Source: Candidatus Bilamarchaeaceae archaeon | GTDB lineage: Archaea > Micrarchaeota > Micrarchaeia > Anstonellales > Bilamarchaeaceae | Length of the DNA: 64,000 nucleotides | Reading direction: 5' to 3' | Assembly (NCBI GenBank): GCA_038851325.1 | Contig: JAWCKZ010000001.1 | Location: 111,410-175,409 of the forward strand | Part shown: piece by piece, positions 1 to 64,000 of the stretch | How positions within the stretch are numbered: position 1 is the stretch's first letter | Layout: each line of letters starts with the position of its first letter | Notes under the pieces: model-generated | Databases searched by the model: none | Told to the model about the DNA's origin: nothing | Seen by the model: only the letters and a program-made list of their open reading frames with translations | Program-made: the position numbers and the translations under genes

Positions 1-86
1 AAAGATAATTGGAAAAAGTGCACCTATTTATGTTCGCGGGGCAACAAGTATTTTTTCAAAAGTGCGGATGTTGTGGAGGAGTCTAA

Positions 87-1097
87 ATGGCGGGGGAGTT
101 TGTTGGCGCTGAAATCGCTGCGATTGTTGTACTTGCATCAGTAGTTCTCTCTGGAATTTTTATAGGTGTTGGAAGGGCATTTGGCTACAAACGCGTTGAG
201 AATTTTGGGGTGGAGGAATTTTTTCAATCTATTGTAAATGGTGCTATAATCGGCGCCTTTGCGACAATAGTCGCGCTCATCGACTCCGTATCCGCAGGGA
301 TAGCGCCAGGCGTATGTGGAACGGAAGATAAAGTTATCAGCCAACTTACATGTGTTTTTGAAACAACAAGCACTTCAATGTTTTCTCTTCTTCAAGAGCT
401 GATGCGACTTCTGAATACTATAGGATACTACCAGACACTTACTCTGAATTTTGATGTAATATCAATACAACCATTTGTAAACCTTGCTGCTTTATCTCTT
501 ATCTTTTCGGCTGAAACGCTTATTGTTCAGATAATATTAATCCTCATAAATCTGAATCTTGAAATACTAAATTTTATAGGAGCAAATGCACTTCTATTCA
601 TACTACCAATAGGTCTCGTGTTTAGAACCTTTTTCGCTACAAGACGTGTTGGTGCATTTCTCATCGGACTCGCAATCGGTATGTATCTACTCTATCCCGC
701 GTTTGTTATGATGTTTCCGTCGCCCCAAACTGACATAGAAAATGCAACTGCTAACATAACGGCAATAAATAATAAGGTCTATTACTCTGCGGTTCCGATC
801 GTGGACCTTAATGATAACTACGCGCTTGCCGCAAAACTAGACGTTATGAGTGGCCGTTGTTTTGACAGCAGCTCTGAAAACTGCCAGAATGCAACCCACG
901 GACTTCGAAGGGAGGACGTTGACTTCGTAGGCGACATGACGATTGCCAGTCAACTCTCGGCCATAGCCATAGGAAAAGCACTTATGTACCTTGTTGTAGC
1001 CCCTCTCCTTTCACTCTTGATAACCGTGATATTTGTTAAGGAAATAACAAAAATACTCGGAAGTGAAATAGGTTTAGATTTTGTGAGAGTAGTATAG
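87..1097 (+). CDS. polytopic membrane protein, hypothetical (about 6-7 predicted TM helices with Cys-containing extracytoplasmic loops)
   Basis: ORF of 336 aa. Several long hydrophobic stretches (IAAIVVLASVVLSGIFIGV, LIVQIILILINLNLEIL, VGAFLIGLAIGMYLLYPAFVMMF, MYLVVAPLLSLLITVIFV). No recognisable catalytic motif. Could be a VirB6/CedA-like channel component, but that is inference only. Confidence 0.4.
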   Translation: MAGEFVGAEIAAIVVLASVVLSGIFIGVGRAFGYKRVENFGVEEFFQSIVNGAIIGAFATIVALIDSVSAGIAPGVCGTEDKVISQLTCVFETTSTSMFSLLQELMRLLNTIGYYQTLTLNFDVISIQPFVNLAALSLIFSAETLIVQIILILINLNLEILNFIGANALLFILPIGLVFRTFFATRRVGAFLIGLAIGMYLLYPAFVMMFPSPQTDIENATANITAINNKVYYSAVPIVDLNDNYALAAKLDVMSGRCFDSSSENCQNATHGLRREDVDFVGDMTIASQLSAIAIGKALMYLVVAPLLSLLITVIFVKEITKILGSEIGLDFVRVV

Positions 1098-1115
1098 GGT
1101 GGTTATCTGTCCGAA

Positions 1116-1817
1116 TTGCTCTATCTTATCGACAGCTATCTAAAAGAGTGCAGCGCGAGCGTTGTGAGTTTAAAAGATGAGAAACACATCGTGTTAAATC
1201 GCACTGTTTTTTATCCCAAAGGTGGAGGCCAACCATGCGATACTGGTAAGATAATAAGAGGAAATGAGGAGTTCAATGTTGTTAGCGTGTCTAAATCGAA
1301 TGGAGAGATACTCCACGAAGTTGACAGGTCTGGCTTAAAGGTAGATGAGGAGGTTAAATGCGTTCTAAACTGGGAAAGACGATATAGGCTTATGCGCAGC
1401 CATACTGCAGCACACGTCCTTGCAGCTGTTATGAATAAGAATGCTGGTGTCTTAATAACAGGCAATCAGATCGAAGAGGATAAAGTTCGTTTTGATTTTA
1501 ATTTGGCTGCTTTTGACAGAGAATTTATGGAGCGTTGCGTTAACGAGGCAAATGCTATATTACAACAGGACATTTCTCTTAAGATTTATGAGCTACCACG
1601 CGCAGAGGCGATGGCGATACCCGGCATCGTCAAACTCGCAGGTGCTCTTCCACCACAAATAAACATTCTGCGTATTGTTGAGATACCTGGAATAGACATT
1701 CAGGCGGATGGCGGAACGCACGTAGGAAATGTGCGTGAGTGCGGTCAGATAGAACTTATAAAACTCGAAAACAAGGGAAGGGATAACAGACGAATTTATT
1801 TCAGACTTGTTCCTTAG
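1116..1817 (+). CDS. alaX: AlaX-type Ala-tRNA editing protein (AlaRS editing-domain homolog, AlaX-M class)
   Basis: FYPKGGGQPCDTG N-terminal motif and the HTAAHVL / CGGTH zinc-binding motifs typical of AlaX and the AlaRS editing domain. Length of 233 aa fits AlaX-M. Confidence 0.7.
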   Translation: MLYLIDSYLKECSASVVSLKDEKHIVLNRTVFYPKGGGQPCDTGKIIRGNEEFNVVSVSKSNGEILHEVDRSGLKVDEEVKCVLNWERRYRLMRSHTAAHVLAAVMNKNAGVLITGNQIEEDKVRFDFNLAAFDREFMERCVNEANAILQQDISLKIYELPRAEAMAIPGIVKLAGALPPQINILRIVEIPGIDIQADGGTHVGNVRECGQIELIKLENKGRDNRRIYFRLVP

Positions 1818-1945
1818 ACCTCTTTATTCTTTCCCCAAATCCGCTCTTTGCCAGCGATCTTCCATAACAACGAAGACCACAAGTCGTCCAACGCTAAGAG
1901 CGCGTACTAGCGTTGGACAGTGTTGATCCCGTAAATGAATACTAG

Positions 1946-2929
1946 CTACTCCATCTCAATTGTTCCCGGCGGTTTATTGGTTATATCATAAAAAACCCTA
2001 CCAACGCTTCGTATCTCGTTGGTTATTCGCGTTGATATCTTCTCGAGAAGCTCAGGAGGAAGATGAGAAAAGTTTGCTGTCATTCCATCAAGGCTTTTGA
2101 CCGCGCGTATGACAACTGCATACTGATATGCGCGCTCATCTCCGCGCACGCCAACAATTTTAACTGGGAGGAGTGCACCGAAGTATTGCCATGGTCTCTC
2201 TATCTTTTTTTCTTTCCATGCATTATCTATCTCTTCCTCTACTATCGCGCAAACATTTCGAACAATCTCAATCTTCTCTGGTGTTACCTCTCCTACAACA
2301 CGTATGGCAAGTGCAGGACCTGGAAATGGTTGCCGCTCGCTTATGGCTTCAGGAAGCCCAAGCGCACGTGCCACTGCACGCACTTCGTGCTTATACAGTT
2401 CGCGCAACGGCTCACATAGTTTTAAGTGCATCCTTTCAGGTAGTCCACCGACATTGTGATGACTTTTTATTGTGTCTCTACCAAGACCGCCACTCTCTAT
2501 CCAATCCGGTGCGATGGTTCCTTGTATAAGAAATGTCGCCCCGTACTTTTTTGCCTCTTCCTCAAAAATGCGCACGAATAATTCGCCAATGGTTTTTCTT
2601 TTCTTTTCCGGGTCTGTGACGCCCTCAAGTGCCTTAAAAAATCTCTCCTTCGCGTCTATCACCGTAAGCGAGATGCCGGCCTTCTTGGCTGCAGCCCGTA
2701 CTTGCTCGCTCTCTCCTTTTCGCATAAGTCCGGTATCAACATAGTAAACAAGAAGCTGATTTGGCACGGCCTTGCTTGCGATGGCTGCCGCAACAAAGGA
2801 GTCCACGCCGCCAGAAACCGCAGTTATTGCCCGCTCCTTGCCTATTACCTTCTTTATTTCGTTAACGGCTTCTTCTATAAATTTCTCGGGGTTAAGCATA
2901 AGACCACGTCTTTCTAAATTTTCTATCAT
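1946..2929 (-). CDS. guaA: GMP synthase subunit B (ATP pyrophosphatase subunit of the split archaeal GuaA)
   Basis: PP-loop SGGVDS near the N-terminus and a conserved C-terminal GMP-synthase dimerisation region (KPPGTIEME end). No GATase domain, as in split archaeal guaAa/guaAb. Confidence 0.85.
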   Translation of the reverse strand: MIENLERRGLMLNPEKFIEEAVNEIKKVIGKERAITAVSGGVDSFVAAAIASKAVPNQLLVYYVDTGLMRKGESEQVRAAAKKAGISLTVIDAKERFFKALEGVTDPEKKRKTIGELFVRIFEEEAKKYGATFLIQGTIAPDWIESGGLGRDTIKSHHNVGGLPERMHLKLCEPLRELYKHEVRAVARALGLPEAISERQPFPGPALAIRVVGEVTPEKIEIVRNVCAIVEEEIDNAWKEKKIERPWQYFGALLPVKIVGVRGDERAYQYAVVIRAVKSLDGMTANFSHLPPELLEKISTRITNEIRSVGRVFYDITNKPPGTIEME

Positions 2930-2930
2930 T

Positions 2931-2966
2931 TCAAGGAATACAAAAGCATCAAGGAATACAAAAGCA
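2931..2966. promoter_or_regulatory. perfect 18-bp direct repeat x2 (TCAAGGAATACAAAAGCA) in the divergent promoter between guaA-B and the ATPase operon, followed by a TATA-like TTTATAAATATATA
   Basis: Seen directly: 2931-2948 equals 2949-2966. An A/T-rich TATA-like element lies about 10 nt downstream. A GGAGGTG Shine-Dalgarno site precedes the GTG start at 3020. Confidence 0.45.
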
Positions 2967-3019
2967 AAAAGTATTTATAAATATATAAACACAAGAGTAA
3001 ATGTTGAGGAGGTGCGCTC

Positions 3020-3802
3020 GTGTACACAAATAGGGCAATCACAATAGCTGCTCTTTTAGGCGGATTTATTGCACTGGTGCTCTCGCTGGTATTCGGCAAT
3101 CCGATTCTGGCGGTCATCTCTGCAATTTTCTTTTCAGCCAGTATCGCATTATGGAAGTATGGTTATCTTATCGTTCCCCTTTTCACACAAGCAACAAACA
3201 TCGTGGAAGTCAGGGATGAATTCGAGATACCACCGTCGCGAGATTACATAATAAAGAAAACACCTGATGGATACTACGCAACCAAATTTCTTGAGGTGCG
3301 TTTCTATGAAAGTTCCATGGACAAAATGGAAAGTGAAAAGAGACTTCTCTTTGAGTCCTTTGAAAAGGCGATAAGCTCTCTAAAATATGTGGTCAAGATA
3401 TCGACCCTTATATCCGCAATAGACCTCTCGAAGCACATAGATGAGATAAAAACAAGAAGAAGTGCAGTTGAGACAAAAAGAGCTGCTGAGGAGCGTCTCA
3501 ACCCAGCAGAGGTAATGAGATACGACCGCGAAATAGCGATGCTCACGCGCCTGCTTGATCGTTTTGGCAAAGGTGAACGACCTATAGAGGTTATTGCATT
3601 TGCTTCCACAACTGCTTTTGGACTTACGAGGGATGAAGCGGTGAGCAAGGCAAATAGGCAAGGAAAGGAATTAAAGACAATCCTATCGAGCTCCCTTGGG
3701 TGCGATGTCAGAGAGCTGAAGGACCTTGAGATGTTAAAATGCTTCGAATGGGAACTCTTCTATCCTCCAGACGAGGAATCGCTAAGGGATGAGGTGTTCT
3801 GA
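3020..3802 (+). CDS. membrane-anchored N-terminal module (2 TM helices plus a soluble domain) preceding a VirB4/HerA-family ATPase. Same reading frame as the ATPase ORF, separated only by a TGA.
   Basis: GTG start with a GGAGGTG RBS. Two N-terminal hydrophobic helices (ITIAALLGGFIALVLSLVF, ILAVISAIFFSASIALW) followed by about 200 aa of charged soluble sequence. The stop TGA at 3800-3802 is immediately followed in frame by the TTG start of the ATPase. Confidence 0.55.
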   Translation: MYTNRAITIAALLGGFIALVLSLVFGNPILAVISAIFFSASIALWKYGYLIVPLFTQATNIVEVRDEFEIPPSRDYIIKKTPDGYYATKFLEVRFYESSMDKMESEKRLLFESFEKAISSLKYVVKISTLISAIDLSKHIDEIKTRRSAVETKRAAEERLNPAEVMRYDREIAMLTRLLDRFGKGERPIEVIAFASTTAFGLTRDEAVSKANRQGKELKTILSSSLGCDVRELKDLEMLKCFEWELFYPPDEESLRDEVF

Positions 3803-5236
3803 TTGAAGCTTACTTATACCTTATCAAAAGAACTTGCGAGGCGTCTGCCGTTAACACATCCCCCAGAACCAAGAAAGACTCTTCTACTCTCAAAGCCGTT
3901 CGATGGCGTCTATATAGGGAAAACGCGATTTCTTCACGTCCCGGTTTTTTGGAACCCAGATAAGCTCATAAACCCACACATAGGAGTAATAGGGATAACG
4001 GGTTCCGGAAAGAGTTATACTGTTAAAACATTTCTGACCCGCGCTTCTCTTATTTGGAATACAAACGCGCTAATACTAGACTGGGTCGGCGAATATGATA
4101 AATGGGTTAGACAAGCAGGGGGGCGCGTGATAAATCTTGCAGCGGAAAAGCTAAACATTCTTGATCTTGTAGGTCTTCCAAAGCACAGCCGGATAAAGCA
4201 AATAATGTCGGCATTTGACATCCTTGCTGATTTGAAGAGCTTCCCAAATGAACGGGATGAGATTGAGGATGCGCTGGAGCATGTTTACGAATCCGTCAAC
4301 AAACCGGTTCTCCTCGATGTCATAAAATACCTTGAAAAAAAGGAAAAGTATAAGGCAGCGAGGTTGCTTAAACGATTCGCTGCTGAAGGAAGCGATTTCT
4401 TCGCTGGTAAAACAACCCTTGATATTAAATCGCTTACATCATCGGGACTTGTCTGTATAGATCTACATGAACTTCCAACCGAAGAGATAAGAAGTCTTGC
4501 TGGGCTCACAATTCTTCAGTATGTAAAGGAACTCATGCGCGCTGAAGGCATGAAAATAGATAAAAAGGTGCGACTTTTTGTTGTTCTCGATGAAGCTTGG
4601 AAGATAGCGCAGGATGAACGAAGCGATGTGATAGCCATTGTCCGCGAAGGCCGAAAATATAATTTTTCATTGATAATAGCCACACAGAATCCAACGGATA
4701 TGCATAAGACGATATTTAGCAATATGGGAAGCATGTTTATTTTAAGGCTCATACTCAAAGAGTATCGCGATTTCGTGCGTGAGTCAGTAGGATATCCATC
4801 CTTTATAGATCATGAGATATCCAGATTCGGCGTTGGGGATGCTGCGGTTAACATGATATTTGCTGAGAGACAGGAGCGGGCTATGACCTTTCTTCTGGAA
4901 AAGATAGACGGCGAGGATCCGCTTTTTATTTATAAGATTAGGGGTGGAAAGATGGAAATCGAAATTGAGAGAGAGCAATTCGTTAAAATGCTTTATGAAT
5001 TGGGATTAACAGAAGGTCAGTTGGAACTCATAAAAAAAGAATTCGAAAAAAGAGATGGATTAATGGAAGGAGAACATCTTGTTGAAATGCTGGAACGATT
5101 TGGGTATTCGAAATCTTCCATAATCGCATTCCTTCGCCAGCTTGGCTTTGAAGAGAAAAACCTGGTAAGAATATTTTCATTGGTAAAAATGCGAAAGGCT
5201 GCAAAAGGCGTTGTAAATGTTGTATTAGAAGAATGA
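3803..5236 (+). CDS. FtsK/HerA/VirB4-superfamily P-loop ATPase (VirB4/CedB-like or DUF87-like)
   Basis: Walker A GITGSGKSYT. Walker B LFVVLDEAW (DEAW as in VirB4/TrbE). NFSLIIATQNPTDM (ATQ motif of the HerA/VirB4 clade). TTG start preceded by GGATGAGGTG. Confidence 0.7.
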   Translation: MKLTYTLSKELARRLPLTHPPEPRKTLLLSKPFDGVYIGKTRFLHVPVFWNPDKLINPHIGVIGITGSGKSYTVKTFLTRASLIWNTNALILDWVGEYDKWVRQAGGRVINLAAEKLNILDLVGLPKHSRIKQIMSAFDILADLKSFPNERDEIEDALEHVYESVNKPVLLDVIKYLEKKEKYKAARLLKRFAAEGSDFFAGKTTLDIKSLTSSGLVCIDLHELPTEEIRSLAGLTILQYVKELMRAEGMKIDKKVRLFVVLDEAWKIAQDERSDVIAIVREGRKYNFSLIIATQNPTDMHKTIFSNMGSMFILRLILKEYRDFVRESVGYPSFIDHEISRFGVGDAAVNMIFAERQERAMTFLLEKIDGEDPLFIYKIRGGKMEIEIEREQFVKMLYELGLTEGQLELIKKEFEKRDGLMEGEHLVEMLERFGYSKSSIIAFLRQLGFEEKNLVRIFSLVKMRKAAKGVVNVVLEE

Positions 5237-5239
5237 TGG

Positions 5240-5950
5240 GTGTACGGTATGACAGAAAAGATAGTCATAAAAGCAGTACAGAAAAAGAACATGAGTCCGC
5301 TTGCGACACTTATGGGAAACCTTGGTTTCACAAAGATATCATACTTAAAGGATACGCTCACAATAGAGAGAGTCACAGGATACGACCTCAACAGAAACCC
5401 AGAACTCGATTATCGTATAGTTTTCAGCCCACAGGAGATAGTGCTGGAATACGAGGTACCTAAGAACAAAAACAAAAAGGCAAGACTTCTAAGCGTTCTT
5501 CCGATATTTCTTAATGTTCTGCAACTAGTTGAGGACTACTATGACATAAAGCCATCAGCAATTTACTTTGAGGTTAACACCGCACTCACTGAAGCCTTAA
5601 AACTTGTTGGAAAAGATGTTGTTGACCTTTCAACAGAGCTGAGCGAGCTCCAGGCGAAATACAGGAGCCTGTCAGCAAAGTATAACGACCTTCTCCGCTC
5701 AAGCGAAGAAAACGCAAGGATTCTTCTTGAGTATGAAAGAAAAAAAGATGAATTAAACAGAAAAGTGGAAAGGCTTACGCGCTACAGTGATGACGCTCTC
5801 AAGGAGATGGTATATGAATGGATAAAATTACATGGTGGAAAGATAAATCTTCTTGAGTTTTCAAAGATACATAGGGTTCCGATACCTCGCCTCGAGGAGA
5901 TATTGAATATGCTCGTTACAGAGGGGTATATAAAAAGGAGGTTTGAATGA
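5240..5950 (+). CDS. coiled-coil protein with a C-terminal winged-helix-like domain, hypothetical partner of the ATPase
   Basis: Overlaps the ATPase stop. Central heptad-like segment (LSTELSELQAKYRSLSAKYNDLLRSSEENARILLEYERKKDELNRKVERL). C-terminal LEFSKIHRVPIPRLEEILNMLVTEGYIKRR resembles a wHTH. Confidence 0.45.
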   Translation: MYGMTEKIVIKAVQKKNMSPLATLMGNLGFTKISYLKDTLTIERVTGYDLNRNPELDYRIVFSPQEIVLEYEVPKNKNKKARLLSVLPIFLNVLQLVEDYYDIKPSAIYFEVNTALTEALKLVGKDVVDLSTELSELQAKYRSLSAKYNDLLRSSEENARILLEYERKKDELNRKVERLTRYSDDALKEMVYEWIKLHGGKINLLEFSKIHRVPIPRLEEILNMLVTEGYIKRRFE

Positions 5951-6089
5951 CTGCAGAAGAAATGGAATTCTCACTTGTAAAACACTACCCGCTCGAACGA
6001 AGGTATATCACACTTAAGGAGCTGAAGAAACCTTTTCTCCAGGCTCTGGCAGACCTTATTTTTAAAAGACGCAAATAAAAGGTGGATTT

Positions 6090-7382
6090 ATGAAAGTCGT
6101 GCTAGTTGGAAGCGGGGCGAGAGAGCATGCAATAGCAGAGCAACTTTCTAAAAGTGCAGAGCTTTACACAATAATGGAAAAAAAACATCCTGGTATTGCA
6201 AAGCTCTCAACAAAATTCCTTATAGCCAATCCGACTGATAGAAAGAGAATAGTTGAATGGTGCAAAGCCGAAGGAATAGAACTTGGCTTTGTGAGTCCAG
6301 ATGGTCTCCTTGCGGCTGGTGTCAGTGATATTCTGGAGAGTGCTGGAGTGGCGATTGCTTCTCCGACAAAAGCAGCTGCACGAATAGAGTGGGATAAAGG
6401 ATACGCCCGTAATCTAATGAGAGAAAACTCGATTCCAGGAGTACCAGAATTCACGATTGCAACATCAGATGCAGAGGTTCTCTCTTTCATTAAGGATATG
6501 GGAGAGATTGTGGTGAAACCAATCGGGCTTACAGGAGGAAAGGGTGTTCGGATAATGGGGGAGCACTTTAAGAGCGCGAATGAAGCCCTGAACTACGCGA
6601 GCTCTCTTATTAAAAAAGATGGCTCTGTTCTCCTCGAGGAAAAACTCGATGGCGAAGAGATAACGATACAGGCATTCTGCGATGGTGCGAAAATTGCGCT
6701 TATGCCTCCTGTCCAAGACCATAAACGCGCGTTTGTTGGAGACAAAGGGCCCAACACCGGCGGAATGGGCTCTTATTCCACAGGAGCGCTTCTCCCGTTC
6801 ATGCAGCAAAAAGATCTCGCAGAAGCAGACCTTATTCTTAAAAAGACAGTGGAGGCGATGGCAAAAGAGGGAAACAAATTCAAGGGCGTACTCTACGGGC
6901 AGTTCATGATAACTAAAAAAGGGCTTAAACTCATAGAATTTAACTCACGTTTTGGCGACCCAGAAGCTATAAATGTGCTAATGCTTCTGCGTACTCAATT
7001 GGCCGATATCCTTCTTTCCGTAGCAAACGGAAATCTTATAGTGCCGATGTTCAGCACTGATTGCACAGTTGTCAAGTATCTCGTTCCAGAAGGATACCCA
7101 GAAAAGGGTAAGGCAGATGAAAAAATAGAAGTAAATGAAAAGGAAATTTGGAACTGCGGTGCAAAATTCTACTTCGGTTCTGTGTACGAGAAAGAGGATA
7201 AGATCTACACAACCACCTCACGTGCCATTGCAATCGCAGCGCATGGACGTGCTTTAAAGGATGCTGAAGAACGGGTTGAATGTGGCATCCGCTGGGTTTC
7301 TGGACCGCTGTGGCACCGTTCTGACATCGGAACCGAAGAGCTTATAAGCAAAAGAGTAGAGCACATGAAGAGACTGAGATAG
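6090..7382 (+). CDS. purD: phosphoribosylamine--glycine ligase
   Basis: ATP-grasp fold with conserved PurD N-terminal MKVLVVGSGAREHA-like start (here MKVVLVGSGAREHAIA) and a C-terminal PurD domain. Confidence 0.9.
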   Translation: MKVVLVGSGAREHAIAEQLSKSAELYTIMEKKHPGIAKLSTKFLIANPTDRKRIVEWCKAEGIELGFVSPDGLLAAGVSDILESAGVAIASPTKAAARIEWDKGYARNLMRENSIPGVPEFTIATSDAEVLSFIKDMGEIVVKPIGLTGGKGVRIMGEHFKSANEALNYASSLIKKDGSVLLEEKLDGEEITIQAFCDGAKIALMPPVQDHKRAFVGDKGPNTGGMGSYSTGALLPFMQQKDLAEADLILKKTVEAMAKEGNKFKGVLYGQFMITKKGLKLIEFNSRFGDPEAINVLMLLRTQLADILLSVANGNLIVPMFSTDCTVVKYLVPEGYPEKGKADEKIEVNEKEIWNCGAKFYFGSVYEKEDKIYTTTSRAIAIAAHGRALKDAEERVECGIRWVSGPLWHRSDIGTEELISKRVEHMKRLR

Positions 7383-7399
7383 TACCGAAAGGGATTAGT

Positions 7400-8593
7400 G
7401 TGAAAAGGAACATAGTTATCGAAAGGTCCTCTTACCTACCAGCATACAAGCGCAGGGTTGAACTTGCAGAGCGGAAGGGAGTGGGACACCCGGATACCTT
7501 AATAGACGGTATTATGGAAGAGATAAGCAAAGAGCTCAGTAAAGAATACCTTAATGAATTTGGGGGAATACTTCATCATAACGTAGATAAGGGACAGATA
7601 TGTGGCGGAGCAACAGAGGTAAATTTTGGCGGCGGTGTTTTTACAAAACCTATCTACATTCTTCTTGGCGGTCGTGCAACGGGCGAGGTCGGTGGAAAAA
7701 AGATACCTGTCCAGCATATTGCAGTTGAAACAGCGAAAAGATATCTAAAAAATACTATTAGGCATCTTGACGTAGAGTGTGATGTGGAATTGGAATCAAG
7801 AATCTCGTCTGGCTCTGCTGAACTCATCGATCTATTGATGAGAAAAAGCAGGACCCCACTTGCGAACGACACAAGCTTCGGAATGGGGTTCGCGCCTTTA
7901 GACGAACTGGAGAAGGTTGTACTGAACACTGAAAGGTATCTCAATTCAATTGAATACAAAAAGATTAGGCCATTTGCTGGCGAGGATATAAAGGTAATGG
8001 GTCTAAGACAAGGAAATAAGATAAAACTCACGGTTGCAATCGCCTTTGTCTCGAAATACATATTGGACATAGAAGAGTACTTAGACTGTAAGAGAAAGGT
8101 TCTTGAAGACTTAAGAAGGTTCGTGAAAAAAATAACAAAAATGGATGTTGATATTTACATAAATACGGCAGATGATATAAAGAGAAAATCGATATATATG
8201 ACACTTACTGGAACGAGCGCTGAAATGGGTGACGATGGAAGTGTTGGAAGAGGAAACCGCGCCAATGGCCTCATAACACCATTCAGGGGGATGTCAATCG
8301 AAGCAGCTGCCGGAAAGAATCCGGTAAACCATGTCGGAAAGGTTTACTCTGTGCTTGCTACTAAGATGGCACGTGAGATAGCTGAGGAGTATAAAAGCAT
8401 AGAGGATATAACAGTAGGATTGCTCTCTCAAATAGGGAAGCCCATAGATCAACCGAAGGTTGCAAGTGTTACCTTTGTTTCAAAGGACTTCGAGAAAATA
8501 AAGAGCAAGGTACGATATTTGATCGATAAAGGTCTTGAGGAAGTAACAGAGATTACACCCCTAATAATTTCTGGTAAAATCTCGGTCTTTTAA
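7400..8593 (+). CDS. mat: archaeal-type S-adenosylmethionine synthetase (methionine adenosyltransferase)
   Basis: About 400 aa. N-terminal RNIVIE...ERKGVGHPDTLIDGIMEE matches archaeal MAT (MJ1208 family), not bacterial MetK. Confidence 0.85.
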   Translation: MKRNIVIERSSYLPAYKRRVELAERKGVGHPDTLIDGIMEEISKELSKEYLNEFGGILHHNVDKGQICGGATEVNFGGGVFTKPIYILLGGRATGEVGGKKIPVQHIAVETAKRYLKNTIRHLDVECDVELESRISSGSAELIDLLMRKSRTPLANDTSFGMGFAPLDELEKVVLNTERYLNSIEYKKIRPFAGEDIKVMGLRQGNKIKLTVAIAFVSKYILDIEEYLDCKRKVLEDLRRFVKKITKMDVDIYINTADDIKRKSIYMTLTGTSAEMGDDGSVGRGNRANGLITPFRGMSIEAAAGKNPVNHVGKVYSVLATKMAREIAEEYKSIEDITVGLLSQIGKPIDQPKVASVTFVSKDFEKIKSKVRYLIDKGLEEVTEITPLIISGKISVF

Positions 8594-8689
8594 ACGATTA
8601 AAAACCTTCTTTCTTATATGTTTATCTCGCAGATGTATGGATTTTTAGTTGGAGTGAACGACGATTCGTTCACTGCCTTAACTCCGTTC

Positions 8690-9071
8690 GGGCCTGTAGT
8701 CGAATGCTGGAAGGCCGGCATTGGTTAAGACGTTACCCTGACAAGGCTTTTTGTCTTCGGTGTTTCTGAGGGCAAAAACCCTGGAAAAAGCCCTGAGGTT
8801 TCTCCTCTGGGTGTGTTGGGCTTTTTGTCTTCGGTGTTTCTGAGGGCAAAAACCCTGGAAAAAGCCCTGAGGTTTCTCCTCTGGGTGTGTTGGGCTTTTT
8901 GTCTTCGGTGTTTCTGAGGGCAAAAACCCTGGAAACGGCATTTGGCTCCTAAGCAGGTGCTTATGACCTGAGGATTGTCTCAGGAGCTAAATACCGTTTG
9001 GAAAAAGACTTGAGGAAAACTCCTGTCTTCTGTAACGGTAAAGATTCCCGGTTCGATCCCGGGCGGGCCCA
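8690..9071 (+). tRNA. tRNA-Val (anticodon GAC) with two introns. A roughly 17-nt insertion in the D-loop, and an about 292-nt intron at the anticodon loop that contains a 74-bp tandem repeat.
   Basis: Hand-folded. Acceptor GGGCCUG(8690-8696)/CGGGCCC(9064-9070) with discriminator A. D-stem GUCG, D-loop AA[ugcuggaaggccggcau]UGGUUA. Anticodon stem UUACC(8733-8737)/GGUAA(9037-9041), loop CUGACAA. Perfect T-arm CCCGG-UUCGAUC-CCGGG (9047-9063). No encoded CCA. Confidence 0.6.
8745..8937. repeat. 74-bp tandem repeat, about 2.6 copies, beginning exactly at the predicted start of the tRNA-Val anticodon intron
   Basis: Unit GGCTTTTTGTCTTCGGTGTTTCTGAGGGCAAAAACCCTGGAAAAAGCCCTGAGGTTTCTCCTCTGGGTGTGTTG repeated identically at 8745-8818 and 8819-8892. 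Third copy truncated near 8937. Confidence 0.85.
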
Positions 9072-9159
9072 ATCCTTCATTTGTTTGCAGGAGTGGCGGT
9101 TGGTTTGACATGCGCTTGCTGTCAAAGCCCGCCACTGTCGTAATGTATTTTGCTGCAAC

Positions 9160-9278
9160 AATTGTTTTCGCAGGAGTGGCGGAGTGGTCAAACGCGGCAG
9201 ACTCAAGATCTGAATGTTCCTTTCACGATTGTGTGGTGGGAAATCTGTTGGCCAAGCGCCTACACAGGTTCGAATCCT
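9160..9278 (+). tRNA. tRNA-Leu (anticodon CAA) with an intron of about 35 nt at the canonical anticodon-loop position
   Basis: Acceptor GCAGGAG/CUCCUGC with discriminator A. D-arm GCGG-AGUGGUCAAAC-GCGG. Anticodon loop CUCAAGA. Long variable arm UGGCCAAGCGCCU. T-arm ACAGG-UUCGAAU-CCUGU. AUCUG duplicated (9198-9202 and 9234-9238), consistent with an intron between them. Confidence 0.65.
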
Positions 9279-9319
9279 GTCTCCTGCATCTTTTTATTTT
9301 TATTCCTAGATAAGGAGAC

Positions 9320-10249
9320 ATGCACAGAAAAGTAAGGAAGATAATATACGATATCTCCTCCCTAAAAATACAGGGCGCACGAAATGTGGCAAAGACAGCC
9401 GTTCAAGCGCTTGTGCTCCAGGCTATGCACACAAGAGCGAAAAACCCTACTGCACTTTATAAAGAGATAAAGGCATTGCGGGAAATAATCATATCAGCAA
9501 GACCTACAGAACCCATGACCCGCAACATGACAGAGGAAGCGTGCAATTTCCTTTTAAGCGAATCAAAATCCGGTAAAAGCATCGATGAGGTTATAAAAAA
9601 GTTTATAAAGCAAGGAGAAATCGCCATAAAAAAGATGGATGAAGATGTCAAACGACTCTTTCAATATGGTGCACAACTCATCCCGCAAAACGCAGTTGTA
9701 ATAACGCACTGCCATTCCTCAACCGTAACTGGAATTCTCAAAACAGCAGAAAAAATGCGTAAGGAAATACGTGTTATCGCTTGCGAAACAAGGCCAAGAT
9801 ACCAGGGTAGAATAACCGCAACAGAGCTTGCGGAAGCTGATATAGACGTCACCCTTGTAGTGGATGGGGCGATGAATCTTTATATGAAGAAAGCTGACAT
9901 AGTCCTTGTTGGTGCGGACTCTGTTACATCGCGCGGCGACCTCATAAATAAGGTTGGAACAAGCACGCTCGCACACATCGCAAGGATGCATGACGTCTCA
10001 TTTTATTCTGCAGCAGAGCTTTTCAAATACAGCCCTATGACATTTTATGGTGTCTTGGAAAAAATAGAGGAAAGAGACCCAAATGAGATATGGGAAAAAC
10101 CACCTAAAAATGTTAAGATAAGCAATCCAGCGTTTGATGTTACGGCAGCAAAATATGTCAATGGGTATATAACAGAAGTTGGTGTAATACCGCCTCAAAC
10201 CTTCTTCTCGCTTGCTACTCAAAAACTTGGTATAAAAATATATGGATAA
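9320..10249 (+). CDS. ribose-1,5-bisphosphate isomerase (eIF-2B alpha/beta/delta-like, e2B2 family)
   Basis: eIF2B-related fold and conserved C-terminal region (GADSVTSRGDLINKVGTSTLA). Located immediately upstream of AMP phosphorylase, as in the archaeal AMP salvage pathway. Confidence 0.75.
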   Translation: MHRKVRKIIYDISSLKIQGARNVAKTAVQALVLQAMHTRAKNPTALYKEIKALREIIISARPTEPMTRNMTEEACNFLLSESKSGKSIDEVIKKFIKQGEIAIKKMDEDVKRLFQYGAQLIPQNAVVITHCHSSTVTGILKTAEKMRKEIRVIACETRPRYQGRITATELAEADIDVTLVVDGAMNLYMKKADIVLVGADSVTSRGDLINKVGTSTLAHIARMHDVSFYSAAELFKYSPMTFYGVLEKIEERDPNEIWEKPPKNVKISNPAFDVTAAKYVNGYITEVGVIPPQTFFSLATQKLGIKIYG

Positions 10250-10258
10250 GGTGAGCGT

Positions 10259-11869
10259 ATGATAAAGCAGCCTGTAGCTGAAAACCCACATAAAGAAAGC
10301 GCTACTCAGGAGTTTGTTGAAAAAGAGGTAAAGAAGGTAGATGTTTGGCGGTACAAGAAGTACATATGCAAAGTGAAGCCTATTGGGATATACGCAGGCG
10401 GTAAAAACATAATAGTACTTAACACCGATGAGGCTGAGAGCCATGATATATACGCAGGATACAGAACCGAACTAAAAACACCAAAAGCAACAATAATTGG
10501 AATTGTTGATACGAGCGATAAACTCGTAAAACCTGGTGAAGTTGGGATCTATGATGATTTTGCAAAAGAATTCCATCTAAAAGCAGGAGAAGAGGTCGAG
10601 ATCGTTCATATGGATAGGCCTGCTTCTATAGGCTACATAAAAAAGAAGCTCGATAAAGGAACGCTCGAAAGCAACGAAATAAAAACTATTGTAACCGAGA
10701 TAATGGAGAACAAACTTAGTGAGGTTGAAACCTCTGCGTTTATAGCTGCGGCATACATAAATGGGATGGCTGACAGCGAAGTAATCGCATTGACAAATGC
10801 AACTGTAGAATCCGGGGAAACACTAAATCTAGGGAGGGGACCTATACTCGATAAACACTGTATTGGGGGGGTAGCGGGAAATAGAACAACCATGATTGTT
10901 GTTCCAATAATCGCCGCTGCTGGTCTCTATATGCCCAAGACATCCTCACGTGCCATAACAAGCGCAGCTGGCACGGCAGATACAATGGAAGTGTTAGCCA
11001 ACGTCACGTTCAGCATGGATGAGCTAAGAAAGATGGTGCTCAAGACAAAAGGGGCGATAGTGTGGGGAGGAGGAATGAAGCTTGCACCTGTAGATGACAA
11101 ATTAATACGCATAAGGCACCCGTTAAGTCTTGATCCGGAAGGCATGCTTCTTGCGAGTATCCTTGGAAAGAAAAAAAGCGTAGGCGCAGAATACGTAATA
11201 ATAGATATTCCAGTTGGGCGAGGTGTTAAGATACCATACTACGAGAAAGGAAGGGAGCTAGGTGACCATTTTATAAAAATAGGAAAGCAACTTGGAATAA
11301 AGATAGAGGTGCTAATTACAGATGGCGCAGAGCCTATAGGAAACGGTATAGGACCGTCCCTGGAGTGTGTAGATGTTCTCCATGTGCTCAATGGCAAGGG
11401 CCCCGAGGATCTTAGGCACAAGAGCATTCTCATGGCTGGAAAGCTCCTAGAACTTTGTGGTAAGGTTGGGAAAGGCGAAGGATACAGTGCAGCTGAAAAT
11501 CTTATAACAACTGGAAAAGCGCTAAAGAAGTTCCTTGAGATCGTGGAGGAGCAGGGAGGAAATCCAAGGGTCACTGTTGATGATATTCCTATTGGAAAAT
11601 ACGCCTACACTGTTAAATCAAAGGTGAGCGGTTCTATATTCCATATAGACAATCACTCTATTTCAAAGATTGCGCGGATAGCCGGTGCACCGAAATCAAA
11701 AGGTGCTGGTGTACTTCTGCATAAGACAAGAGGGAATAGGGTAGAGGTTGGGGATTCTTTGTTCACGGTTTACGCTGAGAAAGAAACCCTCTTAGATTAC
11801 GCAATAAAAGCACTTGAAAAACTTGAGCCAATAGAGATGAGAAAGATGCTTCTTGGAACCATGGAGTAG
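10259..11869 (+). CDS. AMP phosphorylase (thymidine-phosphorylase family with an N-terminal extension)
   Basis: About 530 aa. Pyrimidine-nucleoside-phosphorylase core (DKHCIGGVAGNRTTMIVVPIIAAAG, SRAITSAAGTADTME) and a C-terminal PYNP domain. Length and N-terminal extension are typical of archaeal AMPpase. Confidence 0.85.
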   Translation: MIKQPVAENPHKESATQEFVEKEVKKVDVWRYKKYICKVKPIGIYAGGKNIIVLNTDEAESHDIYAGYRTELKTPKATIIGIVDTSDKLVKPGEVGIYDDFAKEFHLKAGEEVEIVHMDRPASIGYIKKKLDKGTLESNEIKTIVTEIMENKLSEVETSAFIAAAYINGMADSEVIALTNATVESGETLNLGRGPILDKHCIGGVAGNRTTMIVVPIIAAAGLYMPKTSSRAITSAAGTADTMEVLANVTFSMDELRKMVLKTKGAIVWGGGMKLAPVDDKLIRIRHPLSLDPEGMLLASILGKKKSVGAEYVIIDIPVGRGVKIPYYEKGRELGDHFIKIGKQLGIKIEVLITDGAEPIGNGIGPSLECVDVLHVLNGKGPEDLRHKSILMAGKLLELCGKVGKGEGYSAAENLITTGKALKKFLEIVEEQGGNPRVTVDDIPIGKYAYTVKSKVSGSIFHIDNHSISKIARIAGAPKSKGAGVLLHKTRGNRVEVGDSLFTVYAEKETLLDYAIKALEKLEPIEMRKMLLGTME

Positions 11870-11905
11870 CATTATAAATTCTTTGGCTTATCTCTTACTT
11901 CGCGT

Positions 11906-12070
11906 CCCGCCATAGCTCAAAGCACCTAGCGAGCAATGGTAGAGCGATCGGCTGTAGTTCGGGTACTCCTTTCCGGAGAAAAAGGTCGCTGATACCGATA
12001 GGTTGCTGGTTCAAATGCACACGCGCTACTTCGCATTGGCGTAGATGCAGAATACGTCCGGCTGGCGGGA
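11906..12070 (+). tRNA. tRNA-Tyr (anticodon GUA) with three introns (D-loop, anticodon loop 37/38, T-loop/T-stem junction)
   Basis: Acceptor CCCGCCA(11906-11912)/UGGCGGG(12063-12069) with discriminator A, then a T-tract. D-arm GCUC-AA[~16 nt]UGGUA-GAGC. Anticodon stem AUCGG/CCGAU with loop CUGUAG[~36 nt]A (matches archaeal Tyr loop CUGUAGA). T-arm GCUGG-UUCAAAU-[~41 nt]-CCGGC. Confidence 0.6.
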
Positions 12071-12083
12071 TTTTTTATTTAAT

Positions 12084-13631
12084 TTAATGTCTGAAGTGTC
12101 GCATGCCTGTAAAGACCATCGCTATATTGTGCTCATCGGCTGCCCTTATAACTTCTGCATCATTTACCGAACCACCGGGCTGAATTATCGCAGTAACACC
12201 AAGCTTGGCTGCATAATCTACCCCGTCCCTGAACGGAAAGAATGCATCGCTTGCCATTGCGCACCCTTCAAGGCCCTCTCCAGAATCCTGCGCAACCATG
12301 GCACCAACCCTAGCCGCGTCTATTCTTTTCATCTGCCCTGCCCCAATACCTACAGCCCTGTTCTCTCTCGCATAGACGATGGCATTCGAACGAACATATT
12401 TTACAATCTTCCATGCATACAACATTGATGCCATCTCGCTCTCAGTTGGTTTTCTTCTTGTAACGACCCTTAGTTCCTTGTAGAGCTCCACATCGCTGTC
12501 CTGCACAAGGAAGCCGCCCAGAACTGAGCGGTATCTTCTGTACCTTACTACGCCAGCCTCTATGGGAAGCTCCAGAAGACGGATGTTTGGTTTTTTAGCA
12601 AAAACTTTTTTTGCCTCTTGCGTAAAGGATGGTGCAAGAACTATCTCAACAAACCTGGTGGTTATCTCTGATGCCAACTTACCGTCCACCTCGCGATTTA
12701 CTGCAACTATACCACCAAAAGCAGCCTCCGGATCAACAGCCCTTGCTGTGAGATAAGCATGGTGTATGCCACTGCTTGATGCCACGCCGCATGGATTGTT
12801 ATGCTTTACTATAACTGCAGTTGGCTCTTCAAACTCCTTTATCAAATTATATGCAGAGTTAGCGTCCAGAACATTGTTGAACGAAAGTTGCTTCCCCTGG
12901 AGCTGCTTTGCCCTTAAAAGCGAGGGGTTTTTTTCATGCTCGTCTATATAGAGCGCTGCTGTTTGATGTGGATTTTCTCCGTATCTTAGGCCCTGCTTTT
13001 TCCTAAATGTAAGATTTAGATACTCTGGATATTCAAACTCATTACCAAAAGTTTTTCTGAAATAATTCTCTATAACAACATCATAATGAGCTATGTGCAT
13101 CCACGCTTCTATTGCAAGCTCTCTACGAAAACTTTCGCTTATCTCACCTTTCTCTATTTCAGCCAAAAGCTGTTCGTATCTTTCTGGATTACAAACCACT
13201 GCCACCTGTCTAAAATTTTTTGCAGCAGCGCGAATAAGGGTTGGACCACCGATATCTATATTCTCTATAATCTCCTCAAATGAGCGACCGCTAAGGACAG
13301 TCTGCTCAAACGGATATAGATTTACTGCAACCACATCGATGGGGACTATCCCGGCTCTTCTTGCTTCCTCCGCATGCATCTCGTTCGTTCTATCCATGAG
13401 TATTCCACCATGGATTTTTGGATGGAGCGTCTTCACCCTGCCATCCATCATCTCTGGAGATCCTGTGAACTGCGATAATTCTATAGCATCTATGCCATTT
13501 TTCCTAAGCGTCCTAGCAGTACCGCCGCTTGATATAATCTTAAAACCAGCGCTGTGGAGCCCTCTGGCAAACTCGACTATTCCTTTTTTTTCAAAAACAC
13601 TGAGTAAGGCGTACCTATCGCTATCACTCAT
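12084..13631 (-). CDS. purH: bifunctional AICAR formyltransferase / IMP cyclohydrolase
   Basis: MGS-like N-terminal domain and AICARFT C-terminal domain, 515 aa. Conserved VVAVNLYPF and GGTxxT motifs. Confidence 0.9.
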
Positions 13632-13694
13632 TGAGAATACCGTTTATAATTCAACACAGCAAGCGTTTTTAACTCTTGCTTTTCTCATTTTTAT

Positions 13695-14798
13695 ATGGTT
13701 GAAAAAATTAAGCAACAACTTCGAAGTAAACTTGATCAGGATTATGTTATATTGGCGCTGGAAGAAAGAGGCTACTGCGTTTCTCTCCTTAAAAATGGCA
13801 AAACAACAAAAAAAGAATCACGAAATGCAAACGACTTTCTGGAGCTCATCGATTCTTCGGTTGTGAGTTGGGTTGATTTTGTTGTAGATAATTTTAAGAC
13901 TGAAAGTATAGATGTAGCAAAGGCGCTTGGATTTAGCGAGGTGCTCGTAAGGTCTCTTCTTAAGAATAAGCAAGGTGGTTATGAGGATCTGACTACCGAA
14001 ATGGGAGTACTTTTACCAGCGATAATAGTATCTGGCTTCAATGTTAGGTTAGACCCCCTTCTTATTCTAATTAAACAAAACCTTGTAGTAACCATTCACA
14101 GCACAGAGGCAAAAAGATTTTTCAGATTAAGACGGTATGGAGAAATATTCATGAGAAAGATCGAGACAAAGGTGCCACAACAAGATAAGGTAACACAAAT
14201 TCTTATTAGAATACTCGATGAGAACAACAGCAGAAATTTTGACCACCTTAGGGAGATAGAAGAGAACTCAGATAAACTCAGCCAAAAACTTGCTGACCCC
14301 AGGACGTCGCGAGAAATTCTGGGGCCTGAGATATACAACATGAAGCATGCACTCATAACGTACCTCGGTGGCCTTTGGGCAACTGTCGATGTCCTAAACA
14401 CATTACGATACGGAGACCCAGAGGTACTAACCGATGACCCAAAGCTACTTGAAAGGATAGGAGCGCTCGTCACAGAAGTTAATAATCATATAGGAGTCGC
14501 GGAACATCTCAGTGAGGTTTTAGCAAGTGGCCTCGAAGTTCTTCAAAGCATTTACAATAACCAGTTGCAGATACTTAACAACAGACTTGCAATCCTTGTG
14601 GCTTATCTTACAATAATAGGAACAGCTGTCCTGGTGCCAAACACCCTTGCTACTGTACTAAGCAATCCTGCTTATGGGATGGGGCCTGCTGATGCTGGCT
14701 GGTACTCTGCGCTTCTTGTTATTTCCACCATAGTTGCCATAATTGTTGCGTATGTTTGGGTTAAAAAGGCAGGGTGGCTCCCTTCTAGGCTTGAATAA
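13695..14798 (+). CDS. corA: CorA-family divalent cation (Mg2+/Co2+) transporter
   Basis: Large cytoplasmic domain followed by two C-terminal TM helices with a YGMG motif (variant of the CorA YGMN signature) before the final helix. Confidence 0.6.
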   Translation: MVEKIKQQLRSKLDQDYVILALEERGYCVSLLKNGKTTKKESRNANDFLELIDSSVVSWVDFVVDNFKTESIDVAKALGFSEVLVRSLLKNKQGGYEDLTTEMGVLLPAIIVSGFNVRLDPLLILIKQNLVVTIHSTEAKRFFRLRRYGEIFMRKIETKVPQQDKVTQILIRILDENNSRNFDHLREIEENSDKLSQKLADPRTSREILGPEIYNMKHALITYLGGLWATVDVLNTLRYGDPEVLTDDPKLLERIGALVTEVNNHIGVAEHLSEVLASGLEVLQSIYNNQLQILNNRLAILVAYLTIIGTAVLVPNTLATVLSNPAYGMGPADAGWYSALLVISTIVAIIVAYVWVKKAGWLPSRLE

Positions 14799-15103
14799 AC
14801 TCTATCAATGGTGCATGACTGTTTTTGGTTATTTCAGAAAGCTTACTGTACACTACACTCTTGTGTGTACTGTCTACAACCTTTGATGCCTTCATGGAAA
14901 AAGGCGGGAGGCAGTGCCCCTGAAGTTTATTTTTGTATGAAGGAGATAGTGGGCTGGATTCCTTCTGTTTTTTTCGTTTTTGCCCCTTTATGTAGTAGTA
15001 TCCTCTCATAGGGTTTTTCCAATGTATAAATGGTTTTGTTGCGTAACTGAACTTCATACTCCCACGGTTTCGAAAACTCTCTAGGCTTTTAAAAAATTTT
15101 CGC

Positions 15104-16417
15104 TTAATAATTCGGCACTTGCCTAATCTTACAATCTTCTCTTAGTTCTTTCCCCACAGCAAGGAGAAATTCGTTTAGTTTATCAGCAGGGAAAGAAGCG
15201 CCCGCAGCAATTCTATGCCCACCACCGACACCGTGTGCAATCTCAGCTGCCTTTCTCATTATTAATCCTAGATTCACTCCGCGACCGCGCGCTGAGGCTT
15301 TAATGCCACCTTCATCACTGCTGGCGATGCCTACTATCGGCTTTTTCCATCTTTGCTCCAATACCATACCACAGATTGTTCCAATTATGGCTTCGTCTAT
15401 TTTCTTCCTACCATCAAGAAAGAAAAATGCGCCGAAATCTTGGATGTTGCCGCGTGCAAACTCTATTCCCTCCTTGAGCATTCGCCTGTGTAACTGAAGA
15501 AGAGAGCGCGCTCCCTGAAAACAGCCTTCATCCCCCAACGCCACTCTTATCCCGATATCATCCCGCGCGTGTCTTCCACACGCATTGAGAAGGGTAGAGA
15601 ACTCGCTTGCTTCATAAGTCTCGTTCATCTTATTTTTTGGGAACACATAGCTCTCTCCAATAAGTTCATCTAAGGATGCTATCCTCCCCCTCTCAACTAA
15701 AATCTCAGCAAGCGCAGACGCCAGGCGTATTTTTTCTTCTTTTGTCAGGTCGACGTATCTTCGATACTCCTCGCCCTTCTTGATCGGAATGCCAAGTGTA
15801 GTAAGAAGAGCCGCTGCCTTATCTTCTCTGTAGGATATCCCCGGAATGTAAGGCTCATCCGAATATTCTAGAAATTGAATAAGAGGTCTTGAGTACCTAC
15901 CATAAAAGCGCAAGTCGTTCTCTGTTCTTACAAGTCCCTTATTTATACCATCTGCAAGGATCTCTCTATTTTTTCCTCTGAGAGGCCACTGCATGTCCCC
16001 AACAGCGCCAGTGATTGCAAGCTCTACTCGCTCACCAAAGACCAGGTAAGCTGTTCCGGCTGCGCTTAACTCCTCCCCTCCATTAATCCCGTAAAGCATC
16101 GGATTAACCTGTAATTTCTTTATCCCCTCGGTCTGGTGATGGTCTATTATAACCACATCGCAGAGTTCGTTAACACGCTTGTGTCCACCGCCGATGTCAA
16201 CGAAGATAAGTTCCCGTTCGTTCCTATAACGTTCTATGACGGCGTCATCAAGTTTCTTTATGCACTCTCGTCTAAATTTTTTTCCTGCTGCAAGAAATGC
16301 TGACACAACTATCGCTCCGCTTGTAATCCCATCGCAATCATGATGGTGCACAATTAACGGTTCATTGAACGAGAGCGCAACCCTCCTCGCCTCCTCGCAC
16401 GCCTCTTGAAAGTTCAT
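15104..16417 (-). CDS. DHH-family phosphoesterase (RecJ-like / NrnA-like)
   Basis: N-terminal HHHDCDG (DHH motif I), DHHQT-like motif (IIDHHQTEG) and a DHHA1-type C-terminus (GGGHRIAAGASF). Confidence 0.7.
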   Translation of the reverse strand: MNFQEACEEARRVALSFNEPLIVHHHDCDGITSGAIVVSAFLAAGKKFRRECIKKLDDAVIERYRNERELIFVDIGGGHKRVNELCDVVIIDHHQTEGIKKLQVNPMLYGINGGEELSAAGTAYLVFGERVELAITGAVGDMQWPLRGKNREILADGINKGLVRTENDLRFYGRYSRPLIQFLEYSDEPYIPGISYREDKAAALLTTLGIPIKKGEEYRRYVDLTKEEKIRLASALAEILVERGRIASLDELIGESYVFPKNKMNETYEASEFSTLLNACGRHARDDIGIRVALGDEGCFQGARSLLQLHRRMLKEGIEFARGNIQDFGAFFFLDGRKKIDEAIIGTICGMVLEQRWKKPIVGIASSDEGGIKASARGRGVNLGLIMRKAAEIAHGVGGGHRIAAGASFPADKLNEFLLAVGKELREDCKIRQVPNY

Positions 16418-16478
16418 AGTTGGTAAGTAAGAGCTGATGTTTTAAACTCTTATGTTAAGAAAAATCTTAGGTGTGCAT

Positions 16479-17915
16479 ATGCAAATTCCGAAATCAAACT
16501 TCTCAGAATGGTACAACGCCATAATAAAGGAAGCTCAACTCTGCGACCTTCGATATGAAGTCAAGGGATTTGTAGTTTTTATGCCCTGGGCAGTTCTTAC
16601 TATGAACAAAATGTATGAAATCTACGAGAAAGAACTCCAGGCGCGCGGTCATCTCCCGGCACTCTTTCCTGCGCTCATTCCAGAGCATTACATAATGAGA
16701 GAGAGTGAACACGTTGCTGGATTTGTGCCAGAGGTTTTTTGGGTAGCAACGGCAGGCAAAAACCAACTTGAGGAAAAACTTGCGATGAGACCTACTAGCG
16801 AAACGGCTATCTATCCTATGTATGCGCTTTGGATTCATGGAAAGAAAGACCTCCCGCTTAAGATCTACCAGAGATGTCAGGTCTGGCGATATGAAACAAA
16901 AGCCACAAAGCCATTCATACGCTCAAGAGAATTTTATTGGATAGAAACACATAACTGCTTTGCCACGAAGGAAGACGCAGAGGACCAAGTTCGTGAGGAT
17001 ATGGAGATGGCAGAGAAGGTTCTTCACGGTGAGTTTGGCGTTCCGTTCCTTTTTTTCAAGAGACCGCAGTGGGATAAATTCGCCGGAGCAGATGATACCT
17101 ACGCTGCGGATACGCTAATGCCTGATCGTAGAGTTCTTCAGCTACCATCCACACACATGTTAGGGCAAAATTTTGCAAAAGCTTTTGGTATAAAATATAT
17201 GGATGAAAACGAGAAAGAGCAGTACGTATGGCAGACATGCTATGGCCCAGCTATTTCAAGAATATACGCAGCAGTGATAGCAACTCACGGAGATGACAAG
17301 GGATTAGTCCTTCCGTTTGAGCTTGCGCCACTGCAGATTGTCATAGTACCTATAGTAAAAAAGGATACGGAACAAACGGTCATAAAAAAAGCAAGAGAGT
17401 TACGCGACAAGTTGGCTGAACGTTACTCTGTCAAGCTCGATGAGAGTGAGGAAACGCCTGGCGCAAAGTACAACTTTTGGGAAATGAAAGGTGTGCCACT
17501 CCGAATAGAAATTGGAATGCGTGACATCGAACATAAATCTGTAACTATCTTCCGACGCGACATAAGGGAAAAGAAGTTGGTAAAAGAAAACGACATTTTT
17601 GAGGAGATAGAAAACATGCGTACAGAGATAAAGGTCGTTTTACGTAAGAGAGCAGATGAGTGGTTTAAAAAACAGCAGGGAGAGGCTGACACAATCGAGG
17701 AGCTCAACAGTGCACTTGAGAGATATGGACTTGTTAAAGTGCCATTTTGCACAGATCGCATGGAAGGAGAGAGATGCGCTGATGTTGTTAAAGAAAAATG
17801 CCATGCAAATATAAGAGGAACGCTTTACGGAAACAACGAAAGTCCAAAAGGAAAGAAGTGCATCGGATGCGGGAAAAAAGCTACACTGTATCTATATGCT
17901 GCCAGGCAGTATTAA
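16479..17915 (+). CDS. proS: prolyl-tRNA synthetase (archaeal/eukaryal type with a C-terminal zinc-binding domain)
   Basis: Class II aaRS motifs. Archaeal-type N-terminus FSEWY. C-terminal Cys cluster CIGCGKKA. The ORF extends upstream to 16452, but ProRS homologs start near MQIPK. Confidence 0.9.
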   Translation: MQIPKSNFSEWYNAIIKEAQLCDLRYEVKGFVVFMPWAVLTMNKMYEIYEKELQARGHLPALFPALIPEHYIMRESEHVAGFVPEVFWVATAGKNQLEEKLAMRPTSETAIYPMYALWIHGKKDLPLKIYQRCQVWRYETKATKPFIRSREFYWIETHNCFATKEDAEDQVREDMEMAEKVLHGEFGVPFLFFKRPQWDKFAGADDTYAADTLMPDRRVLQLPSTHMLGQNFAKAFGIKYMDENEKEQYVWQTCYGPAISRIYAAVIATHGDDKGLVLPFELAPLQIVIVPIVKKDTEQTVIKKARELRDKLAERYSVKLDESEETPGAKYNFWEMKGVPLRIEIGMRDIEHKSVTIFRRDIREKKLVKENDIFEEIENMRTEIKVVLRKRADEWFKKQQGEADTIEELNSALERYGLVKVPFCTDRMEGERCADVVKEKCHANIRGTLYGNNESPKGKKCIGCGKKATLYLYAARQY

Positions 17916-17970
17916 ACATGTTTAGGCAACCAAGGAAAAACTTTTAATCCACAACGCCCTAGGCATTATT

Positions 17971-20640
17971 ATGATTACTCAAAAAAGCCTGTTGACTCAA
18001 AAGGTTGAAACCTATCTAATCCTCGCAAAGGAAAGCGAGCGCTTTTGGCATTTTCTTGGTGTTTTCTTAGCCGCTCTCCTTATGCTGAGTACAATCAAAT
18101 TTTACCCGCTCTTTATTGTCTTCCTCCTCGCTGCAATTTGTGGTGCAATAGCTTATTTCAAACCACCCTTGGCTACCATTGCCTCTTTCATTTTTGCATT
18201 TCCAGCAGTTGTGTACCAATCGGCAGCATTTGGTTGGATCTTCGCTCTCATACTTGCCATAGTACTCTTTGAGGCGTTTGAAAACTGGACAATAATAACT
18301 GTGCTTCAAATATTGGTAATGGCCCCGTTTGCCTTTGATAGACTTCCGGTATTTGGTTGGATGTCTATATTTTGCATGCTCGCCTTTTCGTTTCATTTCG
18401 GTTCGAAGCGAAGCGCCCTCATTTCTATCCCAGCAGTACTCTCTATTCTTCTTATGTCAACTCTTCTCTCCACCGAAAACAGCGCTTTCATGCCAATAAA
18501 TCTTCGACTATACGCGCCCTATTCCGAATTTATGTTTAAAAAAAATGCGGTAGAAATAGAAAACCTGAGTAGCGAACTCCTAAAAGCCATAGATCGTTTT
18601 TTCAATGCCCAAAACATGGGTTCTGTATTTCTAGCCATAAATTTAATTGCAACAAACATTTTTACTATTCTCTTCGTTGACTCTGGACTTGTGCAGCTCT
18701 TGGGATGGACGACTGTTCTTTTCCTTGCACCCTATCTTTCCGCGCGGCTAAAGAACAGGCCGCAGCTGTTCTCCAGCCTTTCGCTTCTTATCTTAATCCC
18801 GGTTTACTACTTTGCCGGAATGATTTCTGGCACTGGCCTCCATCTGGGCTTTGTTGCTGCTGTTATTTTTTCCATTGCGCTTTTTGGGCTTATGGAACAC
18901 ATCGGCTGGCGGATAACCAGAGAGACAGAGCTCCAACGTGCTGAGAAAGTGAAAGAATACGGAAAGTTTGGATTCAAAGATGTTGGAGCTGTTGCAACAG
19001 AGACGCTTGCGGACATAGGTGGTTACGAAAAAATAAAACAAGAACTAAAAGATGCTATCATGCTACCTCTAGAAAGGCAGGAGATAGCTCATGCATATGG
19101 AATGAAACCCCCGTCTGGAATTCTTCTTTTCGGTCCTCCAGGCACAGGAAAGACAGCGCTGATGCGTGCGCTCGCACGGGAACTTAAATACAACTTTATA
19201 GAAGTAAAGTGCTCCCAAATCCTGTCCCAATGGTATGGTGAATCTGAGAAGAACATCGCAGAAGTCTTTGCTACTGCTCGCAAAACTGCTCCAACAATCC
19301 TGTTCTTCGATGAGATAGACACTATAGGAAAGAAGAGGGCTGTGGCCGCGACAGATGAGGTAACACCGCGAGTGCTGAGCGCGATGCTTCAGGAGATGGA
19401 CGGAGCTGTTAAGTCAAAAGCATCTGTAATTGTTGTTGGCACAACAAACATCCCAAATCAGCTTGACCCTGCCCTTCTCAGACCTGGACGTTTTGACAAG
19501 ATAATCTACATGCCGCTTCCTGATTTCGAAGGAAGAAAAGCGATATTCAAAGTACTTACGAGAAAGCTCCCATTAGATCCTGATGTTGACTTTGACCTAC
19601 TCGCAAAAAAAACAGAGCGCTTCTCCGGTGCGGACATAAAGAATATAATTACCGAAGCAAAGAACGCCGCCGCAAAAGAAGCAGCCTCAAAGGGCGTGAT
19701 TGTGCCGATTGGAATGAGACATATTCTCCCCCTTCTTAAATTTGTAAAGCCAAGTACCACGTTGGAACAGTTAGCGGAGTATGAAAAATTTAAGATGGAC
19801 TTTGAAAGAAGCATAGCTGCAAAGGAGAAGAAGCCAGAGATCGAGGAGGTTAAATGGAGCGACGTTGTTGGCATGGAGAATATTAAACAGACTTTGCTCG
19901 AGACCATACAGCTTCCACTCCTTCACGAAGATCTTATGAAACAGTTCAATATAAGACCAAGCAAAGGAATACTCCTGTTTGGCCCGCCCGGAACAGGCAA
20001 AACATTAATCGTGCGGGCCGCTGCAAATGAATTAAACGCTTCTTTCCAAGCGCTGAGCGGAGCTGACCTCATGAAGAGAGGGTATTTCTATGCCACAAAC
20101 GTAATAAAGGAGGCATTCAATCGTGCGAGGGAGAACGCACCGTCGATAATTTTCATAGACGAGATAGAAACATTCTTACCAGCACGCGGTGCAAGCTCAT
20201 CAGAGATGGTCGGGCAGTTCCTCGCGGAAATGGACGGAATAAAGGAATTAAAAGGGGTCGTGGTTATTGCGGCCACAAACAGACCTGACCTTCTGGACCC
20301 TGCCATTCTCAGACCAGGCAGGTTCGACAAGATATTCTACATCCCCCCGCCTGATGAAAAGTCAAGAGCGGAAATATTTAGACTTAATCTTGGGGAGTTC
20401 GCTAAAGGGATTGATCTAGAAAAACTTGCCAAGCTTACGAATGGCTTCAGTGGCGCTGATATCGCAGCAATATGCAGAGATGTAAAAATGATGGCTTTAC
20501 GCGAAAAACTCACTGGAAGAGAACCAAAAATAACGACTGTGATGATAGAAGAGATAATAATGCAGCGGCGCCCATCGATAACACCGATGATGCTTAAGCT
20601 CTATGAAGCATTTATAGAAAAATACGGCGAACGCAAATAA
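17971..20640 (+). CDS. CDC48/VAT-like double AAA+ ATPase fused to an N-terminal polytopic membrane domain of about 320 aa
   Basis: Two complete AAA modules (GPPGTGKT twice, DEID Walker B twice, SRH regions LRPGRFDKIIY and LRPGRFDKIFY). The first about 320 aa comprise roughly 8 hydrophobic helices in place of the usual CDC48 N domain. Confidence 0.8.
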   Translation: MITQKSLLTQKVETYLILAKESERFWHFLGVFLAALLMLSTIKFYPLFIVFLLAAICGAIAYFKPPLATIASFIFAFPAVVYQSAAFGWIFALILAIVLFEAFENWTIITVLQILVMAPFAFDRLPVFGWMSIFCMLAFSFHFGSKRSALISIPAVLSILLMSTLLSTENSAFMPINLRLYAPYSEFMFKKNAVEIENLSSELLKAIDRFFNAQNMGSVFLAINLIATNIFTILFVDSGLVQLLGWTTVLFLAPYLSARLKNRPQLFSSLSLLILIPVYYFAGMISGTGLHLGFVAAVIFSIALFGLMEHIGWRITRETELQRAEKVKEYGKFGFKDVGAVATETLADIGGYEKIKQELKDAIMLPLERQEIAHAYGMKPPSGILLFGPPGTGKTALMRALARELKYNFIEVKCSQILSQWYGESEKNIAEVFATARKTAPTILFFDEIDTIGKKRAVAATDEVTPRVLSAMLQEMDGAVKSKASVIVVGTTNIPNQLDPALLRPGRFDKIIYMPLPDFEGRKAIFKVLTRKLPLDPDVDFDLLAKKTERFSGADIKNIITEAKNAAAKEAASKGVIVPIGMRHILPLLKFVKPSTTLEQLAEYEKFKMDFERSIAAKEKKPEIEEVKWSDVVGMENIKQTLLETIQLPLLHEDLMKQFNIRPSKGILLFGPPGTGKTLIVRAAANELNASFQALSGADLMKRGYFYATNVIKEAFNRARENAPSIIFIDEIETFLPARGASSSEMVGQFLAEMDGIKELKGVVVIAATNRPDLLDPAILRPGRFDKIFYIPPPDEKSRAEIFRLNLGEFAKGIDLEKLAKLTNGFSGADIAAICRDVKMMALREKLTGREPKITTVMIEEIIMQRRPSITPMMLKLYEAFIEKYGERK

Positions 20641-20642
20641 AA

Positions 20643-22385
20643 CTAAACCTTACGACTTCCCTTTCTTTGCAGTTCATACATCTCTTTTACCTCATCGGTT
20701 GTTGTCGCTTCTTTCGCGCTTCTATCTTCTCTAAGCCTAAGCATCCGTGGAAAGCGAAGTGCATAACCCTTATCTTCATGTAGACCGCATGTATGAATAG
20801 GTGAAAGTGTTATCTCATCAAATGCGACCTCAACAACATATTCAGGTTCTACCCAAAAATCCGGCTTTATTCTGTAATCAAGGTCCTTCGGTGGCTCCTT
20901 TCGTTTTATCTTGTCAAGCGCTCGCTTTAGCGACACCATTTCCTCCTCGCTAAAACCAGAACCTATCTTTGCGACAGTTTCATACTTATTCCTGTCCGGA
21001 TTATAGACAGCTATCAGAAGACCGCCAAATTTAAATTCAGCCCGTGCTCCCTTTCCGAGATAATAGCCAACGATTACTCCGTCTATCGTGTCGACCGCTT
21101 TTCCATACGATTTCTTCAACTTTATCCATGCAAACTTTCTCTTCCCAGCTGTATAAGGAGCATTCAGGTCCTTTGCCATTATTCCTTCAAGTCTTCGATT
21201 TATTGCATCTTCAAAGCACTCCTGAAGTTCCTCTGCAGTCTTTACTATTTTTTGCTCACTCAACTTAAGTATTCCCTCCCTATCTACCGGTATTACTTTC
21301 TCAAGCGCAGCTCTTCTCTTACTATACGGCTCCGTTGTGTAATCCTTTCCATTTAGATAGAGAAGGTCAAAACAGAAAAGATTTAACGGAAGCTCCTTCT
21401 TTGCTTCCTCAACACCGTATTTTCTCTTTCTTTGGATCGTCTCTTGAAATGAGTAGTATCTCCCCTCTTTTTTGTTGTAAGCAAGCGCCTCCCCTTCCAG
21501 GATTATTTCCTTCTCTTTCAGTCTTTTTACCGCGTCAACTATCTCTGGGAACATATGGGTCATTCTGTCAAGCCTTCTGGAGTAGAGCTCTACATTCTCT
21601 CCGCTTTTGTGTACCTGAAGCCTAAAACCGTCGTATTTTCCTTCGCTTGCGCACTCTCCGATTTTTTCTATTATCTCCTCTGGTGTGCTCAACCGTTCCG
21701 CCAGAGCAGGCATGAGGGGCTTAAATGGCTGAACGGTGAATCGCTCTACTTTCTTTTCATCTTCATAGAAAAGCCGTGCGACATAGCCGATGTCTGAGCA
21801 GACATCATATGCACGTTCCAATCGTTCTCTCCACGATTTATCCCCAAAGCGTGCCACTGAGAGCGCATCGAGTATAGTCGGATCACCAACACCAAGACGA
21901 AGTCTCCCAAGCACGAAACGTATAATGTAACGCGCTTCAAGAGGACTTGCACTATTAAGCAATTCCGCGAGATATCTCTTTTTTAATTCATTACTCCCAG
22001 GACCGGAAGTTTTAGCAATTCTCATCAGCGCCTCGTGAAGATAGATGATCGTCATCTCTGATTTGCTGAGTGAAAGTTGTTTTTTCTTTTTTAGGAGTTC
22101 TTCCGCAGTTATTCCCAAATCGCCTGTTTTCTTAAAATGCGCTTCAACGTCTTTTTGAGAGTAACCTGTTGCCGATGCTATCGCGTCTATTGCAAACCGC
22201 TCACCAAGGCCAAGCTCAATCCCTTCAAATGGTGGCGCAACAACCCCCTGCACAAAATAAACAAGTTTTTCTATCTCCTTGCTGTCAGCCTTTTTAAAAA
22301 GTCCTGCCAACAATCCTGTCATTTCTATTCTTCCGCTTTTGCTCTCAACCTTATCAAAAACCTCTGCAACTTCTTTGAAATGCAT
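20643..22385 (-). CDS. lig: ATP-dependent DNA ligase
   Basis: Adenylation motif KYDGFRLQV (K-x-DG-x-R), OB-fold and DNA-binding domains. About 580 aa, typical of archaeal LigA-type ATP ligase. Confidence 0.9.
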   Translation of the reverse strand: MHFKEVAEVFDKVESKSGRIEMTGLLAGLFKKADSKEIEKLVYFVQGVVAPPFEGIELGLGERFAIDAIASATGYSQKDVEAHFKKTGDLGITAEELLKKKKQLSLSKSEMTIIYLHEALMRIAKTSGPGSNELKKRYLAELLNSASPLEARYIIRFVLGRLRLGVGDPTILDALSVARFGDKSWRERLERAYDVCSDIGYVARLFYEDEKKVERFTVQPFKPLMPALAERLSTPEEIIEKIGECASEGKYDGFRLQVHKSGENVELYSRRLDRMTHMFPEIVDAVKRLKEKEIILEGEALAYNKKEGRYYSFQETIQRKRKYGVEEAKKELPLNLFCFDLLYLNGKDYTTEPYSKRRAALEKVIPVDREGILKLSEQKIVKTAEELQECFEDAINRRLEGIMAKDLNAPYTAGKRKFAWIKLKKSYGKAVDTIDGVIVGYYLGKGARAEFKFGGLLIAVYNPDRNKYETVAKIGSGFSEEEMVSLKRALDKIKRKEPPKDLDYRIKPDFWVEPEYVVEVAFDEITLSPIHTCGLHEDKGYALRFPRMLRLREDRSAKEATTTDEVKEMYELQRKGSRKV

Positions 22386-22476
22386 GAAGGATTAGACCCT
22401 AAATAGGTTAAAAAACCTTGCATGTTTTCATTCACACATAATCCCCAGATTTAAAAAAAGATGGTGAGAGCAACAT

Positions 22477-24252
22477 ATGGAAGTTTCAGCAGTACTTAGT
22501 CTCGGAATTGTGCTTCTCTTTGCCACATTGGGCGGTATGCTTTCAGTAAAACTTAGGCTACCACCGGTAGCAGGCCTTCTCATCGCAGGCATGCTTATCG
22601 GTCCGAATGTTTTAAACCTCGTAGAACCAAACACGATAAACATATTCGCAGAGATTGGAGCAATTCTTCTCCTTTTCATGATAGGCGTTGAGTTTAGCAT
22701 AGCAAAAATTCTTTCCATAGGTCTTCGAGCAGTAGTAAGCAGCTCTCTACTTATGCTAATGACTTTTGTGATAATGCACGAGGCAGCGATCCTGCTCAAT
22801 TTTAATCCCATAACTGCATTAGCCATCGCAGCAGTTTTTTCTATGTCGAGCACTGCTATAATGGTAAAGGTGCTAGAGCAGAAGGGGTTCACAGAAAGAT
22901 ACGAAGTGCCGCTCCTAATTGCCATTCTAATAATAGAGGATATAATCGCGGTATTTCTGTTAACCTTTTTTTCTGGTCTAAGGAGCGGTTCGTATGAAGC
23001 CGATGAGGTAATAAGCTCTGTGCTCATATCGCTAGGGCTTCTCGGGTTTTGTTATGTAGTACTGCTAAAACTTCTTCAGAAGTTTTCTGATATCTTTCTT
23101 CGCTATCAAGCTGAGGACACTCTAATGCTCTTTTCATTTTCTCTTGGTATGATTATGTCAACTTTAGCATCTCTTCTAGGTTTAGCTCCGTCTATAGGCG
23201 CTTTCCTTGCGGGTAGTATTATAGCTGGATTACCTGAAGGAAAAAAATTTGAGGATGCCATAAGACCCTTCTCTTTTCTTTTCGCATCATTTTTCTTCCT
23301 CTCTATAGGTATGATGATAGACCCGCTCAACACGATTACTAATGCAGGGATCACACTTGTGCTCATAGCCGTATTTATGATAACGGTATTTTTTGCAACA
23401 GTATTTGCATTCTTTCTGATAACTGCCAGCGGTCGCTCTGCTGTATTCGCTGGCCTTGCCATGCTCCCGCTGGGTGAATTCTCTCTTCTTATTGCAAGAG
23501 AAAGCGCAGGGATTGCGCAGATAAACCTCATAGATGTCGTTTCAGTTGGTGTTCTCCTGACGTCTCTCTTTTGCTCACTGCTTTTGAACTATTCAGATGC
23601 CGTCTATACTAGAATAAGATGGATGATACCTTTACCACTAATTAGAACGCTAGTTAACTCATCAAATTATTTTAGAGCGGTTATAAGCGCGTTCGAGCCT
23701 AGAGGATATTTTCATAGATTATTTTTAGAAGAAATGAGAGCAGTTGCTATTGACATACTTGGTATCGTTTGCGCTACTCTTATCTTCATGATAATAAAAC
23801 CGCGTCTCGACTTTATAGTAACAATAGCAAACTATAATATACATGCTAGCATACTGGCATTGAGCGTGCTTCTTGTATTCTGTTTCATTCCTCTCGGTAG
23901 GCTTTTCGGTTCTTTCAGAAGGCTTTTTGATGCTCTTTCAACCATAATCGCTCGCACTACTCCAAAACCAACCAAGGAAGCGATACTGCGCAATCTTCTT
24001 ATCGCAATGGCTCTATTTCTAATTTTTGTCCTCACTCCTGCAACAGTCGAGCTGCTCTCCCTCCCAAGAATATTTACTCTATTTTCATTCGTCTTTTGCG
24101 TATTATCATTCTTCTTTCTCTGGAGTGCACTTCGTAGCGCTGCGCTAACAATTCAGATAAAACGAGGAAAGCCATTTGAACTACTCGGCACGCATATAGA
24201 AGTTCCAAAAGATAGTATGATTATTCTAAAGCCAAAGAAAGAGAGTAGGTAA
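22477..24252 (+). CDS. monovalent cation:proton antiporter (CPA family, Na+/H+ exchanger-like) with an extra C-terminal membrane domain
   Basis: About 12 TM N-terminal transporter region with a conserved MIGVEFS-type helix. C-terminal 200 aa are an additional hydrophobic domain of unknown function. Confidence 0.7.
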   Translation: MEVSAVLSLGIVLLFATLGGMLSVKLRLPPVAGLLIAGMLIGPNVLNLVEPNTINIFAEIGAILLLFMIGVEFSIAKILSIGLRAVVSSSLLMLMTFVIMHEAAILLNFNPITALAIAAVFSMSSTAIMVKVLEQKGFTERYEVPLLIAILIIEDIIAVFLLTFFSGLRSGSYEADEVISSVLISLGLLGFCYVVLLKLLQKFSDIFLRYQAEDTLMLFSFSLGMIMSTLASLLGLAPSIGAFLAGSIIAGLPEGKKFEDAIRPFSFLFASFFFLSIGMMIDPLNTITNAGITLVLIAVFMITVFFATVFAFFLITASGRSAVFAGLAMLPLGEFSLLIARESAGIAQINLIDVVSVGVLLTSLFCSLLLNYSDAVYTRIRWMIPLPLIRTLVNSSNYFRAVISAFEPRGYFHRLFLEEMRAVAIDILGIVCATLIFMIIKPRLDFIVTIANYNIHASILALSVLLVFCFIPLGRLFGSFRRLFDALSTIIARTTPKPTKEAILRNLLIAMALFLIFVLTPATVELLSLPRIFTLFSFVFCVLSFFFLWSALRSAALTIQIKRGKPFELLGTHIEVPKDSMIILKPKKESR

Positions 24253-24316
24253 AGAAGGCCGTAGATGAAAGATCGGAAAACCAAATAATTTAAAGCACAT
24301 TGCGAGTCATCTGTAC

Positions 24317-25555
24317 ATGCTACTTGATTGTCTTGGTGCGTGTCGTGAAGTTGGAAGAAGCGCATTTATGCTTCATACAGATAGAAAAATTCTTCTTGAT
24401 TATGGAATAAAGGTCTTTGATGTATCTGGAAAACCCAAGTTTCCCACGGAGGAGATAAGACCAGATGTTGCTGTGATAACTCACGCGCATCTTGACCACA
24501 GCGGATTCGTGCCTGCACTTTACAAGCACTCAAAACAATTAAGATGGCTTGCAACCCCGCCAACGGTTGACATCTGCGAAATTCTTTGGGCGGATTCTAT
24601 GAAAATAATGAGCGAGGAGCTACCGTACGCTGAGCGGCAGTATAAACTTGCCCTTAGACAGTGGAGCCCCATCACTTACGGCCAACCGCAATCATTTGGC
24701 AATACAACAATAAAAGCAATCGATGCTGGTCATATAGCTGGTGCAGCGATTGTGGAGATAGAGCATGAAAACAAGAGAATTGTCTATACTGGAGATTTTA
24801 AACTGGAGAGCACACACATGCACAAAGGGGCTAGAACAATAAAGGATGTTGATATCTTAATAATAGAATCAACATACGCAGATCGAGAACACCCGGATAG
24901 ATCAGAGACTGAAAAAAGAATAATCTACGAACTCCATGAAACGATAAACGCCGGCGGTTCTGTCCTTTTTCCAACATTCTCGCTTGGGCGAACGCAGGAA
25001 TTAATATCCGTAATAAGAAAGCATGATAAAAGCATTCCAATTTTTCTTGATGGTATGGGAAAAGAACTAACCAAGATATACCTCAGATATGGCGGCTATA
25101 TAAGAAATCCAGACGCCTTTAAAGAAGCAGTAGCTAGTATTACTACGGTTGAGAGCGTGGAGGATAGAGTAAAGGCTATTCGAACGCCAGGCGCTATAAT
25201 CTCAAGCTCAGGAATGATGATGGGTGGACCTGTGCTCAATTATTTGTTTAACATAAACAATCGCTCAAAGATAATATTCACTGGGTATAATGTAGAAGGA
25301 AGTAATGGATGGAACCTTCTTAACAAGGGATTCATAATAAAGGACGGTCAACAGCTACTCGTTGATTTACCTGTAGAATATCTCGATCTCTCTGCACATG
25401 CGGGGCGAAGCGATCTTCTCAGATTCATAAAAGAAGCAAATCCTGAAAAAATTATTCTTGTTCATGGTGATAAACCAGAAAATTTCGCTGAAGAGTTAAG
25501 GGCAAAAGGATACGACGCGGTAGCGCCATCTATAGGTGAGAGGATAGAACTATGA
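24317..25555 (+). CDS. beta-CASP family metallo-beta-lactamase ribonuclease (aCPSF2 / RNase J-like)
   Basis: HAHLDHSG motif (MBL motif II), downstream D and H motifs, and a beta-CASP insertion. About 410 aa without KH domains. Confidence 0.75.
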   Translation: MLLDCLGACREVGRSAFMLHTDRKILLDYGIKVFDVSGKPKFPTEEIRPDVAVITHAHLDHSGFVPALYKHSKQLRWLATPPTVDICEILWADSMKIMSEELPYAERQYKLALRQWSPITYGQPQSFGNTTIKAIDAGHIAGAAIVEIEHENKRIVYTGDFKLESTHMHKGARTIKDVDILIIESTYADREHPDRSETEKRIIYELHETINAGGSVLFPTFSLGRTQELISVIRKHDKSIPIFLDGMGKELTKIYLRYGGYIRNPDAFKEAVASITTVESVEDRVKAIRTPGAIISSSGMMMGGPVLNYLFNINNRSKIIFTGYNVEGSNGWNLLNKGFIIKDGQQLLVDLPVEYLDLSAHAGRSDLLRFIKEANPEKIILVHGDKPENFAEELRAKGYDAVAPSIGERIEL

Positions 25556-25935
25556 ATGAGCACTCCGAATTTTATGTAGAAACCAAGAAACGAATTGAGA
25601 TTATAGATATAACCTCAAAGGTTGAGGAAAGGATTGGAAGCGGCGATGCTGTTGTTGTTTTTGTTCCACATGCCACTGCTGCACTGATAATAAATGAATT
25701 CGAACCTAACATAAAGGCTGATTACGAGAATTTTTTCTCAAAGATAGCAAAGGGCGAATGGAAGCACAATGTAATAGATGATAACGCCGAGGCCCACATT
25801 CTCGGTGCGCTCATATCACCATCGATAGTAGTGCCTGCGGAAGGTGGAAAACTGTCGCTAGGAACATGGCAAAGAATAATGCTAGTGGAGCTCGATGGTC
25901 CGAGAAAAAGGAGGGTAATCGTGAAGATGATCTGA
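25552..25935 (+). CDS. YjbQ/UPF0047 family protein (secondary thiamine-phosphate synthase-like)
   Basis: 127 aa with conserved VPHATAAL and NADAHI-like (DNAEAHI) segments characteristic of UPF0047. Confidence 0.7.
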   Translation: MNEHSEFYVETKKRIEIIDITSKVEERIGSGDAVVVFVPHATAALIINEFEPNIKADYENFFSKIAKGEWKHNVIDDNAEAHILGALISPSIVVPAEGGKLSLGTWQRIMLVELDGPRKRRVIVKMI

Positions 25936-25954
25936 ATGCGTGAAGATGATCTGA

Positions 25955-26848
25955 ATGGTGAGGGAGCGGCTACTCTGGATCGACGTTGTACGAACACTTG
26001 CGATCTTCCTTATAGTACTTTTTCATTTTATCTATGAGATAAACCCGGATCAATCGCTTCGTTGGATAGGTTATGTTGGTGTTTCGCTTTTTTTTATTGC
26101 GAGCGGCTATGTGCTTGCCAAGAACTACCCAGATCTTGAAAATCTCAACCTCAGTTGGCTCAAGAAAAGATACGTCAGGATAGTATCGCTATATTACCCA
26201 ACCCTAATCGCAATCGTTCTTCTTTTCTCAACGCAGACGTGGTATAGAGGCATCCATGATCTAATCCTTCATTTTATCTTCCTGAATTTTGTATCTCACG
26301 ATACCCTTTATTCGATAATAAGTCCTGCATGGTTCCTTATTCCCTTGATGGGCTTCTATCTCTTCTTTCCGTATCTTAACCGTTTACTCAAGTGGTCAAA
26401 ATACATCCTCATTATCGCCTTCCTTCTGATGATCGCAGACAGGATTTTGATTGAAAAGGGCTGGATCTCCTACTCCCCTCTCTCTTTCCTTGGGGATTTT
26501 TGTTTCGGCATAGCGTTCGTTCAAGATAGAAAGAACTTAGCGCTTGCTGCTTCAGTACTCACAGTCATCGCTAGCCCTCTGATGGCAATTCCATACTTCA
26601 TCTTTTATCTCATGTCTTCCATCGAACATTGGAATGCAGACCCCTTCGGTATATTTTCTACTATAAGCAAGTACACGCTCGAAATATTCCTCTTCCATGA
26701 ATCTATAATGATGGTATTGCTTAGGAAGTGGAGCATTTATAGCCTTGACATTTTCTCTTCGCTTGCGGTTCTCATTATCACTTTATCTATAGTTGAAAAG
26801 ATATCTATTTTGGTTCAACAGTGGCTTTTGCCAAAGATAGATGGTTGA
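25955..26848 (+). CDS. acyltransferase family 3 membrane protein (OafA-like)
   Basis: About 10 TM. N-terminal LWIDVVRTLAIFLIVLFHF matches the acyltransferase_3 signature (R...H). Confidence 0.6.
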   Translation: MVRERLLWIDVVRTLAIFLIVLFHFIYEINPDQSLRWIGYVGVSLFFIASGYVLAKNYPDLENLNLSWLKKRYVRIVSLYYPTLIAIVLLFSTQTWYRGIHDLILHFIFLNFVSHDTLYSIISPAWFLIPLMGFYLFFPYLNRLLKWSKYILIIAFLLMIADRILIEKGWISYSPLSFLGDFCFGIAFVQDRKNLALAASVLTVIASPLMAIPYFIFYLMSSIEHWNADPFGIFSTISKYTLEIFLFHESIMMVLLRKWSIYSLDIFSSLAVLIITLSIVEKISILVQQWLLPKIDG

Positions 26849-28049
26849 ATCTTTTTTTATTAACCAGTATAATCTGTCTGAGCGCGCTCCCCAAAGTTTT
26901 TTTCTGCACCCTAACGATGGCAACAGCCCTTCCACCTCGGTTGATTACCCGTTGACCCTTGTGCGCTCTACGAAAGTTCTTTACATGTTCGCTCATTTCA
27001 ATTGGTGGGCCTTTCTTTTCCATCGTTCCACCGACAATTGCTTTTTTTGTCACAATTGCTATTTTCACGATATCGTTGGAGTCGGCAAAGATGTCCTTTA
27101 CATCAAAGTCAGAAAGTTCGGTTCTAAGCGTCCTCATAAACTTCTTCAGTTGACCCCAAAGGATATCATCAACAACCTCGGCCCTAGGCATTTCAATGAT
27201 GCGCACAATGCCATTCCTTCGTCTTACCTTTTCATCAAAGGACTCGGGCTTTTTAAAGAAAAACACCTCGCGGGGCTTTTTATTAAATTTCTTGCAGAGC
27301 GAAATGAATCTCTTCAAATTATCCTCTGAGAGCGCAGCCGCGACGTTTCTGTTTTTATCAGTAGGGTCGATAACCACAAATCTTGAATTAAACCTTTTAA
27401 TCAACTCGTCTTTCTTCAGTCCTTTATAATACCCCTTGATATCTATAACCATAGGAAGTTTCCAGCGAAGGACCGCCTTCAGCAATCTTCTAAAGCTTCC
27501 GTATCTAATAATAAGAAGTTCGCAGAGATATCCTGACAGCCCTTCCACGCGTATCTCCGCACCATATAACTCGTTTGCCTTTAGGAATTTTTTCAGCAGT
27601 CTCACTTCATCTCTTTGGCTTTTTTTCAGATTTCTCAAAATGAATCTCGTATGGAGAACAGAACGATCAACTGCTGTCAATCGTTCCTTTGCGTTTTTCG
27701 TTTTATACGCTGGCACCAGATCAATTCGTCTCGCTCCAAAATGAAATCGTATGTATGGATGCTCTGCGTAATTCATTTGGTATGCATACCCTGGAAATGC
27801 TTTGCGAAAAATGCTCTCAAGTTCGGTTTTGATTTTTTCTTTGTCAAGTCGCTCGTCAAATAAAATAAATAGGTCTACGTCACCCTCGCCGGATAGAAAT
27901 GTTTTCTTCGCAACCGAGCCTACCAAGGCTATTTCCCGCTCTGTAGCTTTCCCCAAGCGCCGCCTAAGCTCGCGCACTGTTTTTTGAAGAGAGAGCACTT
28001 CATCTGGGGAGGGTCGCAGTTTTTTAACGACCTCTTTTAGTATTTTCAT
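26805..28049 (-). CDS. cca: CCA-adding enzyme (archaeal class I tRNA nucleotidyltransferase)
   Basis: N-terminal GSVAKKTFLSGEGDVDLFILF (Pol-beta-like NTase G[SG]...D.D) and archaeal CCA body and tail domains. About 410 aa. Confidence 0.85.
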   Translation of the reverse strand: MKILKEVVKKLRPSPDEVLSLQKTVRELRRRLGKATEREIALVGSVAKKTFLSGEGDVDLFILFDERLDKEKIKTELESIFRKAFPGYAYQMNYAEHPYIRFHFGARRIDLVPAYKTKNAKERLTAVDRSVLHTRFILRNLKKSQRDEVRLLKKFLKANELYGAEIRVEGLSGYLCELLIIRYGSFRRLLKAVLRWKLPMVIDIKGYYKGLKKDELIKRFNSRFVVIDPTDKNRNVAAALSEDNLKRFISLCKKFNKKPREVFFFKKPESFDEKVRRRNGIVRIIEMPRAEVVDDILWGQLKKFMRTLRTELSDFDVKDIFADSNDIVKIAIVTKKAIVGGTMEKKGPPIEMSEHVKNFRRAHKGQRVINRGGRAVAIVRVQKKTLGSALRQIILVNKKRFNHLSLAKATVEPK

Positions 28050-28149
28050 TTTTTCCTCTTTGCCTTCGCTGATTTTTTTGCCTTCTTCTTAGTTGAACCA
28101 CAGCATGTGCAAGCCATGATGCTATAACAATGGGAAAATATTTAAGCGC

Positions 28150-29772
28150 TTGCTGGGAAAAAAGTTTATGGCGGAGGAATTTACAGAAGAAGAAAAAAAA
28201 GTGCTGCACCTTTTTGTCAGCAACACGGATAAGAATATTTTTGTATTGAAAAATCTTCCAGAGGTTGTAAAGGGCGCGCTTTTCTCACGCTATAGTAGGA
28301 GTTCAAAATCTCTTCGCCGCCTCCTTCTCGATGAATTCATCGGAAACAAGGAACTTAGTGTAGAAAAACTAATGAACAAACCTGAAGAGGATATAGTTAT
28401 TACAAAAAAGGCAGAGGAGTTTTATGACCGTGTTCTTGTGGGATTCGGGGATGATTCCGTTGCTGAGCTTGCGGGAACGCATCTTGCGCTAGAGAACATA
28501 TCCATGCTTGCAACAAAAGCCATAGAGGATTGCCGCATAGGCCTATCTCCCCTAGAAAAATCGACACGATATGTATACTTTGACAAAAAGGTCGATGGCA
28601 AATGGCTATACTACGAAGAACCAAGGCTAATGGAGGAATTTCCTGATGATTACAGAGAAGCATGCAATAGAGCTTTCGAAACATACACTGGACTTATCCA
28701 GAAGATATCTAAATATGTAAGTGAGAAGCTGGAACAAGGTCAACTTTCTGACAGAGCGTACGAAGCGGTTGTACGAGCTAAAACGTGCGACATCCTGCGC
28801 GGGCTTCTGCCTGCCTCAACTCTGACAAACATGGGAATATTTGGAAATGGGAGGGCCTTCGAGTATCTTCTCATAAAACTTTATGCGAGTAATCTTTCAG
28901 AACTAAAAATCATTGCTGCCCAAACCGAAAATGAACTCAAGAAAACAATCCCGTCCTTCGTAAAGCGCGCAAGTGAGAGACACGGTATTGAAATGCAGGA
29001 GTACCTAAGAGGACTTACAGAGAACATGATTTCTGTTGCACCAAAAGAAATATCCACAGAATGCGACTCGGTAAGGCTTGTTGATTATGATAAGGATGCC
29101 GAAGTGAAGATCATAGCTGCGATGCTCTACCCACACTCCGCACTTACTCTCGTGGAATTGGAAGAGCGAGTAAGAAAAATGCCAGAAGCCGAACGAAGAG
29201 CGCTGCTTAGTGCCCATTTTAGCAGAAGAACAAACAGGAGGCATAAACCAGCAAGGGGATTTGAGCGGGTATACTACACATTCGAGGTATGCACGAACTT
29301 TGGTGCCTACAGAGATCTTCATAGACACAGGATGCTTACGCAGCAGAGACAATTGCTGACAACAAAGCTCGGATACGATATCCCTAAAGAGATTGTTGAA
29401 GCAGGGCACGAGAGTGAATTCAAAGATGTTATGGAGGTCGCAGCCAACGGGTATGAAAGGATTGCAAAAAAACTGCCAGAAGAAGCGCAGTACATCGTGC
29501 CGCTCGCATATAGAATCAGATGGCAGATAACAATGAACCTCAGGGAGGCCTTTTACCTCTGCGAACTGCGTTCGACAGCACATGGCCATAGGGATTATAG
29601 GCACATAGCACAGGAGATTTGCAGAAAAATAAAAAGTGTCCACCCCTTCTTAACAGAAGGGATGATGTTTGTTGATATGAAAGAGTACGAATTTGAACGG
29701 CTTGAATCAGAGAAGAGAATGGACAAAAAAATCGAAGAAATAAAAAAGAAATACGGTAAAGGGAATAATTGA
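28150..29772 (+). CDS. thyX: ThyX-like FAD-dependent thymidylate synthase, unusually long form (540 aa)
   Basis: RHR...TQQRQ motif (HRHRMLTQQRQ) resembling the ThyX RHR-x7-S/SQxSxRY signature. N-terminal half carries an FSRYSRS-like segment, which suggests a duplicated or extended ThyX fold. Confidence 0.5.
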   Translation: MLGKKFMAEEFTEEEKKVLHLFVSNTDKNIFVLKNLPEVVKGALFSRYSRSSKSLRRLLLDEFIGNKELSVEKLMNKPEEDIVITKKAEEFYDRVLVGFGDDSVAELAGTHLALENISMLATKAIEDCRIGLSPLEKSTRYVYFDKKVDGKWLYYEEPRLMEEFPDDYREACNRAFETYTGLIQKISKYVSEKLEQGQLSDRAYEAVVRAKTCDILRGLLPASTLTNMGIFGNGRAFEYLLIKLYASNLSELKIIAAQTENELKKTIPSFVKRASERHGIEMQEYLRGLTENMISVAPKEISTECDSVRLVDYDKDAEVKIIAAMLYPHSALTLVELEERVRKMPEAERRALLSAHFSRRTNRRHKPARGFERVYYTFEVCTNFGAYRDLHRHRMLTQQRQLLTTKLGYDIPKEIVEAGHESEFKDVMEVAANGYERIAKKLPEEAQYIVPLAYRIRWQITMNLREAFYLCELRSTAHGHRDYRHIAQEICRKIKSVHPFLTEGMMFVDMKEYEFERLESEKRMDKKIEEIKKKYGKGNN

Positions 29773-30677
29773 TGATATACCTAACTGGTGCTACTGGAAG
29801 GTTAGGAAGGTATGTTTACAATGTTTTTCTCTCAAAAAAGACCGAGGTTTTTCCAATCGTAAGAAAACCCTCTGGTCTGAAGAATGAAATTATCTCAGAT
29901 TTCTCAGAGGGTTCTCTGAAGGCCATCCTTAAGAATGCAAAGGCAATCATACATTTAGCCGGTTCTGTAAAAACGTATGACAAAAAAGAACTTTGGAACA
30001 CAAACGTAGAGCTCACGCGGGTTATAGTTAATGCTGCACCAAAGAATGCAAAAATAATACTGGCAAGTTCTATCTCCGTTTACGGAAAGGAGCTAGCGAA
30101 AAAGCCTGCGGATGAGACCACACCAATAAGTCCTGATAGCGACTACGCGCGCTCCAAATACGAAGCTGAGAAGCTGGTCTCTCAACACCCAAATCATGTG
30201 ATTCTCAGAATAGGTACGATATATGGCCCATTCGAGGATTACAAAATTATGCTTCAAAAGATAAAGAGAGAGAGAATGCAAATTATAGGAAATGGCAATA
30301 ACATTATTCCGTTTGTTCACGTAGAGGACGCCGCCAGTGTGTTTATACCCGCGCTGAAAAAAACTGGTGTTTATAACATAGTCGGAGAAGCGATAACTCA
30401 GAGGGAGGCATACGCTGTGGCTGCAAAAGAGCTTGGTGTAAAGCCACCAACAAAACAAGTATCGTTTTTTCTTGCCTATCTCTCAGCATGGTTTGCAGAG
30501 AGAGCTGCGCTGCTAACTGGCAGCGAGTGTAAGATAACTACTGAACATATAGCGATCTTATATTTTGACAGACCATTCGATTGCAGCAAGGCAAGGCGAG
30601 AACTTGGTTTCTTACCAAGGGATCCTGTTAATGGCATAAAGCAGGTTGTGAACGAGTTACGCCCTTTTATAATTTAG
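29769..30677 (+). CDS. NAD(P)-dependent epimerase/dehydratase (extended SDR family)
   Basis: N-terminal Rossmann GATGRLG, catalytic YxxxK (YARSKYEAEK). Confidence 0.7.
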   Translation: MMIYLTGATGRLGRYVYNVFLSKKTEVFPIVRKPSGLKNEIISDFSEGSLKAILKNAKAIIHLAGSVKTYDKKELWNTNVELTRVIVNAAPKNAKIILASSISVYGKELAKKPADETTPISPDSDYARSKYEAEKLVSQHPNHVILRIGTIYGPFEDYKIMLQKIKRERMQIIGNGNNIIPFVHVEDAASVFIPALKKTGVYNIVGEAITQREAYAVAAKELGVKPPTKQVSFFLAYLSAWFAERAALLTGSECKITTEHIAILYFDRPFDCSKARRELGFLPRDPVNGIKQVVNELRPFII

Positions 30678-30733
30678 TCTACTGCTACATTTCTGCTACA
30701 ATTTTTTTTGTAATATACAAATAAATATGTAAT

Positions 30734-31387
30734 TTGAGATACAAAGATATGCACTCTGAAAATGTTAGAAAGGCAGCTGAGCAACTTAAAAACGGCAGTT
30801 TTGTGGTAATATACGATGGTGATGAGAGGGAAGGTGAAGCGGATCTAGTTTTCCATGCAGCCTTTGCAAGTTATGATAAGATAGAAAAACTTAGAACAGA
30901 TGCGGGCGGATTGGTCTGCGTTGCGCTTGGGAAGGAGGAAGCGGAGAAACTGAGGCTACCTTTTTACACAGACGTGCTTAGAAAGGCAGGACTTGCTGGT
31001 CTCGCGTGCAGAAAGACGCCATACGGTGATGAGCCTGCGTTCTCGCTCTCAGTGAACCACAAAGAAACGCGGACTGGGATAACAGACCAAGATAGAGCCT
31101 TTACCATCAGGGAATTGACACTTCTGTTAAAAAGTGGAGCGCCTTACGAAAACTTCGTCAACAACTTTTACTCTCCGGGACATGTTTTTCTCTTAATAAG
31201 CAGAGGGTTAGAAGCACGAAGAGGACATACAGAGTTGGCAACAGAACTCGCTGCTATCGCAGGATTGGTGAAAGCAGTCGTTATCTGCGAAATGCTCTCA
31301 ACAAAAAGAGCAATGAGAAAAGAAAGCGCAAGAGCGTATGCTGAGAAAAATGGATTGGTGTTTGTAGAGGGACGCGAATTTGGGTGA
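30734..31387 (+). CDS. ribB: 3,4-dihydroxy-2-butanone 4-phosphate synthase
   Basis: DHBP synthase signature around DGDEREGEADLVF and conserved C-terminal region. Confidence 0.85.
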   Translation: MRYKDMHSENVRKAAEQLKNGSFVVIYDGDEREGEADLVFHAAFASYDKIEKLRTDAGGLVCVALGKEEAEKLRLPFYTDVLRKAGLAGLACRKTPYGDEPAFSLSVNHKETRTGITDQDRAFTIRELTLLLKSGAPYENFVNNFYSPGHVFLLISRGLEARRGHTELATELAAIAGLVKAVVICEMLSTKRAMRKESARAYAEKNGLVFVEGREFG

Positions 31388-32276
31388 TTACGTGAAGGTT
31401 GGTATTGTTGACACCATGTTTTCGCGTGTTGATATGGGTGCTATGGCGATTGATGAGATAAAGAAAAATTATCCCGACGTCGAGATTGTAAAACGCACTG
31501 TACCTGGCGTTAAGGACCTGCCAATCGAATGCAAACGGTTGCTTGACAGTGGTTGCGATTCCTGCATGGCACTTGGTATGGTGGGTGGAGCGCCCATCGA
31601 TGTAGTATGCGCGCACGAGGCGTCGCTTGGGATACAGCAAGCGAAACTGCTCACTGGAAAGCACATCATCGAGGTTTTTGTCCATGAAAGCGAGGCGTGG
31701 AGCGATGAGGAGTTTTACGGTATATGCGAAAACCGCGTGAGAAAGCACGCACACAATGCCATCGATATAGTTTTATATCCAGAGAGGCTTGCTAAAAATG
31801 CAGGAAAAGGAATCCGTCAGGGAAAGGAGGACGAAGGGCCGCTTTCGCTGGAGAAAAGAAGAACACGTATGGGTATCGTCGTCTCAACATTCAACAGCGA
31901 GATAACCCGGGATATGCTCGAAAGCGCGAGAAAAACTGCTGAAGAACAAGGTGCTGAAATAGTAACTACCATCTCAGTATACGGCGCATTTGAAATCCCG
32001 CTTGCTGCCAAAAAACTTCTTATGGACAAGAAGGTCGACTGCATAGCTGTCCTTGGTGCAGTCGTAAAAGGCGAAACGGCACACGATGAGGTGATAACAA
32101 AAACCGTTGCGAACAGGTTAAGCGGACTTTCACTTGAATTCAGGAAGCCAGTAGGTTTTGGTATAATTGGCTATAACGCGAACTGGGACGTCGCAACAGA
32201 ACGCGCGAAAGAGTATGCGACGCGAGCAGTAAAGGCTGCTGTTGAACTCGCAGGGGCTCTGAGAAGGTATGATTAA
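31380..32276 (+). CDS. ribH: fusion protein: archaeal-type riboflavin synthase (N-terminal) plus 6,7-dimethyl-8-ribityllumazine synthase (C-terminal)
   Basis: N-terminal half VGIVDTMFSRVDMGAMAIDEIKK resembles archaeal riboflavin synthase (MJ1184-type). C-terminal half MGIVVSTFNSEITRDMLESA...VYGAFEIPLAAKKL resembles lumazine synthase. Both halves have the lumazine-synthase-like flavodoxin fold. Confidence 0.65.
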   Translation: MGDYVKVGIVDTMFSRVDMGAMAIDEIKKNYPDVEIVKRTVPGVKDLPIECKRLLDSGCDSCMALGMVGGAPIDVVCAHEASLGIQQAKLLTGKHIIEVFVHESEAWSDEEFYGICENRVRKHAHNAIDIVLYPERLAKNAGKGIRQGKEDEGPLSLEKRRTRMGIVVSTFNSEITRDMLESARKTAEEQGAEIVTTISVYGAFEIPLAAKKLLMDKKVDCIAVLGAVVKGETAHDEVITKTVANRLSGLSLEFRKPVGFGIIGYNANWDVATERAKEYATRAVKAAVELAGALRRYD

Positions 32277-32919
32277 GCATGATGCATGTGCATCACTCAT
32301 GACACCCTACGGCGAATTCAACATGCATATTTTCAAGGATGGAGTGCAAGAACAGATTGCACTTGTCATGCCATGGGTAGAAAACGAATCGGTCCTTGTC
32401 AGGATACATTCAAAATGTATCACGGGTGAGGTATTCGAATCCCTTCACTGTGATTGTCGAGCGCAACTTGAACTGGCAAAAAAGATGATAGGAAAGGAAG
32501 GGGGATTGCTTATCTACCTCGACCATGAAGGAAGGGGGATAGGGCTTGGAAACAAGATAAGAGCGTACGCGTTGCAGCAGGAGCGCGGTTATGATACGGT
32601 AGACGCAAATGCTGCGCTGAGCCTACCCGTTGACGCAAGGGATTACTCTGCTGCCATAGAGATAATCAGGTTTTTTGGGATATCTAAAGTACGCTTGCTG
32701 ACAAATAATCCAGACAAAATAACCGCTCTTGAGCAAAGTAAGATAGAAGTACAGCGTGTGCCGCTCGTTGTTCAGCCGAACGAATATAATAGGTTTTATT
32801 TGGAAACAAAAGAGCGAAGGATGGGGCATGATCTCGGCCTAACAAAAGAGACTCTCTCCATAAAACTCAGAAAGCCTGAAGGGAAAAAGGAAGTAATAAG
32901 GAAAAAGTTAGTTATATAA
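32269..32919 (+). CDS. ribA: GTP cyclohydrolase II (bacterial RibA type)
   Basis: Zinc-binding C-x2-G-x-V-x-E-S-x-H-C-D-C motif (CITGEVFESLHCDC) and conserved GxGxxxxG and TNNP segments. Confidence 0.8.
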   Translation: MIKHDACASLMTPYGEFNMHIFKDGVQEQIALVMPWVENESVLVRIHSKCITGEVFESLHCDCRAQLELAKKMIGKEGGLLIYLDHEGRGIGLGNKIRAYALQQERGYDTVDANAALSLPVDARDYSAAIEIIRFFGISKVRLLTNNPDKITALEQSKIEVQRVPLVVQPNEYNRFYLETKERRMGHDLGLTKETLSIKLRKPEGKKEVIRKKLVI

Positions 32920-33310
32920 GAAAGTCTGCAAGAAGTTTTGCAGCTTTTCGTGGTTTGTCCACTTTTATTGCAACAATGCCTTTTTCTTTCTCGCGCGATA
33001 TAAACGTCCACTCCCGAAGCGCAATCTTTTTCTCTTCTAATACTTTTTTCAGGTCCTCTATTGTCCTAAAGTAGTCTGGTAGCGTAAGCACTACTGCGCC
33101 CCTCTCGATGACCTCAAAACCGTTTTTGGCAAGTACGCTCTTTGCTTTCTGCCCATCCCTAACTGTCAGTGATATAACTGCCTTTCCACCTGCTGCTTTT
33201 ATCCCTACACCTTCCATTCGTATACCCTCTTTTCCAAGGATGTAAGAGATATCGGTAAGAAGACCTACCCTCTCATCCGCCACTACCACTACTGATTGCA
33301 TAGGAAGCAC
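32912..33310 (-). CDS. ACT-domain protein
   Basis: Two beta-alpha-beta-beta-alpha-beta-like units beginning with VVVVADERVGLLTDISYILGKEGI (ACT signature G-hydrophobic pattern). Confidence 0.55.
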   Translation of the reverse strand: MLPMQSVVVVADERVGLLTDISYILGKEGIRMEGVGIKAAGGKAVISLTVRDGQKAKSVLAKNGFEVIERGAVVLTLPDYFRTIEDLKKVLEEKKIALREWTFISREKEKGIVAIKVDKPRKAAKLLADFLI

Positions 33311-33317
33311 CCTTTAG

Positions 33318-33659
33318 TCATAAGAATCTTTTGATATCCTCCGAAACTGAGTCGAGCATTTGGAATGCCTGATAGCCATCGAGCGTCCCAACAGAAGCAC
33401 TCTTCACCTTTATCTTGTTTAGGAGAGCGACCAGCTCTATCTTCTCTTTTGTTGTCAGAATCGCACCGGAAGCAAGTGCGTACCTTAACTTGAATACTGC
33501 AGAGATCGCTTTCTTATGCGTTCTACTAAAATCATTTGCGGTGAGCATTGCGATTGTCTCGAGGTCGTTCTTCGCTTTTATAAATTCCTCTCTGCATACG
33601 GTGGCATCGCGCTCTTCCTTTCCCAAAAGCGATTTTATAACCCCAAACATCGCAACCAC
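33318..33659 (-). CDS. hypothetical protein (113 aa)
   Basis: ORF co-oriented with the ACT protein and 7 nt upstream of it. No recognisable motif. Confidence 0.4.
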   Translation of the reverse strand: MVAMFGVIKSLLGKEERDATVCREEFIKAKNDLETIAMLTANDFSRTHKKAISAVFKLRYALASGAILTTKEKIELVALLNKIKVKSASVGTLDGYQAFQMLDSVSEDIKRFL

Positions 33660-33908
33660 CCTATTTTATATTTGCAAGGTAGTTTATTTATATTTTTTGC
33701 TTAAAAATATGTGTAAAATCACATTTATTTTTAAATATTTTGTTTTTATAGTACATAAACGGCTCAGTTAATTGTTATAATTATAACACATCAGTGCACA
33801 AAAAATCACTAAAAGCATGGGCGCACTGCTGGTACTGCCAGGTTTTTAAAAACCTTTTTGTTGTAATCCCAATAGGCGTGTCCCTAGCCAACCAATGAGG
33901 GCCTTACT

Positions 33909-34997
33909 ATGGAGTTTCCAAATATATTTAAAGGAGATTATCGCTTACTTGCAGTTCCACCGTTGCTTCTACTCATTCTTGCCTTTTTTTTCATACCGCA
34001 GATAAAGCTCGGCGTAGATTTCAAGGGAGGGATTCTCGTATCCCTAAATCTTGACGAGAAGATAGATGCAGCGACGCTTAAAGAGAGGCTTGAGGCTGCA
34101 GGCCTATCAGCAGACACACGGGTATTTGACACTCCTGTAGGTTACAAAGCTGAGATTGAGCTTCCTCAGAGTGAAGCTATTCTTAAAGCAGAGAAGTTAA
34201 AAAAGGAGTTCGAGAGGCTTTTGCCAGAGGTGACTGCTCTCGAAATAGAATCGCAGAATGATGAGAACAAGAGAGCAGAGTATGAAAGAAAAATGACGGA
34301 AGCATGGGGAGTAGCGGATCAAATGTTTGCCATTGCCGGGGTTAAGCACACAAAGGATGAGATAAAGAGTGTCAACGAGGTTGACAGGCTCTTCACAGCA
34401 GCCTATAAAAAGGTTTACACGGATTATCAAGACTCGATAATAACCATTATAAAGCGAAATGTTAAGTACTCATCAATTTCCATCCAAACTGTAAGCCCAG
34501 CACTTAGCAATCATTTTATAGATACCGCAATTAATGTTGCCATAGCGTCAGCTATTCTTAGCGCGCTTTTCGTTTTTATCTTTTTCAGAGCTGCGGCACC
34601 GAGTGCAGCAGTCATCATTGGCGCAGCATGCGATGTGATCATAGCGCTAGGCGCAATGGGCCTATTTGGCATCCCGCTTACACTTCCTTCATTTGCAGCG
34701 CTTCTTATGCTTGTAGGATTTTCCCTTGACACTGATATTCTACTAACAATGCGAATGCTCAAGAGAGCTGGTGACCCACGAGAGAAGGCTCATGACGCAA
34801 TGAAGACTGGGTTAACAATGAGCGTGATGGCAATCGTTGCTTTTGCCACTTTATTTGTGCTTGCTTATCTGACCCATTTAACAACTTATTATGAGATATC
34901 GTCAGTGGCATTAGCAGGACTTTTCGGTGATATGTTTGCAACATGGGGAATAAACGCCGTTCTGTTGCTGATGTACATTGAGAAAAAAGGGGGCTAA
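33909..34997 (+). CDS. secF: protein-export membrane protein SecF
   Basis: N-terminal TM, periplasmic domain with DFKGG, six C-terminal TM helices. Shorter of the adjacent pair, in archaeal secF-secD order. Confidence 0.65.
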   Translation: MEFPNIFKGDYRLLAVPPLLLLILAFFFIPQIKLGVDFKGGILVSLNLDEKIDAATLKERLEAAGLSADTRVFDTPVGYKAEIELPQSEAILKAEKLKKEFERLLPEVTALEIESQNDENKRAEYERKMTEAWGVADQMFAIAGVKHTKDEIKSVNEVDRLFTAAYKKVYTDYQDSIITIIKRNVKYSSISIQTVSPALSNHFIDTAINVAIASAILSALFVFIFFRAAAPSAAVIIGAACDVIIALGAMGLFGIPLTLPSFAALLMLVGFSLDTDILLTMRMLKRAGDPREKAHDAMKTGLTMSVMAIVAFATLFVLAYLTHLTTYYEISSVALAGLFGDMFATWGINAVLLLMYIEKKGG

Positions 34998-36690
34998 GAT
35001 GGAGATACCAAAAGATACGCGAACTATTATAATGACTGTGCTCTTCTTTGCGTTTGCTGGAGCGATATATCTATGGAAAAGCCTCTCCGGAATGACCCTA
35101 ATACTAGCACTCATTGTGTTCGGCGCACTCTCTTTATGGTCCAAAGAGAAGCATATAAAGATGATGGGGCTTTTTTTTCTTGTACTTCTGTCCATGCTGA
35201 ACATCACGATAAATGGGATGAATTTTGGCATAGATTTCAAGGGTGGGACACGGATACCGATCCTATTGGAGCATGCAGTTGACGAAAGCACAAAGGGGCA
35301 ACTTGTGGATGCGATAAAGAAGAGAGTAAGTGTACTCGGGCTCACGGAAGTCAGAGTAAAGGCGGTAGGGAATACGCAGATAAATGTTGAGATACCGAGT
35401 AGCGATGAAGAAAGAATAAGATTCATAGAAGAAGTGCTCTCTCGCCAAGGGGTGTATCAGGGAATAATAGACGGGAAGATCGCCATAACTGGTGATCATA
35501 TATTCTCAACATCAATTCGCGCCCAAAGCGCAAATGAACTTAGTAGAAACGCTGATTGGGGGGTTTCCTTTTCCGTTGACAGAGAGGGTGCAGAGCAGTT
35601 TGCCGCTGCTGCTTACAGAAAAGGGGATTATCCTGTATACATGTACCTTGATAGACCAACGGATGCCATGCTCTTTTATACTAGGGAGGAACTCCGCTCT
35701 GCAATACCAACTTACTCGAGTGAGCGGGAGTGCCTTCTTGCGTTGAGGAACGCCCTCAAGCTTGAGAATGGACAGGATATAGAGGTATTCATTCTGGATG
35801 AAATAAATTTCACAAATACAACAATAGCACCAAAGAGCAATAAGACGCTTGCCATCATCTCAGAGAATACACCGCGTGAATACAAAGATGCCCTTTCACA
35901 CCTAGGCTTCACACTCAAGGAGCTCCCTCCAGAAAAGATCAAGCCTACCTTTATGGAGACACGTACTGGAGAAGTAATAGTTGAAAAGATAGAGGGTATC
36001 GGACTTTTATCTGCTCCCCTTCTCTCGCCAAACCTCGCTGAAGGAATACCAAACTACAACTTTGCGATAAGCGGAAGCGTGGAGGCCACAGATGCTGCCA
36101 CAAAAGCAAAGGAGTCAAAGGCACGAACGGAGTATATACAATCTATACTAAAGGGTGGCTCTCTTCCTGTTGGGATAACGCTTGGTTCGCGAACCACCCT
36201 TCCTGCTGCGCTTGGTGAGGAGTTTCTAAAACTCAGTCTCACAGGAATAGCTGCTGCTCTTGTTGTCATATCTCTTCTTATAGGTATAAGATATATGAAC
36301 GTAAAGGCAACCCTGCCCATAGTAGCAATAAGTCTGGCTGAACTGCTCATTCTTCTCTCCATACTCGGCTCTTTCACAATAGACCTCGCAGCGATGGCTG
36401 GGATAATAGCTGCGATTGGTGTTGGTGTTGACGCACAGATAGTCATAACTGATGAACTTCTGAAAAAAGATCAACGCACAATAAATGAGAAGACAGAACA
36501 TGCATTCTCGATAATAAAAACAAATGTCGTGGTGGCTATCATCTCAATGATTCCGCTCCTCTTTTCAGGCCTTGTTGAGATTATAGGATTCGCAACATCA
36601 ACAATCCTCGGCTCCCTTCTCGGTTATCTTCTTTCCAGACCAGCATACGCAGTGATAGTTGAGAAAATTCTCGGTGTGAAGGAACAATAA
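34978..36690 (+). CDS. secD: protein-export membrane protein SecD
   Basis: DFKGGTRI, IKKRVSVLGLTEVRVKAVGNTQINVEIP (SecD P1-head signature), six C-terminal TM helices. Confidence 0.7.
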   Translation: MRKKGAKMEIPKDTRTIIMTVLFFAFAGAIYLWKSLSGMTLILALIVFGALSLWSKEKHIKMMGLFFLVLLSMLNITINGMNFGIDFKGGTRIPILLEHAVDESTKGQLVDAIKKRVSVLGLTEVRVKAVGNTQINVEIPSSDEERIRFIEEVLSRQGVYQGIIDGKIAITGDHIFSTSIRAQSANELSRNADWGVSFSVDREGAEQFAAAAYRKGDYPVYMYLDRPTDAMLFYTREELRSAIPTYSSERECLLALRNALKLENGQDIEVFILDEINFTNTTIAPKSNKTLAIISENTPREYKDALSHLGFTLKELPPEKIKPTFMETRTGEVIVEKIEGIGLLSAPLLSPNLAEGIPNYNFAISGSVEATDAATKAKESKARTEYIQSILKGGSLPVGITLGSRTTLPAALGEEFLKLSLTGIAAALVVISLLIGIRYMNVKATLPIVAISLAELLILLSILGSFTIDLAAMAGIIAAIGVGVDAQIVITDELLKKDQRTINEKTEHAFSIIKTNVVVAIISMIPLLFSGLVEIIGFATSTILGSLLGYLLSRPAYAVIVEKILGVKEQ

Positions 36691-36713
36691 AGGGGTTTTC
36701 CTTAAGAATTAAA

Positions 36714-37439
36714 TCAACCGTACATGCTTCCTGATTCTGTTACTGAAGGTCCTTTTTTTGATATCTTTGAGTGTATTATACTTTCCTTCAGCGCCTTGGC
36801 TTCCTTATCGAGCTCAGCTGTGTTTATCTCAACACCTATAAGCTTTGAAAGTGTTTTCAAAGCTCTGCTCGCTGCCTTAGAATCGAGATACTCTTCTGAT
36901 GATTCCACAAGAATGGTAATAACTGGAAAGTTGAACACAGAGCCCATGAATAGCAGCAGACCAGTTACACCTGTTGTTGCCCCTTCCTTTATAGGCTTGG
37001 CAATCTTCCTGTCAGCGAGTTCCTTCGTAAGTTCCTTGCTTGATGAGATGACATAAACCTCACCCTCCTTCTCCTTGAGCGAGATCCCTCCAAGCGATAT
37101 TATCTGCCGTGCATTCAAGGACCGTGCAAATGAGTATATACCGTTTGCGAGTTCATTCGAAGTAGAGATGGGTATCGACATTTCGGAAAGAATGACAACA
37201 AGATTGTATTTCTCGGAATAATGGATACGCGCGGCTGGCATGGGAGTGTAATTATGGATCGCTGCGAGGGGGGCAAACTCATCACTCGTTATGTAACCAC
37301 CAAAGTCAAGTTTTAAAATGTCCACCAAATGAGCAACAGCAACGCTGCCGACAAGGCCTGTTCCTGGAAACCCTACGATCATGGTAGGTTTTTGGAGCCT
37401 TTTCATATTCGCTATTTTATGAAATTCAACTTTTGTCAT
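36714..37439 (-). CDS. PAC2-family proteasome assembly chaperone (PbaA/PbaB-like)
   Basis: N-terminal TMIVGFPGTGLVGSVAVAHLV matches the PAC2 signature, about 240 aa. Confidence 0.7.
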   Translation of the reverse strand: MTKVEFHKIANMKRLQKPTMIVGFPGTGLVGSVAVAHLVDILKLDFGGYITSDEFAPLAAIHNYTPMPAARIHYSEKYNLVVILSEMSIPISTSNELANGIYSFARSLNARQIISLGGISLKEKEGEVYVISSSKELTKELADRKIAKPIKEGATTGVTGLLLFMGSVFNFPVITILVESSEEYLDSKAASRALKTLSKLIGVEINTAELDKEAKALKESIIHSKISKKGPSVTESGSMYG

Positions 37440-37499
37440 AAAGCTAATTTCAAGCGCATCCTTTTTATAATTTCCTTCTCCAGATATTATAGGGTATGT

Positions 37500-38360
37500 A
37501 TGCTCTTAGAACAGATGCTATTTGAGAATGTTGGCGTGCCAGTGCCGGGCGAGCTTGTAAGACTTATAGTTGCACTTGCAGGCGTAGCGATCGCAACTTA
37601 TTACGACGTTTTCAATAGAAAGAATATTCCAGATAAATTCCTGTACGGCTTTCTTGCAGTGGCGGTGCTTTTAAATCTTGTCTTTTTTGATGCAGACCTA
37701 CTCATATTTACAATGTGTGTAGCGTTATTCTTTGCTGTTATCGGATATGTTTTCTACAGAGCGGGTCAAATAGGAGGTGCGGATGTTATAACAATGGTAT
37801 GTATAGTCCTTCTCGTACCATTTGTGCCATCCTTTGCAAGCATGCCGTTCAGGGTACCATTCATAATCCCAGTAATTATATTTGGTGGTCTTCTCTTTGC
37901 AGTTTACGCAACAGCGAAATTTGGTCTGAAGATTCTTTCAGAAGGCGGGAATCCAAGAGTAGTATATGGTCTTCTTATAATACCATATCTTATTTTTGCG
38001 TATGTCTACGCAACATCGCCCTTATTCTCTCCTACCTACTTTGGTATAATCACAGTTCTCCTTCTAGCAACGATATTCTTTATGATGTACAAGGATGATA
38101 TAAATGGTATGCTCGCTGAAGAACTCCCTGTGGAACAACTTGAACCAGAGGATGTTGTTGCATTTGAACTAATGGATGCTGAACTCGTAAAGAAACTTGA
38201 TCTGAAAAGGGTGCTGACAGAAGCAGAGATAGAAAAACTTAAACAGGCAAACATTGCGAGCATATGGATTTACACCAATCTTCCGCCGTTCCTCCCATTT
38301 CTTCTTATGGGCATGCTTCTCGCTATGTTTTTCTCAAACGCACTCTTGTTTGGGTTATAG
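37500..38360 (+). CDS. A24-family aspartic peptidase (archaeal prepilin/preflagellin peptidase, PibD/FlaK-like)
   Basis: Polytopic membrane protein with catalytic-type Asp motifs (YYDVFNRK...; AGQIGGADVITMV, the GGAD motif of FlaK/PibD). ORF track start at 37329 overlaps the convergent gene, so ATG at 37500 was chosen. Confidence 0.6.
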   Translation: MLLEQMLFENVGVPVPGELVRLIVALAGVAIATYYDVFNRKNIPDKFLYGFLAVAVLLNLVFFDADLLIFTMCVALFFAVIGYVFYRAGQIGGADVITMVCIVLLVPFVPSFASMPFRVPFIIPVIIFGGLLFAVYATAKFGLKILSEGGNPRVVYGLLIIPYLIFAYVYATSPLFSPTYFGIITVLLLATIFFMMYKDDINGMLAEELPVEQLEPEDVVAFELMDAELVKKLDLKRVLTEAEIEKLKQANIASIWIYTNLPPFLPFLLMGMLLAMFFSNALLFGL

Positions 38361-38362
38361 TA

Positions 38363-39547
38363 ATGGATCTGATCGAGCTGCTTAACTATGCACTTGCATT
38401 TATGGCTGTGTATGTGGTTATTTTTTACTTTCTCCTTTTATTTATTTATAAGAAACAATATGACGAGGAACCGCGAGCAATCAAGTGGACACCAAAAGTC
38501 TCAGTTGTAATCCCTGCTTATAACGAAGAAGAGCACATAGAGAAATGCATTCAGAGTATCCTCTCTCTTGATTACCCTAAGGATAAACTTGAAGTGCTTG
38601 TCATAGACGATGGCTCAACAGATAAAACGGCTGAAATTGCAAGAAAATTCGTGAGCAATGGCGTAAAGGTTTTTAGAAAAGAAAATGGAGGAAAAGGGCG
38701 AGCACTCAATTATGGTATCCAAAGAGCTAATGGGGAATTCATTATAACGATGGATGCGGATTCCTATGTTTGCCCACACACACTACGTCAACTTTTGCCA
38801 TACTTCAAAGATAAAGAAGTAATGGCAGTAACACCTGCAATTAAAATAGAACCATCCAACTCTTTGATAAAGGAACTCCAGCGAATAGAGTATCTCATGA
38901 TAATATTTTCAAGAAAACTATTGAGTTTCATAGACGCAGTTCCTGTTACACCTGGGCCTTTCAGTATGTTCCGCGCAAAGGTGTTTAGAGAGATAGGCGG
39001 ATTTGACGAAGACAATCTTGTAGAAGACCAAGAGATTGCACTCAGGATGCAAGCACACCATTACAAGATAAGAAGCTCTGTGAATGCTGATGTTTATACC
39101 AGCCCTCCAACCACATTTTCAGAACTTCTGAGGCAGAGGGTAAGATGGCAGCGTGGCGGTGTAAGAAACTACTGGAAATACAGGTTTATGATAAGACCAG
39201 AATATGGAGATTTCGGAATGTTTTTTATACCATTGAATTTCCTAACTCTTGCTGCCTTCTTCGTTGTTCTTGGATTAATGATAAATGCAGTCTTCTCGAC
39301 CCCGTATTACATCAAATATATTTTGATAGAGAGTATAGGACTAAGTATCGATGAGCTAACAATACCTTTATTTTTCGCTGGCGCAGCATCCGTCGCCTGG
39401 CTTTTTTTGGTGATTAAATGTTTTGAGAAGGAAAGGGTGGGGCTTTTGCCTCTTGCAGTATACTACCTCTTTTACTGGTATCTTATGCTCTGGTATAACC
39501 TTATAATGGTTTACCAGGAATTAAAAGGCGAAAAGAAGGCTTGGTAG
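38363..39547 (+). CDS. processive family-2 glycosyltransferase (NodC/chitin-, hyaluronan- and cellulose-synthase-like)
   Basis: D, DxD (DAD) and Q-x-x-R-W (QRVRWQRG) motifs. N-terminal TM plus four C-terminal TM helices, typical of membrane-embedded polysaccharide synthases. Confidence 0.8.
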   Translation: MDLIELLNYALAFMAVYVVIFYFLLLFIYKKQYDEEPRAIKWTPKVSVVIPAYNEEEHIEKCIQSILSLDYPKDKLEVLVIDDGSTDKTAEIARKFVSNGVKVFRKENGGKGRALNYGIQRANGEFIITMDADSYVCPHTLRQLLPYFKDKEVMAVTPAIKIEPSNSLIKELQRIEYLMIIFSRKLLSFIDAVPVTPGPFSMFRAKVFREIGGFDEDNLVEDQEIALRMQAHHYKIRSSVNADVYTSPPTTFSELLRQRVRWQRGGVRNYWKYRFMIRPEYGDFGMFFIPLNFLTLAAFFVVLGLMINAVFSTPYYIKYILIESIGLSIDELTIPLFFAGAASVAWLFLVIKCFEKERVGLLPLAVYYLFYWYLMLWYNLIMVYQELKGEKKAW

Positions 39548-39589
39548 GATTGCAAGGATTGCACCTGGCCTGCGAATAGTGGTGGTCTT

Positions 39590-40243
39590 TTGAAAAGGCA
39601 GATATCATTTGAGATATACCTGATTGCGTTTATAATCGCGACTGCGATATTCGCAGTCGGAATTTTTGTCGGCAAAATTCTGGATAACACGAAAATAACC
39701 TCTATCTCAAGCCAAGTCAACGGCCTTTCTCAACGCCTTATGACTTTGCAGATAATATCACTCATGGAGGAGAACAACTCTGCTTTCTGCTCGGTATACC
39801 GCTCAGAGTTTTCCTTCATAGAAAATGAAAGAGAGAAACTCGGTTATGAATTGACCTATCTTGAAGAAAAAAAAGAGGTATACGACCCAGAGACAAAAAG
39901 GATGTATTTCTTATTGGAAGCACAATCTTATCTTCTTTCGAAGAAACTTAAGGACATCTGCGCTGACGAAACAGTGCTGCTGTTATACTTCTACTCAAAC
40001 GCCAACTGCTCGCGATGTGGGCAGCAAGGTGCTGAAAACTTGGCTGCTAAAGAGGAAGCCATCAAACAAAACATAAGCGTTAGGATCTACTCCTTCGATG
40101 GCGACCTTGGTAGCCCTGTTGTAGACGCATTCAAAATGCAGTATAACGTGAAAGCCTACCCAACACTCGTAATAAACGGGGTTTCCTATCCTGGCGAGAT
40201 GAAGAAGGAGCAAATTCTGGAGGCAATAAAAAATGCAGATTGA
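39590..40243 (+). CDS. membrane-anchored thioredoxin-fold protein with CxxC (CSRC)
   Basis: N-terminal TM helix. C-terminal NCSRCGQ...AYPTLVINGVSYPG resembles thioredoxin/DsbA-like CxxC plus cis-Pro region. Confidence 0.5.
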   Translation: MKRQISFEIYLIAFIIATAIFAVGIFVGKILDNTKITSISSQVNGLSQRLMTLQIISLMEENNSAFCSVYRSEFSFIENEREKLGYELTYLEEKKEVYDPETKRMYFLLEAQSYLLSKKLKDICADETVLLLYFYSNANCSRCGQQGAENLAAKEEAIKQNISVRIYSFDGDLGSPVVDAFKMQYNVKAYPTLVINGVSYPGEMKKEQILEAIKNAD

Positions 40244-40481
40244 GATAACCGTTGTTCCAAATTCACCGAGATTTAAGATTGTCAAGAAAGGCGAAGATAT
40301 CAAGGTTTATGTAAGAGCTCAGCCTGAGAAAAACAGAGCGAACGCAGAACTCATAAAAGAATTCGAATCTCTTTTCGGTAGACCGGTGCGAATCGTGTCA
40401 GGAATGACGTCCAGGAGAAAAACTATAGAGATCCCGGTAAGCGAAAGCGAATTTGAGAAATGCTTATCTAAAATTTCATGA
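40233..40481 (+). CDS. DUF167 / YggU-family small protein
   Basis: 82 aa. KANAELIKEFESLFGRPVRIVSGMTSRRK matches the UPF0235/YggU signature. Confidence 0.65.
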   Translation: MQIEITVVPNSPRFKIVKKGEDIKVYVRAQPEKNRANAELIKEFESLFGRPVRIVSGMTSRRKTIEIPVSESEFEKCLSKIS

Positions 40482-40519
40482 ATAACCACAACCAATTAAA
40501 ATTTAATGGAGAATAAATA

Positions 40520-41329
40520 ATGTTTATGGAAACAACGGTTTCCCGCTTCAGATATAAGGGCAAGATGTACAAGGTGGAGACACCGCTAAGAAGACAGAAT
40601 GTTGGAAGACTTCTCCAGCGATGGCTTTGTGATGACATTGCTATAAGAGTAAGCGCGATAGACCTGTGCGGGCCGTCCAGGGGAGAAAGAATGATAAAGC
40701 GAGTAGATGGATACACGATAAAAGAATCAGAGAACGCAGAGGCGGAGTTCAGAACAACGCTCAGAGCGGAGGAGATAACAGATTTAACGCCGATGGCTGG
40801 TGGCCTTCTGCTGGAGGAGGGAAGTAAGCATGGCTTTGTATCAGTGCAGTTCTTTGATGGAATACCGGTTGTAAACATAAACACATCCACGTTGCAGAGA
40901 AGGGATAAAGAGAGCATCACCAAGGCTGTTCTGTTCAGTATGGGAAGGCTTCATATCGGCGATAGGAAAAATAGCATTCTTCATCGGGATGCGCACTTAG
41001 GAAATTTTATAATAATCCCTAATCCGGACGACAATGAATTGCTCACAAGAACTACCAAAAGAGCAGAGATACGAATTGTGGACCTTGAAAAGGCCCTTAT
41101 CGCGCAATTTAATAAGAAATTGCTTGAACCCATGGCTTACGACCTTCTTCGTGCGATTAATCAGTTGATATGGGATGGCTTTCTTCAAAAGGATGAGGTC
41201 TTAAACTTCCTTGATTCGTATCTTGAGGGGAATACTCGCTTTGATAGAAAAGAAGTCGTTAGCATGCTAAAAGAAAGTATTCCAAAACACCCAAAACTTA
41301 AGGCAGTGCAGGAACTGAAGATGCTCTAA
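40520..41329 (+). CDS. protein-kinase-like fold protein (RIO/Bud32/Kdo-kinase-like atypical kinase)
   Basis: Catalytic-loop-like LHRDAHLGNFII and downstream IVDLEKA (DFG-equivalent metal-binding Asp). Resembles HGDLHxGN of Kdo/RIO/Bud32 kinases. The N-terminal lobe is divergent. Confidence 0.45.
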   Translation: MFMETTVSRFRYKGKMYKVETPLRRQNVGRLLQRWLCDDIAIRVSAIDLCGPSRGERMIKRVDGYTIKESENAEAEFRTTLRAEEITDLTPMAGGLLLEEGSKHGFVSVQFFDGIPVVNINTSTLQRRDKESITKAVLFSMGRLHIGDRKNSILHRDAHLGNFIIIPNPDDNELLTRTTKRAEIRIVDLEKALIAQFNKKLLEPMAYDLLRAINQLIWDGFLQKDEVLNFLDSYLEGNTRFDRKEVVSMLKESIPKHPKLKAVQELKML

Positions 41330-41417
41330 AACAGATAAATATAGGTTTAAAGCGTTTTCGCTCTAAATAATGAAAAAAAAAGACCAGTTAGTTTATTCTG
41401 TTTAAGATGGTGATACG

Positions 41418-41612
41418 ATGGAAAAAAAGAAACAATTAGCTAAGAATCCAGCGGAGGATTACGGAAAAAGGCAAGGGTACAAAACTAGGCTTGACGGATG
41501 CCATTGCTACCGCATCTTTGTGCAAGATCTTGAAAAAAAGATGTCTGCAACGAATGTAAGCAGATACGCAGAGGAAAGGAAAAATCCTTTTTGCAGGATG
41601 TGCCCGCTCTAG
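41418..41612 (+). CDS. small Cys-containing protein (possible zinc ribbon), hypothetical
   Basis: 64 aa with CHCY ... CRMCP. Confidence 0.3.
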   Translation: MEKKKQLAKNPAEDYGKRQGYKTRLDGCHCYRIFVQDLEKKMSATNVSRYAEERKNPFCRMCPL

Positions 41613-41894
41613 TTCCTGGCTTAGTTTTTGCTTTTTTCTTTGTAAAAGTTTAAAAAATACCACCAACAACCTCACAAGATTTTCATTTTATTCCTTTCGA
41701 CTCCAACGAACGAAGAAAATTTGAGAGTTGAGATAGCTCAGCTAAGGCAGCAGTTGGCGAGGGCGTTGAAGAGGGTATTTCAGCTGGCAAAGGAAGATGA
41801 AAAGCTGCAGGCAGCTCAGGCAATTCCTCAACGAAAATACTCCTTCGAAAATTTCTTTCGATAATATTTTATTTCTCCTCGACGATTATTAGTC

Positions 41895-44426
41895 ATGATG
41901 ACATCCGAGACTCTTATAGTAGAGCGGTTCGGCTCGCTCACAGAAATTCAGAAAAAGGCAATACCAGTGATAGCAGAAGGAGCGAATGCGCTTCTAATTG
42001 CACCAACCGGACATGGTAAAACAGAGGCTGCTCTTCTTCCAGTGCTAGAAGGAATAAAGGAAAAGCCCGGCATTTCTGCGCTCTATATCACGCCGTTAAG
42101 AAGCCTAAACCGTGACCTCCTTTCAAGATTCCATTACTGGTGTGAAAAGCTTGCGATAACAAGAGATATACGCCACGGTGATACTCCTCAATCTGCAAGG
42201 ACGCGGCACAGAAGAAAACCACCGCAGATAGTGCTGACAACAATAGAAAGCCTCCAGGCACTCCTCGTCGCTCCTGTTATGCGCTCGCATCTTAAGAATG
42301 TGAGATATGTCATAGTGGACGAGGTCCATGATATATTGGATAACAAGAGGGGAGCGCAACTCTCGCTATCACTCGAAAGGCTTGAAGAGATAGCTAATTT
42401 TAAAAGAGTAGGAATCAGCGCTACCCTTCCAAACCCTCATGAGGCCGCAGCGCTGCTATTTGGAGATAGAGATTATAAAGTAATCGAAGGAGGCCGCGCA
42501 AGAGAGATGGAAATAAAGATTGAATATTTATCTGATAAAGAAAAGCGACTTGAAAGACTTAAGGAGCTCGCAGAAGCTAACCGTGCGCTCATATTTGTGA
42601 ACACAAGAAGTACAGCAGAAGAGATAGGCGCGTGGCTCAAGGAGAAGGGCGCTCCCATAGAAGTTCATCATGGCTCCCTTTCAAAGGAGGTCAGAATAGC
42701 TGCAGAAGACCGCTTCAAAAGTGGCGAGATAAAATCTCTACTCTGTACGTCCTCCCTTGAGCTTGGGATAGATGTTGGGGACGTAGATCTTGTGGTACAA
42801 TACGGCTCTCCTCATCAAGTATTCCGTCTCATTCAAAGGGTTGGACGCTCAGGCCACAGCACTGGCAGGATACCAAAAGGTACCATTCTTCCTGTCGATT
42901 TTGACGATTTGTTAGAGTCGGAGGCGCTTGTTTCCTTGATGAACAACGGCTGGATGGAAAAGAAAATCATTGAAAAAGGCGCATTGGATGTAATTGCGCA
43001 CCAGCTCGTAGGCATCCTATTAGAACGATATACTACAAGGATAGAGGATATCCATAAGATCTTGTCTAGATCAGCAGCATATGGAATCTCCCTTGAAAAG
43101 CTAAGAGCGATAGTCCTTCAACTGTACGCAGAAGGTCTTCTATTTATTAATAAGGACGAAGCCCTTAGAGCAAGAAGAAGGGCCAGGAAATATTATTACT
43201 CATACCTTAGCACAATACCAAAGACAAAGCGTTTTTTGCTTAGAGATTCCTCCTCGAATAGAGCCATTGCATCATTGGACGAGGATTTTGTTGCAAGCCT
43301 CAACATAGGAGATGAATTTCTTGCAAAGGGTCAGGTATGGGAGGTTCTTGATGTAACAGATGAGGAAGTACTTGCCACACCAGGCTCAGGACTTGATATA
43401 ACCGTTCCATCGTGGGTTGGAGAGGACATACCAGTTGCAAGAGAAGTGGCCGAGGCTGTCGGGGTACTGAGAAGAAATGAAAGAAAGGAGGGTATGCTTC
43501 CGGATGATAAGAACATTGTAATGGAGGTGGTGAATGACCTCGTAGTAATTCATTCGTGTTTTGGAAGCAGAATAAATGAGACTATAGCAAGAGCCTTTGC
43601 GCATCGCCTCTCTGAGTACATAGGAGAGAGTGTGAGGACAGCAGCAGACCCTTATAGGGTAATGATAAAATGTCCATTTCCAATAAAAGGGAAAAAGCTT
43701 CTTGAAGTGTTTTCAAATCTTCGTGATGTCCGCACAACTGTGGAGCAAAGCCTTAGAAACTCGATGTTACTCAGGATGAAGTTCACGCATGTCGCACGAA
43801 TGTTTGGGCTTGTTGAAGAGGATGCCATGGCCAACCAAAAGTTTATAGACGCCCTACGCTATTCTGTTGTTTACGAAGAAGCGGTTCGCTCCATCACATT
43901 TAGATACTTCGATGTAAAAGGCGCGGCGGAACTACTTGAAAAAACCCGTAAGGGAGAAAAAAAACTTATCTTAGATGAAAGAAAAGAACCAAGCTTCTTC
44001 GCTACGATAGGACTAACGCGGGTATCAGCAAAGGAAGCTGTGGGAATGTTTGAACCAAGGGAGCGGATGATCGCTGCGCTTAAGGAGAAGGTTCTTTCAA
44101 GAGCAGAAGAGCTCGTCTGCCTAAACTGCGGTGCTACTAGATATCTTTATCTGGCAAGTGCCACTGATAATGATCTTAAATGCTCAAGATGCGGAGAGAG
44201 AGCGCTCGCACCCAAACATGGGAGAGAAGAAGAAAGCGAGCATGCAGCTGCTCTCATAAGAAACTACGGCAAAAGAGCGCTGATTGCGCTCTCAATCTAT
44301 GGAATTGGACCTGCCACTGCAGAGAGGATACTTGCAAAGTTGCACAGAGATGAAAACTCTTTTTATTTGGATCTAATAAACGCCCAGAAAATGTTTGTCA
44401 AAACCAAGAAATACTGGAAAGCATGA
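41895..44426 (+). CDS. lhr: Lhr-type ATP-dependent helicase (Lhr-core, superfamily 2) with a C-terminal zinc ribbon
   Basis: Walker A APTGHGKT, DEAD-box variant VIVDEVHD, helicase C domain, Lhr-specific WH/domain-4 region. C-terminal CLNCG...CSRCG. Confidence 0.85.
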   Translation: MMTSETLIVERFGSLTEIQKKAIPVIAEGANALLIAPTGHGKTEAALLPVLEGIKEKPGISALYITPLRSLNRDLLSRFHYWCEKLAITRDIRHGDTPQSARTRHRRKPPQIVLTTIESLQALLVAPVMRSHLKNVRYVIVDEVHDILDNKRGAQLSLSLERLEEIANFKRVGISATLPNPHEAAALLFGDRDYKVIEGGRAREMEIKIEYLSDKEKRLERLKELAEANRALIFVNTRSTAEEIGAWLKEKGAPIEVHHGSLSKEVRIAAEDRFKSGEIKSLLCTSSLELGIDVGDVDLVVQYGSPHQVFRLIQRVGRSGHSTGRIPKGTILPVDFDDLLESEALVSLMNNGWMEKKIIEKGALDVIAHQLVGILLERYTTRIEDIHKILSRSAAYGISLEKLRAIVLQLYAEGLLFINKDEALRARRRARKYYYSYLSTIPKTKRFLLRDSSSNRAIASLDEDFVASLNIGDEFLAKGQVWEVLDVTDEEVLATPGSGLDITVPSWVGEDIPVAREVAEAVGVLRRNERKEGMLPDDKNIVMEVVNDLVVIHSCFGSRINETIARAFAHRLSEYIGESVRTAADPYRVMIKCPFPIKGKKLLEVFSNLRDVRTTVEQSLRNSMLLRMKFTHVARMFGLVEEDAMANQKFIDALRYSVVYEEAVRSITFRYFDVKGAAELLEKTRKGEKKLILDERKEPSFFATIGLTRVSAKEAVGMFEPRERMIAALKEKVLSRAEELVCLNCGATRYLYLASATDNDLKCSRCGERALAPKHGREEESEHAAALIRNYGKRALIALSIYGIGPATAERILAKLHRDENSFYLDLINAQKMFVKTKKYWKA

Positions 44427-44478
44427 GGAGCGAAAACGAAAAATTTAAAGAGCATAGATAATAATTAAAAGCGGTGAG

Positions 44479-45780
44479 GTGATGACAAATCTGCAAAAAT
44501 TACTCTTGGCTTTAGCATTCGTGATCTCTATTACTCTCATAGCATTCGTTATCAGTTCTCAACAAACTGAAAAGGAAGACGACAAGTTCAAAGAAGAAAG
44601 AGAAATAATAAATTTTTCAATAAGGTTCGGAAAAGGAGTGGATAATTACACTTATGGCTTTATAGAGGTTTATAATGGATATCCGGAAGCATTTAAGCTC
44701 GTGAAAAATGGGAAGATGAGGTATGCAGAAGTAGACGACCTCATAAGCTTAAAAAGACTTTATCTGTTTGAGAATGATACCATACTCTGCGTTGATTACA
44801 TGGACAGGAGTGTGTGCTCCTCCATAATCAATGAAAGCGACAGGCTTGGATACAAAGGTTTTATCCTAAAAAAATTCTTTAATGACGAAAGAATTGTAGA
44901 AGAGGAACGTCTCTACAGCGCACTCTTTGATGGTGGTCACATAATAATAAAAGGAGTAAGCAATGCAACTGTAGACGGCCACCCGTGCAAGATGGTAGAG
45001 TATACCATAGATTACGCAAATGTTACGGCCGCTGAGGCGTCAAGACTTGGCATAATACTATCGCCAACTCACCCAAAACACTTTGAATGGAAGGTGTGTG
45101 CGGATGACAGAATGGTGTATTATAAATACTTCAATTATACCTATCTTGGAAAACCAACAGAATTTGAGATAAAGATAACGACCTATGGCTCTCCATCAGA
45201 AATAGTTCCGCCCGAAGACCTAAGTAAGGGAGCATACGACCTCCTCCTTGAGGAAAATGAGCGCAGAAGCGAGTTGATAGGCTGTTTTGAAGGTGAAGAA
45301 AGGGACAGGTGCGTAGCAATGATTGCTCTAAACCTAATGAACGCTCGACTGTGTGAGTATGCCGGAGAGAGAAGGGATAGATGCCTTGTGAGCATAGTGC
45401 CGTTCAGGCTCGACGAGGGAATATGCGACAAAATAGTGGACCAGTCGTTTAAGGATGATTGCTACATCGAGCTCGCTGGTGGGAAGAAAAATAGCACCTA
45501 CTGCGCGAGGATAGCGAATTCAAGCAAGATAGAATTCTGTATGAACGTCTCGAGGGAGGAACAGACATCAGAAATAGCAAATCCGGCAGCAACGAATTGC
45601 GCAAACAAAGGATATCAATATGAAATAAGAACAGACGCAGAAGGAGGGCAGTATGGAGTATGTATTTATGAAGGCAAAGAATGCGATGAGTGGGCACTTT
45701 TCAGGGGAGAGTGCTGCCTTACAAATGCTGATTGCAAAGAAGGAGAGAGCTGCGCTGATAATAGATGTGTTATCCAGTAA
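44479..45780 (+). CDS. membrane-anchored extracellular Cys-rich protein, hypothetical
   Basis: N-terminal TM (LLLALAFVISITLIAFVI), many N-x-S/T sequons, C-terminal third with repeated Cys motifs (RDRCVAMIA...ARLC, RDRCLVSIV...EGIC, CARIANSSKIEFC, CCLTNADCKEGESCADNRC). Confidence 0.4.
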   Translation: MMTNLQKLLLALAFVISITLIAFVISSQQTEKEDDKFKEEREIINFSIRFGKGVDNYTYGFIEVYNGYPEAFKLVKNGKMRYAEVDDLISLKRLYLFENDTILCVDYMDRSVCSSIINESDRLGYKGFILKKFFNDERIVEEERLYSALFDGGHIIIKGVSNATVDGHPCKMVEYTIDYANVTAAEASRLGIILSPTHPKHFEWKVCADDRMVYYKYFNYTYLGKPTEFEIKITTYGSPSEIVPPEDLSKGAYDLLLEENERRSELIGCFEGEERDRCVAMIALNLMNARLCEYAGERRDRCLVSIVPFRLDEGICDKIVDQSFKDDCYIELAGGKKNSTYCARIANSSKIEFCMNVSREEQTSEIANPAATNCANKGYQYEIRTDAEGGQYGVCIYEGKECDEWALFRGECCLTNADCKEGESCADNRCVIQ

Positions 45781-45800
45781 ATAAGGACAAACTTGAAAAA

Positions 45801-46180
45801 CGGGCCCAGAGGGATTTTCACCATCCTGAGAACTATCTCAGGGTTTGGGTAAGCCCTGGCCTTTGCCCTTAAAAGAGTAGCAATAAACACAGTTCATTGC
45901 GCCCCTTGAACGAAACGTCGTTCAAGCGGGAAGCCAAAGGCTTGGGTTTGAACCCTCGACACACGGATTTCAGCCACCCGCTTCTTTTATGAAGGCAAAC
46001 GGTTTTCTTTTCCGATAGCCTACCGTTTTTCTTTTCCAAAAGAAAAGGGGGTGGTAAGAGTCCGTCGCTCTACCATTTCAGGAAACCGTTGACTTAGTTC
46101 ACCTCAGGGCTTTGGGTGAGCGTAAGCCTTTGCCCTAAAAAGGACATAAGTCAAAGGCTTCGAGCTGAGCTATGGGCCCG
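45801..46180 (+). ncRNA. GC-rich structured non-coding locus (candidate ncRNA of about 380 nt). Terminal helix GGGCCCA/UGGGCCC. Two internally homologous domains. Identity unresolved (RNase P-like or other). Strand uncertain.
   Basis: About 55% GC in a roughly 40% GC genome. No ORF. 5' GGGCCCA (45802-45808) complements 3' TGGGCCC (46173-46179). Duplicated element CAGGG(C)TTTGGGT(A/G)AG...GCCTTTGCCCT(T/A)AAAAG, each closed by a distal CAAAGGCTT complement. Confidence 0.4.
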
Positions 46181-46306
46181 CGCAATTATAGGCTAGTTGC
46201 CTATAAATAACCACACCATTACTATCTATTACGATTTTTAATTCTTCTGTCATTTTATCAACGAGCCTGCTGCAGATTATCCAGCGGAATACAGAACATA
46301 CTTTTT

Positions 46307-46686
46307 TTGGTCCTGAGGGGAAGGAGACGGATAGGAAAGACAACGCTTGTGCTGAAAGCGATTCCGGATGCATTCTATTTTTTTGTCTGGCCAAACAAAT
46401 CCTTGGAGTGGATACTCGAGGAAACCTGCAGGCTATACAACCTGCCAAAATTCATCCGTTTTGGGGATATTGTGAATCATGTGCTCGACCAGGGCAGCGT
46501 AATTTTTTTGATGAATTCCAGAATTTTTTATCAGTTGAAAAATCAGTCTATGGCGAACTTCAGCGTTTATTGGATGAACGCAAACACCGTGGAAAGCCGG
46601 TAAGCTGCTTTGACCTGAACGACCTGGAAAAAATGCTGAGAGAAGGACGCCGAAAGCAGAGGATTACTTCTGGGAAACAAATTTAA
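46307..46686 (+). pseudogene. degraded fragment of an archaeal AAA-type ATPase (Arch_ATPase/DUF234 family) N-terminus
   Basis: LRGRRRIGKTTLVLK is the Walker-A region of PF01637-type archaeal ATPases. Only about 100 aa remain in frame. A second overlapping frame (46408-46686) carries the continuation, so frameshifts are implied. Confidence 0.4.
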
Positions 46687-46761
46687 AATGAATACTTTCG
46701 CTAGATTTGGATTGATACGAAATTGATACAAAAATCAGAAAAAAGAAAAGAAATGAAAATG

Positions 46762-47139
46762 TTACGAAAAACTACACGGATCACTAATAGATGGCGGGGT
46801 CTTGCCCATCAATAATGCGATAACATAGGGCGCAATAAGATATATAACAATACCTATGACTGCCCCCGTGAGCATTGATGTCGCCCAGACTGCTGCCCTT
46901 GCTCTTGTTTCCGCACCCATCATTTGCCCAATTGCATAAGTTACACCAGCAAGAACAACAAGCAACACTGCTGCTATCCCAAGGAATGATTGTACAAGTC
47001 TGCATAGACCTTGCATCGCGGAAATTATCGCTCCGCCAGCATCAGCATTGACAACTCCAATTAGATTAATTAACAATACAGCTATAATAAGGTATCTCCC
47101 AAACTTATTTATCGAATTCATTATTTCAACTGCGCTCAT
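46762..47139 (-). CDS. small secreted helical-hairpin membrane protein, candidate VirB2/TrbC/CedA1-like pilin
   Basis: 125 aa. Long signal peptide (MSAVEIMNSINKFGRYLIIAVLLINLIGVVNA|DAGG) then two hydrophobic helices separated by the short polar loop GQMMGAETRARAA, the architecture of conjugative pilins. Confidence 0.4.
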   Translation of the reverse strand: MSAVEIMNSINKFGRYLIIAVLLINLIGVVNADAGGAIISAMQGLCRLVQSFLGIAAVLLVVLAGVTYAIGQMMGAETRARAAVWATSMLTGAVIGIVIYLIAPYVIALLMGKTPPSISDPCSFS

Positions 47140-47299
47140 TTTGTCACCTTTCTCAAAAGTGAGCAGTGAACGAGGTTGAGGACGAAGTTCTCAACTGTCC
47201 AGAAACTCCGTTTCTGTACAAGTTCACTCAATCACTTTTTGTTGTTGGTATCTATGTGTTTGTTAATATTTATAAAGTTTAGCCAACGTCTCATCCTCC

Positions 47300-48736
47300 A
47301 TGAAAAAGGCTCATCTCATCCTTATTTTGCTGATTTTATACCTCTTGCCACGGCTATTTTTGGCAACAGAAATACCAATCAGAAAGGATGAAGGAGTCTA
47401 TGCAATAATGATTGAAGAGCAGATCGAACACCTTACACTGGTACCAACCTTTTTTGGTTATGAAGTAGGGTGGAAGCCGCCGCTTTATTTTTGGCTTTCG
47501 ATACCATTCGTGATTCTGACAAAGATGATTCCTTTTTTGCCCTTGGAGCTGGTATACCGCTCTTCAAGTCTATTTTTTGGCTTAGCTGCGATGGTTCCTC
47601 TCTATTACATATTCAGGAAATTTGAGGATGAGGAATTCGCGCTTCTAGCAGTCGGCCTCTACGCTCTGCTGCCCATTTCTGCATATCCAGAATCCCTGGT
47701 TTTACTGGATGCAACATGCCTCCTATTTGTTCTTTTAGCTATCTGGGCATATCTCGAATATAAAAAAGGAAATGAATATTTCTTGTTGGCTGGCATCTTT
47801 GTTTTTATGGCTTTTTTTACCAAACTGGTCTTGGCATTTGTGCCGCCCATTGTATTCTTTGCATATTTGTGGCAAAACGACAGGAAAACGCTGCTAAACA
47901 AATGGTTCCTCCTCTCTCTTTTGGCTCCATTAACGGCATTTATTTTAAACCACTTAACTTATTCTAATGAAGGCCAAGCAGAAGCATTATATCTTGATTT
48001 GGTCTCGGGGAAACTGTTGGGTGGGCTGGATTATGGTTTGTTTCTTTCGACGTTGCTTCCACTCTTCTTTCTTACTGGCCCCTTTCTTATATTAGCATGC
48101 CAAGGGCTCTTAAAGCATTTAAAGGGAAATCTATTTTTCACAATTTGGTTTGCCCTCGTGATATTCCCGCTTCTTGGCGGCAGATGGATGCCATGGTATT
48201 TCCTTCCCATCACTCCACCAATAATATATTTTTCACTTTTGGTTGTTTTGGAAGACAGAAAAAAAGTGTTTGCAGACAGATTTGCTATCACCATGTTAAC
48301 ATTATTTGTTATTGCGTCGTGGTTGTTCTTTGTCCCTATTTTCCTTTCAGACATGTATTATCTGCCAGCAAAGCATGCAGGCAAATTTCTTGCAGGTAAA
48401 GAGAATGTCCTGATAATTGGCAACTATTCGTCTGGTGTTTTTGCATACAAAATGCTTGAGGAAAAACGCCAACTTGGCTATTCGCTAGATTATGGGCTAG
48501 TTGTTTTCTATCCAGAACACTTTGATCTGCTACCAGATTTAATTGAGAATTATAATTACCACGACCCGAGAATAATCGATGGAAATTTTGAAAAAATGTT
48601 TTTCGATGTTATGGTATATAGAAAAAATACAAATATAAGCAAATTTGATTATATAGCAATTATAGGGGAAAGCACTTGTATGCCCGGCGGACGCACGTTC
48701 AATGATTCTTATATTAACATCTACAGGAAGAATTGA
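47300..48736 (+). CDS. GT-C fold glycosyltransferase (ArnT/PMT-like, GT39/GT83-like)
   Basis: About 11 TM. First extracytoplasmic loop carries RKDEGVY (DE motif of PMT/ArnT family). C-terminal soluble domain. Confidence 0.55.
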   Translation: MKKAHLILILLILYLLPRLFLATEIPIRKDEGVYAIMIEEQIEHLTLVPTFFGYEVGWKPPLYFWLSIPFVILTKMIPFLPLELVYRSSSLFFGLAAMVPLYYIFRKFEDEEFALLAVGLYALLPISAYPESLVLLDATCLLFVLLAIWAYLEYKKGNEYFLLAGIFVFMAFFTKLVLAFVPPIVFFAYLWQNDRKTLLNKWFLLSLLAPLTAFILNHLTYSNEGQAEALYLDLVSGKLLGGLDYGLFLSTLLPLFFLTGPFLILACQGLLKHLKGNLFFTIWFALVIFPLLGGRWMPWYFLPITPPIIYFSLLVVLEDRKKVFADRFAITMLTLFVIASWLFFVPIFLSDMYYLPAKHAGKFLAGKENVLIIGNYSSGVFAYKMLEEKRQLGYSLDYGLVVFYPEHFDLLPDLIENYNYHDPRIIDGNFEKMFFDVMVYRKNTNISKFDYIAIIGESTCMPGGRTFNDSYINIYRKN

Positions 48737-48737
48737 G

Positions 48738-50372
48738 CTAATTGGATTTTAATTTGTAAACGTATACTACTGGCGGCTCTTCTGGTTCTGTGGCCATGAG
48801 TAACTCCAGACCGCAGCCACTTAATTTATTAACATCGGTCAGCTGGCTTTTATATGTCGTTGCATAGATTAAAGCGGTTGTATTAGACGCCCTTAGCTCA
48901 TCAGCATTAATCTTGCATTCATTCTTATCATCTGTTTCCAAAGCATGGAACAATAAAACTACTGCATCAGTTTCCTTTCCCTTTGAAAGTTGAACTGGCA
49001 GGATGTTATCGATAAATGTTACATTCACGCCTTTAACAAATGCATAATCAGTATATGTCCACAATGGAAATTCGTAGTATGTAATGTTGCTAGGTAACTT
49101 ATAAAATACTGCGCTGCCAACCTTTGTAATGTGGTTGCTATTCAGAATAGTGGTTATATCCTCAAATTCTGCATGACCAACATCAGCAATGTGTAGAAGC
49201 ACATATCCATAAGCAAGACTACCGACTTCCATAAGCATTAATAAAACGAGTAAATTTTTCAGTTGATCAGGTTTCATCTTCCCTGCGATTGGTACTAACA
49301 ATGTTGTCAACGCAACAGAGATATACGCCGCAGAGCACACTTCGCCTTGGAGGAGAACAAAGTAATCTGCGACGTAGTACAAATCCATAGATGCCGCTAA
49401 AAGGGAGAATACGAATAAAACGCCGGGGATAAGGTAGATGGCGGTTGCTATTTTTTCATTGAGTTGTAATTTGACGGTTTTCCATAAGTATATTACCACT
49501 AAGACCCCTACAAGATATATAGGTATCTGCGCTGCAAAAAATGTCTGCGCTGAAAATGAACAGCCTAGGTAGTGAGGAGAAACAAAAAGACTTTCTCCCA
49601 AACGGTAGTAGAAAGGGAATGCAAGTAGACCACCGATAATGATCGGTACCATAAAAACCGCATTTTCCCTAGAATTTTCCAACAAATAGACGAAGTAAAT
49701 AAGTATAAACAGGAAGCTCACATGACTGTGCGACAGGAATAAAAGAAAGGAAAACACAACAACTTTTAAAATGTCTATCGGGTTTCTTTTGGGTATAAAA
49801 GTAAACATGCAAAGGGCAATAAACATTGCAAGAAATTGCCTAGAACGCGATACAAACGGGAAAAAATACGCCATCGGCGCATTTATGAGAAGAAAAGAGA
49901 TCATAATAAACTTCGCTTTCGGATCCATATTTTTGAAATAATGAGCTGACAGAACGTATATAACTGCAATCCCAATTGCTACATTTAACAGCAGGGTGCT
50001 TACTATGGGATTCTCAATAAAAGCGTCTATAAGCGAACCGAGAAAAGCAAAAAGAGGTGGAAAAGCTCCAAAAAGATAAGCTTTGCCACTAGAGAGAGTG
50101 GGTATCCGTTCGAAAAAACCATATGTTCCCAACGCCTTTATGCTTGCGGCAGTATTCATAAGATCTGAAAAATTGGCAAAAACGCTTTCTATTCCATTCG
50201 GAGTAACTAAGACGTAAAGCACAAACAGGACATACGCAACAAATGAAAGCAAAAATAAATAGGAAATGCCTTGGCTAGCATGGTAAAGCAATCGATCTTT
50301 TATTTCTTTGCTGAATTTGAACATTGAAACCCTCTGTTTTTTTTCCTGAACCGCATCAGTTTGAAAAGACAA
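48738..50372 (-). CDS. polytopic membrane protein with C-terminal extracytoplasmic domain, hypothetical (possibly GT-C-like or polymerase-like)
   Basis: 544 aa, more than 10 hydrophobic helices in the first 400 aa, hydrophilic C-terminus with N-glycosylation sequons. Start probably downstream of 50372 because of overlap with the methyltransferase gene. Confidence 0.4.
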   Translation of the reverse strand: MSFQTDAVQEKKQRVSMFKFSKEIKDRLLYHASQGISYLFLLSFVAYVLFVLYVLVTPNGIESVFANFSDLMNTAASIKALGTYGFFERIPTLSSGKAYLFGAFPPLFAFLGSLIDAFIENPIVSTLLLNVAIGIAVIYVLSAHYFKNMDPKAKFIMISFLLINAPMAYFFPFVSRSRQFLAMFIALCMFTFIPKRNPIDILKVVVFSFLLFLSHSHVSFLFILIYFVYLLENSRENAVFMVPIIIGGLLAFPFYYRLGESLFVSPHYLGCSFSAQTFFAAQIPIYLVGVLVVIYLWKTVKLQLNEKIATAIYLIPGVLFVFSLLAASMDLYYVADYFVLLQGEVCSAAYISVALTTLLVPIAGKMKPDQLKNLLVLLMLMEVGSLAYGYVLLHIADVGHAEFEDITTILNSNHITKVGSAVFYKLPSNITYYEFPLWTYTDYAFVKGVNVTFIDNILPVQLSKGKETDAVVLLFHALETDDKNECKINADELRASNTTALIYATTYKSQLTDVNKLSGCGLELLMATEPEEPPVVYVYKLKSN

Positions 50373-50929
50373 ATGTATTCTCCAACGGGCGGGATAAATA
50401 CTACCTTATCAGCTTTTGCCCCAATTATTCTTTCTATATCAGCTATTTTAAATGAATTAATATGATCTGGTATTTTTATAGGGAATTTTAGCATGAGCAG
50501 TCGCCCAAGACACATGATTTGCTCGTTGGGAACGGTTATTATTGCCACCCCCCCATTTTTAGTAACCCGAAAAATTTCTGAGATTACGAGGTCTGGGTTT
50601 CTGATGTGTTCCAAAACCTCACTGCACACCACGACATCAAAGAACTGGTCTCTAAAAGGAAGTTTTCGTGCATCTGCTATTATAATCGTTGCTTTATCTC
50701 CCAATCTTTCCTTTGCAGTCTTTACGCGTTTTGGGGATACGTCGACCCCAAAAAGTTTACCTCTTAATTTATCTAATAGAAAACCGTCGCCGCAACCAAC
50801 ATCTAGTATCTTCTTCCCTGCGGTATCGCCCAGCAACTTAACTATCATATCCAATCTTCGGTTATGAAAATACCGAATTATTGGGTTTTTAGACTTATAC
50901 ATCTCGTCTTGGCTGACTTCCTTCAACAT
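50300..50929 (-). CDS. class I SAM-dependent methyltransferase
   Basis: Motif I ILDVGCGDGFL, motif post-I and II (VVCSEVLEHI). Confidence 0.8.
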   Translation of the reverse strand: MLKEVSQDEMYKSKNPIIRYFHNRRLDMIVKLLGDTAGKKILDVGCGDGFLLDKLRGKLFGVDVSPKRVKTAKERLGDKATIIIADARKLPFRDQFFDVVVCSEVLEHIRNPDLVISEIFRVTKNGGVAIITVPNEQIMCLGRLLMLKFPIKIPDHINSFKIADIERIIGAKADKVVFIPPVGEYICLFKLMRFRKKNRGFQCSNSAKK

Positions 50930-50993
50930 TGGATCATCCTAGCTTGTTAAAAAACATTGTAAATTTAAAAAGAATCATCAGACATATGAACAT

Positions 50994-51428
50994 ATGGACC
51001 ACCATGAATTTATACGCGGCTTGACAATATTCTACCTTTTCTTCTCACTTTCGTTTCCGATCTATGTTTTTTGGTCCTCAGGAGAGGTAGGACTCCCTTT
51101 TTACACCCCAGACGTTCTCTTATTTATGCTGTTTTCATTTGCATACCTGTTTATGCCATCGTTTATCAGCAATGTTAAAGAACTTATTTGTTTTGTCGCG
51201 CTGATATTAAGCTATGAAGTGATGAGGGGGTACGCAAATAGGCTTTCTCCATCAGCAGTAAATTTTGAACTCCCTATAGGAATTGACAAATTTATCCTTG
51301 GAAAAACCGCACCGGAGATATTACAACAAATAATTTCGTATAATCCATTAACTACTATTTTCTTCTTATTTTTTTATTCGCTTCATTTTATTTATCCAGT
51401 GGCAGCAGTTATTTACTTAATGTCATAA
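50994..51428 (+). CDS. N-terminal membrane segment in frame with the downstream PAP2 ORF (separated by a single TAA)
   Basis: Same reading frame as 51471-51890. Only a TAA at 51426-51428 separates them. Hydrophobic helices throughout. Confidence 0.4.
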   Translation: MDHHEFIRGLTIFYLFFSLSFPIYVFWSSGEVGLPFYTPDVLLFMLFSFAYLFMPSFISNVKELICFVALILSYEVMRGYANRLSPSAVNFELPIGIDKFILGKTAPEILQQIISYNPLTTIFFLFFYSLHFIYPVAAVIYLMS

Positions 51429-51470
51429 GCAAGTTATGAAAGAATACACAAAAAATTTATAGCAGGCATT

Positions 51471-51890
51471 GTGCTTCTTAGCTATCTGGGATTAATTTTT
51501 TTCTACCTTTTTCCTGTCGCTCCACCTTGGCTGGCAGCAGAGAAGGGCCTTATTTCTGTTAATCGCTATACAGCCGTCTATCCACTTTATTTTACAGTTT
51601 ATTTGTTCATAAATGCGAATCCGGTTGCTGCAATGCCGTCGCTTCATTTTGCTTATCCGTTTCTGATATTCCTTTTTTCATGTGTCTGCAAGCCGTTGCG
51701 TAGATTTCTGCCGTTGACAATCTTTATAATGCTTGGAATAGGCACGGCTATAATGTGGCTTGGCGAGCATTACCTTACTGATATTATTGTTGGTGTAATA
51801 TTCGCATCTTTCTCATTTCTAATTGTCGACAGTATTTTTACGCAGCCTGAAAGCAAACATATCATAGAGCATGGAAAAGCTAGTAGTTAA
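51471..51890 (+). CDS. PAP2-superfamily membrane phosphatase (possibly the C-terminal part of a gene interrupted by an in-frame stop)
   Basis: PAP2 motifs: K-x6-R-Y (KGLISVNRY), PSLH (PSGH-like), and GEHYLTD (SR-x5-H-x3-D-like). GTG start. Confidence 0.55.
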   Translation: MLLSYLGLIFFYLFPVAPPWLAAEKGLISVNRYTAVYPLYFTVYLFINANPVAAMPSLHFAYPFLIFLFSCVCKPLRRFLPLTIFIMLGIGTAIMWLGEHYLTDIIVGVIFASFSFLIVDSIFTQPESKHIIEHGKASS

Positions 51891-52535
51891 TGGATTGATA
51901 CTACTCTGAGTTCCTTCCCACCACGTGATCGGGACCTCAACAATTTTCATGTTTTTTCGTTTGGCAACTATAAGCAACTCAGTATCCCAGAAAAACTGTT
52001 TTGCTTTGACCAGAGGGAGTAGCGGCAGCACTGTTGACCCCTTAAATGCCTTGGAGCCTACTTGATGGTCGTGCACGTTAGAATCTAAAAAAAGCCTAAC
52101 GAGGAGGTTATAGACAGAACTGAAGAATCTGCGTATAAATGAGCGGTGAATAGTAGAACCCATGACAAATCGCGATCCGATTGCGATATCGGCGCCGTTT
52201 TTTATTGCGTCAAGCAGCCGGTCTATGACATCTAAACCAAAGGAGAGGTCCGCATCCAGAAAGATGATGGTTTTTCCCTTGGATTGCAACATTGCATTAC
52301 TTATGCTCTTCCCTTTCCCCTGGCGGATTTTATTCGTTATTACCCGTGCGTAGGAAGGAAGAGAAAGGGAGGCGAGTATCCTGCCGGTGCCATCGGTGCT
52401 TGCGTCATTTACTATAAGCAGCTCGCAATCAAGCTTGTTTTTCTTTATGTAATCAGCCAGCCTGGCGATGGAAGCCTTGATGACCTGCTCCTCATTGTAA
52501 GCTGGAATGATTATCGTTATCTCAGGTTTGGGCAT
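51819..52535 (-). CDS. family-2 glycosyltransferase (dolichyl-phosphate mannose/glucose synthase-like)
   Basis: IIIPAYNEE, NDASTDGT, DAD motifs, about 240 aa. Start taken at the internal MPKPEIT because the upstream extension overlaps the neighbour. Confidence 0.8.
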   Translation of the reverse strand: MPKPEITIIIPAYNEEQVIKASIARLADYIKKNKLDCELLIVNDASTDGTGRILASLSLPSYARVITNKIRQGKGKSISNAMLQSKGKTIIFLDADLSFGLDVIDRLLDAIKNGADIAIGSRFVMGSTIHRSFIRRFFSSVYNLLVRLFLDSNVHDHQVGSKAFKGSTVLPLLPLVKAKQFFWDTELLIVAKRKNMKIVEVPITWWEGTQSSINPLTTSFSMLYDMFAFRLRKNTVDN

Positions 52536-52539
52536 TCGC

Positions 52540-53067
52540 TTATTTCCCTCGCCAGACGATTTCCTCGAAGCGCTTTTTCCTGTTGGCGTAGCGGGCAAGC
52601 ACGAAAAGTAAATCGCTCAGCCTGTTCAGGTATTTCAGGATTTCAGGATTTATCTTCGCAGTCCTTGCGGCTGCTACGACACGGCGTTCAACGCGCCTGC
52701 TGATCGTTCGCGCAAGATGGAGGAGAGCAGCAGTCTTGCTTCCGCCTGGAATGACGAAGTTGGCAAGATACGGCAGTTGCGGCTCAATCTTGTCTATTAT
52801 TTTTTCCAGTTTTTCTGTTTTTGCTGGCGTCAGCTTCTTTGTGCTGCCAATGGCAAGCTCTGCCCCGACAATGAAAAGATCCTTCTGCACATCTATGAGG
52901 ATTTCCCTGAGCTCGTTGTCGTCTGTAAAAGCGATAACGACGCCGATGGCAGCGTTCAGCTCGTCCACGCAGCCGTATGCTTCAACCTGCGGGTCGTCCT
53001 TGCGCACCTTTTTCCCACTAAGGGTAATCGTATCCCCCTTGTCGCCTATTTTCGTGTAAATCGGCAT
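52540..53067 (-). CDS. PduO-type ATP:cob(I)alamin adenosyltransferase
   Basis: MPIYTKIGDKGDT start and conserved ATR (MMAB/PduO) helical bundle motifs. The ORF extends upstream to 53214, but homologs begin at MPIYT. Confidence 0.75.
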   Translation of the reverse strand: MPIYTKIGDKGDTITLSGKKVRKDDPQVEAYGCVDELNAAIGVVIAFTDDNELREILIDVQKDLFIVGAELAIGSTKKLTPAKTEKLEKIIDKIEPQLPYLANFVIPGGSKTAALLHLARTISRRVERRVVAAARTAKINPEILKYLNRLSDLLFVLARYANRKKRFEEIVWRGK

Positions 53068-53071
53068 AGCA

Positions 53072-53740
53072 TCAACCCACTTTTTTCTTGACAAAATTAA
53101 TAGTCTGCTTGGCAGGTCTGATTGCCTTTTCTGCATCTTCGGCATCAAATGCTTCTGCAGGAATGCCACCAGGAAGTCCTGCCGGATAACGCGTGGGGAT
53201 ATAGTACTTGTCAAAAGAGGATATCTTCGACCTTAACTCTCCGAATTCCTTGTTCAGTTTTTCATCATCGTAGGCAAGCTCTGCTATCAAATGGCCCCAC
53301 ACTTCTTCGGCGCCATGTGCATAAAGGAATGATTTAAGGGCTTTTTCGGCTGCATCCTGTCCGGCTTGTTTCGGCCAGCGCTCGGCCTCTTTTTTTTGCT
53401 CAGGCTTCATACAGCACTGTCCCCCTCTCCAGCATTCTCCGTGTAAATAGCTGCTTGATTTCAGGTCTGCGATTTCTGCGGGTGTGTAAACAAAAAAATC
53501 CACGACAACTCTTGGCTTAACGCGCGCATAAAGCTCTTCGAGCCTTTCGGAGAATCTCTTTCCCGTATTTTTTATTATTGCGATGTCCATGTCGCTGCTC
53601 TTGCGCACTTGCTTCTCATTCAAAGAACCGAAAAGGATTATTTTCAGGGCGCCCAGCTTTTTTATTTCTGCAAGTATTCGCCTAAGCTCAGCCTTGAGTA
53701 GTTTTTCCCTCTTTTTGCCGAGGCCTGTTTTGAATTCCAT
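53072..53740 (-). CDS. nucleotidyltransferase (MNT) - HEPN fusion protein
   Basis: N-terminal Pol-beta NTase motif LFGSLNEKQVRKSSDMDIAII (GS-x9-13-D-x-D). C-terminal helical region with HEPN-like character. Confidence 0.55.
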   Translation of the reverse strand: MEFKTGLGKKREKLLKAELRRILAEIKKLGALKIILFGSLNEKQVRKSSDMDIAIIKNTGKRFSERLEELYARVKPRVVVDFFVYTPAEIADLKSSSYLHGECWRGGQCCMKPEQKKEAERWPKQAGQDAAEKALKSFLYAHGAEEVWGHLIAELAYDDEKLNKEFGELRSKISSFDKYYIPTRYPAGLPGGIPAEAFDAEDAEKAIRPAKQTINFVKKKVG

Positions 53741-53775
53741 AAAACCCTTTTGATTGCGACTGCTTTAACTCTTCG

Positions 53776-54012
53776 TTAGATCAGCTTCTTTCCTTTCTCC
53801 TCAAGATGTATGCAGTTAACAGGGCAGGACTGCGCCGCACTCATGCTGCAACCGGCATCCTTTGCTTCAAGAACGAACAGCTTTCCGTTTTTCTTCGCAT
53901 TTTTCAGGACGGATTTCCCGTCGCTGCCCATCTCCCAGTTTGCAGGACAGACCGCAACGCACGCGCCGCAACCAATACACGCATCTCTATCATGTATTAT
54001 CTTAACAGTCAT
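53776..54012 (-). CDS. 4Fe-4S ferredoxin
   Basis: CIGCGACVAVCP cluster motif plus distal CP. 78 aa. Confidence 0.8.
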   Translation of the reverse strand: MTVKIIHDRDACIGCGACVAVCPANWEMGSDGKSVLKNAKKNGKLFVLEAKDAGCSMSAAQSCPVNCIHLEEKGKKLI

Positions 54013-54065
54013 TCTCTCACCTACCTACTATCGATAGAAAAATTATTAAACACCTGCTGAGAGCG

Positions 54066-54491
54066 TTGACTGGTGATGTTGTGGTTGGTTTGGTAACCGA
54101 GGAAGCTGAAAAAGAACTATTGAATAAACTTCTTCATTACTATAAAAAACTTTATCCTGGCTTGACCTTTGACATAAAGGAAGAGACGCTTAGCCACAGA
54201 GAGATAGGTGAAATTTACTACACCTATCCAGGTGAAGAGGCAGAGGCCACTGCGAGGGAAAAGATGGTCATGATATCCGAAGCTATAACACACGGATATA
54301 ACACACCTATAATTTTACTCAAGAAAAACAACAAGAAGATTCTCCTTGACGGTCATAGAAGGATAAGGGTTGCCTATGCCCAAGGACTAGGCTGGAGGGC
54401 TTATGTCTTAGCTGTAAAAAAAGAAGAAATAGAGTTCGGAATAGAAAGCATGATAATGGGGAAAGTTGCTGACCTTTTCAGTCGAGAATAA
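54066..54491 (+). CDS. ParB/sulfiredoxin-fold domain protein
   Basis: ILLDGHRRIRVA matches the ParB-N/Srx DGHHR-type motif. 141 aa. Confidence 0.5.
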   Translation: MTGDVVVGLVTEEAEKELLNKLLHYYKKLYPGLTFDIKEETLSHREIGEIYYTYPGEEAEATAREKMVMISEAITHGYNTPIILLKKNNKKILLDGHRRIRVAYAQGLGWRAYVLAVKKEEIEFGIESMIMGKVADLFSRE

Positions 54492-54716
54492 TTAGTTACC
54501 GCTCTCTGTTATTTTCTCTCCAACAGCATATGTTCTTTTAACATCGGTTATTTTTATCTTACATCTTTCGCCTTTCTGAGCCCCTTTGATGAAGATAACA
54601 AAACTGTCTTTTTTTGCTATTCCATCGCCGCGGCCACCAACGCTCTCTATCACAACTTCAAGAATATCGCCAACAGCAACTGGCTTTGGCATCTCAAATT
54701 TCTTTTTCTCCTCCAC
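54492..54716 (-). CDS. TRAM-domain protein
   Basis: 74 aa, OB-fold TRAM-like pattern (VGDILEVVIESVGGRGDGIAK...VIFIKGAQKGERCKIKITDVK). Confidence 0.65.
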   Translation of the reverse strand: MEEKKKFEMPKPVAVGDILEVVIESVGGRGDGIAKKDSFVIFIKGAQKGERCKIKITDVKRTYAVGEKITESGN

Positions 54717-54783
54717 ACCATCACCTTGTGAACATATTTTCTTTCCATCACTGATTTAAAAAACTTCCCGCACCATTTTATTC

Positions 54784-56241
54784 ATGCAAGTCTATGATTC
54801 CGTTGAGAAAAAATTCGTTGAGTTTACCCCTCTCGAAGACAATCTTGTGATAATGTATGTTTGCGGGCTCACGCCGTATGATCAGGCGCATATAGGCCAC
54901 GCAAGAACTTACGTAGCATTCGATGTGATTAAGAGATATCTTGAAGCAAAGAACTATCGAGTTTTTCACATTCAGAACATTACTGATGTTGATGATAAGA
55001 TAATAGATAGATGCAAGCATACGCACGCAGAACCAAAACAGTTAACGGAGAAAAATCATGCCGAGGCACTTAGTCTTTTTGATAAGCTTGGCATAAAAAG
55101 AGCGGATGTCTACCCAAGGGTGACAGAGCACATCAAGGATGTAATAGAGTTGATAAAAGCGCTAATAGAGAAAGGTTATGCCTACGAAACTGCAACTGGA
55201 GTTTATTTCGATGTCTCACAGTTCGCAGACTACGGAAAATTATCAGGACAGAGAATGAGTGAAATGCGCGCCGGCGCAAGGATTCCACCTGACGAAACAA
55301 AGAAGGATGCACTTGACTTTGCTATTTGGAAAAAAACGAATGGCGAACTCATAGAGTTTGACTCTCCGTGGGGGCGAGGGCGACCTGGATGGCATATAGA
55401 ATGCTCTGCTCTTGCACTGAAGTATATAAAAAGTGCAAGTAGCGATACCAAACGTGCAACTTTGGATATCCATGGCGGCGCGCGCGACCTAATCTTCCCT
55501 CATCACGAGAATGAGATAGCGCAGAGCGAGAGTGTAACGCGCAAACCATTTTCAAAATATTGGTTGCACACAGGGTTTCTAACTGTTCGTGGAGAAAAGA
55601 TGTCCAAATCACTTGGTAATTTTATAACAATAAAGGATGCGCTGGAGCGGCTTCACCCCATGGCGCTCAGAATATTCTACCTCAAAAGCCATTACCGAAG
55701 CCCTGTTGATTACGAAGAGGAAGCGGTCGCTGAGGGAGCAGAGGTTTATAATAAGATAAAAAACACCTTGCTGCTTATAGAGGAAGCGCTGGAAAAAAAG
55801 GGGGATGGTGGTTCTGAGCTCAGGGTGGATACAACCGTCAATGAGTTCTACGCAGCGATGGACAATGACTTTGATACCCCTGCCGCGCTTGCCGCACTCT
55901 TTAAACTCATGAAAGAGGTGAACATAGAGATAAACAAAGACAGAATAGATAAGAACGGAATAAGAATCGCCAAAAAAGAAATGGAAAAAATGCTCAACAT
56001 TTTAGGGATAATAATAGAAAAGAGTGCGATCTCTGAAAAAAAGGAGCTGGTGTCACTTGCGGAGCGATTTGGAATAAAGGCACATACACCAGAGGAAGCG
56101 ATAGAAAAATTGATAGATGCGAGAGAGCGCGCGAGAAAAGGAAAGAATTACGCTCTGTCGGATGAGATAAGGGCCGAACTTAGAAGGATCGGCATTATCC
56201 TTGAGGATAAAGTAGAAGGGATTAGATGGAGGGTCGAGTGA
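54784..56241 (+). CDS. cysS: cysteinyl-tRNA synthetase
   Basis: HIGH (HIGHARTY) and KMSKS (KMSKSLGN) class I motifs. CysRS zinc ligands. Confidence 0.9.
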   Translation: MQVYDSVEKKFVEFTPLEDNLVIMYVCGLTPYDQAHIGHARTYVAFDVIKRYLEAKNYRVFHIQNITDVDDKIIDRCKHTHAEPKQLTEKNHAEALSLFDKLGIKRADVYPRVTEHIKDVIELIKALIEKGYAYETATGVYFDVSQFADYGKLSGQRMSEMRAGARIPPDETKKDALDFAIWKKTNGELIEFDSPWGRGRPGWHIECSALALKYIKSASSDTKRATLDIHGGARDLIFPHHENEIAQSESVTRKPFSKYWLHTGFLTVRGEKMSKSLGNFITIKDALERLHPMALRIFYLKSHYRSPVDYEEEAVAEGAEVYNKIKNTLLLIEEALEKKGDGGSELRVDTTVNEFYAAMDNDFDTPAALAALFKLMKEVNIEINKDRIDKNGIRIAKKEMEKMLNILGIIIEKSAISEKKELVSLAERFGIKAHTPEEAIEKLIDARERARKGKNYALSDEIRAELRRIGIILEDKVEGIRWRVE

Positions 56242-56633
56242 TGTATAGACTCTTGGAGCATCCTTCTGATATAATTGTTGAAGGAAGGGGAAGGACGTTT
56301 GAGAGTGCTCTTGAAAGCGTTGCTAATGGAATGTTCACGCAGATGGGCGCAGCGCGCGCGAGAGAAAAGGAAGCCATCGAGATAGAATCGGCCATGTCAA
56401 CGCTTGAGGATGTTGTAGTAGATGCGCTCACGAAGATAATTGCGGAATGTGAAAGCATTCCGTTCACGCCAAAAAGGGCAGAAGTCATCAGGGCGGAGAA
56501 TAGAGCTGTAAGGATAAAGGTTTTTGGTGAAAGAAAACAACCTGCGAACGTCATAAAAGCAGTTACCTATCATGACCTACAAGTTGAGAGAAAAAAGGGC
56601 GGATGGGTAATACGGGTGCTTTTTGATATCTAA
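56226..56633 (+). CDS. archease
   Basis: LEHPSDIIVEG...AVTYHDLQV...RVLFDI conserved archease blocks. Confidence 0.8.
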   Translation: MEGRVMYRLLEHPSDIIVEGRGRTFESALESVANGMFTQMGAARAREKEAIEIESAMSTLEDVVVDALTKIIAECESIPFTPKRAEVIRAENRAVRIKVFGERKQPANVIKAVTYHDLQVERKKGGWVIRVLFDI

Positions 56634-56896
56634 AGCATTCCAAAAAGCGCAAGTAGCGCAAGAACAGCTACGCCGAGCAAACCGAATAAAGCAACAATCA
56701 AAAACGTTACAAAGTTCACGGGAATTGTGAGTCCGAGTATATCGAGTACAAAGATCGCCAGAAAACCAAGAGCCGCGTTTATCGCAACCCCGATTACAAA
56801 GCGCAGCGACTTCTTCAATATGGAGAATGCGATAGCCAAGAAAAGCACAAGGAACAAAATTATAAGAAGTACGAACAGTGCATTCATCGTATCCAT
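56630..56896 (-). CDS. small membrane protein, hypothetical
   Basis: 88 aa, entirely hydrophobic helices. Compact spacing with neighbours. Confidence 0.35.
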   Translation of the reverse strand: MDTMNALFVLLIILFLVLFLAIAFSILKKSLRFVIGVAINAALGFLAIFVLDILGLTIPVNFVTFLIVALFGLLGVAVLALLALFGML

Positions 56897-56957
56897 TATC
56901 TAACAGATGCTTATAAAGCTGCCGGTTGAGAAAGTTAAGGAAATTAAATAGTAATAG

Positions 56958-57587
56958 ATGATTGCGATGGGCTACAGAGCGCTGCATACGCAGGGCGAAC
57001 GTTGGCTTCTGCACAAGTTAAGGGCAGAAGGCCATGACGTTAATTTAGAAGTCCGAAAAAATAATGATGTGATATTTGATGTCTATGACGAAACAGAAGG
57101 GACTGCGTGGGAGGTGTTGACAGCCAAGTTCTTTAAATCAGCGCACGAACAGGATGAGGCGATTATCGCAAAGATATTTCGCTATCTTCTCCATTGCAAA
57201 CAGTTAAGATTTCTCGTAGTTTCGGTAAACTCGGAAGAGATTAAATTACTTCATAAGATTGGACTTGAACACTGGCATATCTATGGCGATTATTGGAGCG
57301 AAGGGCTTCGCGGCTTCGAATATCATAAAGGAACGTCTTCATTAGACATCGCAAAGAAAATCTATAAAGCCCTTGTTGGTTATGCACCAATCCACGAGTG
57401 GTGTAGGAAAGGCAGACGAAAATACCATCCAAAGGCAGAGGTAGAGAAGGATTTTGCACGGATCACGAGAGCGCTTGGGCTGCCGAAAAATTTTCTTATC
57501 GGGCTCTGGCGCGACTGGCACCTTGTGTGGGTCTGGAAGCTCGAAAACGCACTTCGAAAGTGGAAGCTTAAAAAAACCTACCTATAA
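56958..57587 (+). CDS. hypothetical protein with possible PD-(D/E)xK nuclease-like N-terminus
   Basis: IFDVYDE ... EVLTAK spacing is compatible with D ... (D/E)xK. Otherwise no recognisable motif. Confidence 0.3.
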   Translation: MIAMGYRALHTQGERWLLHKLRAEGHDVNLEVRKNNDVIFDVYDETEGTAWEVLTAKFFKSAHEQDEAIIAKIFRYLLHCKQLRFLVVSVNSEEIKLLHKIGLEHWHIYGDYWSEGLRGFEYHKGTSSLDIAKKIYKALVGYAPIHEWCRKGRRKYHPKAEVEKDFARITRALGLPKNFLIGLWRDWHLVWVWKLENALRKWKLKKTYL

Positions 57588-57609
57588 ATGTTAGGACAAA
57601 GGGGTATGC

Positions 57610-58404
57610 ATGCCAGTTCTTGAGGACATGTTAAGCCAGCTTGAAATAAGAGCAGTGGATGCGCTCTATGGACACGAAGAGACAATCTCACGAAGTCTGA
57701 AGCGATTGAAGGAGGGAATGCTCAATATCGGCCAGTTGGTCGACCCTTTGATAGTCGATGGAAAGACTGGTGTTGTTCTCGACGGTAATCATCGACTAAA
57801 GGTCCTTGAGATAATAGAGTGCCCGTATGCGGTATGCCAAGTGGTAAACTACTCCAGCCCGGAAATACGCGTTGGAACGTGGCACCCCTCGCTTAAGATA
57901 TCAAAGGATGAGCTCCTCCAGCTTGATTCTATAAAATGCGAGAAGGTCGATAGAGAAACGGGATTAAAGGCGGTGAACGAACTCCGCTCTCCCGCAATGG
58001 CCATTATTCCAGATGGAGAATGCTACCTAATCAATCCTGGAAATTACAAGATCAAGGAGATGATAGAGGAACAGCGCTATCTCCTTGGACTTATTGAGAA
58101 CAGGCAGCCTCAGTATATTCCGGATGAGGAAATAGAGAGGCATAGAGTTCTCGGTGAAACTGTATTTTATAGGCGAGCATACACAAAAGGGGAGATAATA
58201 GCAATGGCCACGGCTCACTCACCCCTCCCACCAAAATCAACACGACATCTCATTCCAGGTAGGATAATAAGGTTGAATATGAGGCTTGGTTGGCTCCATC
58301 TTGATAAGGAATCTGCCTGGAAGGAGCTTGTTGGGATGCTCAAAAAGAGAGCGTATAATGGAAACGTCCGAAAATATTATGAACCAGTCATAGTTATATA
58401 TTAG
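57610..58404 (+). CDS. ParB/DGQHR-like domain protein (DndB-like / ParB-N fold)
   Basis: VVLDGNHRLKVLE resembles DGQHR/ParB-N motif. 264 aa. Confidence 0.4.
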   Translation: MPVLEDMLSQLEIRAVDALYGHEETISRSLKRLKEGMLNIGQLVDPLIVDGKTGVVLDGNHRLKVLEIIECPYAVCQVVNYSSPEIRVGTWHPSLKISKDELLQLDSIKCEKVDRETGLKAVNELRSPAMAIIPDGECYLINPGNYKIKEMIEEQRYLLGLIENRQPQYIPDEEIERHRVLGETVFYRRAYTKGEIIAMATAHSPLPPKSTRHLIPGRIIRLNMRLGWLHLDKESAWKELVGMLKKRAYNGNVRKYYEPVIVIY

Positions 58405-58437
58405 AAATTGCGCAACCGATTTGTAGCGAGGATAAAT

Positions 58438-59511
58438 ATGACGATTCTTCTTACTCCCGGACCGGTACCTGTTTTGAATGAGATAGCAATGGCGCAGACA
58501 AAGGCAATGATAACGCACAGAAGTAAGGAGTTTAGTGAACTGTATAGTGACCTTTGCACGCGTTTGAAAAGCTACTTCAATGCTGAGGAAGCATACGTAT
58601 TAACTGGTTCTGGAGCGCTTGGCCTTGAGACGCTTGTTCTAAATATCTGCAAAAAGAATGAAAGAGCGATATGCTTTCCAAACGGCGAATTCGGTGAAAA
58701 ATGCGCAGAGACAGTTGGAATTTACACAAACGCAATTGTGTATAAGCACGAAGGACCCACAGGATGGAACATAGAAAGGGCAAAGGAAAAAATAGACGAG
58801 AGTAATGCGCAAGTCCTTGCGATGGTTTATAACGAAACTGGATACGGTCTGCGCAATCATATAAAGGAGATATGCAGATATGCGAAATCTAAAGGAATGT
58901 TCACTATAATAGACGGTATCTCTGCCTGGCCAGGAACAGAGCTTGACATGAAAGACTTTTGCGTGGATGGATTTGTTACAGGAAGCCAAAAGGGAATAGG
59001 CGCACCACCAGGCATGGCGTTGATAGGATTGAGCAAAGAAGCAGTGGACCGCTTTATGGCGCGTGATTCTGTCCCAAGTTATTGCTTTGATTTGAGAAAG
59101 CACAAAAAGCGGTTTGAAAAGGACAGGCAGACGCCGAATACGCCTGCGATAAGCCTTTACTGGGCGCTTCAGGCTGCTTTCGATGTTCTTGATAAAAAGG
59201 GCGGGGTTCCTGCTGCCGTCAAGCGGCATGCTGATGCTGCTGCACACGTGAGAAAACGGCTTGTCAGCATGGGCTTTCAGCTTGTTGCTGAGAAAGGATT
59301 TGAATCGAACACCGTGACAGGCTTCGTCTGCGAAAGCACAGAACAAGCAAAGACGATAAAGTCGCGGCTTGAAAGCGAATTTGGCATAAAGATAGTCGGC
59401 TGCCGTGGGGTATACAAGGACAACGGCCTGCGGATAGCGCACATGGGCAATTTCGAGATGGTCTGGCTTGACGCATGCTTGGATGCAATCGGAAAAATAA
59501 CGAAGAAATAA
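58438..59511 (+). CDS. class V aminotransferase (serine-pyruvate / alanine-glyoxylate / phosphoserine aminotransferase family)
   Basis: N-terminal LLTPGPVPV, PLP-lysine region SQKGIGAPPG. Start at 58438 with RBS GAGGAT. Confidence 0.8.
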   Translation: MTILLTPGPVPVLNEIAMAQTKAMITHRSKEFSELYSDLCTRLKSYFNAEEAYVLTGSGALGLETLVLNICKKNERAICFPNGEFGEKCAETVGIYTNAIVYKHEGPTGWNIERAKEKIDESNAQVLAMVYNETGYGLRNHIKEICRYAKSKGMFTIIDGISAWPGTELDMKDFCVDGFVTGSQKGIGAPPGMALIGLSKEAVDRFMARDSVPSYCFDLRKHKKRFEKDRQTPNTPAISLYWALQAAFDVLDKKGGVPAAVKRHADAAAHVRKRLVSMGFQLVAEKGFESNTVTGFVCESTEQAKTIKSRLESEFGIKIVGCRGVYKDNGLRIAHMGNFEMVWLDACLDAIGKITKK

Positions 59512-59535
59512 AAAATATAGAGTGCATACTCCATC

Positions 59536-60306
59536 ATGAAGGCAAAGGCGCTTGTGCTTACTGGATATGGAATAAACTGCGAGAACGAAAGTAAGTATGC
59601 TTTTGAAAAGGCCGGCGGGGAAGGGCATATCGTTCATGTCAACAAATTGATAGAACAGCCCTCCTTATTAGATGATTACGGTCTTCTTTTTCTCCCAGGT
59701 GGATTTTCGTTTGGTGACGACCTTGGCTCAGGAAAGGTTTTGGCAAATAAAATCAAATATAGATTGAGTGAAAAGCTTCTCGATTTCCATAAAAGTGGGA
59801 AATTGATAATAGGGGTATGCAACGGTTTTCAGGCCCTTGTCAAGATGGGGCTTCTTCCTAAACCAGATTTCATCCAACGCCTAACGCTTACCACTAACGA
59901 CTCTGGAAGGTTTGAAGACAGATGGGTGTTTCTCAAGATAAATAAAAGTAGCCCCTGCGTCTTTACGAAAAACCTAGATTACGTCCTCCTTCCGGTGAGA
60001 CATGGCGAAGGAAAACTGATTGCACCTGAAGAAGTAAGGAAAGAGCTTTGGGAAAAAAATCTTGTCGTACTTCAGTATGTTGGACCAAAGGGCGAGTTGG
60101 CTGGCTACCCCTACAATCCAAATGGCTCGGTTGACAATATCGCAGGGATATGCGATGAAAGTGGGAGAATATTTGGGCTTATGCCCCATCCTGAAGCGTT
60201 TAACATAATCCAGAATTGTCCATACTGGACCCTCGGCGGAATAAAAGAAGCTATGGGGCTGATCTTCTTCAGGAACGCTGCGGAGTATCTAAAGGAAAAG
60301 CTTTAG
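59536..60306 (+). CDS. purQ: phosphoribosylformylglycinamidine synthase subunit PurQ (class I glutamine amidotransferase)
   Basis: N-terminal GYGINCENE (PurQ G-x-NC-D/E-x-E), catalytic Cys in GVCNGFQ, C-terminal MPHPE. Confidence 0.7.
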   Translation: MKAKALVLTGYGINCENESKYAFEKAGGEGHIVHVNKLIEQPSLLDDYGLLFLPGGFSFGDDLGSGKVLANKIKYRLSEKLLDFHKSGKLIIGVCNGFQALVKMGLLPKPDFIQRLTLTTNDSGRFEDRWVFLKINKSSPCVFTKNLDYVLLPVRHGEGKLIAPEEVRKELWEKNLVVLQYVGPKGELAGYPYNPNGSVDNIAGICDESGRIFGLMPHPEAFNIIQNCPYWTLGGIKEAMGLIFFRNAAEYLKEKL

Positions 60307-60697
60307 ATTCCGTGCTCTCATTCTCCGAAAGTCGAGAAACAGAAGTCCCATCGCTCAGCAACTCACGCAGTGCGGTAAATTCTTTTTTCAAATCTTTAAT
60401 AGCTGGCTTTTCATCGTCTGATATCAGCCAGTAAATAGTATCCAAGTGCTTCTCTGTCTGTGAGATGCATCCTAACAATCCAACAGCGCTAGCCCCGCTC
60501 TCATTCTTTGCTTTCTCGAAATTCTGTATACGGATTTTTATTTGATAAACAAATGGCTGAACCCTTTCATTATCCGCTGCGTTTTTCTCAAGTTTTTCAA
60601 ACATATTCTTAAAAGAAGACCAAACTACTTTGATGTCTTTCTTTGTTTCATCGAGCAGCGCCCGCTCAATAGTTGGTTTATCAAGCATTCTAGTCAT
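60269..60697 (-). CDS. hypothetical protein (142 aa)
   Basis: ORF with an acidic, helical composition. Slight 3' overlap with purQ. Confidence 0.35.
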   Translation of the reverse strand: MTRMLDKPTIERALLDETKKDIKVVWSSFKNMFEKLEKNAADNERVQPFVYQIKIRIQNFEKAKNESGASAVGLLGCISQTEKHLDTIYWLISDDEKPAIKDLKKEFTALRELLSDGTSVSRLSENESTESKAFPLDTPQRS

Positions 60698-60727
60698 AAA
60701 AGTAATTTTACTTCAAGAATTTAAAAA

Positions 60728-61258
60728 CTATCTAAGGAGTTTTGCTATTGCTTCAGCAAATTGTTTTGCATTTGATGGGCCGTCAGCAGTCACGATTTTC
60801 CCATCGACAACTACTCCCTCACTAATATACTTCCCGCCAAACTTTTCAATGACTTTATTTGTTTCCATACCATACTCTGGATCGTTGCCGAGCCATACTG
60901 TTGCGTTTTTGTTCTTTAGCACCCCTGCCTTTGCTAGAATTGTTGGTGCCCAGCATATTGCAGCGACAACCTTGCCCTTCGCAGCCGCTTCTTGCGCAAG
61001 CCCAATGGCTTCCTCTTCCTTTCTTATGAGCGGGGTTCCGGACCCTCCGACAAAGACGACTGCATCATAATCGGCTGCTGAAACCTCTGCCAGTGTCTTA
61101 TCAACATTCACAATCCCGCCAAGCATACCGCTGGCTGTCCCTCTTTTCGTGCTTACGATTGTTACCTCGTGCCCTGCTGTCTCAAAATGTTTCTTCGGGA
61201 TAAAACATTCCTCGTCCCTAAAATTAGTTGGTGCTACCACCATTACAATATGCGCCAT
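60728..61258 (-). CDS. DJ-1/PfpI-family protein (intracellular protease/glyoxalase-like)
   Basis: Flavodoxin-like fold with a nucleophile-elbow region (VVAAICWAP, variant of AICHGP). Confidence 0.75.
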   Translation of the reverse strand: MAHIVMVVAPTNFRDEECFIPKKHFETAGHEVTIVSTKRGTASGMLGGIVNVDKTLAEVSAADYDAVVFVGGSGTPLIRKEEEAIGLAQEAAAKGKVVAAICWAPTILAKAGVLKNKNATVWLGNDPEYGMETNKVIEKFGGKYISEGVVVDGKIVTADGPSNAKQFAEAIAKLLR

Positions 61259-61315
61259 AAGAATATCACCAAAAGGCTTAAATCAGAATGCTATTTTAAA
61301 ATTATTGGTGAGGAT

Positions 61316-61582
61316 ATGGTTACGGAGTTCAAGAAAAAAGAGGAAGAAAAACCGAAAATCGTCGGGATAAAGGTCGAGAAGGTTCTGCCGCCTGGAGCCA
61401 TCCCAGTAAAGGCAGTCGAAAAGGCAGAGAAAGTAACCGAAGCAGTGGTGAAAAAATCAACTGAAAAGAATGCTGCGGAAATAGCAGAAAATTTTATCAA
61501 GGTGTTGAAACCGGCTGTAGCAGGTATGAAGGAATTCGAGAAAAGCGAGCTGAATTACTTGCTTGAATTCACAAAAGCGTGA
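61316..61582 (+). CDS. Lys/Glu-rich small protein, hypothetical
   Basis: Start chosen at MVTEFKKKEEE. The upstream part of the ORF overlaps pfpI on the opposite strand. Confidence 0.35.
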   Translation: MVTEFKKKEEEKPKIVGIKVEKVLPPGAIPVKAVEKAEKVTEAVVKKSTEKNAAEIAENFIKVLKPAVAGMKEFEKSELNYLLEFTKA

Positions 61583-61805
61583 GAGCATGAAAAAAGACCT
61601 TTTCAAGAACTGCAAGGTACAGTACGCATATGACAAAAAACAGAAGATATACAGCGTTCTTGTTTACCTGGAGGGAAGGCCAAGGATAATCACTTTCAGG
61701 GTTGGAGACGAGTTTGCAGAGGTCTCACTTGCGAATAGGGATGGAGAGCTGCTTGAGGTACTCACGCAAAAAGGGAACACCATCACGTTTATGAAAAAGA
61801 GGTAG
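61563..61805 (+). CDS. small hypothetical protein (80 aa)
   Basis: ORF overlapping the previous stop. No motif recognised. Confidence 0.3.
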   Translation: MNSQKRESMKKDLFKNCKVQYAYDKKQKIYSVLVYLEGRPRIITFRVGDEFAEVSLANRDGELLEVLTQKGNTITFMKKR

Positions 61806-61811
61806 GATTGA

Positions 61812-62477
61812 GTGGATGCCAGAAAAATAAACGCTGCACTTGGTGCGCTTCAGTATGTCAAAAGCGGGATGTGTATAGGACTTGGAAGCGGAAGTACGGC
61901 TGCTCAATTCATAAAACTTCTTGCTGAAAAGGTAAAAAAGGAAAAGCTCACAATATGTTGTGTAACAACATCTCTTGACAGTCGAGCGCTCGCTGTAGAG
62001 AATGGTCTGTGGGTAACAGAGCCAGACGCAATAACTGAGATAGACCTGGCTGTTGACGGGGCGGACAAGGTTACGGACAATGCTCTTTTAAAAGGCGGGG
62101 GAGGAGCGCTCACGAGAGAGAAAATCGTGGACTACAACGCAAAAAAATTCATAGTAATTGCAGATGAAAGAAAGGTCCAGAAAACACTTGAGGGGATTGT
62201 TTCTCTTGAGGTCCTTCCATTTGCAGCACCGATGGTGCTAAAGCGTCTTTCAGTCTATAAGCCTAAGGTGAGAGCGGCAGAAAAAAAACTGGGTCCGGTC
62301 ATAAGCGATAATGGTTGCTTCATAGTTGACCTTGAAAGTATGAAAATTGAGAATCCGGTGCGTATGGAGCAGGAGTTGAACAGCATTCCAGGCGTCATAG
62401 AAAACGGAATATTCACGAAATTTGATGAAATCATAGTTGGCACAGAAAACGGATGGAAAAGAATAACACGCAAGTAA
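61812..62477 (+). CDS. rpiA: ribose-5-phosphate isomerase A
   Basis: GLGSGSTA, DGADKV, KGGGGA conserved RpiA motifs. Confidence 0.9.
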   Translation: MDARKINAALGALQYVKSGMCIGLGSGSTAAQFIKLLAEKVKKEKLTICCVTTSLDSRALAVENGLWVTEPDAITEIDLAVDGADKVTDNALLKGGGGALTREKIVDYNAKKFIVIADERKVQKTLEGIVSLEVLPFAAPMVLKRLSVYKPKVRAAEKKLGPVISDNGCFIVDLESMKIENPVRMEQELNSIPGVIENGIFTKFDEIIVGTENGWKRITRK

Positions 62478-62510
62478 AAAATTAAATAATTTATGTGAAA
62501 GAATAATAGG

Positions 62511-63683
62511 TTGGTTGGTGGAATGAAAGAAATGACAGATCTAAACAAACTCATCTCACTGACATTTGATGAAGACCCAGAGGTAAGGATAAAGGCCGCA
62601 GCCGCGCTCGAAAACATTGATGATCCTGCGGCCGTGTTCGCTCTCATCGAATTGAGTTATGATAAGGAACCTAGGGTAAGAAAAAGAGCACAGGAAAGCC
62701 TGGAAAAAAAGAAGAAAGAGGAGAAGGAGGTGCTCTCATTTGCAGAGCTGTTCTCAAAAGGAGCGAAAGAAACCCAGGAAAAAGAATTGCCTGCTGACAA
62801 AAAGGAAAAATTACTATCTCCGATAACAAAGATGTTCGAAAGACATCTTGGCAAAGAAAAGGCGGAGAGAGTAAAGGCAAAGATGATGCCAACCATAGAG
62901 AGGATATACCATTCTAGAACCGCACCTGTAAGTGAGGAAACAAGGGAGGAGCAGGGAAGAAAGGTCATCCAAGAATTTCTCACAGGGTATCTGGAAGCAA
63001 TATCTGATATAAATCAGGAGAACAATATTGATAAACACGAGGGCACGCACGAGGAAAGGGTAGGAGCCGAAGTGATAGAAACATTGAAAAAAGAGGAGGA
63101 CCTAAAAATAGAACTCGAAAGTATCGGAAAGCCAGGTGGTATAGACAGGATATCAGAAGATTTAATAAAAATAGAAACAGAAGAAGCGGTTGAAAGCGAG
63201 GAAGAAAAGGGAATAGAGAAACTGCCCAATACCTTCTTCAAAAAAGCCTATGAGACAATGATGATATCAAACGGCGATGATGATGTGATGCGAAGCGAAA
63301 TGGAAAGAATGTTGAAAGAGGCTGAAAAAGACATAAAACTCGCTTTCAGAATGGCAAAAAAGAAGTTTAAGGAGAAGAGAATAACCAACATCACAAAGAT
63401 AAGAGATGGAATGAGAAATATAAACACAGAGCTTCTTGAAGTTAAGGAAGTGGAGAACATAGAGTATACAAAAAAGAAAAAGGAAAAAGCAATAGCAACG
63501 CGAATAGTTGTTCATGACGAGAATGGGAATGAGGGTGTGATTTATCTTTTTGATGGCAGAGGAATGCCTGTAAAACCAGGAATGAAACTTAAGGTCATAA
63601 GAGGACAGGCAAGAACATTTGAATTTTCTGGTGAAACTGCTCTTACCATAGGAAAAAAAGGTGAAGTGCATATTGTTCTGTAG
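62511..63683 (+). CDS. HEAT/PBS-lyase-repeat protein with a long Glu/Lys-rich low-complexity region
   Basis: N-terminal DPEVRIKAAAALENIDDPAAVFALIELSYDKEPRVRKRA (HEAT-like repeats), then an E/K-rich segment and a C-terminal beta-rich domain. Confidence 0.4.
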   Translation: MVGGMKEMTDLNKLISLTFDEDPEVRIKAAAALENIDDPAAVFALIELSYDKEPRVRKRAQESLEKKKKEEKEVLSFAELFSKGAKETQEKELPADKKEKLLSPITKMFERHLGKEKAERVKAKMMPTIERIYHSRTAPVSEETREEQGRKVIQEFLTGYLEAISDINQENNIDKHEGTHEERVGAEVIETLKKEEDLKIELESIGKPGGIDRISEDLIKIETEEAVESEEEKGIEKLPNTFFKKAYETMMISNGDDDVMRSEMERMLKEAEKDIKLAFRMAKKKFKEKRITNITKIRDGMRNINTELLEVKEVENIEYTKKKKEKAIATRIVVHDENGNEGVIYLFDGRGMPVKPGMKLKVIRGQARTFEFSGETALTIGKKGEVHIVL

Positions 63684-63711
63684 GTTGAATGGGTGAATGA
63701 AGAGGGGTTTT

Positions 63712-63885
63712 ATGAAACTAACGAAATATGAACTCGCGCGCATAATAGGCGCAAGGGCAGCGCAGCTTGCAAGCGGTGCACCTCCACTTATAAAAGCAAA
63801 AAAGGGCGTAGGGTTTCTTGAACTTGCTAAAGAAGAACTTGAAAATGGTGTAATCCCACTTGCTGTATTACGAGAAAGTCACTGA
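63712..63885 (+). CDS. rpoK: DNA-directed RNA polymerase subunit K (Rpb6/omega homolog)
   Basis: LTKYELARIIGARAAQLASGAPP matches the RpoK/Rpb6 signature. Confidence 0.8.
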   Translation: MKLTKYELARIIGARAAQLASGAPPLIKAKKGVGFLELAKEELENGVIPLAVLRESH

Positions 63886-64000
63886 CGAATAGTGATGGTG
63901 TAACCAGGTCCGATTTCCTTTGAAAGAATTCTCCGTTCATCTTCAACCCAATAGTAGACTTCTGTTGAGCCGTAAACCGCTCTGACAACATATTGTTTTT

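Follow-up and report, generated by a model that had tools for sequence, protein, structure and literature searches.

A probable Ced/Ted-like translocation module of Micrarchaeota with a VirB4/CedB-type motor encoded by two separate genes

We analysed a stretch of 64,000 nucleotides from the metagenome-assembled genome of a Candidatus Bilamarchaeaceae archaeon (the stretch is referred to as the window) and found a locus that is predicted to encode a VirB4/CedB-type motor in two pieces, a membrane-anchor protein (ORF1) and a separate ATPase. This locus probably forms the core of a minimal translocation machine, chromosomally encoded and type-IV-secretion-like (Ced/Ted-type), whose conservation extends across the DPANN phylum Micrarchaeota (Microcaldota). 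The original prediction, made from the letters of the window, had proposed a Ced/Ted-like module whose VirB4/CedB-type ATPase could be truly split into a gene for the membrane N-terminal domain and a gene for the ATPase, and this core reading is supported by the comparisons described here. In the searchable literature, we found no description of this split-motor system of Micrarchaeota. The components and the signals around them are:

87-1097, forward strand: polytopic membrane protein of 336 aa (mem336)
2974-2989, forward strand: putative TATA-like box TTTATAAATATATAAA
3006-3014, forward strand: putative Shine-Dalgarno sequence GAGGAGGTG ahead of ORF1
3020-3802, forward strand: ORF1, 260 aa, GTG start at 3020, TGA stop at 3800-3802
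3786-3805, forward strand: coupling junction with Shine-Dalgarno-like GGGATGAGGTG at 3786-3796, TGA stop and TTG start
3803-5236, forward strand: ATPase ORF, 477 aa, TTG start at 3803, TGA stop at 5234-5236
5249-5950, forward strand: coiled-coil/winged-helix protein, 233 aa from the ATG at 5249
5947-6078, forward strand: small basic protein of 43 aa
46762-47139, reverse strand: homologue of VirB2/TrbC-type pilins, 125 aa

The coordinates and motifs predicted for ORF1 and the ATPase ORF were rechecked in the sequence and found to be as described. The TATA-like box and the Shine-Dalgarno sequence ahead of ORF1 were read from the sequence and are inferences only; the region 5' of ORF1 in which the box lies is an intergenic region shared with the divergent guaA. 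For the third gene, gene callers and homologues favour the ATG at 5249 over a GTG at 5240, which would give 236 aa, and the 5947-6078 reading frame is annotated as a gene in the NCBI record.

The ATPase ORF contains a VirB4/CedB-type P-loop domain (residues ~20-351) with a Walker A motif (GITGSGKS, nt 3992-4015), a Walker B motif (VVLDEAW, nt 4580-4600) and an ATQNP motif (nt 4679-4693), as well as a conserved C-terminal extension of ~100 residues that is not present in CedB. In Pfam, it matched DUF87 (4.7e-17) and AAA_10 (1.9e-16), and no match to CagE_TrbE_VirB was obtained. Among the NCBIfam models, CedB ranked first with 107 bits, followed by VirB4-like CD1110 (85), CedD (64) and HerA (at most 50), and three divergent orthologues of the ATPase gave the same ranking with CedB scores of 84-104 bits. 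The match to the CedB model, the equivalog NF041017, amounted to 107.4 bits over profile positions 250-537 of 590 and thus remained below the curated cut-off of 700 bits, as did the match to the VirB4 model TIGR00929 with 43.9 bits compared to a cut-off of 643; no component of the module attained the curated cut-off of any family. The solved C-terminal domain of VirB4 (4ag5) aligned to positions 35-303 with an E-value of 9e-13, the similarity of the ATPase core to solved chains was about the same for the HerA type and for VirB4, and the nearest plasmid-borne genes were those of TraC/VirB4. By these matches and its Walker A and B motifs, the protein carries a C-terminal ATPase domain of the VirB4 type.

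The original prediction had named a placement in HerA sensu stricto with NurA nearby as a result that would refute it. This outcome did not occur, since the HerA models gave only 44.5-50.3 bits, far below their cut-offs of 800-970, and no NurA gene is present in the neighbourhood. The top solved relatives of the ATPase by sequence are nevertheless defence HerA proteins, and its core partially matches HerA models of PADLOC with up to 82.6 bits, so that an anti-phage HerA-type defence system has to be weighed. We regard this as highly improbable: no effector partner (Sir2, nuclease or DUF4297) is present, the other five proteins gave no meaningful PADLOC match (the winged-helix protein matched the coiled-coil LmuB marginally, E 0.006), the gene order is fixed throughout the phylum among housekeeping genes, unlike in a defence island, and the membrane anchor, the pilin and the homology to the N-terminal domain of CedB would all be left unexplained.

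This N-terminal homology is found in ORF1, in which a hydrophobic transmembrane hairpin of two helices (residues ~6-48) is followed by a soluble domain. Residues 83-234 aligned by BLASTP to residues 77-226 of P0378/P0397 (E 3e-11), a CedB-like protein of 603 aa that is encoded in a crenarchaeal CedA1-CedA-CedB locus (L085) and matches the NCBIfam model of CedB over its full length, and residues 20-351 of the ATPase aligned to residues 257-583 of the same protein (E 1e-19). When P0378 was compared with all 351 ORFs of the window, it matched only ORF1 and the ATPase, collinearly, and neither a CedD paralogue nor a further ATPase paralogue was detectable in this search. The collinearity points to a naturally split CedB/VirB4-type motor and bears out the domain order of a CedB/TedB-like ATPase that had been predicted for the ~737 residues of both ORFs together. 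Searches with the ORF1 family gave the same relative: its profile recovered P0378 at E 2.5e-5 from 1.84 billion representatives, and a profile of 89 sequences aligned by hhalign to the N-terminal region of P0378 over 193 columns with a probability of 97.1% and an E-value of 7e-11. NCBIfam CedB was matched by 10 of these 89 members and VirB4_plasma, a VirB4 model of mycoplasma ICEs, by 7, with the similarity reaching the N-terminal regions of both models. AF2 gave only a poor model of ORF1 (pLDDT 57), for which Foldseek returned no match. As far as can be judged from sequence comparison alone, the model being too poor for a check of the fold, ORF1 consists of a transmembrane hairpin and a cytoplasmic domain that shares homology with the N-terminal domain of CedB/VirB4.

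ORF1 and the ATPase ORF share a frame and follow each other without a gap across the TGA at 3800-3802, and the fused architecture exists in CedB. Both points would fit a single 737-aa gene that was broken by a sequencing error, by a recent nonsense mutation or by programmed read-through of the TGA. We consider this practically ruled out. Three other assemblies have the same junction GTGTTCTGATTGAAG, letter for letter; since one of them differs at 14 of 3059 positions, it represents a different strain. TGA, TAG and TAA are all ordinary stops within the window. The two genes are separate in all 76 related Micrarchaeota loci, with TGA, TAG and TAA stops all in use and a spacing between -4 and +5102 nt, where the longer gaps hold inserted genes. 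The frame is shared in 26 of the 76 loci (34%), which is the rate expected by chance; of the 24 loci with genes at most 10 nt apart, 8 are in frame and 16 out of frame. The junctions of the relatives consist of TGATG or TAATG overlaps, of immediately adjacent starts, or of a separate TATA-like box 3' of the stop. Furthermore, ORF1 homologues are always standalone proteins of ~260 aa, in hundreds of clusters, the N-terminus of the ATPase aligns with its homologues from residue 1, and a fused form is absent among the 120 best matches of the ATPase and the 120 best matches of ORF1. The TGA is a true stop. The split of the motor is also ancestral, given the lack of fused forms among the best matches, the variable spacing, the use of all three stops, the chance-level frame and the identical junction across assemblies. 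Of the alternatives that had been left side by side, programmed or erroneous read-through is hence rejected by the 76 loci and the other assemblies and the genuine split stands; the translational coupling proposed along with it is inferred. The Shine-Dalgarno-like sequence postulated for the TTG at 3803 could be located inside the end of ORF1, where GGGATGAGGTG sits in the codons for the conserved C-terminal residues D-E-V-F. In annotation, the in-frame TGA should not be 'repaired'.

The motor does not stand alone. In relatives, a homologue of mem336 is encoded directly upstream of the ORF1 homologue, and of 80 species-level loci, 62 have it within the 7-kb flank. The two genes are set apart in this genome by the insertion of AlaX and GuaA. 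The protein has ~6-7 transmembrane helices and outer loops with Cys residues, and its AF2 model is good (pLDDT 82, pTM 0.74). No significant match was found in Pfam, NCBIfam or the PDB, where the R388 chain 8rtd_I reached only E 1.2, nor to CedA, and the N-terminal hairpin weakly resembles the pilin (hhalign E 8.5e-4, probability 24%). By gene position and topology, and with no detected homology to CedA, mem336 occupies the VirB6/CedA (channel) position.

In 16 of the 80 loci and in locus L090, the membrane gene is preceded at a distance of 14-100 nt by a gene for an 81-aa hairpin protein. An HMM built from 15 such module-adjacent proteins of other Micrarchaeota, from which the window sequence was excluded, matched only 46762-47139 among the 351 ORFs of the window (E 1.7e-7). 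Nineteen small proteins were aligned, namely 17 module-linked homologues, the window ORF and one crenarchaeal CedA1; of these, 13 matched T4SS_pilin PF18895 (best 8.5e-6) and 5 matched TrbC/VirB2 PF04956 (best 1e-6), and for the window pilin itself no direct Pfam or PDB match was obtained. Its signal-peptide-like N-terminus ends in VNA/DA and is followed by a two-helix hydrophobic hairpin. The VirB2-like pilin candidate of the original prediction is in this way identified as a homologue of the VirB2/TrbC-type pilins that adjoin the module in other Micrarchaeota, and both additional components suggested at the time, the membrane protein and the pilin, are linked to the module by the synteny of the relatives. 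In this genome the pilin gene is not linked to the other module genes but lies 43 kb away from them, between unrelated neighbours (Lhr helicase, DUF333, PMT_2). A VirB2/TrbC-type pilin belongs to the ancestral module, and its gene has been relocated away from it in this lineage. The order in other Micrarchaeota is pilin, membrane protein, ORF1, ATPase and coiled-coil protein; since the pilin lies directly 5' of the membrane gene, the order of pilin, channel and motor is that of Ced (CedA1-CedA-CedB).

The coiled-coil/winged-helix gene lies immediately 3' of the ATPase gene in every fetched Micrarchaeota locus, and the synteny of membrane N-terminal domain, ATPase and coiled-coil protein that had been put forward as a check is conserved across these loci. 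Residues ~105-185 of the protein gave only coiled-coil noise in Pfam. Its C-terminal 45 residues matched weakly the winged helix of CdvB (2xvc, E 0.044) and, in 10 of 38 members, ESCRT-II EAP30 (best 7e-4). A winged helix of the FtsK-gamma type, as had been suspected, is not supported: these weak matches are the best ones, the domain resides on a protein separate from the ATPase, and it does not match FtsK gamma. The start of the small basic protein overlaps the stop of the coiled-coil gene as ATGA. Directly 3' of the coiled-coil gene, the motif Y.F.FEL..YP..R.[FY].[IV]K.PLK was found in at least 28 of 78 loci, and homologues of the 43-aa protein often have a Lys/Arg-rich N-terminal tail.

Matches were obtained in 280 GTDB species genomes; the best 80 of these carry, almost without exception, the label Micrarchaeota, and the module is apparently kept by the whole phylum. 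The claim that it is chromosomal holds, as no viral contig of IMG/VR matched the module, its neighbours are housekeeping genes (PurD, SAM synthetase, AlaX, GuaA, PHP) and its GC content of 41.9% is close to the 42.9% of the window. Neither a relaxase nor a VirD4 is encoded among the module genes. The ATPase is 57-83% identical across Micrarchaeota, and the median identity to the window protein in the same loci was 70% for the ATPase, 63% for ORF1 and 55% for PurD. An apparently single-copy and universal ATPase of the FtsK-HerA superfamily that is conserved beyond PurD, with inteins in the P-loop of its family as in other core ATPases and a partner whose winged helix is weakly like those of CdvB and ESCRT-II, might also act as a membrane-tethered FtsK/HerA-like DNA pump in chromosome segregation, in clearance of DNA from the division site or in repair, rather than in intercellular transfer. 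We find this improbable, since the ancestral module has a VirB2/TrbC-type pilin, which a segregation pump does not need, FtsK_SpoIIIE (PF01580) matched with 22.6 bits compared to a cut-off of 24 and only in the P-loop (residues 57-79), the HerA scores of 45-50 bits are far from 800-970, and there are no NurA, Mre11 or Rad50 genes near the module.

For the Ced/Ted-type translocation machine, we propose that the polytopic protein would form a channel, to whose cytoplasmic face ORF1 would tether the ATPase ring, and that translational coupling through the Shine-Dalgarno sequence embedded in the last codons of ORF1 would provide matched amounts of both motor halves. The ATPase may extract the pilin from the membrane and thereby build a short structure, pilus or conduit, across the S-layer and, besides or instead of this, it may pull the substrate through; handling of the substrate in the cytoplasm would be the task of the coiled-coil/winged-helix protein and the small basic protein. 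Since the module lacks a relaxase and VirD4 and no curated family is closer to it than CedB, import of DNA from neighbouring cells or from the host is the most likely function, although it has not been shown and we remain undecided about it. A good part of the evidence would also suit the same T4SS-like machine with a cargo other than DNA, acting as an attachment pilus or conduit or as a means by which the Micrarchaeon and its host exchange proteins, lipids or metabolites. Pilus biogenesis, and not only the transfer of substrates, is powered by VirB4 ATPases, and the absence of relaxase and VirD4 from the module speaks for non-DNA cargo, too. So does the phylum-wide, chromosomal and very highly conserved occurrence in a housekeeping context, which resembles the relaxase-less chromosomal T4SS of Patescibacteria (PMC12102498, PMC12857230). 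On the other side, the closest curated family is a DNA importer, and the winged-helix and Lys/Arg-rich partners suggest handling of nucleic acids; neither point is decisive, and we consider a non-DNA cargo rather unlikely without excluding it.

The exchange between DPANN episymbionts and their hosts is an open question, and we know of no dedicated machine that has been assigned to it in Micrarchaeota. The six conserved genes, among which are those of a pilin, of a protein in channel position and of a motor, make a concrete and testable candidate, and their products may be a route for DNA or other large molecules across the membrane of Micrarchaeota. It is conceivable, if doubtful at present, that Micrarchaeota and perhaps other DPANN depend on a T4SS-derived conduit with a two-piece VirB4/CedB motor in order to acquire DNA, nucleotides or other macromolecules from their hosts. 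If true, this conduit would be the archaeal counterpart of the essential T4SS of Patescibacteria, and the motor would be the first natural one of the VirB4 class with membrane/N-terminal and ATPase domains as separate, co-evolving subunits. Such a natural 'domain-split' VirB4 could help to dissect the role of the N-terminal domain. For annotation, the 'hypothetical' proteins of 260, 336, 233 and 43 aa and the 125-aa pilin are to be taken together as members of one system.

Among known systems, Ced of Sulfolobales and related Crenarchaeota (CedA1 pilin, CedA channel, CedB/CedD ATPases) includes the best curated match of the ATPase, CedB, and shares with the module the order of pilin, polytopic membrane protein and motor, the chromosomal location and the lack of relaxase and VirD4. 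CedB is a single chain, whereas the Micrarchaeota motor consists of two polypeptides in 76 of 76 loci and its ATPase carries ~100 additional conserved residues as a C-terminal domain. The pilin resembles TrbC/T4SS_pilin and has no detectable similarity to CedA1, the membrane protein is without detectable similarity to CedA, the coiled-coil/winged-helix and small basic proteins are added partners, and a CedD paralogue is missing from the window. Ced belongs to a UV regulon of Crenarchaeota, the module to a constitutive housekeeping context in DPANN. Ted of Thermoproteales, composed of a VirB2-like pilin (TedC), a VirB6-like membrane protein (TedA) and a VirB4-like ATPase (TedB), is likewise a domesticated chromosomal derivative of a T4SS, a likeness that does not rest on direct sequence comparison. 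TedC has a cleavable signal peptide (PMC9905601), and the window pilin has a cleavable-looking one; unlike the Micrarchaeota motor, TedB is a single-chain VirB4, and the HerA, ParA and Rad50 genes that are common beside Ted loci are absent at this locus.

HerA proteins of DNA repair and anti-phage defence belong to the same ATPase superfamily, and solved HerA-type chains and VirB4 give comparable sequence scores, but a HAS-barrel and a NurA context are lacking here, and HerA systems have neither the membrane-anchored partner nor the pilin. Bacterial VirB3-VirB4, including TraC and TrbE, has the same Walker A/B motifs, AAA_10/DUF87 core and domain order (membrane hairpin, N-terminal domain, ATPase). 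Identity is ~25%, the break in Micrarchaeota lies between the N-terminal and ATPase domains and not between VirB3 and VirB4, and the module, unlike conjugative VirB3-VirB4, is not on a mobile element. Patescibacteria (CPR) have chromosomal, relaxase-less T4SS with VirB2-like pilins that are essential for epibiotic growth (PMC12102498, PMC12857230). They share with the module that it is phylum-wide, chromosomally fixed and relaxase-less, has VirB2-like pilins and occurs in ultrasmall episymbionts with reduced genomes; their T4SS, however, is bacterial, of the MPF-FATA class and with VirB1, B3, B6, B8 and D4-like parts, and essentiality has been shown experimentally for it and not for the Micrarchaeota module. 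With the Micrarchaeota module, its pilin, membrane protein and two-piece motor, the Ced/Ted family of domesticated conjugation machines is no longer confined to Crenarchaeota.

The ORF layout and the motifs predicted earlier at 3020-5950 were confirmed on the sequence. The features of the split motor and of the two genes behind it are:

GTG 3020 to TGA 3800-3802, forward strand: ORF1, the membrane-anchor half of the motor, 260 aa, with a tight hydrophobic N-terminal hairpin (residues ~6-48)
3786-3796, forward strand: Shine-Dalgarno-like GGGATGAGGTG, within the final ORF1 codons
TTG 3803 to 5236, forward strand: ATPase ORF (ORF2), 477 aa, in the frame of ORF1, with Walker A GITGSGKS, Walker B VVLDEAW and ATQNP
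5240 or 5249 to 5950, forward strand: third gene, a protein with a central coiled coil
5947-6078, forward strand: fourth gene, a small protein of 43 aa, the start of which overlaps the preceding stop as ATGA

The original prediction had left two explanations for the TGA between ORF1 and the ATPase ORF, a genuine split or a stop that is read through or erroneous, and the comparison of 76 related loci decided for the former. This genome uses TGA as a normal stop codon, and three further assemblies have the same junction, among them one with 14 differences in 3059 positions, so the junction is not an assembly error. In all 76 loci, ORF1 and the ATPase are separate and the C-terminus of ORF1 is fixed at ...D-E-V-F, with TGA, TAG or TAA as stop. 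The distance from ORF1 to the ATPase start ranges from -4 nt (overlap) to +5102 nt, and in several lineages whole genes intervene, e.g. a hydrolase in Ca. Bilamarchaeum. The frame is shared in 26 of the 76 loci, which equals the chance expectation of one-third; where the gap is at most 10 nt, 8 loci are in frame and 16 out of frame. Stop and start overlap as TGATG or TAATG in many loci, which is typical of translational coupling, and in others a TATA-like box immediately after the ORF1 stop implies an independent promoter for the ATPase. ORF1 homologues are nearly always standalone proteins of exactly 260 aa, and no ORF1-ATPase fusion was found among the 120 best ATPase matches. Since stops and spacing vary and frame agreement stays at chance level, read-through, pseudogenisation and sequencing error were rejected, and a disrupted gene, for which the common frame in the window might speak, is unlikely. 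ORF1 really ends at the TGA, and its separation from the ATPase is ancestral.

In Pfam, the ATPase hits DUF87 and AAA_10, and an identity as FtsK was rejected on the Pfam results. Among NCBIfam models, CedB scored highest (107 bits), followed by VirB4-like CD1110 (85 bits), mycoplasma ICE VirB4 and CedD (64 bits each), TraC (50 bits) and the HerA models (45-50 bits). Every score was far under the curated cut-off, and the ranking was the same in three divergent orthologues. The closest genes in 72,556 plasmids were TraC/VirB4, with ~25% identity. In sequence, the ATPase is roughly as far from solved chains of HerA type as from those of VirB4; a HerA-NurA identity was rejected on the NCBIfam scores and the neighbourhood. 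An anti-phage HerA system is likewise unlikely, and anti-phage defence was rejected after a defence-system search.

The window ORF1 matched no Pfam or NCBIfam model, its profile retrieved only coiled-coil noise from PDB sequences, and its AF2 model was poor (pLDDT 57; 36-sequence alignment), with an uninformative Foldseek search against PDB. In 1.84 billion representative proteins, the ORF1-family profile found 154 clusters, nearly all of standalone proteins of 238-283 aa, and one 603-aa protein, P0378 (E 2.5e-5), which matches the CedB model along its whole length (222 bits, positions 9-587 of 590). P0397, a near-identical member of the P0378 cluster, belongs to a crenarchaeal locus of CedA1 (87 aa), CedA (474 aa) and CedB-like protein (603 aa). 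Residues 83-234 of ORF1 align to 77-226 of P0378 (E 3e-11) and residues 20-351 of the ATPase to 257-583 (E 1e-19), so that both together are collinear with P0378 and the break falls into the inter-domain linker. A diversified 89-sequence ORF1 profile matched the N-terminal region of P0378 with 97.1% probability (E 7e-11, 193 columns), and 10 of the 89 family members match the CedB model and 7 a VirB4 model despite having no ATPase domain. Conversely, P0378 as query found only ORF1 and the ATPase among the 351 six-frame ORFs of the window. These alignments and searches identify ORF1 and the ATPase ORF, at the level of sequence comparison, as a naturally split CedB/VirB4-type motor, as had been proposed.

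The ATPase ends in a highly conserved extension of ~100 aa (residues ~380-477; window 4940-5233) in which helix-turn-like motifs recur, e.g. MLYELGLTEGQLELIKKEF and MLERFGYSKSSIIAFLRQLGF. P0378 has no equivalent of this extension, for which binding of DNA or of a partner protein is a possible role. Some Micrarchaeota ATPase orthologues carry a LAGLIDADG-type intein of ~550 aa exactly within Walker A, at GK^S (GITGSGK / S...VHN / SY...). Besides P0099 and P0100, these are:

L063:4846-7878, intein-bearing ATPase orthologue
L082:5198-8179, intein-bearing ATPase orthologue
L083:5333-8341, intein-bearing ATPase orthologue
L084:2496-5477, intein-bearing ATPase orthologue

The synteny of membrane protein, ORF1, ATPase and coiled-coil protein was found in relatives, where a membrane protein of 336-370 aa is followed by ORF1, the ATPase, a ~235-aa protein, a small protein and usually PurD. 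The 87-1097 product (mem336) is orthologous to this membrane protein, with 46-50% identity, and is separated from ORF1 in this genome by inserted AlaX and GuaA, and the suggestion that it is a further component is thus supported by the gene order in relatives. For both mem336 and ORF1, hypothetical proteins with 100% identity exist in a Candidatus Bilamarchaeaceae MAG (Nanobdellati (DPANN); Microcaldota (Micrarchaeota); Anstonellales). Relatives of the ATPase, 470-540 aa long and with 68-83% identity, number in the hundreds. Counting one genome per GTDB species, relatives occur in 280 genomes; the best 80 of these are nearly all labelled Micrarchaeota, and a few only 'archaeon' or 'Ca. ainarchaeum sp.'. 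No relative was found in IMG/VR viral contigs. Across 49 loci in which all genes are present, identity to the proteins of the window had a median of 70% for the ATPase, 63% for ORF1, 55% for PurD, 49% for the coiled-coil protein and 46% for the membrane protein. The GC of the module equals that of the window; purD starts 11 nt after the module and an archaeal SAM synthetase gene 17 nt after purD (6090-8593). Conservation, GC, these neighbours and the Walker A inteins point to a core cellular function without mobile-element signature.

Of the fetched loci, 70 have purD downstream of the module; for a transfer-type module and a purine-synthesis gene, so stable a linkage is unusual. Three loci titled 'Candidatus ainarchaeum sp.' (L014, L032, L079) encode ATPase orthologues 62-71% identical to that of the window, L014 and L032 in the full Micrarchaeota gene order and L079, a short contig, with ORF1-ATPase-coiled-coil only, which suggests that their taxonomic labels are unreliable. 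A divergent ORF1-like gene of 253 aa (L091:7001-7762; cluster representative P0340, E 8e-9 against the family profile) is surrounded by numerous small ORFs of unknown nature and a PD-(D/E)XK/Cas4-like gene, with no ATPase nearby, and may be on a mobile element. In the window, a tRNA at 9170-9288 (forward strand, 119 nt) was found by Rfam (55 bits) and missed by ARAGORN, presumably owing to an intron in it; the ~575 nt before the tRNA (8594-9169) hold no convincing ORF.

The AF2 model of mem336 is confident (pLDDT 82) and has ~6-7 long helices. Foldseek of this model against PDB gave nothing below E 0.1, nothing significant was found for mem336 in PDB sequence profiles, Pfam or NCBIfam, and in hhalign its profile stayed under 1% probability against CedA and CedA1 (one sequence of each). 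The N-terminal hairpin weakly resembles the pilin family (hhalign E 8.5e-4, probability 24%), and sub-threshold matches between the two recur in the same register. This likeness, not significant here, echoes the relationship reported for Ced between the CedA N-terminus and CedA1 (PMC9905601). A gene for a PHP-domain phosphoesterase of 221 aa, preceded by a 94-aa gene, overlaps the mem336 start by 26 nt:

window 1-112: 3' end of the PHP-domain gene, cut by the window start
L087:1381-2327: PHP-domain gene

It was rejected as a seventh component, since the pair lies beside mem336 in only 15 of 51 loci and is thus lineage-specific.

The VirB2-like pilin candidate at 46762-47139 (reverse strand), far from the motor and among unrelated genes, found support in homologues upstream of the membrane gene elsewhere. 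In L090, a divergent Micrarchaeia locus, a 155-aa protein that weakly matches Pfam T4SS_pilin precedes the membrane protein, an ORF1-like gene, the ATPase and a 246-aa protein, and its sole match among all window ORFs was the candidate. An 81-aa two-helix protein is encoded 14-100 nt upstream of the membrane gene in 16 of 80 species-level loci. We aligned 17 module-linked homologues with the window candidate and one crenarchaeal CedA1; of these 19 small proteins, 13 match PF18895 (T4SS_pilin; best 8.5e-6) and 5 PF04956 (TrbC/VirB2; best 1e-6). An HMM made from this family without the window sequence had the candidate's ORF (46762-47190, reverse strand) as its only window match (E 1.7e-7). The window pilin has a signal-peptide-like N-terminus (...VNA/DA) followed by a hairpin. 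Its profile gave only KdpA noise against PDB sequences, and the pilin profile found nothing in CedA1. The product of 47300-48736 has no exact match on record. With the pilin gene upstream of the membrane gene in relatives, the ancestral module is pilin, membrane protein, motor NTD, motor ATPase, coiled-coil/winged-helix protein and small protein.

The C-terminal domain of the coiled-coil protein (~45 aa; window 5790-5947), predicted to be an FtsK-gamma-like winged helix, instead has its best, weak matches in the winged helix by which CdvB, an archaeal ESCRT-III protein, binds CdvA (2xvc, E 0.044) and in ESCRT-II EAP30 winged helices (10 of 38 members). Typical transcription-factor winged helices were not among the best matches either. 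An FtsK-like segregation pump is unlikely. The 43-aa protein carries a conserved motif and frequently, in relatives, a Lys/Arg-rich N-terminal tail; it has no Pfam or NCBIfam match.

Architecture and homologies were observed; the mechanism rests on inference from what is known of VirB4, Ced and Ted. ORF1 would tether the ATPase ring to the membrane under a channel made by the polytopic protein, the ATPase would power pilin extraction and pilus growth and/or passage of the substrate, and the winged-helix and basic proteins would work at the cytoplasmic side. DNA import is our favoured function, held tentatively and at a little under even chances, because no curated family is closer than CedB, relaxase and VirD4 are missing from the module, and its partners resemble nucleic-acid binders. 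By analogy, the same machine might move another cargo or merely form a host-contact pilus, a role of the kind suggested in Patescibacteria for their essential chromosomal T4SS (PMC12102498, PMC12857230); we give this main rival to DNA import a lower but still appreciable chance.

Full-text literature searches turned up no account linking Micrarchaeota or other DPANN to a Ced or VirB2/VirB4/VirB6-type system. Closest in print is a VirB4/TraG-like domain found in giant surface proteins of nanohaloarchaea (PMC10266531), and the consulted passages of a December 2025 T4SS review give plasmid systems as the only archaeal ones. The orthologue P0075 from Ca. Bilamarchaeum dharawalense bears the automatic label 'DNA import protein CedB'. 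The order of the module matches CedA1-CedA-CedB of Ced, and we rate the module as a Ced/Ted-like domesticated T4SS, fixed in a DPANN phylum, whose two-gene motor and new partners set it apart.

What the first reader, a model, noticed from the sequence alone, without database searches (positions are those of the whole stretch)
8690..9071. tRNA-Val gene with a giant (about 290 nt) anticodon intron filled with a 74-bp tandem repeat, plus a second intron in the D-loop
A 5' half (acceptor, D-arm, anticodon stem and CUGACAA loop at 8690-8744) and a 3' half (GGUAA anticodon strand, variable loop, textbook T-arm, acceptor at 9037-9071) fold into one cloverleaf only if about 292 nt between them are removed. 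The flanks can pair (GACAAGG with CCUGUC) in a bulge-helix-bulge-like way, which argues for a spliced intron, not a disrupted pseudogene. The inserted sequence starts with 2.6 perfect copies of a 74-bp unit. Archaeal tRNA introns are normally 15-100 nt, so an intron this long carrying tandem repeats is exceptional. A 17-nt palindromic insertion (AAUGCUGG..CCGGCAUU hairpin) also sits in the D-loop at the same position as the D-loop intron of the nearby tRNA-Tyr.
Basis: seen in the sequence. Interest (0 to 1): 0.72.

Follow-up and report, generated by a model that had tools for sequence, protein, structure and literature searches.

The report
Bloated, repeat-filled intron in archaeal tRNA-Val
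A valine tRNA gene of a tiny uncultured archaeon (Micrarchaeota) is split by a small, well-formed intron and by a 292-base intron made mostly of a perfectly repeated 74-base hairpin module whose copy number differs between strains; the large intron lacks the usual cutting signal, so whether it is spliced out is still open.

Summary
Removing 8705-8721 (17 nt, D-loop) and 8744-9035 (292 nt, anticodon loop) from 8690-9071 gives a 73-nt tRNA-Val(GAC) that aligns without gaps to 13 orthologues. These lie downstream of metK in other Micrarchaeota. The organism is a Bilamarchaeaceae MAG.

The D-loop intron is a good relaxed bulge-helix-bulge (BHB) intron. It sits at position 15/16, which eight relatives also use.

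The large insert sits at canonical 37/38, where relatives carry 16-189 nt BHB introns. It holds 2.6 perfect copies of a 74-nt two-hairpin module, a nested 67-nt palindrome and a degenerate module tail. Related modules occur in the introns of a three-intron tRNA-Lys in the same window, and in intergenic DNA of relatives.

Conspecific MAGs carry 1.6 or 2.6 copies. A second 83-nt array next to tRNA-Leu is also polymorphic.

The central helix has only two G.U pairs of four and h' is negligible, which is no better than chance. The neighbour is tRNA-Leu, not Tyr.

Best reading (0.55): a canonical-position intron inflated by duplication and still spliced by a relaxed-specificity endonuclease. Main rival (0.28): an unspliceable, decaying gene.

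The parts
8690..9071 (+). tRNA-Val(GAC) gene, positions 1-73, with two intervening sequences; no encoded CCA
   Evidence: ARAGORN gene ends. In-silico spliced product is Val(GAC), 73 nt. Gap-free alignment to 13 orthologues.
8690..8704 (+). Exon 1 (tRNA positions 1-15: acceptor 5' strand, U8 A9, D-stem 5' strand GUCG, A14 A15)
8705..8721 (+). 17-nt D-loop intron at position 15/16 (UGCUGGAAGGCCGGCAU). Relaxed BHB of HBh' type: H = GUCG(8699-8702)/CGGC(8716-8719), bulges AA|U and AU|U, h' GCU/GGC.
   Evidence: BHB scoring. The same position and architecture occur in L005, L006, L008, L010, L013, L027 and in L038, L040.
8722..8743 (+). Exon 2 (positions 16-37: rest of D-arm, anticodon stem 5' strand UUACC, loop CUGACA with anticodon GAC at 8740-8742)
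8744..9035 (+). 292-nt intervening sequence at canonical position 37/38.
   Evidence: Register scan. Loop CUGACAC in intron-less relatives L038 and L040. Orthologous 37/38 introns of 16-189 nt.
8745..8935 (+). Perfect tandem array, 74-nt unit x 2.6. Each unit is two hairpins (GGCUUUUUGUCUUCGG/CUGAGGGCAAAAACC and GCCCUGAGG/CCUCUGGGU).
   Evidence: TRF. Fold. 1.6 copies in L002 and L041, 2.6 in the window and L001.
8933..8999 (+). 67-nt palindromic hairpin nested in the third unit. Arms are AAACGGCAUUUGGCUCCU / AGGAGCUAAAUACCGUUU. It is flanked by the direct repeat UGGAAA (8930-8935, 8999-9004). It carries the strain SNPs at 8939, 8970 and 8972.
   Evidence: Sequence. Fold. SNPs. No other copy in the window or loci.
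9000..9035 (+). Degenerate tail of a repeat unit (UGGAAAAAGACUUGAGG... versus unit UGGAAAAAGCCCUGAGG...), with a small hairpin at 9005-9029 and the 3' 7-mer CUGUAA(C).
   Evidence: Sequence comparison.
9036..9071 (+). Exon 3 (positions 38-73: C38, anticodon stem 3' strand GGUAA, variable loop AGAUU, T-arm CCCGG-UUCGAUC-CCGGG, acceptor 3' strand, A73)
   Evidence: The segment 9044-9071 (GATTCCCGG...GGGCCCA) is identical in five JGI metagenome contigs.
8652..8675 (+). Leader hairpin AGUGAACGACGAUUCGUUCACU upstream of tRNA-Val. The same hairpin core recurs in the tRNA-Lys T-loop intron.
   Evidence: Pattern search: 2 matches against 0.09 expected.
9087..9169 (+). 83-nt unit made of a duplicate of tRNA-Leu positions 1-13 (9087-9099) plus 70 nt. 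It forms a 1.16-copy array with 9170-9182. The array has 2.16 copies in conspecific MAG L041.
9170..9288 (+). tRNA-Leu(CAA) with a 35-nt canonical intron (9208-9242). Strict BHB: CUCA/UGGG, bulges AG|A and AA|A.
   Evidence: Rfam tRNA 55.3 bits. BHB. Spliced product.

Best explanation
This is the resident, syntenic tRNA-Val(GAC) gene of a Micrarchaeota (Bilamarchaeaceae) genome. It carries two endonuclease-type (BHB-class) introns.

The small one (17 nt, D-loop 15/16) is a standard relaxed BHB intron inherited within the lineage.

The large one occupies the canonical 37/38 site that relatives also use. It has been inflated to 292 nt at the DNA level by three processes:
(a) acquisition of a ~74-nt two-hairpin module from a family that also populates other tRNA introns, leaders and intergenic spacers in these genomes;
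(b) recent tandem duplication of that module by slippage or unequal recombination, which gives perfectly identical copies and strain-to-strain copy-number change;
(c) a nested palindromic insertion.

The pre-tRNA is presumed to be cut at 8743|8744 and 9035|9036 by the lineage's broad-specificity splicing endonuclease (epsilon2 type in Micrarchaeum) and ligated. This would give a tRNA with the loop CUGACAC.

Shown: gene identity, intron positions, module family, array polymorphism, and a degenerate BHB.

Inferred: that the large intron is still spliced, and that the repeats arose by DNA slippage.
For: Identity and synteny:
- metK - tRNA-Val - tRNA-Leu - e2b2 order is shared with relatives.
- In-silico splicing yields Val(GAC).
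- The exons are intact and align gap-free to 13 orthologues, with compensatory stem changes.

Intron positions in relatives:
- Orthologues carry 37/38 introns of 16, 17, 45, 56, 56, 56 and 189 nt.
- Orthologues carry 15/16 D-loop introns of 34-53 nt.
- The D-loop intron here has H 4/4.
- The bulge dinucleotides CA| and AA| sit exactly where relatives have them.
- Intron-less relatives with an identical 3' exon have the loop CUGACAC.

Tolerance of a weak central helix in this genome:
- tRNA-Lys(CUU) in this window has three long introns.
- Its anticodon intron also has only 2/4 central pairs.

Module family:
- Alignment A2 and model R1 hit the Val unit, the Lys D-loop and T-loop introns, the L004 T-loop intron, and intergenic sites in L016 and L026.

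Array polymorphism:
- 2.6 copies in the window and L001, 1.6 in L002 and L041.
- These sequences are otherwise 99.3-99.9% identical.
- A second array (83 nt) at the same locus is also polymorphic.

Population and literature:
- Both junction regions and all exons are identical in four MAGs plus one Logan contig.
- ARMAN-2 has 56% disrupted tRNA genes, and its epsilon2 endonuclease cuts both strict and relaxed motifs (PMC3239211, PMC12397907).
Against: - The large intron has no convincing BHB. The central helix CUGA/CUGU gives A.C, G.U, U.G and C.U, and h' is only two G.U pairs.
- Two or more of four pairs is expected by chance about half the time (my calculation, with G.U allowed).
- Relaxed substrates tested in the literature (hBH/HBh') still have a 4-bp H.
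- Every orthologous anticodon intron has 3-4 pairs.
- The minimum-free-energy fold uses a competing helix, CGUUAC(8731-8736)/GUAACG(9032-9037), instead of the anticodon stem.
- The intron begins with a T5 tract repeated three times. In archaea this could terminate transcription (general knowledge).
- The four MAGs are too similar (at least 99.3%) for exon conservation to demonstrate purifying selection.
- I could not search the rest of the genome for a second tRNA-Val(GAC).
Confidence: 0.55

Rival explanations
1. Insertion-disrupted, decaying gene. The anticodon-loop insert can no longer be excised because the 3' half of the BHB has been lost. The locus would then be a recent pseudogene that accumulates duplications and palindromic insertions neutrally. 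Valine GUY decoding would be supplied by another gene elsewhere in the genome.
For: - The BHB is no better than chance, whereas all orthologues keep 3-4 of 4 central pairs.
- The interior evolves freely. SNPs create and destroy hairpin pairs (8939 C/T; 8970 and 8972 G/A) and copy number varies.
- A competing helix dominates the MFE fold.
- The intron flanks form weak direct repeats, CUGACA / CUGUAA (about p = 0.04 by my calculation). This hints at a duplication-type insertion rather than a classical intron.
Against: - The exons and the D-loop intron BHB are flawless.
- The gene is the conserved syntenic copy.
- Small DPANN genomes usually carry one gene per anticodon (general knowledge).
- No second Val gene lies in the 64-kb window.
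- The diverged 3' module tail suggests the insert is not brand new, yet the exons show no damage.
- The allele is fixed in four MAGs.
Confidence: 0.28
2. The intron is kept because the repeated module is itself a functional RNA released by splicing, for example a guide or regulatory small RNA. This would be analogous to the box C/D RNA in the archaeal tRNA-Trp intron. Copy number would tune its dosage.
For: - The module family recurs in several introns and spacers, with a conserved helix CUNAGGGC/GCCCUNAG.
- The tandem copies can pair across units into a BHB-shaped motif: h 8 bp, H GUGU/GUGU, 3-nt bulges, h' 8 bp. This motif would release exactly one 74-nt unit (8766-8839).
Against: - No Rfam family matches. 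The best hits are non-significant miRNA-like artefacts of the hairpins.
- There is no C box (UGAUGA) in the intron.
- Only one covarying pair supports the conserved helix.
- The module also lies in intergenic DNA, like a generic palindromic repeat.
- Perfect copy identity and presence/absence polymorphism look like neutral slippage.
Confidence: 0.1
3. Self-splicing (group I or group II) intron or other ribozyme in the anticodon loop, as in bacterial tRNA genes.
For: The size (about 290 nt) and the anticodon-loop location resemble small bacterial tRNA group I introns. Group I introns do exist in Micrarchaeota rRNA genes (PMC6125680).
Against: - No group I or II hit even at E <= 10.
- Two thirds of the insert is a perfect tandem repeat of simple hairpins.
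- All 39 archaeal group I introns reported are in rRNA genes (PMC6125680).
Confidence: 0.01
4. The copy-number differences, and possibly the copy number itself, are short-read assembly artefacts. The true array may be longer or uniform.
For: All sources are metagenome-assembled contigs. A 191-bp perfect array is near read length. L002 is a short 3.5-kb contig.
Against: - Two independent assemblies support each state: 2.6 in the window and L001, 1.6 in L002 and L041.
- The states co-vary with linked SNPs.
- The array and its junctions are identical in all of them.
Confidence: 0.15

Closest known systems
Archaeal BHB tRNA introns at the canonical 37/38 position, spliced by EndA and RtcB
   Same: The site is the same as in orthologous tRNA-Val genes. 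The 3-nt bulge positions (CA|N ... AA|N) lie next to an intact anticodon stem. The exons fold into a normal cloverleaf once the insert is removed.
   Different: Length is 292 nt against the published range of 11-129 nt (PMC4090602). The content is a perfect, polymorphic tandem array. The central 4-bp helix is degenerate (two G.U pairs) and h' is negligible, so the defining BHB is not met.
Highly disrupted tRNA genes of Candidatus Micrarchaeum (ARMAN-2) and its epsilon2 splicing endonuclease (Fujishima et al. 2011, PMC3239211; PMC12397907)
   Same: Same phylum. Multiple and non-canonical introns per tRNA. Relaxed HBh'/hBH motifs; the D-loop intron here is of this kind.
   Different: ARMAN-2 introns that were tested are short (13-25 nt) and retain a 4-bp H. 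No repeat-filled or >130-nt introns were described there. The endonuclease type of this MAG was not determined.
Large-scale tRNA intron transposition in Thermoproteales (Fujishima et al. 2010, cited in PMC3239211 and PMC4033280)
   Same: Related intron sequences appear at different positions and in different tRNA genes of one genome. Here these are the Val anticodon intron and the Lys D-loop and T-loop introns.
   Different: Here the shared piece is an internal hairpin module, not the whole intron. It also occurs in leaders and intergenic DNA, and it is tandemly amplified inside one intron.
tRNA gene heterogeneity and 5' tRNA fragments in a Caldiarchaeum population (Sugahara et al. 2012, PMC3293823)
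   Same: Population-level structural polymorphism at a tRNA locus. A duplicated 5' fragment of a tRNA lies upstream of the full gene, as with tRNA-Leu 9087-9099.
   Different: No 1.8-kb recombinase-bearing element is involved. The variation here is copy number of 74- and 83-nt tandem units.
Box C/D RNA-bearing tRNA-Trp intron of Euryarchaeota
   Same: A long tRNA intron that hosts an extra structured RNA element.
   Different: There is no C box and no Rfam C/D hit. The element is repeated and polymorphic.

Membership tests
Archaeal BHB (EndA-type) tRNA intron: the 292-nt anticodon-loop insert | Interrupts a tRNA whose exons form a canonical cloverleaf once the insert is removed | tested here: met
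   ARAGORN calls Val(GAC), 73 nt, after in-silico removal. Gap-free alignment to 13 orthologues.
Archaeal BHB (EndA-type) tRNA intron: the 292-nt anticodon-loop insert | Strict hBHBh' motif: two 3-nt bulges separated by a 4-bp helix, flanked by helices h and h' | tested here: not met
   The best register is 37/38: H = CUGA/CUGU (x||x, two G.U pairs), h = 5, h' = 2 (both G.U). All 16 other registers are worse.
Archaeal BHB (EndA-type) tRNA intron: the 292-nt anticodon-loop insert | Relaxed motif (hBH/BHL or HBh') with at least one bulge closed by a 4-bp H | tested here: inconclusive
   h (5 bp) and the bulge positions are correct, but H is not closed at either end. An HBh'-like alternative exists for the 5' site only: CUGA/UCAG(8980-8983) plus GGC/GUC, with about 6% chance expectation. 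No equivalent exists for the 3' site.
Archaeal BHB (EndA-type) tRNA intron: the 292-nt anticodon-loop insert | Orthologous genes carry introns at the same position | tested here: met
   L005, L009, L011, L031, L032, L033 and L034 carry 37/38 introns of 16-189 nt with H 3/4 to 4/4.
Archaeal BHB (EndA-type) tRNA intron: the 292-nt anticodon-loop insert | Spliced tRNA and excised or circular intron detectable in RNA | not testable with these tools
   No transcriptome data are accessible.
Non-canonical BHB intron (D-loop 15/16): the 17-nt insert | 3-nt bulges flanking a 4-bp helix; relaxed HBh' form allowed | tested here: met
   H = GUCG/CGGC 4/4, bulges AA|U and AU|U, h' 3 bp, h absent.
Non-canonical BHB intron (D-loop 15/16): the 17-nt insert | Position and architecture conserved in related genomes | tested here: met
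   L005, L006, L008, L010, L013 and L027 all use the D-stem 5' strand as H, 4/4. L038 and L040 do the same.
Group I / group II self-splicing intron | Match to the catalytic-core covariance models | tested here: not met
   No Intron_gpI or group-II hit at E <= 10 in 8300-9500, nor at E <= 0.5 in the whole window.
Intron-encoded box C/D small RNA (tRNA-Trp type) | C box (RUGAUGA) and D box (CUGA) forming a K-turn, with guide regions | tested here: not met
   No UGAUGA in 8744-9035; there are six CUGA only. No C/D family hit inside the intron.
MITE-like mobile element: the 67-nt palindrome 8933-8999 | Terminal inverted repeats, target-site duplication, and multiple genomic copies | tested here: inconclusive
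   18-nt inverted arms and the flanking UGGAAA repeat are present. No second copy was found in the 64-kb window, in 40 related loci, or in viral contigs.
tRNA pseudogene | Damaged exons, or a functional paralogue elsewhere | tested here: inconclusive
   The exons are undamaged. No paralogue lies in the window. The rest of the genome could not be searched.

The most novel reading that the evidence does not exclude
The 292-nt intron is efficiently spliced even though it lacks a base-paired BHB central helix. The same would hold for the 86-nt anticodon intron of tRNA-Lys in this genome. This would mean the endonuclease of this Micrarchaeota lineage locates canonical-position splice sites from the mature tRNA body or anticodon stem, in a eukaryote-like 'ruler' mode, rather than from the BHB. 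Freed from structural constraint, anticodon-loop introns would then become safe harbours where small hairpin modules insert and amplify into minisatellites.
Probability: 0.12. Interest if true: 0.75.

Novelty: new variant of a known kind. Interest (0 to 1): 0.45.

Why it matters
If spliced, this is the longest archaeal tRNA intron I could find documented. It is more than twice the published 129-nt maximum. It is also the first I found that consists of a strain-polymorphic tandem array.

It would be a natural substrate that tests how little bulge-helix-bulge structure a DPANN splicing endonuclease needs. It shows introns, leaders and spacers of tRNA genes in these reduced genomes exchanging small hairpin modules.

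If it is not spliced, it captures a syntenic, normally essential tRNA gene at the moment of inactivation. That would imply an unrecognised back-up for GUY decoding.

In practical terms, standard tRNA finders miss such genes. Rfam and default ARAGORN found neither this Val gene nor the three-intron Lys gene. tRNA complements of Micrarchaeota MAGs are therefore under-called.

Tried and rejected
- Strict and relaxed BHB scans over all registers and over the whole locus. With G.U allowed, many chance motifs appear, and none yields a valid tRNA apart from the weak 37/38 register.
- Two-step or nested splicing. One idea removed 8759-9011 through an hBH-like motif. Another removed 8984-9033 to bring UCAG(8980-8983) next to AA|C. 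The inner 'introns' have no BHB of their own, and UCAG is part of the palindrome's arm. Rejected.
- Reading the 3' 7-mer CUGUAAC as a Tyr (GUA) anticodon loop. The body has G1-C72 and orthologues are all Val. That register has no BHB. Rejected.
- Base-pair probabilities of the central helix from ViennaRNA. They are near zero even for textbook BHBs in relatives, so they are uninformative.
- Coding potential. The ORFs overlapping the locus have no Pfam hits, and the 74-nt period is not a multiple of 3.
- Mobile-element context. There is no integrase or transposase in the 8 kb upstream; the genes are an AlaX-like protein, a GMP synthase C-terminal domain protein, HerA, PurD and MetK.
- Viral origin. 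Exact 23-25-mers of the unit, the palindrome and the Leu insert are absent from IMG/VR.
- Bacterial-type promoter/terminator scan. Nothing useful, and it is not applicable to archaea.
It returned relatives but no further allele of this species.
- The species is known only from four NCBI MAGs and one Logan contig. The nearest metK relatives are about 70% identical, so no intermediate-distance genome exists to test covariation at the junctions.
Full report
WHAT IS THERE

The window comes from an archaeon. The genes flanking the finding are:
- an archaeal-type S-adenosylmethionine synthetase (7400-8593);
- PurD;
- a ribose-1,5-bisphosphate isomerase-like IF-2B family protein;
- an AMP phosphorylase-like protein.

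The exact MetK protein is annotated by NCBI as 'Candidatus Bilamarchaeaceae archaeon'. The nearest other MetK sequences are about 70% identical and come from Micrarchaeota MAGs.

Default ARAGORN finds no tRNA in the 64 kb. Rfam finds only one, at 9170-9288. With introns allowed, ARAGORN places a gene at exactly 8690-9071 but misfolds it.

Removing 8705-8721 and either 8744-9035 or 8745-9036 in silico gives a 73-nt tRNA-Val(GAC). Leaving the D-loop insert in gives nothing.

Tandem Repeats Finder confirms 2.6 perfect copies of a 74-nt unit at 8745-8935.

ORTHOLOGUES

A tRNA-Val gene follows metK in many Micrarchaeota, and in the closest loci tRNA-Leu(CAA) follows it, as it does here. I fetched these loci with the search for related loci and the look-up of encoding contigs. 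These genes form a natural series:
- No intron: L007, L012, L030.
- D-loop intron only: L006, L008, L010, L013, L027. The metagenomic loci L038 and L040 are also of this kind.
- Anticodon intron only: L011 (56 nt), L009 (189 nt), L031-L034 (16-56 nt).
- T-loop intron: L004.
- Three introns: L005.

The spliced window sequence aligns without gaps to 13 of them, and stem differences are compensatory. The locus is therefore the resident tRNA-Val(GAC). It is not a stray fragment.

THE D-LOOP INTRON

I used the BHB geometry that the orthologous introns themselves validate. On the 5' strand this is h, then H (4 nt), then a bulge cut after its second nucleotide, then h'. On the 3' strand it is h', H, bulge, h.

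The window's D-loop insert resolves as a 17-nt intron at 8705-8721. H is GUCG/CGGC (4/4), the bulges are AA|U and AU|U, and h' is 3 bp.

Eight other loci have an intron at the same 15/16 position, 34-53 nt long. Each uses the D-stem 5' strand as H, with 4/4 pairs. This is a bona fide relaxed (HBh') intron. The type is known from Micrarchaeum (ARMAN-2), whose epsilon2 endonuclease cuts both strict and relaxed motifs (PMC3239211).

THE LARGE INSERT: POSITION AND SPLICING SIGNAL

The only register with correct geometry is canonical 37/38. Exon 2 ends at A8743 and exon 3 starts at C9036. This gives the loop CUGACAC.

That loop is exactly what two metagenomic tRNA-Val(GAC) genes have. Those genes share an identical 3' exon and have no anticodon intron.

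The bulge dinucleotides (CA| and AA|) sit where relatives have them. The central helix, however, is CUGA/CUGU, which gives A.C, G.U, U.G and C.U. The helix h' is two G.U pairs.

With G.U allowed, at least 2 of 4 pairs is expected by chance about half the time (my calculation). The signal is therefore no better than random. By contrast:
- five orthologous anticodon introns score 4/4 and two score 3/4;
- the neighbouring tRNA-Leu intron is a strict BHB.

It leaves a 2 x 9 internal loop beside the anticodon stem and a single bulged A, so it is not a BHB.

The unconstrained MFE fold uses a competing helix, CGUUAC/GUAACG, in place of the anticodon stem.

One mitigating fact comes from a second, previously undetected gene in the window. 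tRNA-Lys(CUU) lies on the minus strand at 46179-45801 and is confirmed by in-silico splicing. It has three introns:
- D-loop, 87 nt, H 4/4;
- anticodon, 86 nt, H only 2/4 but with strong h and h';
- T-loop, 132 nt, H 4/4.

Weak central helices in anticodon-loop introns may therefore be tolerated in this organism.

WHAT THE INSERT IS MADE OF

Each 74-nt unit is two hairpins. After 2.6 units the array is interrupted by a 67-nt palindrome (8933-8999), flanked by a UGGAAA direct repeat. The insert then ends with a diverged copy of the unit's second half.

The unit belongs to a small family:
- nhmmer, an alignment (A2) and a covariance model (R1) link it to the D-loop and T-loop introns of tRNA-Lys in the same window;
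- they also link it to the T-loop intron of L004;
- they also link it to intergenic sites in L016 and L026.

A further hairpin (GAACGACGNUUCGUUC) is shared by the Val leader and the Lys T-loop intron, with 2 matches against 0.09 expected.

Only one covarying pair supports the family's consensus helix. No Rfam family, C box or catalytic intron core matches. I read these as generic palindromic modules, not as a dedicated functional RNA.

Because hairpin 1 has a 7-nt loop beginning with the wobble-self-complementary GUGU, neighbouring units can pair into a BHB-shaped motif. That motif would excise exactly one unit. This is curious, but it is explicable by chance.

POPULATION VARIATION

Four conspecific MAG contigs and one Logan contig, 99.3-99.9% identical, share the gene, both junctions and all exons.

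The 74-nt array has 2.6 copies in two of them and 1.6 in the other two. Intron SNPs both repair and break hairpin pairs.

The same locus holds a second array. The first 13 nt of tRNA-Leu plus 70 nt upstream (9087-9169) form an 83-nt unit. It is present 1.16 times here and 2.16 times in L041.

This points to ordinary DNA-level slippage or unequal recombination between repeats in tRNA-flanking non-coding DNA. Assembly collapse cannot be fully excluded. However, each state is seen in two assemblies and is linked to SNPs.

VERDICT

The gene identity, the two interruptions, the repeat and the D-loop intron stand. The 'BHB-like' argument for splicing of the large insert does not.

I consider it most likely (0.55) that this is a canonical-position intron, bloated by module acquisition and tandem duplication, and still removed by a broad-specificity endonuclease. 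My reasons:
- the exons and the second intron are flawless;
- the gene is the conserved syntenic copy;
- the allele is fixed in the species;
- another tRNA in the same genome tolerates a weak central helix.

The main rival (0.28) is a recently crippled gene.

At 292 nt the insert exceeds the published 11-129 nt range for archaeal tRNA introns (PMC4090602). My literature searches found no report of tandem repeats in archaeal tRNA introns.

Two facts temper the claim. Long introns are a lineage trait: 189 nt in L009, and 132 nt in the tRNA-Lys here. Heavy tRNA disruption in Micrarchaeota has been known since 2011. I therefore rate it a new variant of a known kind, of moderate interest.

Noticed in passing
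window 46179-45801 (minus strand): An undetected tRNA-Lys(CUU) with three long introns: D-loop 46162-46076 (87 nt), anticodon 46054-45969 (86 nt, central helix only 2/4), and T-loop 45946-45815 (132 nt). Rfam and default ARAGORN miss it. In-silico splicing gives a clean 74-nt tRNA-Lys. Its D-loop and T-loop introns share an 80%-identical 35-nt segment with each other and the module with the Val intron.
   Followed up: yes
window 9087-9182; L041 4687-4860 approx.: The first 13 nt of tRNA-Leu (GCAGGAGTGGCGG) are duplicated 83 nt upstream of the gene. The 83-nt unit is tandemly duplicated once more in conspecific MAG L041 (2.16 versus 1.16 copies). The upstream fragment is followed by a BHB-shaped motif (GCGG/CCGC, bulges UU|G and CA|C) that resembles a D-loop intron. 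In relatives tRNA-Leu starts 12 nt after tRNA-Val, which is roughly where the fragment sits here.
   Followed up: partly
L038 3697-3864: Another Micrarchaeota contig carries a perfect 74-bp x 2.3 tandem array about 40 nt downstream of its tRNA-Val(GAC). The period is the same but the sequence is unrelated. L021 (65 bp x 3.2) and L029 (108 bp x 2.0) also carry near-perfect arrays. Short perfect minisatellites may be a lineage habit.
   Followed up: partly
L009 5837-6025: A 189-nt anticodon-loop intron lies in the orthologous tRNA-Val(GAC) of another Micrarchaeota MAG (H 3/4). It is also beyond the published 129-nt maximum. It is built of several hairpins with CUUUUAGGAAAAG-type palindromes at both ends.
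   Followed up: partly
L008, L010, L011, L013, L027, L036 (tRNA-Val introns): A recurring palindrome-plus-tail motif, (G)CGCUUUUUGGGAAAAAGCG(C)-CCAAAAAC(C), opens introns at different positions (D-loop or anticodon loop) in different Micrarchaeota. This suggests intron sequences move between sites or are recruited repeatedly.
   Followed up: no
L005 5398-5439 and its T-loop intron (about 5525-5565): The D-loop and T-loop introns of one tRNA-Val gene share nearly the same sequence (CUUUGAACUGGCGUUCAAAAUUCGCC...). A partial copy of the tRNA 5' end lies about 60 nt upstream of the gene.
   Followed up: no
window 8656-8671 and 45908-45923: The identical 16-nt hairpin core GAACGACG(A/T)TTCGTTC occurs in the tRNA-Val 5' leader and inside the tRNA-Lys T-loop intron (2 matches against 0.09 expected).
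   Followed up: partly
window 8765-8840 and 8839-8914: Adjacent repeat units can pair across units into a BHB-shaped motif (h 8 bp, H GUGU/GUGU all wobble, bulges UU|C, h' 8 bp). Its cut sites are exactly 74 nt apart. If the endonuclease used it, single units would be excised from the RNA.
   Followed up: no

Follow-up and report, generated by a model that had tools for sequence, protein, structure and literature searches.

It was in the Micrarchaeota lineage that disrupted tRNA genes, and with them the broad-specificity epsilon2 endonuclease, first came to light (Fujishima et al. 2011, PMC3239211). A case in point is ARMAN-2 (Ca. Micrarchaeum), in which 56% of the tRNA genes are disrupted, with introns at various positions including 59/60 and the combination 53/54 + 59/60, and in which the epsilon2 EndA cleaves both strict and relaxed BHB motifs (PMC3239211). 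Enzymes of the epsilon2 type have been reported for ARMAN-1/2 (PMC3239211) and for Micrarchaeota archaeon Mia14 (PMC5829648), and where new DPANN genomes show an incomplete set of tRNAs, this has been ascribed to disrupted genes that escaped detection (PMC5829648). Multi-intron tRNA genes, with up to three introns, are also found in Thermoproteales/Crenarchaeota, where they are cut by an (alpha-beta)2 EndA (Sugahara et al. 2007, 2008; reviewed in PMC4090602), and tRNAs with three introns have been described in both Crenarchaeota and nucleomorphs (PMC4090602). Finally, the tRNA-Thr locus of Caldiarchaeum subterraneum displays population heterogeneity in its intron content (Sugahara et al. 2012, PMC3293823).

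The gene that we place beside these systems lies at positions 11906-12070 (+) of the window, i.e. of the whole 64-kb stretch of DNA that was analysed, where it takes up 165 nt of a 214-nt intergenic gap between an AMP-phosphorylase-like ORF on its 5' side (deoA; 10259-11869, +; Pfam Glycos_trans_3N/Glycos_transf_3/PYNP_C) and purH on its 3' side (12084-13631, -). Proteins from two Candidatus Micrarchaeota MAGs match the AMP phosphorylase at 85-87% identity, and those from ~35 more at 62-75%; other genes of the window are archaeal as well (a SAM synthetase and a CCA-adding enzyme of archaeal type, and a ribose-1,5-bisphosphate isomerase), and the GC content of the window is ~43%. The host is accordingly a DPANN archaeon belonging to the Micrarchaeota, from a non-acidophilic lineage. 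An earlier reading, made from the sequence alone, had taken several introns per tRNA to be typical of DPANN-like lineages, among others, and the micrarchaeotal host bears it out, given that disrupted genes have been described in that phylum (PMC3239211). Upstream of the gene, a TATA-box-like element, TTATAAAT (11872-11879, +), can be read from the sequence with its centre ~31 nt 5' of tRNA position 1, and the orthologous tRNA-Tyr loci carry TTTATAAG at an equal distance from position 1; TTATAAAT may be regarded as the putative promoter element of the tRNA-Tyr gene. Directly 3' of the discriminator, the sequence likewise reveals an oligo-T run, TTTTTTATTT (12071-12080, +; T-run 12071-76), which is a likely candidate for an archaeal transcription terminator.

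Excision of 16, 36 and 41 nt yields a 72-nt product with a canonical cloverleaf that ARAGORN calls tRNA-Tyr(gta), and we consider it highly probable that the locus is a functional micrarchaeotal gene for tRNA-Tyr(GUA), probably present in a single copy, that is interrupted by three BHB-type introns. This agrees with the sequence-only reading, which had proposed a tRNA-Tyr with D-loop, 37/38 and T-loop introns of just these lengths, and the orthologs described below point the same way. Four exons can be delineated, all on the + strand. Exon 1 (tRNA positions 1-15; 11906-11920) supplies the 5' acceptor strand CCCGCCA, U8 and A9, the D-stem strand GCUC, and A14 A15; exon 2 (positions 16-37; 11937-11957) continues with UGGUA, the 3' D-stem strand GAGC, G26, the anticodon stem strand AUCGG and the loop nucleotides CUGUAG with the anticodon GUA; exon 3 (positions 38-58; 11994-12014) comprises A38, CCGAU, the variable loop AGGUU, the T-stem strand GCUGG and UUCAA; and exon 4 (positions 59-73; 12056-12070) ends the tRNA with GU, the 3' T-stem strand CCGGC, the 3' acceptor strand UGGCGGG and the discriminator A73. 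The acceptor stem thus pairs CCCGCCA (11906-12) with TGGCGGG (12063-69), followed by the discriminator A at 12070, and the remaining stems are GCTC/GAGC in the D arm, ATCGG/CCGAT around CTGTAG...A in the anticodon arm and GCTGG/CCGGC in the T arm; all acceptor, anticodon and T-stem elements that the earlier reading had listed were found where it had placed them. Once 11958-11993 is removed, the anticodon loop becomes CUGUAGA, a loop of 7 nt with U33 and a purine at 37. The spliced tRNA-Tyr retains the conserved nucleotides C1-G72, A73, U8, A14, G18G19, U33, GUA, U54U55C56 and A58, has a class I short variable loop, and is derived from a gene that does not encode the CCA end. The C1-G72 pair (11906/12069) and A73 (12070), which serve as identity elements for archaeal and eukaryal TyrRS, are invariant in 10/10 orthologs.

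None of this is apparent to standard tools. With default settings, ARAGORN reported 0 tRNAs in the whole window, and at the tRNA-Tyr locus Rfam gave no match either at the gathering threshold or at E<=10, the single tRNA that it recognised over the whole window being the one at 9170-9288. Failure of both programs is expected for a gene with three introns and hence does not count as evidence against it. Conversely, when spliced variants were offered to ARAGORN, nearly any deletion in the D-loop was accepted; because the program is indifferent to how this intron is excised, the boundaries of the first intron needed other evidence. The fold z-score of the pre-tRNA (-1.6) was not significant and was left out of the evidence. 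To place the cuts, every cut pair was scored by a BHB rule that combines 3-nt bulges with three helices: a 4-bp H stopping 2 nt short of each cut, h on the outside and h' on the inside. Used by itself, this rule lacks specificity (a scan of 215 nt gave 113 relaxed hits, i.e. chance level), and for this reason the motif was used only for choosing among cuts that restore a tRNA and was likewise left out of the evidence. When the three Tyr introns were compared by BLAST with the window and with every locus retrieved for the comparison, no paralogous introns emerged.

The first intron, AGCACCTAGCGAGCAA (16 nt; 11921-11936, +), interrupts the D-loop at 15/16. Of the candidate cut pairs in the D loop that take out these 16 bases, only the one cutting after 11920 and after 11936 reaches an H of 4/4. 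It gives an HBh' motif in which GCUC of the D stem pairs with GAGC of the intron to form H, with AA↓A and AA↓U as bulges (arrows mark the cuts), 2 bp (GC/GC) as h' and no outer helix h; the MFE structure of the D arm contains this motif. The second intron (36 nt; 11958-11993, +) occupies the canonical position 37/38. In the window allele its motif is of the hBH type, with the 5-bp anticodon stem as h, the bulge AU↓A and an h' of 0 bp, and its H, CUGU/GCUG, reaches only 3/4 owing to one U.U mismatch, as opposed to 4/4 in the other 12/13 genes compared. The BHB conformer of this intron lies 4.7 kcal/mol above the MFE. In constrained folding, orthologs whose H is perfect likewise have a 37/38 BHB conformer less favourable than the MFE, so that the energies do not discriminate. 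Both the 37/38 position and the 3' end of the intron (the four nucleotides of H followed by AU↓A or AA↓A) are common to 13/13 genes, which makes the 37/38 intron ancestral to the clade.

A second allele of the same species throws light on the mismatch. The locus L059 (NCBI contig JAWCPX010000014.1, GCA_038870055.1) encodes an identical AMP-phosphorylase protein and is 99.73% identical to the window across 6730 nt, with 8 SNPs and one gap. This sole gap falls within intron 2, where GATACCGATA (10 nt) stands twice in tandem in L059 and once in the window (11991-12000). As a result, intron 2 of L059 measures 46 nt, its last six bases are AUAG-AU, matching the family consensus GUAG-AU, and its H scores 4/4. 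All three inserts are present in both alleles and the mature tRNA is the same in both; the indel behaves as intronic sequence should. The form of intron 2 seen in the window could be either a slippage deletion that weakened the motif or a repeat collapsed during assembly.

The third intron (41 nt; 12015-12055, +) lies in the T-loop and is best placed at 58/59, i.e. with cuts after 12014 and after 12055. There H is 4/4, formed by G53UUC56/GAAU with one G.U pair, the 5' bulge is AA↓A and h' has 4 bp (UGCA/UGCA); the 3' bulge is enlarged and non-canonical, with 5 nt when the T stem stays intact, and adopting the BHB conformer costs 1.7 kcal/mol relative to the MFE. Cuts at 59/60 or 60/61, which would produce the mature loop UUCAAAU, were rejected on geometry, with an H of 1/4. 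The sequence-only reading had combined the stem GCUGG/CCGGC with a UUCAAAU loop (implying a cut at 59/60 or 60/61); its stem stands, whereas for the loop our best inference is the 58/59 placement, two bases 5' of 60/61, which gives UUCAAGU and whose boundaries are uncertain by 1-2 nt. UUCAAGU is the T loop of the closest relatives (L001 and L002) and UUCAAAU that of other relatives, and since both loops occur among relatives, the choice of 58/59 follows from geometry alone. Apart from the same-species L059, the 41-nt insert is absent from all orthologs examined (13 Micrarchaeota genes and ~7 metagenomic tRNA-Tyr genes). The metagenomic genes stem from a scan of one metagenome with the 15-mer AGGTTGCTGGTTCAA, most of whose matches were random; the ~7 real tRNA-Tyr hits have introns at 37/38 only, and no further allele with a T-loop intron was found in this single metagenome. 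The one other T-loop intron, in L026, is unrelated, 22 nt long and located at 59/60, one base 3' of the site in the window. By comparison of these genes, the 41-nt intron is a lineage-specific gain. Could any insert of this gene be something other than a BHB intron? A split or permuted tRNA gene was ruled out, because the four exons are colinear on one strand within 165 nt, and a self-splicing group I intron was ruled out as well, the inserts of 16/36/41 nt facing a core of at least 200 nt and giving no Rfam match at E<=10.

How does the interrupted gene compare with its orthologs? At 12 related Micrarchaeota loci, a complete tRNA-Tyr gene lies 3' of the same AMP-phosphorylase gene, at a distance of ~40 nt to 2 kb. 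Seven of the loci (L006, L007, L008, L021, L030, L033 and L034) have the 37/38 intron only, together with a contiguous D arm, GCTCAA[T/C]GGTAGAGC, and a contiguous T arm, GCTTG-TTCAA[G/A]T-CAGGC. In L002, L001, L005 and L023 the 37/38 intron is accompanied by a D-loop insert of 16, 32, 29 and 45 nt, respectively, and in L025 and L050 a D-loop insert begins before the contig ends. The window and L059 combine the 16-nt D-loop and 37/38 introns with the 41-nt T-loop insert, and L026 carries introns at 35/36 (644 nt) and 37/38 besides its 22-nt T-loop intron. The 35/36 intron of L026 is a BHB intron that encodes a LAGLIDADG homing endonuclease; a group I identity was rejected for it. When the unspliced genes were aligned with MAFFT, clean block gaps appeared at precisely the two non-canonical sites, where the D-loop and T-loop inserts lie. 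When the cloverleaf was imposed on 10 distinct spliced orthologs, 210/210 pair cells were paired and 9/21 pairs showed compensatory double changes, a degree of pairing and covariation that 0/500 shuffles reached and no slid register came close to. Pair 7:66 is A-U in the window versus U-A or G-C in the micrarchaeotal orthologs, and pair 52:62, which closes across the 41-nt insert, is G-C in the window versus U-A; these compensatory changes argue for continued selection on the interrupted gene as a tRNA.

The D-loop site tells a story of its own. The 15/16 introns of L001, L002, L005 and L023 all have an H of 4/4, except for that of L023 (3/4); they start with AG and end with G[A/G/U]G[C/U]AA, and their h' helices have 2-6 bp of unrelated sequence. 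In all, the motif is kept in six genes, and its conservation despite unrelated h' sequences is the signature of selection on BHB structure. Eight orthologs (L006, L007, L008, L021, L030, L033, L034 and L026) have no D-loop intron, and orthologs without the insert have the standard 7-nt D-loop. At 15/16, an intron has been repeatedly gained or lost. Intron content differs even between close genomes, as seen for L005 versus L006, which are congeneric and share 85% nt identity, and for L007 versus L023. Perhaps, then, the tRNA-Tyr locus is subject to ongoing mobility of BHB introns, with insertion driven by a homing endonuclease and followed by loss of the ORF and slippage at junction repeats; we offer this as a speculative and rather unlikely reading. 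The points behind it are the hot spot at 15/16, the LAGLIDADG intron of L026 and the 10-nt junction duplication that makes or destroys a perfect H. Should it be true, it would provide a concrete origin for short non-canonical tRNA introns, with the gene in the window representing a late stage. The ortholog series offers a dated, site-resolved view of intron gain and loss at one tRNA locus, as well as natural substrates for working out the rules by which broad-specificity endonucleases recognise relaxed BHB motifs: an HBh' motif whose h' has 2 bp, a T-loop intron whose bulge is enlarged, and a pair of alleles with a central helix of 3/4 versus 4/4.

If the gene is processed in the way that its motifs suggest, transcription from the TATA promoter to the T-run would generate a pre-tRNA of ~170 nt with three BHB-type introns, each of which would pair locally with the adjacent exon so as to expose cut sites in bulges ~4 bp apart. 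The predicted motifs, HBh' in the D-loop (15/16), hBH at 37/38 and a relaxed BHBh' in the T-loop (58/59), would form locally, one per arm, and could therefore coexist; in the MFE structure of the full-length transcript the acceptor and T stems are already formed, as is the HBh' motif of the D arm. Six cuts would then be made by a broad-specificity endonuclease, presumably of the epsilon2 type by analogy with Ca. Micrarchaeum ARMAN-2. The structure of the ARMAN-2 epsilon2 splicing endonuclease is reportedly that of PDB entry 4FZ2, from work by Hirata et al. in 2012. No tRNA_int_endo (EndA) domain was detected in the scanned window ORFs of at least 80 aa (annotated ORFs at E<=1e-5, six of them at 1e-3; unannotated ones rescanned at E<=0.1), and as the window thus offers no splicing endonuclease gene, the enzyme type is taken over from the ARMAN-2 literature. 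The four exons would be joined by RtcB with the help of Archease; the 64-kb window contains no RtcB gene and does contain one for Archease (56226-56633; PF01951, 4.6e-25), a cofactor of the RtcB ligase. Trimming of the ends by RNase P and RNase Z, and addition of the CCA end by the CCA-adding enzyme, for which a gene is present in the window (26805-28049, -), would complete the 72-nt tRNA.

Are there other ways to account for the locus? It might be a decaying pseudogene, inactivated by the 41-nt T-loop insertion and/or by the loss of 10 nt at the 3' junction of intron 2, with a functional copy residing elsewhere. Such a scenario draws on the fact that, of 13 Micrarchaeota and ~7 metagenomic genes, only those of this species have the T-loop insert, that the 3' bulge of this insert is non-canonical, and that the window allele is alone among 13 in having an imperfect central helix at 37/38. 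It fits poorly, however, with the window-specific compensatory pairs 7:66 and 52:62, the latter formed across the very insert held responsible for the decay, with promoter and terminator elements and conserved tRNA nucleotides that are all intact, with exons that are the same in two strains differing by 8 flanking SNPs, and with a location that is the syntenic tRNA-Tyr position in relatives. Archaeal genomes, moreover, usually have one gene per isoacceptor, and we judge the pseudogene scenario to be quite improbable.

Alternatively, not all inserts might be excised, for instance if the 16-nt D-loop insert were retained as an expanded D-loop, or removal might follow a route that does not involve BHB motifs. 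The D-loop motif does lack the outer helix h and has an h' of only 2 bp, but the 15/16 site is used in five other genes with an H of 3-4/4, an h' of up to 6 bp and unrelated sequences, and orthologs free of the insert show what an ordinary 7-nt D-loop looks like at this place. Were the insert retained, the D stem would pair with the GAGC of the intron and a gap of 17 nt would separate A14/A15 from G18G19; a non-BHB route, for its part, has to contend with inserts far too short for self-splicing introns and without an Rfam match. These considerations make incomplete or BHB-independent removal very unlikely. An artefact of assembly, or a chimera, in which the inserts are not genomic at all, could be suspected from the fact that the two assemblies differ by one copy of a 10-nt tandem repeat within the gene, which is possibly a collapsed repeat. 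Yet all three inserts recur in an independent assembly with 8 SNPs elsewhere, and homologous D-loop and 37/38 introns occur in many other MAGs, so that the chance of such an error seems vanishingly small.

The tRNA-Tyr gene is not the only interrupted tRNA gene of the window. The tRNA-Leu(CAA) gene at 9170-9288 has one canonical intron of 35 nt, and the tRNA-Lys(CUU) gene (46179-45801, -) has three long ones of 87, 86 and 132 nt; in all, 3/3 tRNA genes found in the 64-kb window are interrupted, by seven introns altogether, and 2/3 are invisible to default tools. The sequence-only reading had further claimed that the D-loop intron position is shared with a tRNA-Val, which might reflect recurrent insertion. 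Scans for acceptor/T-arm and acceptor/terminator combinations, run over the whole window and over all large gaps, turned up no tRNA-Val; their remaining hits fall within coding regions or lack a tRNA fold. The only other tRNA of the window with a D-loop intron is tRNA-Lys(CUU), where the intron follows U17, ~2 nt further 3', and hence the claimed sharing of a position is not confirmed; recurrent insertion at 15/16 is nonetheless real among the tRNA-Tyr orthologs. Genes of this kind escape ARAGORN and Rfam and probably also the routine annotation of MAGs. DPANN genomes in which they are missed would seem to be without essential tRNAs, which distorts estimates of completeness and of codon capacity.

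The closest parallel among the systems outlined at the beginning is ARMAN-2, which belongs to the same phylum and likewise has introns at non-canonical sites including the T-loop, several introns in a single tRNA, relaxed hBH/HBh' motifs and genes to which default tRNA finders are blind. It differs in that the lineage represented in the window is another one and non-acidophilic, that the sites 15/16 and 58/59 and a three-intron tRNA-Tyr are involved, and that the enzyme type is here deduced by analogy. With Thermoproteales, the gene has in common the presence of up to three BHB introns, the use of 37/38 together with D-arm and T-arm sites, and rapid lineage-specific gain. The paralogous introns of Thermoproteales suggest transposition, and paralogous introns are also seen in the tRNA-Lys of the window; the Tyr introns showed no sequence similarity to any other intron of the window or of the retrieved loci, and the host belongs to a different superphylum with a presumably different enzyme architecture. 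As in Caldiarchaeum subterraneum, close genomes vary in intron content or length (L005/L006, L007/L023 and window/L059). In that archaeon, however, the change is tied to a 1.8-kb element encoding a recombinase, whereas the tRNA-Tyr gene of the window has no flanking mobile element and its within-species change concerns the copy number of a 10-nt tandem repeat. The three-intron tRNA genes of cryptophyte nucleomorphs and the tRNA genes with BHB-dependent introns of Cyanidioschyzon merolae (PMC4090602) resemble it in combining D-/T-arm introns with an anticodon-loop intron, with no more than three per gene, but these are eukaryotic, organelle-like genomes whose introns measure 3-24 nt and are processed by a different endonuclease complex. 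What, then, does one more interrupted gene add to this picture? Given that the phenomenon has been established since 2007-2011, the tRNA-Tyr gene of the window extends a known kind and does not change it; its value is at once practical, since it uncovers a hidden essential tRNA, and comparative, in that it brings to the systems just discussed a series of intron gains and losses, a splice motif with two alleles and a LAGLIDADG intron in an ortholog.

Compared with the window, the tRNA-Tyr allele of the near-identical, same-species locus L059 (NCBI assembly GCA_038870055.1) carries a 10-nt tandem duplication, GATACCGATA in two copies at L059 4731-4750 versus one at window 11991-12000. It is the sole indel in 6.7 kb and falls where the anticodon intron meets the exon on its 3' side. 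With the two copies, the perfect central helix of the bulge-helix-bulge (BHB) splicing motif is restored, and the mature tRNA-Tyr is the same.

Variation in the introns of this gene extends to other Micrarchaeota. In two pairs of related genomes, whose nucleotide identity around the tRNA-Tyr locus is 85% (L005 versus L006) and 74% (L007 versus L023), the D-loop intron at 15/16 is present in one member and absent from the other; the tRNA-Tyr promoter regions are near-identical within each pair. The difference indicates recent gain or loss of the intron. The ortholog of yet another Micrarchaeota genome (L026 1568-2354) also has three introns, at sites differing from those in the window. A LAGLIDADG homing endonuclease of 219 aa (PF14528, 4e-11) is encoded within its 35/36 intron, which is 644 nt long, has a 4/4 central helix (H) and a 14-bp inner helix (h'), and gave no group I match when compared with Rfam; the remaining introns lie at 37/38 and, as a 22-nt strict hBHBh' element, at 59/60.

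A further three-intron gene, tRNA-Lys(CUU), occupies window 45801-46179 on the minus strand, where neither ARAGORN nor Rfam gave a match; the 74-nt spliced product is called tRNA-Lys by ARAGORN. Its introns, all read on the minus strand, follow U17 in the D-loop (46162-46076, 87 nt) and interrupt 37/38 (46054-45969, 86 nt) and 59/60 (45946-45815, 132 nt). A block of ~40 nt occurs in both its D-loop and its T-loop intron at ~85% identity, suggesting duplication or transposition of an intron inside a single gene.

Among tRNA-processing genes, the 64-kb window encodes Archease, the cofactor of the tRNA ligase RtcB (56226-56633, plus strand), and an archaeal CCA-adding enzyme (26805-28049, minus strand); neither the splicing endonuclease EndA nor RtcB itself was found within it, and the two ORFs following Archease (56958-57587 and 57610-58404) have no Pfam match. 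Three large gaps, of 565 nt (41330-41894), 591 nt (53215-53805) and 390 nt (51429-51818), contain no ORF of at least 80 aa, no Rfam match and no tRNA found in the scans.

Of the metabolic genes, a ribose-1,5-bisphosphate isomerase of the IF-2B family adjoins an AMP phosphorylase (9320-11869, plus strand). The archaeal AMP/RuBisCO salvage pathway has three enzymes, of which these are two, a notable pair for a small DPANN genome. A ThyX-like ORF (28150-29772, plus strand) matches the Thy1 domain in two stretches, the better at residues 309-499, and may have arisen by duplication or fusion, given that its 540 aa are about twice the usual length.

The tRNA-Leu(CAA) gene (9170-9288, plus strand; Rfam 55 bits), mislabelled Ser(cga) by the intron mode of ARAGORN, has a long variable arm and a 35-nt intron at the canonical 37/38 position. 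The gap upstream of it contains a perfect tandem repeat (8745-8935), in which a 74-nt unit recurs over 2.6 copies at 100% identity, that overlaps only a doubtful 87-aa ORF and has the 11-mer AAGCCCTGAGG, not significant on its own, in common with the tRNA-Lys D-loop intron. The first 13 nt of tRNA-Leu(CAA), GCAGGAGTGGCGG, recur 83 nt upstream (9087-9099), and this copy resembles the tRNA 5' fragments that integrating elements leave behind.
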